This document shows, one piece after another, positions 1-24,000 of a stretch of DNA of 24,000 nucleotides. The notes beneath the pieces are model-generated. The model ran no database searches. It saw only the letters and a list, made by a program, of their open reading frames with translations, and had not been told where the DNA came from. The translations under genes and the position numbers were made by a program. This DNA is from Deltaproteobacteria bacterium GWF2_42_12. Lineage in GTDB: Bacteria; Desulfobacterota; GWC2-55-46; UBA9637. The stretch lies in NCBI GenBank assembly GCA_001797665.1, contig MGQA01000002.1, positions 1,195-25,194 on the forward strand, read 5' to 3'. Numbering within the stretch: the first letter of the stretch is position 1; every line of letters begins with the position of its first letter.

Positions 1-1
1 A

Positions 2-334
2 AATGCCCTACACTTTGCAAGACTGAAACTGAAAGAACTTAAGGCTCTCAAGGTTGATGCCATGGCGCTTTGCTGTCCATCCTGCTATCTGCAGTTTGAT
101 AATAACCAGAACTTGATGGAAAAAGAAGGGGAGAAATTCGGTGTTCCCATATTATATTTCACAGAGCTTCTTGGACTTGCAATGGGCTATAAACCAGAAG
201 ATTTAGGCCTTGATTCTCACAGGATTGAGGCAACAGAGTTTCTTGCGAAATGGGAAAGGCTTCACGGAGAACTCTCCCGCACTACGGATTTAAACAGACA
301 ACTGGAGGAAGGATTTGGAATCGCTCAACCCTAA
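2..334 (+). CDS. HdrB-like CCG-domain protein, C-terminal fragment (5' end outside window)
   Basis: The frame is open from the window edge to the TAA at 332-334. The product has a Cys-rich ...MALCCPSCYLQF... motif of the CCG / heterodisulfide-reductase-B type. An HdrC-like gene follows with a 20-nt overlap. Confidence 0.5.
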   Translation, partial: NALHFARLKLKELKALKVDAMALCCPSCYLQFDNNQNLMEKEGEKFGVPILYFTELLGLAMGYKPEDLGLDSHRIEATEFLAKWERLHGELSRTTDLNRQLEEGFGIAQP

Positions 335-779
335 ATTATTAGAGGTATGTTCCAGGTGCGGCGCCTGTTATCACATCTGCCCTGCTTGTCTTAATCTGGA
401 AGGCTATGATCCAAGGGCTGTCATAAAAGACATCCTTGCTGGAACATACGAAAAATGGCTTAACCATAAATCAATATGGCAGTGTCTTGAATGCCATCAC
501 TGCTTGGAGATTTGCTTCCAGCACTATGGCTTTGAAAATGCAATGACTGCAATGAGGACATTGACTGCCAAAAAAAGGATGACGCCGGTTCAGGTAAAAA
601 GGGGCTGGGACATGTTTATAAAGACAGGCAGGCTCGGCGAACCAGCAGCGCCGGCGCGGAAAAAGCTTGGGCTTCCAGAGGCTGCAAAGAGCGGCGCAGA
701 AGATTTTAAGAAGATAGTAAAGATATACCAAGAAAGAAAGGAGTCAGAAGCCAGAAGGCAGAAAACAGATGGCAAATAA
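315..779 (+). CDS. HdrC-like 2x[4Fe-4S] ferredoxin-domain protein
   Basis: TTG start at 315, preceded by GGAGGAAGG (304-312). Two CxxCxxCxxxC(P) clusters are present (CSRCGACYHICP, CLECHHCLEIC). Confidence 0.65.
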   Translation: MESLNPKLLEVCSRCGACYHICPACLNLEGYDPRAVIKDILAGTYEKWLNHKSIWQCLECHHCLEICFQHYGFENAMTAMRTLTAKKRMTPVQVKRGWDMFIKTGRLGEPAAPARKKLGLPEAAKSGAEDFKKIVKIYQERKESEARRQKTDGK

Positions 780-808
780 AAATTTCTGTATTCTGTGTTC
801 TGTATTCT
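743..808. repeat. Heptamer-periodic hairpin (left arm xxCAGAA x5, right arm TTCTGxx x3.5)
   Basis: GTCAGAA GCCAGAA GGCAGAA AACAGAT GGCAAAT, then an A/T loop, then TTCTGTA TTCTGTG TTCTGTA TTCT. The arms are largely complementary. The left arm overlaps the last codons of the HdrC-like gene. Confidence 0.7.
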
Positions 809-815
809 ATAAATT

Positions 816-1907
816 ATGAACCACAATTTCCAGAAAGATATATCCGGCTGTGGTCTGGTTGGTATTATCAACAGAGACGGCAAGAGGATTAGCGGAAGCT
901 TTGCATGCAATTCGTTGTGCCTTATGAATGACAGGGGAAACGGGCTTGGCGCAGGGTATGCCGCCTATGGCATATACCCTGAATACAAAGACCTCTACGC
1001 CTTTCATATCATGTATGATGAATTGGGCGCAAAAACAGATACAGAGGAATATCTAAAAAAGAACTACCATATAGAGAAAAAAGAACCAATGCCTACTGCA
1101 TCTGTGCCAACAATAAAAATTCATCCAATTATCTGGCGGTACTTTATAAAACCATTACCAGAAAAGGCTGAACGAGAACTGGCAAATCTGGGAGACGATG
1201 ACTTTGTGGTACATACAGTGATGAAGATAAATTCTGAGATAGATGGCGCATATGTATTTTCCAGCGGCAAAAATATGGGGGCGTTTAAAGGCGTCGGGAT
1301 GCCGATAGAGATAGCAAGATTCTTTAGGCTTGAGGAGTATGAGGGTTATATATGGACAGCGCATACGCGATTCCCAACAAACACGCCTGGCTGGTGGGGA
1401 GGAGCGCATCCATTCACCCTTTTAGATTGGTCAATTGTCCACAACGGCGAGATATCATCGTATGGAATAAATAAGAGATACCTCGAAATGTATGGCTATA
1501 AGCTCACCCTTTTGACAGATACAGAGGTTGTTGCGTATCTCTTTGACCTTATGGTCAGGAAACATGGCCTTGATACTGCCACTGCATGCACAGTCCTTGC
1601 AGCGCCATTCTGGAAGAGGATTGATGATATGCCGGAAGATGAAAAAGAGGCCATGACTGCACTGAGGATGGTTTATGGCAGCGCTTTAATGAACGGTCCG
1701 TTTTCAATACTCTTTGGTCATAGCAAGGGATTAGTCGGATTTAATGACAGGATTAAATTAAGACCCCTGATGGCAGCAACAAAGGGAAAGACTGTTTATA
1801 TGGCGAGCGAAGAATCTGCAATACGGGAAATTTGCCCAAGCCCTGAAAAGGTCTGGGCGCCAAGGGCTGGAGAGCCGGTGATTGTTGAGTTAGAGGATTC
1901 ACGCTGA
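816..1907 (+). CDS. Class II (Ntn) glutamine amidotransferase, glutamate synthase domain-1-like subunit
   Basis: N-terminal ...GCGLVGII... Cys nucleophile context and an [18 protein letters not shown] motif. It sits first in a three-gene split glutamate synthase arrangement. Confidence 0.75.
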
Positions 1908-2023
1908 AAAATGCCCATCTGCTTTGTCAGGATTGCGGGTTTGCATCCTCACATACATAAAAAGTATGCTGCGGTGCAACCCCTTATCCTTCCTCGCATC
2001 TGGGACATTTTTGAGCGTGAATC
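1896..2023. repeat. ~128-bp palindromic (MITE/REP-like) element, copy A
   Basis: The ends GATTCACGCTGAAAAATGCCCATCTGC and GCATCTGGGACATTTTTGAGCGTGAATC are inverted repeats. The left end is 26/26 identical to the reverse complement of the right end of the element at 11778-11904. Both copies share the central CTCACATAC..TATGCT core. Confidence 0.8.
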
Positions 2024-2044
2024 AGGAAAAGGTAGGAGGTTTTT

Positions 2045-3556
2045 GTGTTTAAAAGTTTGGCAGTGCCAGAATTTCTGGCTAAGATAGATCCGGTAAAATG
2101 TATACGATGCAAACGCTGCATCCAGAATTGTGGCTGGAGTGTTTATTCATGGGGCGGCGACAAGGTCCTCATTGACACATTTAAGTGCGTCAAGTGTCTA
2201 CGATGCTATCACTACTGTCCTGAGGAGGCAATTACTATAGAAGATAACCCGGTCATATACAGAAATAATGCAAACTGGGGTTATAACCATATAAGAAACA
2301 TAAAGAGGCAGGCAGAGACAGGCGGCATCCCGCTTACTGGTATGGGAAGCGATCTGCCCTACCCTATCCTCTTTGACCACCTTTTAATAGATGCATGTCA
2401 GGTCACCAACCCATCCATTGACCCGTTAAGAGAGCCAATGGAGCTGAGAACTTATCTCGGCAAAAAACCTGCAAGGCTTGAGTTTGATAAAGGTCCTGAT
2501 GGCAAACTCAGACTAAAGACCAAGATGCCTCCGCAGATAAAGCTGGAAATGCCGTTTATATTTGCGCCAATGAGCTATGGCTCGATAAGCCTCAATGCCC
2601 AGAAAACCATTGCAATGGCTGCAAAGGAACTGGGGATTGTTATGAATACAGGCGAAGGCGGACTGCATGAGGAAATCTATCCATACCGTAGTAATGTTAT
2701 CGTTCAGGTTGCATCCGGAAGATTTGGTGTAAATCCTGATTATCTGAACGCAGGCGTTGCTGTTGAAATAAAGATAGGCCAGGGGGCGAAACCAGGCATA
2801 GGCGGTCATCTGCCAGGGGAAAAGATTCCGCTGGATATTGCAAAGACAAGGATGATACCTGTTGGCACAGATGCGCTTTCCCCTGCGCCGCAGCATGATA
2901 TCTACTCGATAGAGGATTTAAGACAGCTTATCTATGCGCTTAAGGAAGCGACCAATTATACAAAACCTGTTTCCGTAAAAATTGCAGCAGTGCATAATGT
3001 GGCGGCCATTGCATCTGGTATTGTCAGGGCAGGCGCGGATATTGTTTATATTGATGGATTCAGGGGCGGCACAGGCGCAGCGCCTGTCATTATCCGCGAC
3101 CACCTCGGTATACCAATAGAACATGCCATCGCAGCAGTTGATGATAGACTCAGACAGGAAGGTATCAGAAACGAGGCATCCATCATAGCAGCAGGCGGCA
3201 TACGGAGCAGCGCAGATGCTGCAAAGGCCATTGCCCTCGGCGCTGATGCAGTAGCCCTGGGAACTTCGGCGCTCATTACCATGGGCTGTACGGTATGTGG
3301 CAAATGCTATACAGGCAACTGTAGCTGGGGCATCACAACCCAGAGACCTGAGCTTACGGTAAGGCTTGATCCTGAGGTATATGCAGAAAGATTGATAAAT
3401 CTTATTCATGCATGGAGTCACGAATTGAAAGAGATACTCGGCGCACTCGGTGTCAATGCGATTGAGTCCTTAAGAGGCAGCCGTGAAAGGCTCCGTGGAG
3501 TTGGGCTTGATAGCCAGACACTGGACATACTTGGGGTGAAACCAGCAGGAAGGTAA
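2045..3556 (+). CDS. FMN-dependent glutamate synthase domain-2-like subunit with N-terminal 2x[4Fe-4S] ferredoxin domain
   Basis: GTG start after GGTAGGAGG. Contains CIRCKRCIQNC and CVKCLRCYHYCP clusters, plus the GEGG and IKIGQGAKPGIGGHLPG motifs typical of the GltB FMN domain. Confidence 0.8.
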   Translation: MFKSLAVPEFLAKIDPVKCIRCKRCIQNCGWSVYSWGGDKVLIDTFKCVKCLRCYHYCPEEAITIEDNPVIYRNNANWGYNHIRNIKRQAETGGIPLTGMGSDLPYPILFDHLLIDACQVTNPSIDPLREPMELRTYLGKKPARLEFDKGPDGKLRLKTKMPPQIKLEMPFIFAPMSYGSISLNAQKTIAMAAKELGIVMNTGEGGLHEEIYPYRSNVIVQVASGRFGVNPDYLNAGVAVEIKIGQGAKPGIGGHLPGEKIPLDIAKTRMIPVGTDALSPAPQHDIYSIEDLRQLIYALKEATNYTKPVSVKIAAVHNVAAIASGIVRAGADIVYIDGFRGGTGAAPVIIRDHLGIPIEHAIAAVDDRLRQEGIRNEASIIAAGGIRSSADAAKAIALGADAVALGTSALITMGCTVCGKCYTGNCSWGITTQRPELTVRLDPEVYAERLINLIHAWSHELKEILGALGVNAIESLRGSRERLRGVGLDSQTLDILGVKPAGR

Positions 3557-3564
3557 AATAAAAA

Positions 3565-3643
3565 TTCAAAATGCAAAGTGCAAATTGCAAAATTTAAAAA
3601 AGTCTTTTTTAATTTGCAATTTGCAATTTTCACTTTGCAATGG
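3565..3643. repeat. Heptamer-periodic hairpin (TGCAAAx / xTTTGCA arms)
   Basis: AAAATGC AAAGTGC AAATTGC AAAATTT, loop AAAAAAGTCTTTTTT, then AATTTGC AATTTGC AATTTTC ACTTTGC. It forms an imperfect ~35-bp stem inside the glutamate synthase operon and ends at the RBS of the next gene. Confidence 0.7.
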
Positions 3644-3654
3644 AGCGAAGCGAC

Positions 3655-4392
3655 ATGCTTACCATAGATGCAAAAGGGATTTATTACAGAGATTTGAATA
3701 ATAAAGTGCGTGAGGCTGTTGCCAAAGGAGAAAAGGAAATCTTCCTAAAAAATATCAATGGCCAGTACTATATAGGCGATGGATTGAGGGGGGACGTGAA
3801 AATTACCATAGAGGGTGTGCCAGGGAACGACCTTGCGGCGTTCATGGATGGCCCTACTATTATAATAAAGAACAATGCCCAGGACAATATTGCTAACACA
3901 ATGAACAGCGGAAAGGTAATTGTGCATGGTGACGCCGGCGATGTGCTTGGATACGGGATGAGAGGCGGAAAACTGCATATTCGCGGCAATGTTGGATACA
4001 GGGTTGGCATACACATGAAAGGTTATAAAAAACAAAACCCTATTATTATTGCGGGCGGCAAGGCTGGAGATTTTTTTGGCGAATACATGGCAGGCGGCGT
4101 ATTAATCCTCCTGGGCCTTGATGGCGACAATAAAAGGCCGTTGGTTGGGGATTACCTTGGCACAGGCATGCATGGCGGCGTGATATTTATAAGAGGCGAT
4201 GTGGATAAAAAAGGGTGCGGCGCTGAGGTTGGAATTACAGATTTAAACGAAGAGGACAAAAAATTTCTCAAGGAACATTTAGAGGATTATTGCAAAGACT
4301 TTAACCTTAAAACCGAAGATATAATGAAATCCGGTTTTAAGAAGCTGACACCTGCCTCCCTCCGACCATATGGAAATTTATATGCCTATTAA
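3655..4392 (+). CDS. GXGXG-motif protein, glutamate synthase domain-3-like subunit
   Basis: Repeated G-x-G-x-G beta-helix motifs (GDAGDVLGYGMRGGKLHIRGNVGYRVG). The ATG at 3655 has GGAG 9 nt upstream. The in-frame ATG at 3640 has no SD. Confidence 0.75.
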   Translation: MLTIDAKGIYYRDLNNKVREAVAKGEKEIFLKNINGQYYIGDGLRGDVKITIEGVPGNDLAAFMDGPTIIIKNNAQDNIANTMNSGKVIVHGDAGDVLGYGMRGGKLHIRGNVGYRVGIHMKGYKKQNPIIIAGGKAGDFFGEYMAGGVLILLGLDGDNKRPLVGDYLGTGMHGGVIFIRGDVDKKGCGAEVGITDLNEEDKKFLKEHLEDYCKDFNLKTEDIMKSGFKKLTPASLRPYGNLYAY

Positions 4393-4394
4393 AA

Positions 4395-4466
4395 GTAGGC
4401 AGTAGGGTAGAGGCGATAGGCAATAGGAAAAACCCCATAGCCTATAGCCCATTGCCCATAGCCTGC
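4395..4466. repeat. Heptamer-periodic hairpin between convergent genes (probable bidirectional terminator)
   Basis: GTAGGCA GTAGGGT AGAGGCG ATAGGCA ATAGG, loop AAAAA, then CCCCATAGC CTATAGC CCATTGC CCATAGC CTGC. It fills the 77-nt gap between the stops at 4392 (+) and 4470 (-). Confidence 0.6.
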
Positions 4467-4469
4467 TCT

Positions 4470-6446
4470 TTATATTTTCGTAATATTCATCGGAAGCCTG
4501 AAGGTGAAGTTACTCCCCTTGCCAAATTCGCTCTCAACCCTGATACTACCGCCCTGCATTTCTACATACCTTTTTACAAGGACAAGACCAAGACCAGTTC
4601 CCTCCTGATCTCCGGTTGAGACCTGTTTAAATTCTTTGAATATGCTGCCCATATCTTCCCTTTTGATACCTACACCAGTATCAATCACCGAAACCTGAAG
4701 ATAATAGTTGTTGGACTTAACCTTAATGCTGACATGGCCGCCTTCCTGGGTAAATTTCACAGCATTGCTGATAAGATTATACATTATCTGCTTAAACATC
4801 CTTATATCAGCCACGATAGTATAAACATCAGGTGCTATTTCAACATCAATAGGTATTTTCTTCTTTATAGCCAAAGGAGTCACTATAGCGCATGCCTCTT
4901 TTATTCCATTGGAAACTAAAAAATCTTCTGGTTTTATCTCCATCTTTCCTGCCTCAATCTTTGACAGGTCAAGGATGTCATTTATTATATCGAGAAGATG
5001 TTTACCGCTCCGATAAATATACCCTATATATTCAGATTGCTTTTCATTCAGATCTCCACAAACCTTATCGTGGAGCAGCTCTGAAAATCCCAAAATGGAA
5101 TTAAGCGGCGTCCTCAGCTCGTGAGATACATTTGTGAGAAATTCTGACTTAAGACGGCTCATTACTTCCATCTCTTGATAGCCTTTTCTCAAAAACCCTG
5201 TCCTCTCCGAAATACGCTGTTCAAGTTCAGAATGTGTCTTGTTAATTTTTTCCACCATCTGATTGAATTTATTTGCAAGCTCCTCTATCTCATCATGTGT
5301 CTTAATATGGATACGGTGGTTTAAATTGCCTTCCCCAATTATCTCAACCCCTTGCCGAAGCGTCTCTATCGGCTTCACAATCTTTCTTGCCGCCCAGAAT
5401 CCCATAGCAGAGAGTATTAAAATAGAGAATATCAGTAGAAAAAAAACCCTCTTTAGCAAAACATAAATAGGGGCATAACTTTCATCCGGTGATTGACTGA
5501 CAAAGATATACCATTTGTTTCCATCAAAGGCATTCTTTACAATATCGGTCGTTGCAATAGGGGCAAATCCCGCAACAGCATTAATGCCTTCATGGGCATT
5601 ATCCTTAACAACCGCCCAGCCAAGTAACGGCGCTGTGGTAATATTATTCATCAGCTCGTCAGTAACCCTGTGAACCTGAGGCGGGAATATAGGACACAGG
5701 AGGATAATCCCAACGGAATTTATAAGCATTGCATGGCCTGTTTTTCCAATTCTGAATTTCTGCACTATCTTCGAAATCTTATCTATGGTACTAACTGCAC
5801 GAATAACTCCCAGCACCTTTCCTTCTTTCTCAGACATAATTGGCACTGCAACACTTTGTAGGAACTGATTGATATCAGGGTCAAGGTATATCTCGCTTAT
5901 GTAAATATCTCCTTTACCTTTATTATAGGCTGTCTGCCACCACTTCTCACTGCCATAGTATAAATACTTTGTCTTTCCTGCGGAGGCAACTAATACCCCT
6001 TTTGTGTCGGTTATAAAAAGCTCAACGTATCCCTCTGTATTTTTCTTTATTTCTGCTAAGTATTGCGCAGCCCGACTGGATACATACGCCCCAAAACGTT
6101 TTTCCTTGTCTCCATGCTGCAACCACTGCATATCAATTTTCTGGATATGCCTCTCTATTGACCCCTTATCTTTACCTGTATAGGATTCATTTGCTAATAT
6201 CGCTGCATTTCTTAAGACCGGTGAAATAGCAAGGCTTTTAACATCGTGAACAGATTGCTCCATAACAATTTCGGCGTTACTCGCTATCTCTTTAGCTACT
6301 CGCGCAAAATTTTCACCCGCACTTACTCTAAGCTCCCTCACCCCCTGCAGATAAACTAAAAGTATGCTTATCATGACAGGAAACATCCCTACGACAAATA
6401 TAAAAATGGCTATCCTGCGTTGAATCCCCTTTTTATGTATCTTCAT
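4470..6446 (-). CDS. Sensor histidine kinase (TM - Cache-like periplasmic domain - TM - HAMP - HisKA - HATPase_c)
   Basis: H-box SHELRTPLNSILGFSELL, G-box GTGLGLVLVKRYVEMQGG and a HAMP segment (IVKPIETLRQGVEIIGEGNLNHRI...). Two hydrophobic segments flank a ~300-aa extracytoplasmic region. Confidence 0.85.
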   Translation of the reverse strand: MKIHKKGIQRRIAIFIFVVGMFPVMISILLVYLQGVRELRVSAGENFARVAKEIASNAEIVMEQSVHDVKSLAISPVLRNAAILANESYTGKDKGSIERHIQKIDMQWLQHGDKEKRFGAYVSSRAAQYLAEIKKNTEGYVELFITDTKGVLVASAGKTKYLYYGSEKWWQTAYNKGKGDIYISEIYLDPDINQFLQSVAVPIMSEKEGKVLGVIRAVSTIDKISKIVQKFRIGKTGHAMLINSVGIILLCPIFPPQVHRVTDELMNNITTAPLLGWAVVKDNAHEGINAVAGFAPIATTDIVKNAFDGNKWYIFVSQSPDESYAPIYVLLKRVFFLLIFSILILSAMGFWAARKIVKPIETLRQGVEIIGEGNLNHRIHIKTHDEIEELANKFNQMVEKINKTHSELEQRISERTGFLRKGYQEMEVMSRLKSEFLTNVSHELRTPLNSILGFSELLHDKVCGDLNEKQSEYIGYIYRSGKHLLDIINDILDLSKIEAGKMEIKPEDFLVSNGIKEACAIVTPLAIKKKIPIDVEIAPDVYTIVADIRMFKQIMYNLISNAVKFTQEGGHVSIKVKSNNYYLQVSVIDTGVGIKREDMGSIFKEFKQVSTGDQEGTGLGLVLVKRYVEMQGGSIRVESEFGKGSNFTFRLPMNITKI

Positions 6447-7634
6447 TTAAATACTTTTTTTATCCTCGCCTATATTCCTGCCTATGCCTACAAGACCGAT
6501 AATATTGCCAGTCCTGTCCTCAAGACGCGAGAGCGTAAGACTTACGCGTATGATATCACCGCTTTTCTTCATAAGCTGCGCATCATAACCGGATATCTCT
6601 CCGTCCTCGATTACCTTCTTTCTTATCCGCTTATACTCACTCTTATTGACAAAAATATCTCCTATCTTGATTCCGCCAAGGTCTTCCTTGACATAGCCCA
6701 GTATGTTTTCAGCCCCTCTGTTAAACTGCACTATCTCATCATAGAGGGTTGTTGTGATAATCATATCTCCCGAATGTTCAAGAATATTTTCAAGGTATTC
6801 CTTTGTCTTTTCCAGCTCTGCTGTCCTTTCATCCACCATGGTCTCAAGCTCTTTGTTATACTTTTCAATCTGTTCCCTTGAGCTTTTTAATTCAACCAGC
6901 ATCTGATTGAACGAAGCAACTAATTCCCCGATTTCATCTGCAGACGACTTCTCCACCATTTTATCCAAATCGCCTTTCGCAACACTGGCAGCGGACATGG
7001 ATAATGCCCTTATTGGCGTAGTAATCTTTTGAGAAATATAAATAGATATTCCTATTCCCGCCAAAATAGCGATTATCGAAAATGTCAGAATCTGTTGCAG
7101 GCCCTTCCTCATATTATCGTTAGTCATAATAGTAACGTTATCCAGTGAGCGCCATGCCTCATCATACAGTCCATCAACACTGCTGATTATAACTGGCTTG
7201 GCCTTGTCCAATTCCTTGAGCACGCCAACGAGATTTGTGTTCCGCAAAGCTGCTGTCCACTTTAAGGATTGCTCTGTTAGATTTTGTATAGAGTCAAATT
7301 CAGCATCTACTTTTTCCAAGAAATCCTTTTCATGCTCCTTGAGTCGCAGTTTACGGACATACAAAAGCTTTTTTTTCACATCAAGCGTTAGAGAGCGATA
7401 ATAACCCACATCCTGAATCTGCCCTCTTACTAACGAATCACTGACATCAACAAATTGTTTAACAGACTGCCGCAAGCTGTTAACCGTGTCATATTTATGG
7501 GCAGAAACAAGTATTTGATTTACTGTTTTGTTGACATTAACAAGTGTGATATATGCGAAGATACTCACCATAATCATAAAGATTAGGACTGCTATATACC
7601 CAATCATTAATTTTGCCCTTATTGTCACCTTCAA
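6447..7634 (-). CDS. Membrane sensor protein: four-helix-bundle-like N-domain - HAMP - PAS, no output domain
   Basis: N-terminal TM segment, then a HAMP segment (TPIRALSMSAASVAKGDLDKMVEKSSADEIGELVASFNQMLVEL), a coiled coil and a C-terminal PAS-like domain. Its TAA stop (6447-6449) directly abuts the kinase ATG (6444-6446). Confidence 0.7.
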   Translation of the reverse strand: MKVTIRAKLMIGYIAVLIFMIMVSIFAYITLVNVNKTVNQILVSAHKYDTVNSLRQSVKQFVDVSDSLVRGQIQDVGYYRSLTLDVKKKLLYVRKLRLKEHEKDFLEKVDAEFDSIQNLTEQSLKWTAALRNTNLVGVLKELDKAKPVIISSVDGLYDEAWRSLDNVTIMTNDNMRKGLQQILTFSIIAILAGIGISIYISQKITTPIRALSMSAASVAKGDLDKMVEKSSADEIGELVASFNQMLVELKSSREQIEKYNKELETMVDERTAELEKTKEYLENILEHSGDMIITTTLYDEIVQFNRGAENILGYVKEDLGGIKIGDIFVNKSEYKRIRKKVIEDGEISGYDAQLMKKSGDIIRVSLTLSRLEDRTGNIIGLVGIGRNIGEDKKSI

Positions 7635-7655
7635 CGTCGTTACCTCCCGTTACCC

Positions 7656-8246
7656 TTATTTAAAATCCACTATAGCATCTTTCCCCTTTTCAACAGTCAC
7701 CGTATAAGAAGGGCTTACTTTCCTCTTATACCACATTTTGAAATCATAAACCCCCGGAGGCGCATCCTTTATCTCATACCTCCCCTGCTTGTCAGGGATA
7801 GCAAAATACGGATTCTGCAAAACCAGTATATAGCCCTCCATATCAGGATGGATGTTGCATAATAATGCTACCTCTCCGAGACGGTCAAATGTAAATGATC
7901 TCACTACTCCCTTGGGATAGGTGCCGAGATTAAATTTGTGCCCTGCCCATGACGGAGTAAAGATATTATTGAGCACATCATCGCTATTATGAAAATCAAC
8001 AGTAGTTCCTATGAGAATAGGAAGAACATACGGAACAAATATCAGTTCAATCTGGTCCATAACCGGATGCTTCTCTGGCGGTATAAATCCCCCTGGAGCT
8101 TTTTCGACATAAATAACTACTTTCCCCGCATCATCTTCACTCTTTAGCTTGACGGTTCCTCTAATAGTCTCGGCATGCGATATGCAGCTCAAAATAAGCA
8201 CTATTGCGCATGCGGCTAAATATCTCAACCGCAGAAGCGCTTTCAT
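7656..8246 (-). CDS. Secreted cupredoxin-like protein with C-terminal carboxypeptidase-regulatory-like beta-sandwich
   Basis: Signal peptide MKALLRLRYLAACAIVLILSCISHA from the ATG at 8246; the longer ORF from 8342 is unlikely. Candidate type-1 copper ligands are FHNSD ... LLCNIHPDM (H, C-x2-H-x2-M). Confidence 0.6.
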   Translation of the reverse strand: MKALLRLRYLAACAIVLILSCISHAETIRGTVKLKSEDDAGKVVIYVEKAPGGFIPPEKHPVMDQIELIFVPYVLPILIGTTVDFHNSDDVLNNIFTPSWAGHKFNLGTYPKGVVRSFTFDRLGEVALLCNIHPDMEGYILVLQNPYFAIPDKQGRYEIKDAPPGVYDFKMWYKRKVSPSYTVTVEKGKDAIVDFK

Positions 8247-8422
8247 CTGCAACGGCACAATCGCATACTTACCACTCCTGTCAAAAAATGCAACTGCATT
8301 TTTTGAGTTAAACAGTTTCTTGCTTATGTCTATTAAAATCATAGATGCTTCCCCCAGGTCTATGAGAAAGTATTATTGAAAAATTGAGGTGTTGTCATTG
8401 TATGGCGCTACAAGTATATTTT

Positions 8423-8579
8423 ACCCCGTTAGAGAAAGCCTCCGACTCCTCCGCCTGAGGCGGACGGTAGTATAAATCATTCCTTAGAGACGGTAGTTCA
8501 CCCCGTAAGAGACCAGAGGTCTTACGGTGGGCGCTGCCACTATCTTTGGTCGTTAGGAAACATAGTTCTCTAACGGGGT
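8423..8579. repeat. 157-bp element bounded by perfect 14-bp inverted repeats (candidate MITE or structured RNA)
   Basis: ACCCCGTTAGAGAA (8423-8436) is the exact reverse complement of TTCTCTAACGGGGT (8566-8579). Internal hairpins include CCGCC-TGA-GGCGG and CCGTAAGAGACC-AGA-GGTCTTACGG. Confidence 0.55.
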
Positions 8580-8625
8580 TTACACGGCATTCTCGCAGAG
8601 CGAATTGGCATAAGAAAATGTTGGC

Positions 8626-9924
8626 TTAAAAGACAAAATCAAGTTTAACTATGCCCAGGTCCCCCTCGCCACCTGTGGTATGCAGCGCCCCTTCGATAGT
8701 AAGCTTTATATTTGCGCGAACCAGCGCCAACAAGCTTACAACCACTTCATCTTTATTTTCCTTCTCATGTTCTATATCAGCTACTCCATACCTCACCGCT
8801 GCAATAAGCCAAGGATAAATGGCAAGGTCGGCTTCAGAAAAATAGGAACTTACAGAGGTATCACTAAAATTGCCACTCGGATTACTATGCTCCCCCTGAA
8901 TAACCGCGCCAAACAGATTAAAAATTTTATAATTGAAGTCAAAGGTAAAGCCATACCTATAGAAATTATCGTCATACGTGCTGTTTGAAACAACCACTTT
9001 ATTTTTGCCTGAATAACCTATTACGCCAACATATAGCGATTTTTCATCCTTTACCTCTGGCAGGACATCTTCTTTGTCTGAGATAAGGCCAGAACCATCC
9101 AGGCCAATGCCGCCGAACTTATATCCAACCTTAAGACAGGCGTCCTTTGTCGTATTATTGTCTGCAGAGTTGGTTGTGGAATCTGTCTTCCCTGTACCGT
9201 TGCCATTAACTATGCCCACTGCATATTCTAAGCGGCTCTCTATAATGCCATCTATCTCTATGCCTCGCTGATTTGAGAAGTTAAAGCTGTTTTTCCCGAC
9301 TGTAAACGTATTAATGAGATATGGCGCATATGTTAAACGGCGATTATTGGAGACCGGGACTGCTGACGGTTCGAATTGACCGATAGTCACATTCAAAAGG
9401 CGGTCAGGAAGCGAGCTGCTGAATGTATCATTAAACTTCAGGAAAAAACGCCACAAACCGCCGAACTCATTTCCACTTCTAATAAGAGAAACACTGCCAA
9501 AAAAAGATACATCTTCACCGAGTGTTCCAGCTGATTCAAGCGCTATGGTACTTGGAAAGGTAAAATCATGCTTTACCCGAGAGTTTACATCATATCGGTA
9601 AAACAAACTTCCAAATAAAGAAAGGGGTATTGCCCCAGGAATCTCGCCTGGCCAGATTCCTTCAGGCCAAACCTCTTTCCACGCCGGAGCGCCCAAGCTG
9701 ACAGGTTTCTCCTTAACATAGCGTTCGTCAACCTCTGGGATCTGGTATCCGTTTCTTCTGAACGCCTCACCAAAGGCATTAAGTTTTGGAAAAGCTGCAT
9801 GACATGTTGTGCAGCTCGTCTTATACTTTCTTGCAAAGGCTGGTATAGCCTCTGCATTTGTCCTAAAAATGGAAGTTATTAAACAGATAATTAAAATAAT
9901 AAGTATAGATTTAATCAGTCTCAT
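8626..9924 (-). CDS. Outer-membrane beta-barrel protein with N-terminal CxxCH haem-binding motif
   Basis: Signal peptide (MRLIKSILIILIICLITSIFRTNAEA), a CTTCH motif about 12 residues into the mature protein, alternating beta-strand-like sequence, and a C-terminal ...VKLDFVF aromatic terminus typical of OMPs. Confidence 0.6.
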   Translation of the reverse strand: MRLIKSILIILIICLITSIFRTNAEAIPAFARKYKTSCTTCHAAFPKLNAFGEAFRRNGYQIPEVDERYVKEKPVSLGAPAWKEVWPEGIWPGEIPGAIPLSLFGSLFYRYDVNSRVKHDFTFPSTIALESAGTLGEDVSFFGSVSLIRSGNEFGGLWRFFLKFNDTFSSSLPDRLLNVTIGQFEPSAVPVSNNRRLTYAPYLINTFTVGKNSFNFSNQRGIEIDGIIESRLEYAVGIVNGNGTGKTDSTTNSADNNTTKDACLKVGYKFGGIGLDGSGLISDKEDVLPEVKDEKSLYVGVIGYSGKNKVVVSNSTYDDNFYRYGFTFDFNYKIFNLFGAVIQGEHSNPSGNFSDTSVSSYFSEADLAIYPWLIAAVRYGVADIEHEKENKDEVVVSLLALVRANIKLTIEGALHTTGGEGDLGIVKLDFVF

Positions 9925-10319
9925 GGATTGTTGTAGAATTATTTTTTAACATTCGTATACAAATTTGGGGTTTTATTTTAGCATAAAGTAAGAATATTTT
10001 TCACTAAAAATACCTTACCCAAAAATAGCGTTTGATTTTTGGGGAAACCGCCCCCGATTGATTCTATCGGGGGTTGTCAGACGAGGCAGAGGCCATCCCT
10101 GATAAAAGCACTCAGGGACATGTTTTTGCGACGAGCCCTCCCCCTTTTCTGGGGACAGATTTGAAATCTGTCCCCACAGGGGGACAGGGGGAGGATACGG
10201 TGAGGAGCAAAAATGCGCCGACCAAGCTAAGCTTGGTCAAGGCACGCTGAGCGTGTCGATAACGAAGTATGCCTGTCCCCGAGTGTCTCTATCGGGGAGC
10301 AGGCAAATCGCAGGTTTGT

Positions 10320-10348
10320 AAAATAGCGAAGTTTTTAATCGCTATTTT
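10320..10348 (-). terminator. Hairpin 10 nt downstream of the AMMECR1 stop (possible intrinsic terminator)
   Basis: AAAATAGCGA-AGTTTTTAA-TCGCTATTTT gives a 10-bp stem whose 3' arm ends in a U-run on either strand. The stem is AT-rich, so termination strength is uncertain. Confidence 0.4.
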
Positions 10349-10357
10349 ACGGCCTTA

Positions 10358-10903
10358 TCAATCGCCTTCGCCAAACACCTCTGCCTCAAATGTATATATA
10401 TCAGCCCCATCCTTCCAGCCGTCAGATGGAAGACCTGCCTTAAGGCAAGTATGTTCTAAAAATGTTTCTTTGTCCCAGCAACACTCTACTGCGACCTGCG
10501 GGAGAAGAACGCCTCTGCAATACCCCTTTACAATATACAGACCATCCCTCCCAACCTCTATTTCAGTAGTATCTTTTACCTTTTTTAGCGCCGTAAGACA
10601 AGATATCTCTATGGTAATCAGTGATAGTTCAGTTGCAGTAAGCGGAATAAATCTGGGGTCCTGCGTAGCAGTGGCAACAGCCATGTCTACAACAGTGAGA
10701 TAAAGGGGTTTTTCTGACGCAAAGATGCCTATACACCCCCTCAAATTGCCCTTTGTCTTTATAGAAACAAATGCCCCACGATGTTCCAGAAGCGCCGGGC
10801 TGCTCACATTGAAAGGAGGAATCTTTTTAGTCTTAATATAAGATTCAATCGTCTCCCTTACTATTTTTAAGAGGAGCAATTTATCTTCTTTTGAAAGGGG
10901 CAT
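10358..10903 (-). CDS. AMMECR1-domain protein
   Basis: LRGCIG and LLPQVA motifs characteristic of AMMECR1. The likely start is the ATG at 10903 (MPLSKEDK...). Confidence 0.8.
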   Translation of the reverse strand: MPLSKEDKLLLLKIVRETIESYIKTKKIPPFNVSSPALLEHRGAFVSIKTKGNLRGCIGIFASEKPLYLTVVDMAVATATQDPRFIPLTATELSLITIEISCLTALKKVKDTTEIEVGRDGLYIVKGYCRGVLLPQVAVECCWDKETFLEHTCLKAGLPSDGWKDGADIYTFEAEVFGEGD

Positions 10904-10917
10904 AATACTATTTCGGA

Positions 10918-11493
10918 TTATAATACATCTCCGCAAAAATTACGATATTCGCAGTCAAGACATTTGGCCGGAGAATTTACCGGAGGCGGAATTTGCTGGC
11001 AGTGTATCATTTTTCGGATATCGTCTAATAAATTTTTTGTTTCCTCTTTGACTTTGCCGGTTAAATCAAAAACCACAGCATCCTCTTTTGGAATTAAGTA
11101 TACAAAACCCTTATCAACATTGCGATTATATACATCTTCCAAAATTATAGCATAACCCAAAAGCTGATAAAGATGATTTTTGTGCGGCTGAGAGGTTGTA
11201 TATTTAAAATCCACAGGATAATAAGAATCTTTGGTTTTAATTAGCAAATCCACCTTGCCGGATAAAGCATATCTCTCAGAATATAATTGCTTATGAAATT
11301 CTCTCGTGCCGCTGGATAAGCCGTATTCCTTAAGTTTCCTTCTGTTTTCTAATCTGTCTATCTTATCCTCTGCTATCTTTCCATATTCCATCTTAAAGGT
11401 TGCCTTTTTCTCAACAGGCATAACATAGTTATAGAACACAACCCTTTGACAATAGACAAACTGTTTAAGGTCGCTAACCCTGAGATGAATCAT
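10918..11493 (-). CDS. cas4: CRISPR-associated Cas4 (RecB-like exonuclease with Fe-S Cys cluster)
   Basis: N-terminal ...DLKQFVYCQR..., DFKYT (D..K nuclease motif), QLLGYAIILE (QhxxY) and C-terminal CLDCEYRNFC. The preferred start is the ATG at 11493 (MIHLRVSDL..., AGGAAA upstream). The ORF is open up to 11580 and overlaps the cas2 3' end. Confidence 0.85.
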   Translation of the reverse strand: MIHLRVSDLKQFVYCQRVVFYNYVMPVEKKATFKMEYGKIAEDKIDRLENRRKLKEYGLSSGTREFHKQLYSERYALSGKVDLLIKTKDSYYPVDFKYTTSQPHKNHLYQLLGYAIILEDVYNRNVDKGFVYLIPKEDAVVFDLTGKVKEETKNLLDDIRKMIHCQQIPPPVNSPAKCLDCEYRNFCGDVL

Positions 11494-11752
11494 CTCTATT
11501 TTCCTGTATGAGTTCCCTTTTGGCATTGATGTCTTTTTCACAAACAGGGAGCATAAGGAGTTTTCCGGCTTTATCGCCAATGAGAAAGGAAAGCTTTAAA
11601 AAAAGTTCTTCGCGCTTATTTTTGCCCAACGTGCCTGAAAATCCGCTAAATTGAATCCTTTGAAGCCCATAGTCTTTGCAGGTCTCTGCCACCTTATTGC
11701 GGATGCCGTCGTCTTCTATGTCATAGAAAATATAAACAGTATGTTCTCCCAT
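11474..11752 (-). CDS. cas2: CRISPR-associated endoribonuclease Cas2
   Basis: 92 aa with VYIFYDIEDD...RNKV...YGLQRIQFSGFSG, the canonical Cas2 ferredoxin-fold signature. It lies between cas1 and cas4. Confidence 0.85.
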   Translation of the reverse strand: MGEHTVYIFYDIEDDGIRNKVAETCKDYGLQRIQFSGFSGTLGKNKREELFLKLSFLIGDKAGKLLMLPVCEKDINAKRELIQENRDDSSQG

Positions 11753-11777
11753 AATTAGTTGAAAAATGCTTTTATAT

Positions 11778-11904
11778 AGTTCACGCTCAAAAATTGCACA
11801 GATGCAAGGCGCCGAGGAGCGAGCAGCGGAGCATACGCTTTTAGGTATGTGAGCAGCGCAGCGACGAAGGCAACGCAGCAGATGGGCATTTTTCAGCGTG
11901 AACT
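11778..11904. repeat. ~127-bp palindromic (MITE/REP-like) element, copy B, between cas1 and cas2
   Basis: The ends AGTTCACGCTCAAAAATTGCACAGATGC and GCAGATGGGCATTTTTCAGCGTGAACT are inverted repeats. It is the same family as 1896-2023, in opposite orientation. It starts 2 nt after the cas1 stop and ends 25 nt before the cas2 ATG. Confidence 0.8.
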
Positions 11905-11906
11905 AA

Positions 11907-13100
11907 TTACCACTTAAACCTGAACGCCTTATATTCTCTCCTGCCGCTTAAAAAAGCCGATAGGTTTCTTGCCTGCATCTGGATAATAGACCTGATTTTA
12001 TATTTCTTGCCTTCAAATGTTTCCTGGCTTTCCAGCCTTTCTATAATTTTGCTTCCCATTGTCTTTCTTGTTTCCTCTTCAATCAATCCATTTTTCATGT
12101 TAATGGATTCTCCGAGGTTGATATGGGCAATTACAACCTTATCAACAACAGGCTGGCGGAATTCTTCAATCAGATCCAGAACAAGAGACGGCTTGCCGGG
12201 CCTGTCCACATGCAGAAATCCCGCAAATGGCTCAAGACCTGCATTTATAATTGCTCCCCAGACATGCGAATAGAGAATGCCATAACCATAATTTAAGAGA
12301 GAGTTTACCTTATCCACTGCCCCTCTTGTCTCACGGCCGAAAAACTCAACCTTTCCTGCAATAATCTCTTTGACCGCGCCCCAATATAACCTGCCTGATA
12401 TACCCTCTATTGCCATCAAACCACCTCTTGCATCTTCAATATTTTGCCCATCAATATTATCTACCTGTCCGCTCATCTTTTTAATATCATCAGCAATTCC
12501 TTCAAGTTTATTAAATCTGTCAATATCTACGGTCTTAATATACTTGCCAAAATATCTTATAAGCCTTTCCTGATTTACAATCTTTCCTTCTACAACCGCC
12601 TTTGAGAATTCAAGCCCCCTTTCATCATTAAACGCCATAATCTGCTCTCTTCTGGATACAACCGTTGCGGAGAGCATGGGCGAGGAAAGCATTGCATACG
12701 GTTTGCCGCCATTTGTCAAAAAATTCAGTCTTATCCCCCTTTGGCATAACTCTTCAACAAGGTCAGAGGATAATGACATCCCACGAGAGGCGACAATAAC
12801 CTCATTCAGTCTAAAAAAGGGAAATTCATAAATAACCTTACTGCTCTTTTTTACAATAAGGCGTTCACTCTTTTTACTTAAGAAGATGCCAAAACCTGAC
12901 AGAACTATTTGCGACGAATCTCCGCTCTGCACAAGCGAAATCCCATCGTCAACAAATATTTCATCATCAATATTTTTGTCAATCAGTTGCGGGACTGGCT
13001 CTGCTTCTCCTGTAAAGAGATTGAACTGTGCTGGCGGGAGTTTTTCCTCCGGTTGATATTCCGGATGGATGCGGAGGATTTTTGATGTTTCATTATCCAT
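11907..13100 (-). CDS. cas1: CRISPR-associated integrase Cas1 (with ~60-aa acidic N-terminal extension)
   Basis: NSLLNYGYGIL and GFLHVDRPGKPSLVLDLIEEFRQPVVD motifs. The ATG at 13100 is preceded by GAGGAGG. The ORF-track start at 13175 lacks an SD. Confidence 0.9.
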   Translation of the reverse strand: MDNETSKILRIHPEYQPEEKLPPAQFNLFTGEAEPVPQLIDKNIDDEIFVDDGISLVQSGDSSQIVLSGFGIFLSKKSERLIVKKSSKVIYEFPFFRLNEVIVASRGMSLSSDLVEELCQRGIRLNFLTNGGKPYAMLSSPMLSATVVSRREQIMAFNDERGLEFSKAVVEGKIVNQERLIRYFGKYIKTVDIDRFNKLEGIADDIKKMSGQVDNIDGQNIEDARGGLMAIEGISGRLYWGAVKEIIAGKVEFFGRETRGAVDKVNSLLNYGYGILYSHVWGAIINAGLEPFAGFLHVDRPGKPSLVLDLIEEFRQPVVDKVVIAHINLGESINMKNGLIEEETRKTMGSKIIERLESQETFEGKKYKIRSIIQMQARNLSAFLSGRREYKAFRFKW

Positions 13101-13194
13101 ATAGACCTCCTCAATATTTTCTTGATTTTTGAGGTTATGTGGTGTAACTATAAAGCAGTATACGCCATATTGCAAGCCTTACGGTGGAACATAT

Positions 13195-13431
13195 ATGAAG
13201 TTAACATATGATCCGAGATACAACATAGCTTATATTCGCCTGCATGAAAAACCAGCACAAGTGGAGACTGTGAAAATCAGCGATGAACTGAACATAGATT
13301 TGGCGCCTGATGGAACGGTCTATGGCATAGAATTGCTGAATGCCAATGAACAGTTGAAAAAAGAGGATGAGGGTAAACTCCTTGTTATTAATGAATCTAC
13401 AGGCAAGACAGCCGAAGTATCATTAGCATGA
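13195..13431 (+). CDS. DUF2283-like small protein (YuzE-like)
   Basis: MKLTYDPRYNIAYIRLHEKP...IDLAPDGTVYGIELLNA is the typical DUF2283 pattern. It is on the opposite strand to the cas genes and ends 26 nt before the first CRISPR repeat. Confidence 0.6.
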   Translation: MKLTYDPRYNIAYIRLHEKPAQVETVKISDELNIDLAPDGTVYGIELLNANEQLKKEDEGKLLVINESTGKTAEVSLA

Positions 13432-13457
13432 GTTTCGTTTCAGTGTGGTATTATGAA

Positions 13458-13860
13458 GTTACAGTTAAGGCTCTTTGAAAATATGGCGTGAAACATACAC
13501 AAATCCGAGCTCATGGTTGCCATTTTCAATCGTTACAGTTAAGGCTCTTTGAAAATATGGCGTGAAACAACTTTCGGGGCGGCCTTCCGCACAGATTGAG
13601 GAACGTTACAGTTAAGGCTCTTTGAAAATATGGCGTGAAACTTCTGAGCAGGCGGCCTACCGCAGGTATAAGAAGGAGTTACAGTTAAGGCTCTTTGAAA
13701 ATATGGCGTGAAACTTATAAAGGCGGGATGCGCCTTGCACCGCTTCACACAGTTACAGTTAAGGCTCTTTGAAAATATGGCGTGAAACATCTGCCCACGC
13801 ATATCTCCTTCGAGAAGATCGAAGTTACAGTTAAGGCTCTTTGAAAATATGGCGTGAAAC
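13458..13860 (+). CRISPR. CRISPR array: 6 identical 37-bp repeats (GTTACAGTTAAGGCTCTTTGAAAATATGGCGTGAAAC), 5 unique spacers of 37/36/36/37/35 bp
   Basis: Repeats counted directly at 13458, 13532, 13605, 13678, 13752 and 13824. The repeat is non-palindromic, as expected for type II. The strand is tentative and rests on the anti-repeat geometry; see findings. Confidence 0.97.
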
Positions 13861-13949
13861 AGCTATTGTTTTGCTGGAATTTCAAAGGGATTTTCAAAAA
13901 CAATTTATAAAATTTCCGCAAGACCATTTTTTGAAACAAACCTTAAGGG

Positions 13950-14080
13950 GTTTGCGAAATTTTAAAAGAGCCTTAATTGTAAAACGCCTATACAGTGAAG
14001 GGATATACGCTTGGGTTTGTCCAGCCTGAGCCTCTATGCCAGAAATGGCGCCTTCATCGTGGGTTAGGACATTTAATTTT
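13950..14080 (+). ncRNA. Candidate tracrRNA: 36-nt anti-repeat plus ~95-nt structured tail
   Basis: 13950-13985, GTTTGCGAAATTTTAAAAGAGCCTTAATTGTAAAAC, is an imperfect reverse complement of the full repeat, with 12 contiguous matches (AAAGAGCCTTAA). The downstream tail has hairpins (e.g. GCCA-GAAA-TGGC) and ends in ATTTAATTTT just before the cas9 stop. Strand and ends are not established. Confidence 0.5.
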
Positions 14081-14085
14081 AAAAA

Positions 14086-16329
14086 CTATTCAGCACTGTT
14101 TGCTTTTGTCAGCTTGGTGGCAGAGACAGTTCTTGTTTTTCCATCACTACCAACAACTGCTTCTATCGTAGGAGATGTTCCGAGTTTTTTTATTCTATAG
14201 ATTGCGTCTTCACCTTCAACTGTAACCATATCTCTTCGTTTTAAGGTAAATGAAACTCTCCCATTAGGCTGCGGTGGTGGTTCTATGAAGTGTTTTGACA
14301 GTCTCGGATTCTTTCGCTCATATGCTTTTTTCTTACCTTTTTCATCAAGATAAACATCCACGCCAACATTATGGACATTCGTCTTAAAAACATTATTATT
14401 GATTCTTATCATCTGCCCTGGCCCGGTTCCTTTAATGCTGCATTTAAGGCTCATAACCAATTCATTCTTCTTAATGCAAAAACCTGCTTCCTTTGCCTCC
14501 TTGTCTGTTAAACATTTTCCTTTTTTCGTATCAAATCGTTTAAAAGCCTCTTTTAGTTTTTCACGATATGTCTCGGAAATAACATCGTCTTCTTTACCGC
14601 ACTCAATCTCTGTAACCATAAATCTTCTGGTAATAATGCCCTTCTTATAAGACAGTGGGTTTCTATCATGCAATGCAGAGCCCTTGCTGCCTTTATCCCT
14701 TTTAAATTCTATCGGTTCAGGAAGGTGTTTTTCAGAGTCAAACCCTCCACCTTTATTATATTTTGGCTTAAGGGTCATATCCACCAATCCATCATCACTA
14801 TACCCTTTCCTTGAAGCAAGGATTACAGCATCAAGGGCATGATGAAGGGTGTTGCCTCTTTCCTTTTTAAATCCCCACCACCTCCTGAAATATGCAGTGT
14901 ATATGCCGCTCTGCCTCTCTATGGGCAACTTTTTATTGCCGGCAGACTCTCTTAGTCTGTCCCTCATATATCTCCAGCCGATAGAGGCATGGGACATGTA
15001 TTTATTAAAATCTACTGTATTGATATTTCGTGCGTCCTCAAGAATCTTTTTCTTTAAATCATTCTTCATGAAGGCTATTATTTCGGGTTTAGGCGAGATT
15101 CCACTTTCTAACGGAGTTCTCCCTTTTTTATTCTCATTACATACAGCGCAACATGCTACTAAATTTGCAAAGATATTTAAGCCCCCGGCCTTTCGGGGAA
15201 ATATATGGTCATCATGCGCATTGGATATGTCAATAGATTTTCCACAGTAGATACATCTACCATCCGTTTCTCGAAGAAGGGCTTCCTTTCTGGTCTCTTT
15301 GCCTTCCCTGGGCCCTTTACCATATTCTTCTTTTGCCAATCGTTTTTTCCCCTGTGTTTTGGCTGCTATATCAAAATTGTTGCTCTCCATTACCACCTTA
15401 TTGACAGTAAATTTGGGCAATATCTCGTCTTTAATAACAGCAAGGACATTCTCTATTTTTGTTTTTAAGGATGGCGCAAGACGGAAAACCTTTCGTTCCT
15501 CTTTGCTATGCTCAGTATGTTCAAGGATATGTTCTTTGCAAAAGACCGTTCTACCCGAAAGCTTGTTATCCGCTATATCATAAACCTGCTTCCTAATATG
15601 TTCATCAGTCTTATGTTTTCTGAAAAATGATTTAACTTCTTCCCTCCTGTTTTTATCAAGCACAGCATCTTTGAGATTATCCTTTTCAGATTGTTCTATA
15701 GGGAAAAATCTGACTATATTTTCTATAAGCAAATCTCTCACATTCTTTCTGAGCGGCGTATTAACTCCGCAATCTTCTACCTTACATTTAGTTAAAATCC
15801 TATTATTGAATCTTTTAGGTCGGTACTGTTTATTAAAAATCCTTTCAACCCTTTTTATCTGCTCCTCGGTTGCTCTTCCTTCAATCATTGCTTTATGGAC
15901 ATCTTTTACGACTTCTTTCCTGTGCCTTGAATTTCTTTTTGTCTCTTCCCATTCCTGTTTCTCTTTTTCCCACTGTTTGCGCTCTTCCACATCCATTGCC
16001 TCTATTTCTTCGGAAGTCTTTTCTTCAGGCATATCAGCATAATCATATCCTCTTTTATGGGCAAGGCTGTAAACCGTTTCAAATGTTGCTGTGGATTCGT
16101 TATATCCAATACTTTTTAGATAGTTTTTTAATTCACGCAGCCGCTTTTTCTTGGTTTGAGCGGTTCTTCTGATACCTCTTTGCTTTCTGCGATCTTTGAG
16201 AATACCAGCGACATCGTCCCGCATCTTCAGTCTGTTTGCATATAATACCTGATTATGCCTTCGGTCAACAACTGCAAGACCGGTATATTTGCCGCCGTAA
16301 TCAATGCCTAAAACAAGTTCTCTTTCCAT
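14086..16329 (-). CDS. cas9: Compact Cas9-like RuvC/HNH effector nuclease, 747 aa
   Basis: Ruv[18 protein letters not shown] (D10); Arg-rich bridge helix [26 protein letters not shown] (aa 45-70); Ruv[12 protein letters not shown] (E315). HNH CIYCG...[13 protein letters not shown]...[18 protein letters not shown] (D374/H375, N398). Ruv[17 protein letters not shown] (H497, D500). It sits next to the array, the anti-repeat and cas1/cas2/cas4. Confidence 0.9.
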
Positions 16330-16344
16330 TTTTATTTACCTTTG

Positions 16345-16374
16345 ATTATGACGATGGGGATCACCATATCTCAA
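16345..16374 (-). promoter_or_regulatory. Possible sigma70-type promoter for cas9
   Basis: On the minus strand, TTGAGA - 18 nt - CATAAT ends 15 nt upstream of the cas9 ATG. This rests on a motif match only. Confidence 0.25.
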
Positions 16375-16416
16375 AAACCTTCTGTCCTTCCTTTTACCAC
16401 TAAAAACAAGCCTATT

Positions 16417-16977
16417 CTACTGATTTATGGTTTTTAATATGTCCTCAAAGGTTTTCAGAAAATCCTTATTGCCAATTGATGCGTCAAACTCCTTTAACCA
16501 ACCCTGTATATATCTAATGTCAATATCAGGATTTTTTAAGAGGATTGTCCTTGCATCCTCTAAATCCCTCGGCCGTCCTGCAAATATTTTGTGTATTATG
16601 ACATCTTCTACAGAGGCAAAGCATACTTCCTGATTGAGAATATTTATACTCTTTGCCCTCTTTATCGCCTCTGTTTCATAAGGCGTAAATGAGAATATAA
16701 AGTCAACCCGTATGCCTGTAGTTTCATCCAGCGCCGGCAAGACCATAGTCTGCTTGACGAATGATTCTATGTCTTCTGGTATGGGCTTGAGTGGTATTTT
16801 TTGAAGGATTGCAAGAAGTTGATTAAGGTGATTTGTATCAACGCCGAGGGTTATATCAATATCTCTTGTGAGCCGCGGTTCTCCATACAGCAATACAGCC
16901 TGTCCGCCTATAATCATGTAGGGAATATTGCACTTAACAAGCGCTGCGCCTATCCTTGCGAGGATTTCTTCAAACAT
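16417..16977 (-). CDS. Minimal nucleotidyltransferase-fold protein (AbiEii/DUF6036-like, toxin-like)
   Basis: The N-terminal IIGGQAVLLYGEPRLTRDIDI pattern (GG-x-A...R-x-T-x-D-x-D) is typical of pol-beta superfamily minimal NTases. A small overlapping ORF precedes it. Confidence 0.55.
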   Translation of the reverse strand: MFEEILARIGAALVKCNIPYMIIGGQAVLLYGEPRLTRDIDITLGVDTNHLNQLLAILQKIPLKPIPEDIESFVKQTMVLPALDETTGIRVDFIFSFTPYETEAIKRAKSINILNQEVCFASVEDVIIHKIFAGRPRDLEDARTILLKNPDIDIRYIQGWLKEFDASIGNKDFLKTFEDILKTINQ

Positions 16978-17171
16978 GAATTGAGCACCTGTGCTATCTT
17001 TATATCAACTTCTATTCCTTCTAATGGTTTCTTGGGAGGCAATATTCCGAGTTTTATCCCTTCATTCCAGAGAGATTCAAATATGCGCATAGAGTAACTA
17101 AAAGAAAGCCTTCCCTCTTTTTTCATGATTGTGTCTTCAAATTTTTTTAATAGTTGGGTATCTTTTATCAT
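16950..17171 (-). CDS. Small hypothetical protein (73 aa), possible partner/antitoxin of the downstream NTase
   Basis: The ORF overlaps the NTase start by 28 nt in a TA-like two-gene layout. No recognisable motif. Confidence 0.4.
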   Translation of the reverse strand: MIKDTQLLKKFEDTIMKKEGRLSFSYSMRIFESLWNEGIKLGILPPKKPLEGIEVDIKIAQVLNSCLKKSSQG

Positions 17172-17185
17172 AATCCAATTACCTT

Positions 17186-17692
17186 TCAGCTAAGCAAGTT
17201 ATCACAGCCATCATTTGACTGCAATGCCTTTTCCTCAAACACCCTCCACCCTTCCTTCTTCCATCTGAAATAATCTTCCAATATCTTCTTATGGTCAAAG
17301 GCCAGAGGCTTAGGCAGATTGTCTTCTGTGAAAACGCCGATTCCTTTTGCGTCATCTCTGGCTTGCGGTGTTCCATCTGCCTCTGCAACAAATACTGTGG
17401 AAATTGTATGAAATCGGGGATCCCTCGTAGGGTTTGAATAAGAATGTAACTGGCATTTTAGTCTCACCTTCAAGGCTGTCTCTTCATGAGCTTCTCGTAT
17501 AGCCGCATCTTCCAAGGTTTCTCCATAATCCACAAAACCGCCTGGAATTGCCCAGCCAAACGGGGGATTTTTCCTCTCTATAAGGACAATCCCCCAATCC
17601 CCCCTTCCCCCCTTTGAAAAAGGGGGGTGAGGGGGGATTTTTAATTCAATTATTATATCAACTGTTGGAATAGGATTTCTAATCTTTTCCAC
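17186..17692 (-). CDS. Nudix hydrolase
   Basis: Nudix box [24 protein letters not shown] (GX5EX7REUXEEXGU). Confidence 0.85.
17588..17639. repeat. G/C-tract palindrome embedded in frame in the Nudix gene
   Basis: AATCCCCC AATCCCCCC TT CCCCCC TTTGAAAAA GGGGGG TGA GGGGGG ATT. It encodes ...[15 protein letters not shown]..., between the conserved VDIII and [10 protein letters not shown] segments. Confidence 0.7.
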
Positions 17693-17818
17693 AGACTCCG
17701 TATATCACAGTAGTATTTTATTGTCCAGAGCTTGAAACATACCCAAAAATAGACATTGATTTTACCGAACATAATTTATGACTTGAGAATATTGACGTAT
17801 TATGTTATCAAAGTTGGC

Positions 17819-19129
17819 ATGAAAGTTTTGAAGATAGTCATCAGTATAATTTTTCTCTCTCCCGTATTGCTCGAAGCAAGCGCCTACCTTCCAATATTTA
17901 AAGCAGACTTCTGGATTGGAAGGCTTGATAATCCTGATGAGGTAATACTTTCTTCAGAGAAAATTGCAGAATTAAACGCTTTGATTCTTGGCGAAAACAA
18001 TGAAATGGCAGATGTAATAAAAATGGGAACATCGGTATCAAAAGAAGAGCTTGAAAAATGGCTGCTTGAAGACCCTCTCCCAGTAGATAAAAATATGTTT
18101 GATAAGAAGGGAAAACCTGTAAAAGACGCCTTTTATGAAGAACTATTAGACAATATGAATTTTGAGGCTATAAATGAATCGAATGAACTTACATTTGGGA
18201 TTGTAACTAAAAGGACGGATATAAGGTCATTCCCTACTGATGAACCTGTGTTTAAAGGCCCTTCTGCCAAAGATTTTGATGCATTTCAGTATTCCGCCAT
18301 ATATCCTCCTCAGGTGGTGGCGCTCCTGCACAAGAGTAGGGATGGACAGTGGGGTTTCTTTCAGACAAACATTGTACGTGGCTGGATAAAACTCAATATC
18401 ATTGCTTTTGTAAATAGCAAAGACGATTTAATAATAGATGCTGAAAAATTCGTTTTAATAACAGGAAACCGAGTGGCAGTTTTTGCAGACAATAAGGGTG
18501 CAAAGGTTCTTGAGTCCATTCCCATGGGTCGTTCCTTTGCGCTTAGCGGTGAAGATAAAAGACATTGGATTATTAAATTTCCAAAAAAAATGGGCAATGG
18601 TCAGCTTCAATGGGCAGATGCATTTATTAAGAAAGGCAGCGATGTGAATATTGGCTATCTTCCCTATACCAAGAAAAATGTGATAAAACAGGCATTTAAA
18701 ATCCTTGGCGAGAAATACAGCTGGGGAGGTAGAAACGGTTTGAGGGACTGTTCAAGCTTTATCAAGGATGTGTTTGCGACGATGGGCATAAACCTTCCCA
18801 GGCATTCTGGCAAACAATCTAATGTCGGGACGCTGTTAGCAGGTTTTGATGAAATGCCGGCAAACGGAGATATTGATAACGCAATAAGTTCCGCAATCCC
18901 AGGCATTACCTTATTAGCCCTCAACGGTCATATCATGCTCTATCTCGGCAACGTAGATGGAAACTACTATGCGCTCCATCAGCTTTTTGGCTATTATGAT
19001 AAAGATGGTTTCAGAACTGTAAATAAAGCTGTTGTTACAAACCTCGAGCTTGGCAAAGATTCAAAAATGGGGGCGCTGAAAGATAGAATAAAGAGTATAA
19101 ATTTAATTGTTTTAGATAGGATAAATTAA
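17819..19129 (+). CDS. Secreted NlpC/P60 (C40) peptidoglycan hydrolase with SH3-like N-terminal region
   Basis: YSWGGRNGLRDCSSF (catalytic Cys) and GHIMLYLG (His). Signal peptide MKVLKIVISIIFLSPVLLEASA from the ATG at 17819. Confidence 0.8.
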   Translation: MKVLKIVISIIFLSPVLLEASAYLPIFKADFWIGRLDNPDEVILSSEKIAELNALILGENNEMADVIKMGTSVSKEELEKWLLEDPLPVDKNMFDKKGKPVKDAFYEELLDNMNFEAINESNELTFGIVTKRTDIRSFPTDEPVFKGPSAKDFDAFQYSAIYPPQVVALLHKSRDGQWGFFQTNIVRGWIKLNIIAFVNSKDDLIIDAEKFVLITGNRVAVFADNKGAKVLESIPMGRSFALSGEDKRHWIIKFPKKMGNGQLQWADAFIKKGSDVNIGYLPYTKKNVIKQAFKILGEKYSWGGRNGLRDCSSFIKDVFATMGINLPRHSGKQSNVGTLLAGFDEMPANGDIDNAISSAIPGITLLALNGHIMLYLGNVDGNYYALHQLFGYYDKDGFRTVNKAVVTNLELGKDSKMGALKDRIKSINLIVLDRIN

Positions 19130-19175
19130 ATTCTATAAAAAACCAATGACTGCTTAAAAAGAGAAAGTTAAAACT

Positions 19176-20426
19176 GTGGCAATCCATAATTTAAACCTAT
19201 TATTGTTATTGACCCTTAGAACCTACCCCTTCTATCTTGTTTTGTGTTTACTCGTTTCCCCGGCCATTCATGGTTATGCGGCTGAACCTGCCAAGCTAAA
19301 GAAGGAGATTGTAAAAAAGGAAAAACAACTGGAATCCCTCAAAAGGGAGATTGTAGAAAAAAAGAGAAGTTTAGAGTATAATGTAAAAAAAGAATATGCT
19401 ATTCTTGAAGGACTTGAAAGGCTTGACAAGGCCTTATCTAAAAAGGAGGAGGAATTAGAAAAGATAGAAAACAGCCTTGTTGTCATAAAGCAAAAAAACT
19501 CTGATGTGGATATCCGAATAAAAGAGTTGATTCAGGAGAGAATAAGGTTGATGGAACTTCTAAAACAAAGGCTTGTTGCAATGTACAAGATGAATAGGGC
19601 GGGCATAACCCAGAGCATTTTTGCCCCAAATTTTGCCAATGAGTTTAGTAGAAGATATAAATATGTAAACAAGGTTATAGATCATGATACAACCCTGTTA
19701 AAAGATTACAATGAGAATCAACTGCTCTTAGAAGCAGAGAAAATACGGCTCAAAGAGTTTCAGGAGGAGATAGGCTCTTTAAAAGATGCAGTTGAAAAGA
19801 AAAAGGAAGAAATAAAAGAAGAAAAAGACAAGAAAAAGGTCCTTTTAAATGATATAAAAAAGAAAAAGGAAATACAGATTGCCGCAATTGAGGAAATGGA
19901 AAGCGCAGGCAGAGAGCTTCAACTATTCATAGATAGGTTGAAGAATGAGACGGTTAATAATCCTTTGGATAATGAGACGAACGGTTTTGCGTCTATGCGC
20001 GGTCATTTGCCAATGCCTGTAGCTGGCAAAGTCATTTCAATGTATGGAAAGGTAGAGCATCCCAAATTTCACACTGTTACCTTTAATAACGGCATCGAGG
20101 TTGAGGCTGCGATGGGGGCTGAGGTTAAGTCCGTATATAAAGGCCACGTTGTATATTCTGGATGGTTCAGGGGCTATGGAAAGGTTTTGATTATAGATCA
20201 CGGCAATGGGTATCATACACTCTTTGGCCGTTTGTCAAAAATCCTCGCAGAGGTTAATTCTACCGTGGAAAGAGACGATATAATCGCACTTGTAGGAGAT
20301 ACAGGTTCAATAAAAGGACCTCATCTGTATTTTGAGATACGACAGAAGGGTGTACCATTAGACCCGGTAAATTGGTTGACATATGATAAGACAGAGAGCG
20401 TCAGGCTTAAGGCAGAAGGCAATTAG
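19176..20426 (+). CDS. EnvC-like coiled-coil M23/LytM-domain murein hydrolase activator
   Basis: A long K/E-rich coiled coil is followed by an M23 domain (GDTGSIKGPHLYFEIR). GTG start at 19176. Confidence 0.8.
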   Translation: MAIHNLNLLLLLTLRTYPFYLVLCLLVSPAIHGYAAEPAKLKKEIVKKEKQLESLKREIVEKKRSLEYNVKKEYAILEGLERLDKALSKKEEELEKIENSLVVIKQKNSDVDIRIKELIQERIRLMELLKQRLVAMYKMNRAGITQSIFAPNFANEFSRRYKYVNKVIDHDTTLLKDYNENQLLLEAEKIRLKEFQEEIGSLKDAVEKKKEEIKEEKDKKKVLLNDIKKKKEIQIAAIEEMESAGRELQLFIDRLKNETVNNPLDNETNGFASMRGHLPMPVAGKVISMYGKVEHPKFHTVTFNNGIEVEAAMGAEVKSVYKGHVVYSGWFRGYGKVLIIDHGNGYHTLFGRLSKILAEVNSTVERDDIIALVGDTGSIKGPHLYFEIRQKGVPLDPVNWLTYDKTESVRLKAEGN

Positions 20427-20502
20427 GTAGCGCTACCTCCTTTAACCCTTTCGCATATCGCATCAAGTCTTTATCTTAAATAAACTCAGGAGGAATACAT
20501 TT

Positions 20503-21807
20503 ATGTTCAAGAGGTTAAAAGGGCGTAAGCTCATGACGCTGTTGGGAATAGCTCTAATAACGAGCGTTCTTCTATGGGGGATTAATCACAGGGTTTCCGC
20601 TGTGCCTCCAAAGATATATGAGAATCTAAAAATATTTACCGACGTGATCTCTATCGTAGAGGATAACTATGCAGAAGATGTTGACCCCAAAAACCTCATT
20701 TATGGCGCAATAAAAGGCATGCTTCTCGGGCTCGACCCGCATTCGTCTTTTATGGCTCCAGATGAGTATAAAGAAATGCAGGTTGAAACCAAAGGCGCCT
20801 TTGGTGGTATTGGCATAGAGATGGGAATAAGGGATGGCATAATTACTGTCATTGCGCCCATAGAAGATACGCCAGCATTCAGGGCTGGGATAAAGGCTGG
20901 AGATAAAATAGTAAAAATAGGTGATAAGCCGACAAAGGATATGACCATAAACGATGCTGTAAAGCTAATGCGAGGCCAAAAAGGAACAAAGGTTACTATC
21001 TGGATAATGCGGGAGGACTTTAAAGAACCACAGGAATTTACACTTGTAAGGGATATCATAGCTATTAAGAGTGTAAAATATAAAACGTTAGAAGAAGGGT
21101 TTGGTTATGTCCGAATCGCACATTTCCAGGAAAAGACTACTAATGAACTTGAAGAGGCGCTAAATAAGCTTGGCTCAAGGGACAGCAAGTTAAAAGGTCT
21201 CATCCTTGACTTAAGGAATAATCCTGGTGGACTTTTGCAGCAGGCTGTAGGAGTAGCTGACACGTTTTTGGAATCAGGTTTAATCGTATATACCAAGGGC
21301 AGAAGCCCAGGCCAGGATATGAAGTTTGAGGCACGGGCAGATGGAACGCACCCCCAATATACGATTATAGTCCTGGTAAATGGTGGAAGCGCAAGCGCAT
21401 CAGAAATTGTTGCAGGCGCGCTCCAGGACCATAAAAGGGCGGTTGTGCTTGGAACCCAGACATTTGGCAAGGGTTCTGTTCAAACTATCATTCCTTTAGG
21501 CGATGGTTCAGCGGTTAGACTTACAACCTCTAAATATTATACGCCTTTAGGAAGATCTATACAGGCAAAAGGCATAGAACCCGATATTGTGGTTGGAGAA
21601 ACAATAAAAGAACATATTAAAGAAAAGGAACTAGAAAGACACCTTGAAGCCGAAGAGGTTGAATCTCCTAAAGAAAAAAAGATAAAGATAGAGGAAAAGG
21701 TAGTAAAAGAAAAGGAAGAGACAGAAGCGGACATGCAGCTCAAAAGGGCATTGGATTATCTGAAGAGTTGGTATATATTTAAAGAGACAATAAAGAAGGA
21801 ATCATAA
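20503..21807 (+). CDS. S41 carboxy-terminal processing protease (PDZ domain)
   Basis: GGIGIEM...AGIKAGDKIVKI (PDZ), LDLRNNPGG, GGSASASEIVAGALQD and TFGKGSVQ motifs. Confidence 0.9.
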   Translation: MFKRLKGRKLMTLLGIALITSVLLWGINHRVSAVPPKIYENLKIFTDVISIVEDNYAEDVDPKNLIYGAIKGMLLGLDPHSSFMAPDEYKEMQVETKGAFGGIGIEMGIRDGIITVIAPIEDTPAFRAGIKAGDKIVKIGDKPTKDMTINDAVKLMRGQKGTKVTIWIMREDFKEPQEFTLVRDIIAIKSVKYKTLEEGFGYVRIAHFQEKTTNELEEALNKLGSRDSKLKGLILDLRNNPGGLLQQAVGVADTFLESGLIVYTKGRSPGQDMKFEARADGTHPQYTIIVLVNGGSASASEIVAGALQDHKRAVVLGTQTFGKGSVQTIIPLGDGSAVRLTTSKYYTPLGRSIQAKGIEPDIVVGETIKEHIKEKELERHLEAEEVESPKEKKIKIEEKVVKEKEETEADMQLKRALDYLKSWYIFKETIKKES

Positions 21808-21848
21808 GAGTGGCTCATCTAAGAGGGATTAGCTATATAGGTTAAAAA

Positions 21849-22739
21849 ATGGCTAAAAATAACTGGAGCAAAAAAGGGTCTTTCTCATCAAAGACCCTTT
21901 TTGTTTTGGGAATTGCAACGGTATTTTTTATCATTGCTATATTAGGGTTTATTCTATACCTCAGCTACAGTACAAAAGAAAAACCTCCAGAACCTATTTC
22001 AACATCTACAGTTGTAGCAAAGATAGAGAAACCTCAACCTCCTGTTCCCCAAAAGCCGCATATACCACTGGCTAAGGTAGCAATAATTATAGACGATCTT
22101 GGCCGCGACAGGGCACAGCTTAAAGAGATATTAGAAATAGATGCCCCCATTGCTATCGCTGTATTGCCATTTTTGCCGAATTCAGAGAACGCTGCAAAGG
22201 AGGCTTATTTAAACGGGCGAGAGGTGTTGCTGCATCTCCCCATGGAGCCAAAAGATTTAAGCAACAACGATCCAGGGGAAGGGGCAATACTTACAACCAT
22301 GTCTGAAAAACAGGTTGCTTCACAGGTTAAAAAGGATATTGACGCAATCCCGCATATTATTGGAATAAACAATCATATGGGCTCGAAATTTACAGAGAAT
22401 GAAAGACTTATGAAGATAGTATTGGAAATCGCAAAAGAAAAAAATCTATTCTTTCTGGATAGCAAAACCACGAATAAATCAACTGCCTATAGATTAGCAA
22501 AAGAGCTCGGACTTAAAACATTGAGCAGGCAGGTATTTTTAGATAACAAAGAGGATATAGATTACATAAAGGGACAGATAAGAGAATTGATAGAAGTTGC
22601 AAAAAAGAGAGGCTCTGCCATTGCTATAGGCCATCCACACCATACCACCATTTTAGCTATAAAAGAGATGGTACCAATGCTCAAGAGGGAAGTTGAGATA
22701 GTTGCCCTTTCCACATTAATTGACAGTGTGGATGAATAA
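21849..22739 (+). CDS. Divergent polysaccharide deacetylase family protein (YibQ-like)
   Basis: N-terminal TM, VAIIIDDLG, HLPMEP and NNHMGSKFT motifs. The envC-ctp-yibQ gene order is conserved. Confidence 0.8.
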   Translation: MAKNNWSKKGSFSSKTLFVLGIATVFFIIAILGFILYLSYSTKEKPPEPISTSTVVAKIEKPQPPVPQKPHIPLAKVAIIIDDLGRDRAQLKEILEIDAPIAIAVLPFLPNSENAAKEAYLNGREVLLHLPMEPKDLSNNDPGEGAILTTMSEKQVASQVKKDIDAIPHIIGINNHMGSKFTENERLMKIVLEIAKEKNLFFLDSKTTNKSTAYRLAKELGLKTLSRQVFLDNKEDIDYIKGQIRELIEVAKKRGSAIAIGHPHHTTILAIKEMVPMLKREVEIVALSTLIDSVDE

Positions 22740-22749
22740 TGGTAAAAAA

Positions 22750-22818
22750 CAGTAAGCAGTAAGCGGTAGGCAGTAGGCAGGTTTCTTTCTGCTTACTCCT
22801 TACTGCATACTGCCTACT
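22750..22818. repeat. Heptamer-periodic hairpin (CAGTAAG-type arms)
   Basis: CAGTAAG CAGTAAG CGGTAGG CAGTAGG CAGG, loop TTTCTTT, then CTGCTTA CTCCTTA CTGCATA CTGCCTA CT. The stem is about 28 bp with few mismatches. Confidence 0.8.
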
Positions 22819-22838
22819 TGAAATTCAGGAGGATTTTG

Positions 22839-23750
22839 ATGGGCATCCTGGTTGTAGGTTCTGTTGCACTTGATTCAGTTGAAACACCTTTTGGAAAGGC
22901 AGACAATGTCCTTGGCGGTTCAGCCACTTATTTTTCTACGGCTGCCAGTTATTTTACAGATGTCAGCCTCGTAGCTGTTATAGGTGAAGATTTTCCAGAT
23001 GAGCATATTAATTTTTTAAAAGAAAAAGGGGTAGATACAAACGGCTTACAAAAAATAGCTGGCAAGACATTTCGCTGGCAGGGGCGATATGAGTATGATT
23101 TAAACGAAGCCCATACCATTGCAACTCACCTAAATGTTTTTAAAAAATTTAAACCTCATATTCCAGCGGTCTATACAAAATCACCCTATGTGTTTCTTGC
23201 AAATATTGACCCAGAGATTCAATTGAATGTTCTCGAACAAGTCAAAAAGCCAAAATTCGTTGCATGTGATACAATGAATTTCTGGATAGAAGGCAAGCCT
23301 GATGCGCTTAAGGGGCTCTTGTCGAAAGTCGACCTGTTTGTCCTGAATGAAGGTGAGGCGCGAGAGTTTGCAAAAGAACCCAACCTTGTAAAGGCAGCAA
23401 AAAAAATTCTTGCATATGGCCCTAAAACAGTAATAATAAAAAGAGGGGAATACGGCGCATTGATGTTCAATGGTGGTTCTATATTTTCAGCACCTGCCTA
23501 TCCCCTGGAATCTGTATTTGACCCAACCGGCGCTGGCGACAGTTTTGCTGGAGGACTGATAGGATATCTTGCAAATATTGACAACACAAATGAATCTAAT
23601 ATAAGACAGGCAATTATCTTTGGGAGTGTCATGGCCTCATTTAATGTAGAGGATTTCAGCCTCAACAGAATGCGCACCCTGACACTAAAAGAGATTTACG
23701 ATAGATATAGAAAATTTAAGCAATTAACCCATTTTGAAGATATATCTTGA
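22839..23750 (+). CDS. PfkB-family carbohydrate/nucleoside kinase
   Basis: DPTGAGDSFAGG anion-hole motif. The ATG at 22839 is preceded by CAGGAGG. The ORF-track TTG at 22818 lies inside the hairpin and is unlikely. Confidence 0.85.
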   Translation: MGILVVGSVALDSVETPFGKADNVLGGSATYFSTAASYFTDVSLVAVIGEDFPDEHINFLKEKGVDTNGLQKIAGKTFRWQGRYEYDLNEAHTIATHLNVFKKFKPHIPAVYTKSPYVFLANIDPEIQLNVLEQVKKPKFVACDTMNFWIEGKPDALKGLLSKVDLFVLNEGEAREFAKEPNLVKAAKKILAYGPKTVIIKRGEYGALMFNGGSIFSAPAYPLESVFDPTGAGDSFAGGLIGYLANIDNTNESNIRQAIIFGSVMASFNVEDFSLNRMRTLTLKEIYDRYRKFKQLTHFEDIS

Positions 23751-23778
23751 AAACCGACAAGAGGCTAAGGAGTATGAG

Positions 23779-24000
23779 ATGATTAAGAATTTAGAAACTG
23801 GAAGTCAGAAACCAGCAGTCAAAGAAAGTATGCAGTACGCAGTATACAGTAGGCAGTTACTGTTTATTACCCACTGCTTACTGCTTACCGCTTACTGCCT
23901 CCTGGCAACTGTCTTTTACGGATGTGCAGGCTCAAAGGCAAATAGAAAGGAAGATGCAGATATACATTATAAGCTTGGGGTTGTTCATCTCAATGAAAGA
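23779..24000 (+). CDS. Lipoprotein (TPR-like), N-terminal fragment running off the window
   Basis: AAGGAG lies 6 nt upstream of the ATG at 23779. The frame is open to the window end, with a hydrophobic core and lipobox ...LLATVFYGC AGSK. It is absent from the ORF track, probably because no stop falls in the window. Confidence 0.55.
   Translation, partial: MIKNLETGSQKPAVKESMQYAVYSRQLLFITHCLLLTAYCLLATVFYGCAGSKANRKEDADIHYKLGVVHLNER
23828..23900. repeat. Heptamer-periodic hairpin overlapping the lipoprotein signal-peptide codons
   Basis: GTATGCA GTACGCA GTATACA GTAGGCA GTTACTG, loop TTTATTA, then CCCACTG CTTACTG CTTACCG CTTACTG CCT. Confidence 0.75.

Follow-up and report, generated by a model that had tools for sequence, protein, structure and literature searches.

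[quoted passage not shown] Such a system is not new and has been thoroughly studied in the form of Cas9d-MG34-1 (Aliaga Goltsman et al. 2022, PMC9755519), for which the literature reports an NGG PAM, a staggered cut, RNA-seq of the array and tracrRNA, interference in E. coli and cryo-EM structures (PMC9755519, PMC11706934, PMC11903963), and base editors exist. The structures are 9AUF, 8W2Z and 8W2S (PMC11706934) and 8ZQ9 and 8ZDR (PMC11903963). The published enzyme is modestly active, with about tenfold plasmid interference in E. coli and no indels in human cells. [quoted passage not shown]

Three other groups invite comparison. The effectors of type II-C systems, such as those of Neisseria and Campylobacter, have been described as the closest evolutionary relatives of Cas9d, but they are about 980-1100 aa long, their loci are without cas4 and their repeats carry promoters. 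Type II-B systems, such as that of Francisella novicida, combine cas1-cas2-cas4 with a Cas9-family effector, and II-B Cas9s are among the largest, at about 1,400-1,600 aa. IscB/OMEGA nucleases share the RuvC-HNH core, with a large structured RNA taking the role of REC domains, but they come without a CRISPR array, tracrRNA or adaptation genes, and Cas9d adds REC, WED and PI elaborations to the core.

Locus organization

We analyzed a 24,000-nt stretch of DNA (the window) and found in it a 747-aa RuvC/HNH effector, an anti-repeat, six identical 37-nt repeats, and cas1, cas2 and cas4. An earlier note on this DNA had placed each of these elements, and ORFs, repeat searches and profiles confirmed the coordinates. 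All cas genes, whose ORFs are intact, lie on the - strand; the array and tracrRNA run the other way, on the + strand, converging with cas9d. Judged by its genes and RNA elements, the type II-D CRISPR-Cas locus is complete and intact, and its Cas9d is compact. We put the probability at about 95% that it is the native chromosomal II-D locus of the uncultivated groundwater deltaproteobacterium represented by MAG GWF2_42_12, and that it encodes a natural Cas9d-MG34-1 allele. The window shares with MG34-1 a deltaproteobacterial groundwater origin and the same content of array, tracrRNA, cas1, cas2 and cas4.

The order cas9d, tracrRNA/array, cas1-cas2-cas4 is kept in four related MG34-type loci (L002, L003, L004 and L007). 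GC content across the locus is 38-41%, which a composition scan showed not to be anomalous beside the flanks. No tRNAs were found in the window and no transposon ends were seen at the locus. Three insertions specific to the strain lie within or beside the module: a DUF2283 gene breaks it between the array and cas1, and a 129-bp MITE-like element does so between cas1 and cas2.

The novelty that the earlier note implied does not hold, since the locus of this enzyme appeared in print in 2022 and GenBank already has the exact effector protein. It is OGP48943.1, labelled a hypothetical protein under a 2016-era MAG accession, and its source is the Rifle groundwater MAG Deltaproteobacteria bacterium GWF2_42_12.

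The effector

The cas9d gene (14086..16329, - strand) encodes 747 aa that run through RuvC-I/BH/REC, RuvC-II, HNH, RuvC-III, WED and PI regions. Pfam identified RRXRR in the RuvC-I region and HNH at residues 359-406, and the RuvC-III motif HHALDA is present. The protein passed the NCBIfam CRISPR_Cas9d model NF049971 with 530.7 bits against a cut-off of 375. It has the same length as the MG34-1 chains in PDB entries 8W2S, 8W2Z, 9AUF, 8ZQ9 and 8ZDR and is identical to them at 743/747 positions (99.5%). The differences are limited to G529E, S532P, R544M and K549R, four substitutions within residues 529-549; the window, as the GWF2_42_12 allele, has G529, S532, R544 and K549.

Both catalytic residues that the dead construct 8ZDR has mutated, D10 and H375, are present, and the published PAM-contact residues K649, N651 and K715 are identical. 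With R698 and D555-N557 also present, the published PAM and phosphate-lock residues are all kept. At 747 aa, with a split RuvC, an inserted HNH and its catalytic residues, the protein sits within the range of about 600-970 aa of compact effectors. The NsCas9d effector is about 71% identical. On these matches the effector belongs to the Cas9d clade, which upholds the II-D/Cas9d resemblance that the earlier note had pointed out. The window allele would be expected to carry out guided dsDNA cleavage next to a 3' PAM, as MG34-1, only four residues apart, does.

Alleles of cas9d in the same population are mosaic, with three variant blocks (residues 395-469, 529-549 and 669-745) reshuffled between strains. 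The last of these touches the PI domain next to R698.

tracrRNA and CRISPR array

The tracrRNA (about 13950..14080, + strand) consists of the anti-repeat followed by a long structured scaffold, as expected of II-D, and was recognised by an exact MG34-1 sgRNA match, conservation and covariation. The anti-repeat (13950-13982/85) pairs with nearly the whole repeat, with one 3-nt gap, and the cofold of the two has an energy of -62.2 kcal/mol. Window positions 13967-14080 (+) reproduce, without a single mismatch, the 114-nt tracr portion of the MG34-1 sgRNA that was published and is active in experiments (Supplementary Data 3 of PMC9755519). The RNA ends in a U-tract 5 nt before the stop codon of the convergent cas9d. 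The region is conserved in 7 loci, with compensatory changes in 6 of the 30 predicted pairs, and the NsCas9d tracrRNA is about 90% identical over 123 nt. At gathering thresholds Rfam had no match across the window, the locus giving only a chance miRNA match (E = 0.84), and it contains no model that fits this tracrRNA. A metagenome scan with the tracrRNA core found one locus only, L008. The earlier note had regarded the system as functional and self-contained, a view supported by the 99.5% identity to characterised MG34-1 together with the identical validated tracrRNA.

The CRISPR array (13458..13860, + strand) holds six identical copies of the 37-nt repeat GTTACAGTTAAGGCTCTTTGAAAATATGGCGTGAAAC, at 13458, 13532, 13605, 13678, 13752 and 13824, and five unique spacers of 35-37 nt. 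Repeat matches with ≤3 mismatches numbered 6, versus 0.00 expected from 100 shuffles. The array lies 225 nt from the cas9d stop codon, adjacent to the effector gene as in II-D. The crRNA sense strand is the + strand: the crRNA part of the MG34-1 sgRNA, GUUACAGUUAAGGCUCU, is the same as the 17 nt with which the + strand repeat begins. The 5' half of the repeat is the same in NsCas9d, while the 3' half differs.

Unlike II-C repeats, the window's II-D repeat has no conserved -10 motif in evidence. We considered repeat-embedded promoters of the II-C kind, but the repeat has a weak TGnAAATAT motif that L005 does not conserve, and the idea was unsupported.

Between the last repeat and the anti-repeat lies a conserved 89-nt segment (13861..13949, + strand) with blocks invariant across 7 loci whose effectors are 65-100% identical. 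We consider it a probable tracrRNA promoter. It is probably also the integration leader of the array, because the way strains diverge in their spacers and the place where repeats degenerate both suggest that acquisition takes place at that end.

Adaptation genes and spacer acquisition

Profile HMMs, the check that the earlier note had proposed, recovered all three adaptation genes along with the HNH and RRXRR/RuvC domains of the effector. The 397-aa cas1 (11907..13100, - strand) scored 225 bits with Pfam Cas_Cas1, 240 bits with TIGR00287 and 274.6 bits with PADLOC Cas1_II, its best PADLOC match; it failed the II-A/C-type cas1_NMENI model (82 versus 120). Its ORF spans 11907-13175 (-), but, as in the earlier note, the start is best placed at the ATG at 13100; GAGGAGG stands just before it. 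Cas1 has an N-terminal extension of ~65 aa before the Cas1 fold, the Pfam match beginning at residue 91 of the 422-aa ORF, and its full-length identity to Cas1 of the four related loci is 80-96%. Type II-D is also marked by a monophyletic Cas1 branch, in which the window's Cas1 may fall. The 92-aa cas2 (11474..11752, - strand) scored 56 bits with Pfam CRISPR_Cas2 and 47 bits with TIGR01573. The cas4 ORF of 220 aa (10918..11580, - strand) scored 110.9 bits with the NCBIfam model TIGR00372 (cut-off 65), 134.5 bits with PADLOC Cas4_II and 61 bits in Pfam. Its true start is probably the ATG at 11493 or 11526; gene callers give a protein of 191 or 202 aa, and the likely protein overlaps the end of cas2. 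Thus cas1, cas2 and cas4 are intact and above curated cut-offs, as a II-D adaptation module should be, and their order is the same in the four related loci.

Upstream of cas1, a consensus scan identified a candidate cas1-cas2-cas4 promoter (13101..13175, - strand) with TTGCAA-17-TATAGT, a 5' UTR and the GAGGAGG ribosome-binding site. In our reading the L003 and L004 flanks show the same layout, and at the level of consensus this is a probable promoter for the three genes. A + strand candidate in the gap between cas1 and the DUF2283 gene, TTGATT-17-TAACTA, had been considered as an array leader promoter; it was dropped because the sequence conserved in L003 and L004 fits the cas1-strand promoter and 5' UTR better.

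The DUF2283 gene (13195..13431, + strand; 78 aa; Pfam PF10049, 49.8 bits) is missing from the four related loci, where the array abuts cas1, and by this comparison is a strain-specific passenger outside the conserved system. The MITE-like palindromic element (11777..11905) has 18-nt terminal inverted repeats and folds into a hairpin of -46.8 kcal/mol (z = -3.95). The cas1/cas2 gap of relatives is only 4-7 nt, so this element too is strain-specific. A second MITE-like copy lies at about 1895-2024 of the window.

In type II-C the entry point for spacers is the last repeat, the one furthest downstream in transcription, and it is the first repeat that degenerates; MG34-type arrays showed the same pattern. 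This II-C-like polarity was observed in related contigs, not in the window. Three strain arrays (L010, 15-16-17-18-19-20-21; L015, 15-18-19-22; L028, 17-18-...) agree in their spacers towards cas1 and diverge towards the tracrRNA. In L003-L005 the degenerate repeats are found on the cas1 side, and it is the tracrRNA-side flank that is conserved. New spacers most likely enter at the tracrRNA-proximal, transcription-downstream end, as in II-C, although the pattern in the three strain arrays could also be explained by deletions alone.

We weighed whether the interference arm works while the adaptation arm is quiescent or impaired in the window strain, with its insertions and a frozen five-spacer array. 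About 15 assemblies, drawn from several samples, have the 1-2-3-4-5 spacer array unchanged, so no recent acquisition was seen in the window strain. PAM-proximal 22-mers of all five spacers had no exact match in IMG/VR, mismatch-tolerant blastn found no target for any spacer in phage and plasmid collections, and the window holds no self-targets with ≤8 mismatches; the native PAM therefore lacks independent confirmation from spacer targets. These results agree with a quiescent adaptation arm, as do the DUF2283 and MITE insertions absent from relatives, and the MITE-like insertion could be polar on cas2-cas4. Nevertheless, all cas ORFs are intact, with Cas1, Cas2 and Cas4 well above cut-offs, and if acquisition is tracrRNA-proximal, the DUF2283 insertion sits harmlessly at the trailer end. 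Moreover, L008, L010 and L015 carry the same two insertions but different arrays, which indicates that spacer turnover occurred with the insertions in place. We regard a quiescent or impaired adaptation arm as unlikely.

Alternative assignments

That the effector might be a transposon-associated IscB/OMEGA nuclease merely lying beside an unrelated array and adaptation genes is suggested by the shared RRXRR/RuvC and HNH core, by a partial match to the IscB model NF040563 (95.1 bits) and by matches to PDB IscB chains at E of about 1e-12. The 95.1 bits fall short of the IscB cut-off of 175, whereas the Cas9d cut-off was passed. The locus has an array, a tracrRNA and adaptation genes, its anti-repeat complements the adjacent repeats, the linkage to array and cas1-cas2-cas4 is kept in four other genomes, and we saw no transposon ends. 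An identical tracrRNA guides Cas9d-MG34-1, and because this sgRNA match is exact we give an IscB origin practically no credence.

A truncated or degenerate II-B or II-C Cas9 locus, to which cas4 (as in II-B, with Cas4_II and Cas1_II the best PADLOC matches) and the II-C-like polarity and convergent array might point, is refuted by full-length identity with an active enzyme: 747 aa is the length of the active, solved protein, WED and PI run to the C terminus, and relatives of 735-778 aa share the architecture. The classical Cas9 model TIGR01865 gave 70.9 bits against a cut-off of 100 and covered only the HNH/RuvC-III core. The effector is half the size of II-B Cas9s and falls in a different clade; cas4 sets the locus apart from II-C, which it resembles only in array polarity. 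The compact type II system outside II-A, II-B and II-C described in the earlier note is thus what we find, in a full-length protein below the classical cut-off, and not the truncated II-A/B/C fragment that the note had named as evidence against itself. The note's statement that cas4 accompanies only II-B is outdated, II-D now being defined by cas9d with cas1-cas2-cas4.

Discussion

The type II-D assignment suggests how the system would work. Transcription of the array (13458-13860) and tracrRNA (about 13950-14080) would proceed on the + strand, towards the convergent cas9d; the anti-repeat would pair with each repeat, and the duplexes would be processed, presumably by host RNase III. Cas9d would then bind the crRNA:tracrRNA, the large folded tracrRNA scaffold standing in for the missing REC domains, and would recognise a 3' NGG PAM via K649, N651 and K715. 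The guide would be about 18-22 nt of the repeat-proximal end of the spacer. The break would be staggered, the target strand being cut by HNH at a distance of 3 nt from the PAM and the non-target strand by RuvC at 6-7 nt. Cas1-Cas2, together with Cas4, would insert new spacers, most likely tracrRNA-proximally. For MG34-1, 99.5% identical and with the same tracrRNA, the PAM, cut sites, guide length, in situ transcription and structure have been shown experimentally (PMC9755519, PMC11706934, PMC11903963). For the window strain we infer RNase III processing, the promoters, the end at which spacers are acquired, and that the system is active.

Contig L025/L016 follows the window at 99.98% identity until 18 nt short of the array; beyond that point it has a Cas12f/TnpB-like gene, at the position that the array, tracrRNA and cas9d occupy in the window. 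The gene may be an insertion or a replacement. Elsewhere the L025 effector family always lies between cas2 and a CRISPR array. The full-length L025 Cas12f-like ORF is not on record; we found only the fragments P0016 and P0017 and relatives 72-74% identical. One tentative, somewhat doubtful reading of this contig and of the mosaic cas9d alleles is that in this groundwater population cas1-cas2-cas4 may sit at a recombination hot spot where effector modules are exchanged, and that L025/L016 could be an in situ swap from II-D to a type V-like effector with the adaptation genes left as they were.

The window provides context, not discovery: it shows where in a genome a near-identical allele of a compact editor already in use naturally resides. 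It documents the native strand and layout of crRNA and tracrRNA, and it shows an MG34-type II-D locus with the full cas1-cas2-cas4, whereas the introduction of one structure paper says that II-D lacks this module. The natural variants in the three Cas9d blocks could inform engineering. Observations from related contigs, rather than from the window itself, namely array polarity, effector mosaicism and the possible Cas12f-like replacement, bear on the shuffling of class 2 effector and adaptation modules.

Results

In profile searches, the 747-aa effector encoded at 14086-16329 on the minus strand showed an HNH domain and an RRXRR/RuvC N-terminus, and it scored 530.7 bits on the NCBI curated Cas9d model, for which the cut-off is 375. 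Its scores fell under the cut-off for IscB (95 vs 175) as well as for the classical Cas9 model (71 vs 100 bits). The likeness to the II-D/Cas9d lineage, which the earlier note had drawn, was borne out, as was its placement of the system outside II-A/B/C. The PDB chains 8W2S, 8W2Z and 9AUF (PMC11706934) and 8ZQ9 and 8ZDR (PMC11903963), all from cryo-EM structures of Cas9d-MG34-1, were near-identical to the window effector across all 747 residues. A residue-by-residue comparison with MG34-1 found four differences, G529E, S532P, R544M and K549R. The dead construct 8ZDR carries D10A and H375A as further changes relative to the window effector, which marks D10 and H375 as catalytic; the window effector retains both. 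The residues published as contacting the PAM (K649, N651, K715) and the backbone (H653, N654, R698) were also kept, as was the published phosphate-lock loop, D555-N557. The identical protein is in GenBank as OGP48943.1, annotated 'hypothetical protein' in the MAG of Deltaproteobacteria bacterium GWF2_42_12, and Rifle groundwater metagenome contigs carry the exact protein as well.

The ORF list, together with repeat and profile searches, recovered every element that the earlier note had assigned to the locus: effector, anti-repeat, 6-repeat array, cas1, cas2 and cas4. The array comprised six identical 37-nt repeats, starting at 13458, 13532, 13605, 13678, 13752 and 13824, and five spacers of 35-37 nt, all unique. 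A repeat search with 3 mismatches allowed gave six matches, where shuffled sequences led us to expect none, and an inverted copy of the repeat, the anti-repeat, was located at 13950-13982/85. We compared this region with the active MG34-1 sgRNA (Supplementary Data 3 of the discovery paper, PMC9755519). The tracrRNA part of that sgRNA (114 nt) was an exact match to 13967-14080 on the plus strand, and its crRNA part (17 nt) was the beginning of every plus-strand repeat. Because these matches lie on the plus strand, the array and tracrRNA are transcribed on that strand, convergent with cas9d, which adds to the earlier account of the locus. The U-tract of the tracrRNA ends 5 nt short of the cas9d stop codon. 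Cofolding of repeat and tracrRNA predicted a long duplex followed by nested stems; the tracrRNA was strongly conserved in seven related loci, and compensatory changes occurred in 6 of its 30 predicted pairs. Separately, spacers 2 (13578-13591) and 3 (13651-13664) have GGCGGCCT[T/A]CCGCA in common, at 13 of 14 bases and the same offset from the repeat, and may represent two variants of one target or a chance likeness.

Profile matches to Cas1, Cas2 and Cas4 identified the ORFs at 11907-13175, 11474-11752 and 10918-11580, respectively, all on the minus strand. The cas1 start proposed at 13100 held, being an ATG with GAGGAGG just ahead of it. Residues 1-65 of Cas1 (12900-13100, minus strand) form an N-terminal extension of about 65 aa ahead of the Cas1 fold. 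The extension falls within full-length alignments to the Cas1 proteins of four related loci (L002, L003, L004 and L007) and appears, from these alignments, to be a feature of MG34-type II-D Cas1. In all, we found six related genomic loci, including the NsCas9d source contig, with effector identities of 65-91%. The order in L002, L003, L004 and L007 was that of the window: cas9d came first, followed by the oppositely oriented tracrRNA and array and finally by cas1-cas2-cas4. The placement of the array between effector and adaptation genes, correctly described before, is therefore the family norm. The accompanying statement that cas4 occurs only with II-B is out of date, since the 2025 classification (PMC12669027) defines subtype II-D as Cas9d with cas1, cas2, cas4 and a tracrRNA. 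A 432-aa protein encoded at 8626-9924 (minus strand), which has a signal-like segment at its N terminus and contains CTTCH, a CxxCH motif, gave no Pfam match and is kept beside the locus in all Rifle contigs.

Three insertions set the window apart from its relatives. A solo DUF2283 gene (78 aa; 13195-13431, plus strand) separates cas1 from the array; it is missing from L002, L003, L004 and L007, and the cas1-array gap in relatives is only about 86 nt. In a related contig, L028, the DUF2283 gene is preceded by a 110-aa ORF (5650-5982) with a weak DUF4258 match of 19.9 bits, below the cut-off. Because of this weak DUF4258-like partner, the window gene looks like an orphan, and it may be the antitoxin-like remnant of a DUF4258/DUF2283 toxin-antitoxin pair. 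The second insertion, a MITE-like palindromic element of about 129 bp (11777-11905), fills the gap between cas1 and cas2, which spans 4-7 nt in relatives. It has 18-nt terminal inverted repeats, TAGTTCACGCTSAAAAAT, and a hairpin of -46.8 kcal/mol (z = -3.95), and a second copy lies at about 1895-2024, between the glutamate synthase genes GATase_2 and Glu_synthase. The third, at 16417-17171 on the minus strand between NUDIX and cas9d, consists of a DUF6036/AbiEii-type nucleotidyltransferase gene (186 aa) and an overlapping upstream 73-aa ORF with no family match; the two are probably an inserted toxin-antitoxin pair. In L006, another related locus, the DUF6036/AbiEii gene is missing and NUDIX abuts cas9d.

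To describe variation in cas9d, we compared 14086-16329 with L002:8001-10316, L008:1902-4238 and cluster members P0002-P0015. Against L002, DNA identity was 87-89% in the first ~450 nt and 55-76% over the REC/RuvC-II/HNH/RuvC-III part, then rose abruptly to 96-98% from about 14700 (residue ~545) through WED, PI and the tracrRNA; cas1 and cas2 were 86-99% identical. Divergence from L008 was confined to a hypervariable stretch (residues ~195-295) and a second, short one around residue 420. Substitution blocks at 395-469, 529-549 and 669-745 occurred in varying combinations among the 747-aa alleles that belong to the same 90% cluster. Adding the middle block (529-549) to the window allele gives MG34-1 itself, and block 669-745 brings R699G and D700N beside the PAM-region residue R698. 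On the pattern of these alignments, cas9d is a mosaic between strains. Several scaffolds contain N-gaps within cas9d, consistent with population heterogeneity there.

The window-type array (spacers 1-5) was identical in about 15 assemblies, and other arrays exist in strains with the window's cas1-side flank. Three such contigs had spacer orders 15-16-17-18-19-20-21 (L010), 15-18-19-22 (L015) and 17-18-... (L028), with common spacers cas1-proximal and differing spacers tracrRNA-proximal. L003, L004 and L005 had degenerate repeats at the cas1-proximal end, and the 89 nt from the last repeat to the anti-repeat (13861-13949) were conserved across the family. Taken together, the spacer sharing in these few strains, the degenerate repeats and the conserved flank suggest that MG34-type II-D arrays acquire spacers at the tracrRNA-proximal, transcription-downstream end.

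A contig from sample ERZ27254739, represented by L025/L016, matched 6,245 nt of the window (7195-13439) at 99.98% identity and departed from it 18 nt ahead of the first II-D repeat. An ORF beginning 97 nt past the divergence point and continuing to the contig end encodes the first 153 residues of a Cas12f/TnpB-like protein (L025:6246-6795, equal to L016:1-546, the counterpart of the window from 13440 on) and takes the place of the array, tracrRNA and cas9d seen in the window. This contig stops inside the ORF; the gene may have been inserted next to a II-D array, or it may have replaced the II-D effector module. No full-length copy of this ORF is on record. One full-length member of its family, 506 aa long and similar to Cas12f, passes the TnpB-family model; it was found in a minimal locus (L029, 1769-4213) after cas4-cas1-cas2 and before a 7-repeat array. 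Relatives of ~500 aa lie between cas2 and arrays of 42 repeats (L030, 6091-10865) and 27 repeats (L031, 8001-11900), each at the end of a type I-B-like locus that includes cas7, cas5 and cas3. All three arrays have one common repeat, CTTTCATCTGAACCATGTGGGATATAAAG (CTTTCATCTG...-type array), which was not found in the window. In these loci the gene always directly follows cas2 (or a PIN/PhD pair), about 460 nt ahead of the array; it may encode a second effector that uses the same array, or it may be an insertion beside the array.

Discussion

Published experiments on MG34-1 established an NGG PAM, staggered ends from cuts 3 nt (target strand) and 6-7 nt (non-target strand) from the PAM, optimal guides of 18-20 nt, in situ transcription of array and tracrRNA, plasmid interference in E. 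coli, and a folded guide RNA that stands in for REC domains. From the identical RNA and identical functional residues, we infer that the window allele would work by the same mechanism. Processing of crRNA and tracrRNA would fall to RNase III, transcription would start from putative promoters, and the system would be active in this particular strain.

Downstream-end acquisition is the published arrangement in type II-C, and its occurrence in II-D, on which we found no statement in the literature, is a plausible and modest extension of that pattern. Array polarity, cas9d mosaicism and the Cas12f-like lead are notable, but they concern related contigs rather than the window itself.

Our analysis confirmed the observation of a complete miniature type II locus and supported its interpretation. 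The system is already known: the enzyme, of which the window carries a natural allele, has been published, solved structurally and engineered, and its type of locus is published too. The introduction of PMC11706934 describes type II-D systems as being without cas1, cas2 and cas4. For this lineage the description is contradicted by the locus in the window, which is native to an allele nearly identical to MG34-1, and the discovery paper (PMC9755519) counts the MG34-1 locus, shown in its Fig. 1d, among those that have adaptation genes. By the window locus and the 2025 classification (PMC12669027), a full adaptation module is present.

Follow-up and report, generated by a model that had tools for sequence, protein, structure and literature searches.

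Between the CRISPR array and the nuclease gene of this deltaproteobacterial locus lies a short intergenic stretch, which raises the question of whether a trans-activating CRISPR RNA (tracrRNA) is encoded there and, if so, on which strand and over what length. We analyzed the whole 24,000-nt stretch of DNA containing the locus (the window). It is nearly certain that positions 13950-14080 of the plus strand encode the tracrRNA of a type II-D system that uses a strain-level variant of Cas9d-MG34-1 as its effector, a conclusion that rests on sequence identity to a published single guide RNA (sgRNA), on conserved synteny and orientation, and on covariation among homologous loci. The tracrRNA, its orientation, its fold, and its function are already published (2022, PMC9755519; 2025, PMC11706934, PMC11903963, and PMC12339737), and as a discovery the tracrRNA itself adds nothing. 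The locus does show that a sequence-only reading can call the strand and extent of a tracrRNA correctly for an unusual compact Cas9 subtype, and the comparative data reported here provide covariation that independently supports the cryo-EM fold with its pseudoknot. Feature coordinates are collected in Table 1.

Table 1. Features of the type II-D locus, in window coordinates.
Feature	Position	Strand	Remarks
Adaptation module (cas1, cas2, cas4)	10918-13175	-	On the other side of the array
cas4	10918-11580	-	
cas2	11474-11752	-	
cas1	11907-13175	-	Position as ORF; called as 397 aa
CRISPR array	13458-13860	+ (crRNA sense)	Six identical 37-nt repeats (GTTACAGTTAAGGCTCTTTGAAAATATGGCGTGAAAC), five spacers of 35-37 nt
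AT-rich gap, last repeat to anti-repeat	13862-13949	+	88 nt, 31% GC
Anti-repeat	13950-13985	+	Inverted degenerate copy of the repeat; 13967-13983 is the 17-bp P1 helix of the published sgRNA
P2, 5' strand (nexus and central stem)	13985-14004	+	Pairs with 14050-14064; PMC11706934 mapping, MFE fold
P3 hairpin	14005-14037	+	14005-14007 with 14035-14037; stem 14009-14015 with 14025-14031; loop holds GTCC (14019-14022)
P4 (stem-loop 2), GCCA-GAAA-TGGC	14038-14049	+	
P2, 3' strand	14050-14064	+	MFE fold, PMC11706934 mapping, covariation
Kissing-loop 3' partner, GGACA	14067-14071	+	Pairs with TGTCC (14018-14022)
U-rich 3' end (TTTAATTTT)	14072-14080	+	Presumed transcript end; published sgRNA ends here
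cas9d, type II-D effector	14086-16329	-	747 aa; convergent with tracrRNA; assigned by NCBIfam and PDB identity

The nuclease gene had originally been read simply as cas9. A nuclease it is, but not a generic Cas9: the 747-aa product scored 530.7 bits against the NCBIfam model NF049971 CRISPR_Cas9d (cutoff, 375) and only 70.9 bits against the general Cas9 model (cutoff, 100), which, together with its identity to PDB chains, makes it a compact type II-D Cas9d. Both the Pfam RRXRR and HNH domains were matched, and the protein has the features used to delimit the Cas9d clade, namely, a compact Cas9 of ∼600 to 970 aa with RuvC-HNH-RuvC organization and an RRXRR motif. The effector-array adjacency of type II-D is also present, with the six-repeat array lying 225 nt from the cas9d stop codon. 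The product shares 743 of 747 residues (99.5%) with the Cas9d chains in PDB entries 8ZQ9, 9AUF, 8W2Z, 8ZDR, and 8W2S, which are the 747-aa Cas9d-MG34-1 of an uncultivated deltaproteobacterium (PMC11706934 and PMC11903963). The four differences from these chains, with the window residue given first, are G529E, S532P, R544M, and K549R, and we infer that the variant behaves like MG34-1. The exact 747-aa protein is also present on scaffold_239 of ENA assembly ERZ28564140.

The RNA of the window was compared with the published guide letter by letter. The active MG34-1 sgRNA has the form N20-GUUACAGUUAAGGCUCU-GAAA-AGAGCCUUAAUUGUAAAACGCC...GGACAUUUAAUUUU (PMC9755519, Supplementary Data 3), and the same scaffold appears in PMC11706934 (Supplementary Data 1). 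Its 114-nt tracr part equals window positions 13967-14080 on the plus strand with 0 mismatches, and its repeat part is identical to the opening 17 nt of each of the six plus-strand repeats. For PMC11706934, sgRNA positions were mapped as the window coordinate minus 13925 (20-nt guide). Under this mapping, 13 of the 14 nucleotides named in that paper fit the correct window letter, "G59" being the exception; fitting nucleotides are G77, A78, A80, A82, G94-C97, C107, U108, U110, and U112, and further on G125, A141, G142, and C145. For PMC11903963, the pairs 23G:60A, 33A:50U, 39U:44A, 115G:126C, and 118A:123U fit when the position is taken as the window coordinate minus 13923; the letters "63A" and "141A" mismatch, the window carrying G and U there.

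This identity bears directly on orientation and function. The original prediction had tentatively placed crRNA and tracrRNA both on the plus strand, convergent with cas9, and the call was correct, as follows from the sequence identity to the active sgRNA together with the legend to Fig. 1 of PMC9755519, according to which the orientations of array and tracrRNA were confirmed by cleavage activity. The same legend reports RNA-seq reads on the array and intergenic region, in the same orientation, at the near-identical MG34-1 locus; environmental RNA-seq has been published for the MG34-1 and MG34-16 loci. The identical RNA supports RNA-guided cleavage with MG34-1 both in vitro and in E. coli. In published truncation tests, P4 was dispensable, truncation past 148A (14071) had no effect, so that the U-rich 3' end is unnecessary for activity, and loss of the kissing loop was tolerated alone but not in combination with trimming of P1 or P4. 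Deletion of sgRNA positions 141-158 abolished DNA targeting.

The part of the tracrRNA that follows the anti-repeat (13986-14080, plus strand) is 95 nt long with 47% GC and ends in ATTTAATTTT (14071-14080), so the expectation of a long tracrRNA with a GC-balanced tail of about 95 nt was right, in agreement with the published sgRNA. The tail contains GCCAGAAATGGC at 14038-14049, GTCC at 14019-14022, and GGAC at 14067-14070, and every element that the original prediction had listed was found in its place. The published descriptions give a P1 helix (PMC11706934 and PMC11903963), P2 as nucleotides 60-79 and 125-139, a kissing loop of G94-C97 with 142-146, and an A80-U112 pair that corresponds to 14005:14037 (the last three from PMC11706934). 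The minimum free energy (MFE) fold of the tail reproduces P2, P3, and P4, with a single-sequence z-score of only -1.74. Of the structures proposed from sequence, the GCCA-GAAA-TGGC hairpin is P4 in the cryo-EM mapping and is 100% paired across loci. GTCC and GGAC do pair, not as an enclosing nested stem but as a pseudoknot, a kissing loop that joins the P3 loop to the 3' end (PMC11706934). The local hairpin GCCTATA...TATACGC is not part of the real fold, since GCCT closes the long-range P2 with GGGT at 14061-14064; the local hairpin keeps one C:C mismatch throughout and has no pair that changes in a compensatory manner. As a candidate it was 85.7% paired and was rejected on the ground that it excludes P2 and P3 pairs that covary and are seen by cryo-EM. 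A scan of 13300-14300 against Rfam (E ≤ 10) returned chance matches to miRNA and snoRNA models only and no tracrRNA family; Rfam holds no model for the Cas9d-MG34-1 tracrRNA, so a family scan stays silent here.

A near full-length inverted copy of the repeat had been proposed as the anti-repeat, and this too proved correct. The repeat search found inverted arms at 13954-13982, showing 86% complementarity, across 29 nt, with every one of the six repeats. A search with the 24-nt repeat core (≤3 mismatches) returned the six plus-strand repeats and one minus-strand copy at 13960-13983, which has 3 mismatches to the repeat and is the sole inverted copy within the window (0 expected in shuffles; n = 100). 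Repeat positions 2-19 form 18 contiguous pairs with the anti-repeat, including one G-U wobble (repeat G7 with T13977), followed by a G20-A mismatch and by pairing of positions 21-25; natural pairing can extend to about 13960. Position 1 forms a G-A mismatch in the cryo-EM model; alternatively, as first suggested, G1 pairs with C13985 and leaves an AA bulge. The duplex energy in the window is -31.3 kcal/mol. Repeat positions 1-24 are invariant among loci and the 3' third is variable, a pattern that fits a crRNA retaining the 5' part of the plus-strand repeat. The ten bases at the 5' end of the anti-repeat (13950-13959, GTTTGCGAAA) are invariant in 8 of 8 loci, and the 3' third of the repeat that faces them differs between loci (GGCGTGAAAC, CGACTGTAAC, GGACTGAAAC, TGATTGAAAC, and AGATTGATAC). 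These ten bases seem to be kept for something other than pairing, perhaps a promoter or processing.

Covariation in homologous loci had been named as a check on the tracrRNA call. Genome and metagenome scans yielded twelve loci; seven distinct ones, each with its downstream region complete, encode a Cas9d 65-84% identical to that of the window. These seven (L001, L002, L003, L004, L006, L008, and L009) and the window made up the set of eight sequences. In all seven homologous loci the layout is the same, with the cas9d stop codon followed by a tracrRNA on the opposite strand, a gap, and an array on the tracrRNA strand. Over the eight-sequence alignment, P2, P3, P4, and the pseudoknot are 97.3% paired, and 5 pairs show compensatory changes; in slid controls, with the 3' partners moved by 1 to 3 columns, 33-44% were paired and the covariation score was at most 0.073, compared with 0.221 for the fold itself. 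Since one sequence of the alignment had supplied the structure, the paired-cell measure is inflated, but the compensatory changes are not. P2 (helices 1 and 2) is 98-100% paired, with 2 compensatory pairs. In P3, 14005:14037 changes from A-U to G-C in 4 loci and 14010:14030 from C-G to U-A in 4 loci, and one compensatory change falls in P4. In L002, L003, and L009 the kissing pair is replaced by ATATCG-CC with GG-A-CGATAT, at a similar duplex energy. We conclude that the published fold is supported by comparative evidence across the eight sequences.

Taken together, these observations give the following mechanism. The array is transcribed on the plus strand, like the tracrRNA, and the first ∼17 to 25 nt of the repeat, 3' of the spacer, pair with about 13960-13983 to form P1. 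The 95-nt tail folds into P2, P3, P4, and the kissing-loop pseudoknot (14018-14022 with 14067-14071), and in the published MG34-1 structures (PMC11706934 and PMC11903963) such a fold stands in for the absent REC2/REC3 mass and scaffolds the small Cas9d domains, allowing the complex to make NGG PAM-dependent double-strand cuts in DNA. Pairing, folding, and cleavage are shown in the published system, whose guide scaffold is identical to the RNA of the window. For the window, the native 5' and 3' ends of the tracrRNA and the placement of its promoter are putative, and the repeat:anti-repeat duplex would presumably be processed by RNase III.

Signals for transcription were sought by consensus scans. 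No canonical hairpin-plus-U terminator was found at the tracrRNA 3' end (14080) and no convincing sigma-70 promoter for the tracrRNA, only weak promoter-like sites at 13841-13869 (plus strand). Promoter-like sites numbered 6, against 2.7 ± 1.5 expected, and none is convincingly conserved across loci. At the convergent tracrRNA/cas9d junction (14081-14088), a terminator was called on neither strand. The cas9d stop codon (TAG on the minus strand) occupies 14086-14088, and five A residues make up the 5-nt spacing from the tracrRNA 3' end. The cas9d mRNA probably extends, at its 3' end, into the tracrRNA gene in antisense orientation.

The gap that separates the last repeat from the anti-repeat measures 88 nt in every one of the eight loci except L004, where it is 87 nt, despite only 52-78% identity (L001, 6452-6540; L008, 2823-2911; L004, 4154-4241; L002, 3854-3942; L006, 6356-6444; L009, 2751-2839; L003, 6415-6503). 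The better conserved tracrRNA, with 81-98% identity in its tail, still tolerates 8 to 14 gapped columns against the more divergent loci. Two blocks in the gap are conserved, TTCAAAG (13881-13887) and TTTTTTGAAA (13926-13935), and they are inverted copies of each other. Plus-strand RNA structure in the gap was considered and rejected (RNAalifold, -4.0 kcal/mol; 0 compensatory pairs in 8 loci; z = +0.24 against shuffles). The gap is probably a leader (the integration end) with fixed-distance motifs, the tracrRNA promoter, or both. A role for an invariant-length, leader-like gap is without description in the cited Cas9d literature.

One explanation for the constant gap refines the tracrRNA assignment and does not replace it: array and tracrRNA might form a single plus-strand unit in which read-through transcription would allow pairing in cis between the last repeat and the anti-repeat. 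The two elements do lie on the same strand, with no terminator-like site between 13861 and 13950 (plus strand), and the published legend has array and intergenic reads in the same orientation. In the predicted fold of a 292-nt joint transcript (13789-14080), the last repeat was paired with the anti-repeat (MFE, -90.3 kcal/mol; z = -5.5). Such pairing is, however, a trivial consequence of complementarity, and the constant gap length is equally well explained by fixed-distance leader integration motifs or by promoter spacing. Characterized tracrRNAs, moreover, are known to have promoters of their own. We therefore regard joint transcription as unlikely. Likewise, it is a long shot that pre-crRNA and tracrRNA of the MG34 family form one RNA that would serve as a natural single-guide precursor favoring the newest spacer. 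If this were true, the memory held in the newest (leader-proximal) spacer would be favored, an arrangement that the cited Cas9d literature does not describe.

The position of the leader also bears on strand. Variant repeats occur at the tracr-distal end of the array in L004, where the first repeat reads AATTCAGTT...GTAAA, and in L003, where the first two repeats are affected; repeat remnants lie past the tracr-distal end in L002 and L003. The window array has six identical repeats, the first of them only 26 nt past the stop codon of the upstream ORF. Degenerate repeats at the transcription-upstream end imply spacer acquisition at the last repeat, next to the tracrRNA, so the gap is probably the leader and the array is transcribed towards it; the earlier impression that this AT-rich sequence looks like a leader thus appears right. 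A search for spacers common to different loci, made by comparing arrays across homologous loci for acquisition polarity, found none.

These features could be taken to mean that crRNA and tracrRNA come from the minus strand, co-directional with cas9d, with the AT-rich sequence 13949-13862 as the tracrRNA tail. Leaders usually lie upstream of array transcription, and with array-distal repeats degenerate in L003 and L004, the type II-A convention would start transcription from the gap. However, arrays in type II-C systems are also transcribed towards the spacer-acquisition end, with mutated repeats at the transcription-upstream end (PMC12080349), so the strand cannot be read off from where the leader lies. 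The evidence that does bear on the strand argues against the minus. Folding of the minus-strand tail, originally noted as poorly structured, does not surpass that of shuffled sequence (z = +0.81), and the gap shows no covariation. A duplex of plus-strand repeat and anti-repeat is more stable than its minus-strand counterpart by 3.6-9.4 kcal/mol in 8 of 8 loci, because G-U wobbles turn into C-A mismatches on the other strand. In addition, the plus-strand tail is conserved with compensatory changes, and its sequence is that of the sgRNA that supports cleavage and is resolved by cryo-EM. We consider minus-strand transcription of the guide RNAs barely conceivable.

That 13950-13985 is instead a decayed fossil repeat without RNA function, and the tail no more than the 3' untranslated region (UTR) or terminator region of cas9d, deserves hardly any credence: the anti-repeat is degenerate, with 3 mismatches across its 24-nt core, its position next to the cas9d stop codon would put its reverse complement in the cas9d 3' UTR, and neither promoter nor terminator can be called for a tracrRNA, but the tail is 81-98% identical across loci compared with 52-78% for the neighboring gap, its multi-helix fold is kept through compensatory changes, the scaffold is seen bound to Cas9d in solved structures, and the published 141-158 deletion abolishes DNA targeting.

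Several further observations concern the genes and spacers around the plus-strand tracrRNA and its array. The array repeat terminates in a GAAAC motif, a repeat end familiar from type I and type III repeats. Cas1 scored best on type I-like models (I-D, 158 bits; I-C, 155 bits; Cas4g/Cas1g, 165 bits), the type II Cas1 model gave it 82 bits, under the cutoff of 120, and cas4 is also present. The adaptation module may be of non-type II ancestry. The genomic context of MG34-1 in the 2022 discovery paper matches, with cas1, cas2, and cas4 beside the array (PMC9755519). The crRNA strand carries a small DUF2283 ORF (13129-13431, plus strand) between cas1 and the array; it is the ORF whose stop codon precedes the first repeat by 26 nt, and the arrangement is repeated in L008. 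A weak promoter-like site within its 3' end (13396-13423, plus strand) could drive the pre-crRNA.

Among the spacers, spacer 2 (13569-13604) and spacer 3 (13642-13677) have in common a 14-nt motif, GGCGGCCT(T/A)CCGCA, placed at much the same offset in both. Spacer 4 (13715-13751) includes GGCGGGATGCGCC. These motifs gave rise to the 146-nt period reported by Tandem Repeats Finder, and the spacers may derive from related or repeated protospacers. Directly upstream of cas9d and on the same strand are a gene for an AbiEii/DUF6036-type nucleotidyltransferase, a putative toxin (16417-16977, minus strand), and one for a NUDIX hydrolase (17186-17692, minus strand). In L013 a 73-aa ORF was called just ahead of the AbiEii/DUF6036-type gene, and the window has a small ORF there too. 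The nucleotidyltransferase and the NUDIX hydrolase may be defense-island neighbors of cas9d.

Among characterized systems, Cas9d-MG34-1 (Aliaga Goltsman et al. 2022, PMC9755519; Ocampo et al. 2025, PMC11706934; PMC11903963) matches the window in the 114 nt of its tracr part, in the first 17 nt of its repeat, in its cas1, cas2, and cas4 neighbors, and in P1 to P4 and the kissing loop, which map base for base; the proteins agree at 743 of 747 residues, the window protein carrying its four substitutions at 529, 532, 544, and 549. The sgRNA of NsCas9d (Nitrospirae bacterium RBG_13_39_12; PMC12339737; PDB 9LGI) corresponds to locus L004/L010, and the L004 sequence was used for the comparison. Like the window, NsCas9d has a convergent tracrRNA abutting the stop codon, repeats of ∼37 nt, a P1 helix whose base is a G-A mismatch and which contains one G-U wobble, and a scaffold of ∼94 nt with a pseudoknot joining the 3' end to the P3 loop. 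Its protein is 71% and its tracrRNA 87% identical to those of the window; it differs in the 3' third of the repeat (…ACAACGACTGTAAC) and at several stem positions that have changed compensatorily.

With type II-C systems of the N. meningitidis and C. jejuni type, the window family shares a dual-RNA guide, an anti-repeat at the 5' end of the tracrRNA, an array that appears to be transcribed towards its acquisition end, and mutated repeats at the upstream end. It differs in that Cas9d is about 300 aa smaller, its tracrRNA scaffold is larger and pseudoknotted, Cas1 scores best on type I-like models, and cas4 is present. The repeats were also searched for an internal conserved promoter of the type II-C kind, without success, the TGAAAATAT motif not being conserved in homologous repeats. 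With the ωRNA of IscB, finally, the window guide shares the principle of a large structured guide RNA that substitutes for REC protein mass, and the nexus/pseudoknot architecture of such guides is described as resembling the 5' part of ωRNA (PMC12339737). The ωRNA, however, is a single RNA of ∼200 to 400 nt with neither a CRISPR array nor a separate crRNA, whereas the guide of the window is array derived and pairs through repeat and anti-repeat.

What the first reader, a model, noticed from the sequence alone, without database searches (positions are those of the whole stretch)
14086..16329. Effector keeps every catalytic motif but has a drastically reduced recognition lobe and extra Cys/His clusters
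Seen in sequence: D10 (nt 16300-16302), E315, D374/H375 (nt 15205-15210), N398 and H497/D500 are all present, in Cas9 order (RuvC-I, bridge helix, REC, RuvC-II, HNH, RuvC-III, C-terminal domain). Only about 235 aa separate the Arg-rich helix (ending ~aa 70) from RuvC-II (~aa 308). In SpCas9 the equivalent span is over 600 aa. That span also contains a highly charged E/K stretch (aa 100-165). The HNH carries CxxC...CxxC (C359/C362, C394/C397), a zinc-finger HNH type common in IscB and small HNH nucleases. A second possible metal site, C182-x4-C187 ... C264-x2-H267, sits in the mini-REC. There is no PLMP-type N-terminal domain, since RuvC-I starts at residue 5. Inference: much of the missing protein scaffold may be replaced by guide RNA structure, which fits the long structured tail next to the anti-repeat.
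Basis: partly seen in the sequence, partly recalled or inferred. Interest (0 to 1): 0.85.

Follow-up and report, generated by a model that had tools for sequence, protein, structure and literature searches.

The report
Known compact Cas9d (type II-D) nuclease

Summary
The ORF 14086-16329 (-) encodes 747 aa with D10, E315, D374/H375, N398 and H497/D500. It has a ~238-aa span between bridge helix and RuvC-II, an HNH CxxC...CxxC cluster, and a C182/C187/C264/H267 cluster.

It is not new. The protein is 743/747 identical to Cas9d-MG34-1 (PDB 8W2S, 8W2Z, 9AUF, 8ZQ9, 8ZDR) and passes NCBI's Cas9d model. The exact sequence is GenBank OGP48943.1, from a groundwater Deltaproteobacteria MAG, annotated "hypothetical protein".

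The 114-nt tracrRNA tail beside the gene (13967-14080, +) is identical to the published MG34-1 sgRNA scaffold. A 6-repeat CRISPR array and cas1-cas2-cas4 complete the locus.

Published work already shows:
- D10A/H375A is catalytically dead, and D10A was engineered as the nickase in working base editors.
- The REC2 CCCH site binds zinc and contacts the sgRNA.
- The HNH zinc-finger motif was noted from sequence analysis.
- sgRNA stems fill the space that REC domains occupy in SpCas9.

Verdict: observation confirmed, interpretation supported, already known, low interest.

The parts
14086..16329 (-). cas9d gene, 747 aa plus stop. A natural allele of Cas9d-MG34-1 (type II-D Cas9).
   Evidence: ORF. 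It is 743/747 identical to PDB 8W2S/8ZQ9/8W2Z/8ZDR/9AUF. NCBIfam NF049971 CRISPR_Cas9d scores 530.7 bits against a cut-off of 375. The exact sequence is OGP48943.1.
16300..16302 (-). Codon for D10, the RuvC-I catalytic Asp.
   Evidence: Position. Invariant in 27/27 homologues. The D10A/H375A double mutant is inactive, and D10A was engineered as a predicted nickase for base editing.
16120..16209 (-). Arg-rich bridge helix, about aa 41-70. Boundaries are approximate.
   Evidence: Pfam RRXRR covers aa 4-65. R47, R48, R51, R54, R55 and R63 are invariant. The bridge helix anchors the guide seed in the published structure.
15409..16119 (-). Compact REC region, about aa 71-307. It contains REC1, the REC linker with the FNNR motif (aa 174-177), and REC2. 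Boundaries are approximate.
   Evidence: The span is 238 aa here and 212-250 aa in 25 of the 26 aligned homologues, with one outlier at 162 aa. The published REC size is 208 aa.
15943..16032 (-).
   Evidence: Composition. Deleting residues 100-129 slightly enhances cleavage (PMC11903963).
15529..15786 (-). REC2 CCCH zinc site: the codons of C182, C187, C264 and H267 lie within this span.
   Evidence: Coordinates. C182/C187/C264 are invariant and H267 is kept in 26/27. The site is solved as zinc-binding and RNA-contacting, and mutations compromise or abolish cleavage.
15385..15387 (-). Codon for E315, the RuvC-II catalytic Glu.
   Evidence: Position. Invariant in 27/27 homologues. The catalytic role is inferred from the canonical RuvC motif.
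15112..15255 (-). HNH nuclease domain core, aa 359-406. It holds the Cys4 cluster (C359, C362, C394, C397), D374/H375, N389 and N398.
   Evidence: Pfam HNH_5, HNH and HNH_4 hits. hhalign against SpCas9 pairs D374/H375 with D839/H840, N389 with N854, and N398 with N863. The Zn-finger motif is described in PMC9755519.
14830..14841 (-). RuvC-III motif HHALDA, containing H497 and D500.
   Evidence: Position. Invariant in 27/27 homologues. Aligns to SpCas9 H983/D986.
14089..14694 (-). WED and PAM-interacting domains, about aa 546-747. Boundaries are approximate. All published PAM contacts (K649, N651, K715, R698) are unchanged from MG34-1.
   Evidence: The only differences from MG34-1 are at residues 529, 532, 544 and 549.
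13948..14080 (+). tracrRNA. The imperfect anti-repeat starts at about 13948. The 114-nt stretch 13967-14080 is the published sgRNA scaffold tail. Its 3' end lies 5 nt from the convergent cas9d stop codon.
   Evidence: Exact match to the MG34-1 active sgRNA in Supplementary Data 3 of PMC9755519. Sequence read.
13458..13860 (+). CRISPR array: six identical 37-nt repeats and five spacers of 35-37 nt. It is transcribed on the strand opposite to cas9d.
   Evidence: Repeats (0 matches expected by chance). The first 17 nt of the repeat equal the crRNA part of the published sgRNA. Orientation follows PMC9755519.
11907..13100 (-). cas1, 397 aa counted from the ATG.
   Evidence: Pfam Cas_Cas1 at 1.3e-66. 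TIGR00287 scores 240 bits. The exact sequence is annotated as Cas1, HAG49969.1.
11474..11752 (-). cas2, 92 aa.
   Evidence: Pfam CRISPR_Cas2. TIGR01573 scores above its cut-off.
10918..11526 (-). cas4, 202 aa.
   Evidence: Pfam Cas_Cas4/PDDEXK_1. TIGR00372 scores 111 bits against a cut-off of 65.
16345..16374 (-). Promoter-like site (TTGAGA-18-CATAAT) 16 nt upstream of the cas9d ATG.
   Evidence: Consensus scan, 10 of 12 matches. This is a pattern match only, not evidence of function.

Best explanation
The ORF is the effector of a complete type II-D CRISPR-Cas locus: cas9d, a convergent tracrRNA, a CRISPR array, and cas1-cas2-cas4. It is a natural allele of the characterised Cas9d-MG34-1, from a groundwater Deltaproteobacteria MAG.

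Mechanism, as shown for the 99.5%-identical enzyme:
- crRNA (about 20 nt from the 3' end of a spacer plus the 5' part of the repeat) pairs with the tracrRNA anti-repeat.
- The long tracrRNA tail folds into stems and a pseudoknot. These occupy the space that REC domains fill in larger Cas9s, and together with the small REC1/REC2 they form a hybrid RNA-protein target-engagement module.
- A CCCH zinc site in REC2 (C182/C187/C264/H267) and the REC linker clamp sgRNA Stem 3.
- WED and PI residues read an NGG PAM.
- HNH (D374/H375/N398, with a Cys4 zinc-finger motif) cuts the target strand. RuvC (D10/E315/H497/D500) cuts the non-target strand. The break is staggered.

Inferred rather than shown here: that the window's allele, which differs by four substitutions at residues 529-549, behaves identically to MG34-1.
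For: - Identity: 743/747 residues match five PDB entries of Cas9d-MG34-1. The NCBIfam Cas9d model scores above its cut-off.
- Guide RNA: the repeat 5' part and the 114-nt tracrRNA tail are identical to the published active sgRNA.
- Locus: CRISPR array and cas1/cas2/cas4.
- Conservation: catalytic and metal-site residues are invariant or kept in 26 of 27 homologues.
- Motif mapping: hhalign maps the HNH and RuvC-III motifs onto SpCas9 D839/H840/N854/N863/H983/D986.
- Literature: D10A/H375A is dead. D10A-based base editors work. The CCCH zinc site is solved and mutated. sgRNA stems replace REC. PAM contacts. NsCas9d H387 and D10 sit at the active sites. The HNH Zn-finger motif is described.
- Spacer diversity: a strain variant has the same array flanks but entirely different spacers, which fits active adaptation.
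Against: - Nothing substantive argues against this reading.
- The four substitutions relative to MG34-1 (G529, S532, R544, K549) are untested.
- The HNH domain was unresolved or only docked in the MG34-1 structures. Zinc at the HNH Cys4 cluster therefore rests on the motif and its conservation, not on observed density in this protein.
- No protospacer was found for three spacers.
- The single-strand MFE fold of the tracrRNA is no better than shuffled sequence (z = -0.91). This is unsurprising for a pseudoknotted, protein-bound fold.
Confidence: 0.97

Rival explanations
1. It is a transposon-borne IscB/OMEGA nuclease rather than a CRISPR effector.
For: It shares the RRXRR and zinc-finger HNH features of IscB. 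PDB IscB chains match aa 262-405 at about 1e-12. The NCBIfam guided_IscB model hits at 4.1e-27.
Against: The IscB model scores 95 bits against a cut-off of 175, while the Cas9d model passes its cut-off. There is no PLMP domain, and a stop codon lies 3 codons upstream of the ATG. A CRISPR array, an anti-repeat tracrRNA and cas1/2/4 are adjacent. No TnpA or IS200/IS605 family appears among the window ORFs scanned.
Confidence: 0.01
2. It is a truncated or decayed canonical Cas9 (an assembly artefact or pseudogene) that has lost most of its REC lobe.
For: It is only 747 aa. The generic Cas9 model TIGR01865 scores below its cut-off, at 70.9 against 100.
Against: The same 747-aa sequence occurs on independent assemblies. 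Homologues are 699-796 aa with the same 212-250-aa REC span, apart from one 629-aa outlier with a 162-aa span. The 99.5%-identical protein is an active nuclease.
Confidence: 0.01
3. It is a real Cas9d, but this allele is functionally altered (weakened, or changed in dynamics) by its four clustered substitutions at residues 529-549, between the RuvC-III catalytic motif and the phosphate-lock loop.
For: The differences cluster within 21 residues. G529 and S532 are minority states in the family.
Against: These positions vary freely across the family. They are not among the published catalytic, PAM or RNA contacts. The allele persists alongside an intact array and adaptation genes.
Confidence: 0.03

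Closest known systems
Cas9d-MG34-1 (type II-D Cas9; Goltsman et al. 2022, PMC9755519; structures 8W2S/8W2Z/9AUF in PMC11706934 and 8ZQ9/8ZDR in PMC11903963)
   Same: 743 of 747 residues, the same length, and the same repeat. The 114-nt tracrRNA tail is identical. The locus type is the same, with cas1/cas2 and an array. All catalytic, zinc, PAM and RNA-contact residues are unchanged.
   Different: Four substitutions, written window to MG34-1: G529E, S532P, R544M, K549R.
[quoted passage not shown]
   Same: About 71% identity with the same domain order and a compact REC. Its catalytic H387 and D10 align to H375 and D10 here. The Cys/His clusters are conserved.
   Different: It is 762 aa, accepts an NRG PAM, and has small REC indels. 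Its HNH domain was resolved in the catalytic state, unlike in MG34-1.
IscB (for example OgeuIscB, PDB 7XHT/7UTN)
   Same: RuvC split by a zinc-finger HNH, an Arg-rich helix, and reliance on a large structured RNA that substitutes for a REC lobe.
   Different: IscB has an N-terminal PLMP domain, a minimal REC (38 aa), an omega RNA of about 200 nt, and no CRISPR array or adaptation genes. The IscB HMM scores below its cut-off here.
Type II-A/II-C Cas9 (SpCas9, CjCas9, NmeCas9)
   Same: The same RuvC-I / bridge helix / REC / RuvC-II / HNH / RuvC-III / WED-PI order and the same catalytic motifs. Guidance is by crRNA:tracrRNA.
   Different: Their REC lobe is 354-624 aa, against about 208 aa here. 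SpCas9 has no residues matching the HNH Cys4 cluster in my alignment, and Goltsman et al. state that known II-A/B/C Cas9s lack the HNH and REC zinc motifs. Their sgRNA scaffold is shorter. They usually make blunt cuts, against staggered cuts for Cas9d.

Membership tests
Type II-D Cas9 (Cas9d) | The protein matches the curated Cas9d family model above its cut-off. | tested here: met
   NF049971 CRISPR_Cas9d scores 530.7 bits against a cut-off of 375, E = 1.2e-158.
Type II-D Cas9 (Cas9d) | Near-identity to a characterised member of the family. | tested here: met
   743/747 identical to the MG34-1 PDB chains. About 71% identical to NsCas9d, P0036.
Type II-D Cas9 (Cas9d) | RuvC-I/II/III split by an HNH domain, with all catalytic residues present. 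| tested here: met
   D10, E315, D374/H375, N398 and H497/D500 are present and invariant or kept in 26 of 27 homologues. The HNH and RuvC-III motifs map to the SpCas9 catalytic residues.
Type II-D Cas9 (Cas9d) | A compact REC lobe (about 170-210 aa) containing a conserved zinc finger. | tested here: met
   [quoted passage not shown] C182/C187/C264 are invariant and H267 is kept in 26 of 27. Zinc binding itself was not measured here; it is solved for MG34-1.
Type II-D Cas9 (Cas9d) | An adjacent CRISPR array and a tracrRNA with an anti-repeat and a long structured tail. | tested here: met
   Six repeats at 13458-13860. The tracrRNA tail at 13967-14080 is identical to the published sgRNA scaffold.
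Type II-D Cas9 (Cas9d) | RNA-guided dsDNA cleavage with a 3' NGG PAM and staggered ends. | not testable with these tools
   Shown experimentally for the 99.5%-identical MG34-1. All PAM-contact residues are unchanged here.
IscB / OMEGA nuclease | An N-terminal PLMP domain. | tested here: not met
   The RuvC-I motif starts at residue 5, and an in-frame stop lies 3 codons upstream of the ATG.
IscB / OMEGA nuclease | The protein matches the IscB family model above its cut-off. | tested here: not met
   NF040563 guided_IscB scores 95.1 bits against a cut-off of 175.
IscB / OMEGA nuclease | An IS200/IS605 context with an omega RNA, and no CRISPR array. | tested here: not met
   A CRISPR array and cas1/2/4 are present. 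No transposase family appears among the window ORFs scanned.
Canonical Cas9 (TIGR01865 cas_Csn1, types II-A/B/C) | The protein matches the generic Cas9 equivalog model above its cut-off. | tested here: not met
   70.9 bits against a cut-off of 100, covering only aa 328-587.

The most novel reading that the evidence does not exclude
Among cas9d alleles that are at least 90% identical, substitutions fall into three blocks: aa 395-421, aa 529-549 and aa 669-745. The last block is the PI domain and includes R699G, next to the PAM-backbone contact R698. For each pair of adjacent blocks, all four allele combinations occur. This could reflect intragenic recombination that shuffles PAM-proximal and linker modules among coexisting groundwater strains to tune target engagement, rather than neutral strain variation or chimeric metagenome assemblies.
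Probability: 0.1. Interest if true: 0.3.

Novelty: already known. Interest (0 to 1): 0.08.

Why it matters
Cas9d matters as the smallest Cas9 subtype. It is an evolutionary intermediate between IscB and canonical Cas9, and a compact genome-editing chassis that fits in an AAV vector. All of that has been established since 2022-2025 on essentially this same protein.

The value of this check is to close the finding. It adds nothing beyond the literature, apart from documenting a natural four-substitution allele that GenBank still labels 'hypothetical protein'.

Tried and rejected
- Direct phmmer against SpCas9 gave only insignificant alignments. I replaced this with a family-profile hhalign, which aligned HNH through RuvC-III at E = 2e-4 and 45% probability. 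D10 and E315 were not covered, so they rest on invariance and the literature.
- Rfam at gathering threshold found no RNA family in the window.
- The MFE fold of the tracrRNA is not better than shuffles (z = -0.91). I did not use it as evidence; the fold comes from cryo-EM.
- I considered a third metal site formed by C577/C606/C618/C630 and rejected it. C577 and C618 are not conserved. C606 and C630 are replaced by Y/F/I/H/P/T in some homologues, which suggests buried positions rather than ligands.
- Exact 20-21-mer searches with the PAM-proximal ends of spacers 2, 3 and 5 in viral contigs found nothing.
- No gene encoding exactly P0014 was on record.
- I did not run a structure prediction or fold search, because experimental structures of a 99.5%-identical protein already exist.

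Full report
**Observation.** The minus-strand ORF at 14086-16329 encodes 747 aa from an ATG. An in-frame stop lies three codons upstream, so there is no hidden N-terminal extension.

- D10 (16300-16302), E315, D374/H375 (15205-15210), N398, H497/D500.
- The HNH cluster C359/C362/C394/C397.
- C182/C187/C264/H267 in the recognition region.

Residues 100-165 are 53% charged. The span from the end of the Arg-rich helix to RuvC-II is 238 aa. Pfam finds RRXRR at aa 4-65 and HNH models at aa 359-406.

**Identity.** A search of PDB sequences returns five entries that are 743/747 identical over the full length: 8W2S, 8W2Z, 9AUF, 8ZQ9 and 8ZDR. The only differences, written window to PDB, are G529E, S532P, R544M and K549R.

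These entries are Cas9d-MG34-1, solved by Ocampo et al. (PMC11706934) and by the authors of 'Insights into the compact CRISPR-Cas9d system' (PMC11903963). The enzyme was first described by Goltsman et al. 2022 (PMC9755519).

NCBI's Cas9d model NF049971 scores 530.7 bits against a cut-off of 375. The IscB model (95 against 175) and the generic Cas9 model (70.9 against 100) both fall below their cut-offs.

The exact sequence is GenBank OGP48943.1, 'hypothetical protein A2022_01700' of Deltaproteobacteria bacterium GWF2_42_12. The window corresponds to a 66.9-kb groundwater scaffold, and the same locus appears in a second, independent assembly.

**Locus.**
- Six identical 37-nt repeats with five spacers of 35-37 nt lie at 13458-13860 on the plus strand.
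- The first 17 nt of the repeat, and the 114 nt at 13967-14080, are identical to the crRNA part and the tracrRNA part of the published active MG34-1 sgRNA.
- The tracrRNA is convergent with cas9d and ends 5 nt from its stop codon.
- On the other side of the array, on the minus strand, lie cas1 (11907-13100), cas2 (11474-11752) and cas4 (10918-11526).

This is the architecture that the papers show for MG34-1.

**Conservation test (my own).** One database search found 36 relatives. I aligned 27 full-length sequences, including the window protein, at 34-76% identity to it.
- D10, E315, H375, N398, H497 and D500 are invariant, and D374 is kept in 26 of 27.
- C182, C187 and C264 are invariant, and H267 is kept in 26 of 27.
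- C359, C362, C394 and C397 are invariant.
- The REC span is 212-250 aa in all but one homologue.

A profile alignment of this family to SpCas9 pairs D374/H375 with D839/H840, N389 with N854, N398 with N863, and H497/D500 with H983/D986. The alignment has E = 2e-4 and 45% probability, so it is supportive rather than decisive.

- *Catalytic residues.* The D10A/H375A double mutant is the catalytically dead control and was the form used for the target-bound cryo-EM complex. D10A was made as a predicted nickase and works in base editors. In the 71%-identical NsCas9d structure, H387 faces the target-strand scissile phosphate and D10 lies beside the non-target strand in the RuvC pocket. These two residues align to H375 and D10 here.
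- *REC size.* The REC domain is 208 aa, against 623 aa in SpCas9 and 38 aa in IscB.
- *Charged stretch.* Residues 100-129 form a 'lid' whose deletion slightly enhances cleavage.
- *Second metal site.* C182/C187/C264/H267 is a solved, atypical CCCH zinc motif in REC2 that faces sgRNA Stem 3. The C264H and H267C mutations compromise or abolish cleavage. The REC zinc finger is also treated as conserved across type II-D Cas9s in the NovaIscB study.
- *HNH cluster.* The HNH CX(2,4)CX(27,31)CX(2,4)[C/H] zinc finger was described as a signature of Cas9d and HEARO/IscB enzymes. The pattern here is CX2CX31CX2C.
[quoted passage not shown] Stems 2 and 3, together with REC, form a hybrid 'RNA-coordinated target engagement module'.

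**Caveats.**
- The HNH domain is unresolved or only docked in the MG34-1 maps. None of the papers I read reports zinc density at the HNH Cys4 site of this protein, so that site rests on the motif and on invariance.
- The four-residue allele in this window has not itself been tested. Its variant positions vary freely across the family, and I found none of them among the catalytic, PAM or RNA contacts named in the sections I read.

**Rivals.**
- IscB is excluded by the missing PLMP domain, the sub-threshold model score, and the CRISPR/cas context.
- A truncated canonical Cas9 is excluded by the same-length sequences on independent assemblies, the uniformly small homologues, and the demonstrated activity of the near-identical enzyme.

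**Verdict.** However, this is the published Cas9d-MG34-1 system in its native groundwater genome. It is already known, and interest is low.

Noticed in passing
L003:1-700 (minus strand) compared with window 13458-13860: A strain variant of the locus (cas9d allele P0004, JGI sample 3300025308) has the same sequence flanking the first repeat. It carries 8 repeats and 7 spacers, none shared with the window's 5 spacers. This fits active, strain-specific spacer acquisition. Its tracrRNA differs at a few positions and matches the published MG34-16 scaffold.
   Followed up: partly
window 14086-16329 (protein residues 395-421, 529-549, 669-745): Among 747-aa cluster members at least 90% identical, substitutions fall into three blocks. 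For each pair of adjacent blocks, all four allele combinations occur. This indicates either intragenic recombination between strains or chimeric assemblies. The PI-domain block includes R699G/D700N, next to the PAM-backbone contact R698. G at position 699 is the majority state in the family.
   Followed up: partly
window 13569-13604 and 13642-13677: Spacers 2 and 3 share an in-register core, GGCGGCCT[T/A]CCGCA, and are identical at about 18 of 36 positions by my manual count. They may have been acquired from related targets. Exact searches with their PAM-proximal 21-mers found no viral contig.
   Followed up: partly
window 16417-17171 (-): Immediately upstream of cas9d lies a 186-aa AbiEii/DUF6036-type nucleotidyltransferase. 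A 73-aa ORF with no family hit precedes it and overlaps it by 28 nt. The arrangement looks like a toxin-antitoxin or Abi pair. It is conserved next to cas9d in all five related contigs I examined.
   Followed up: partly
window 13195-13431 (+): A small DUF2283 ORF (78 aa as called on related contigs) sits between cas1 and the array, on the array's strand. It ends 26 nt before the first repeat, so the array leader or promoter would have to overlap it, or be co-transcribed with it.
   Followed up: no
window 10918-13100 (-): The adaptation module is cas1-cas2-cas4. This Cas1 scores below the type II Cas1 model (82 against a cut-off of 120) and higher on the Cas4-linked and type I-C/I-D Cas1 models. 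One structure paper's introduction says type II-D systems lack Cas1/Cas2/Cas4, whereas this locus and the other papers show them. GenBank calls a 341-aa version of this Cas1 in the same MAG, against 397 aa from the upstream ATG.
   Followed up: partly
window 14086-16329 (-): The exact protein is still annotated 'hypothetical protein' in GenBank (OGP48943.1). Close relatives are annotated 'RRXRR domain-containing protein' or 'McrA'.
   Followed up: yes
window 8626-9924 (-): A 432-aa ORF has no hit in Pfam, NCBIfam or PADLOC. It is called as a gene on the related contig L001, downstream of cas4 and AMMECR1.
   Followed up: no
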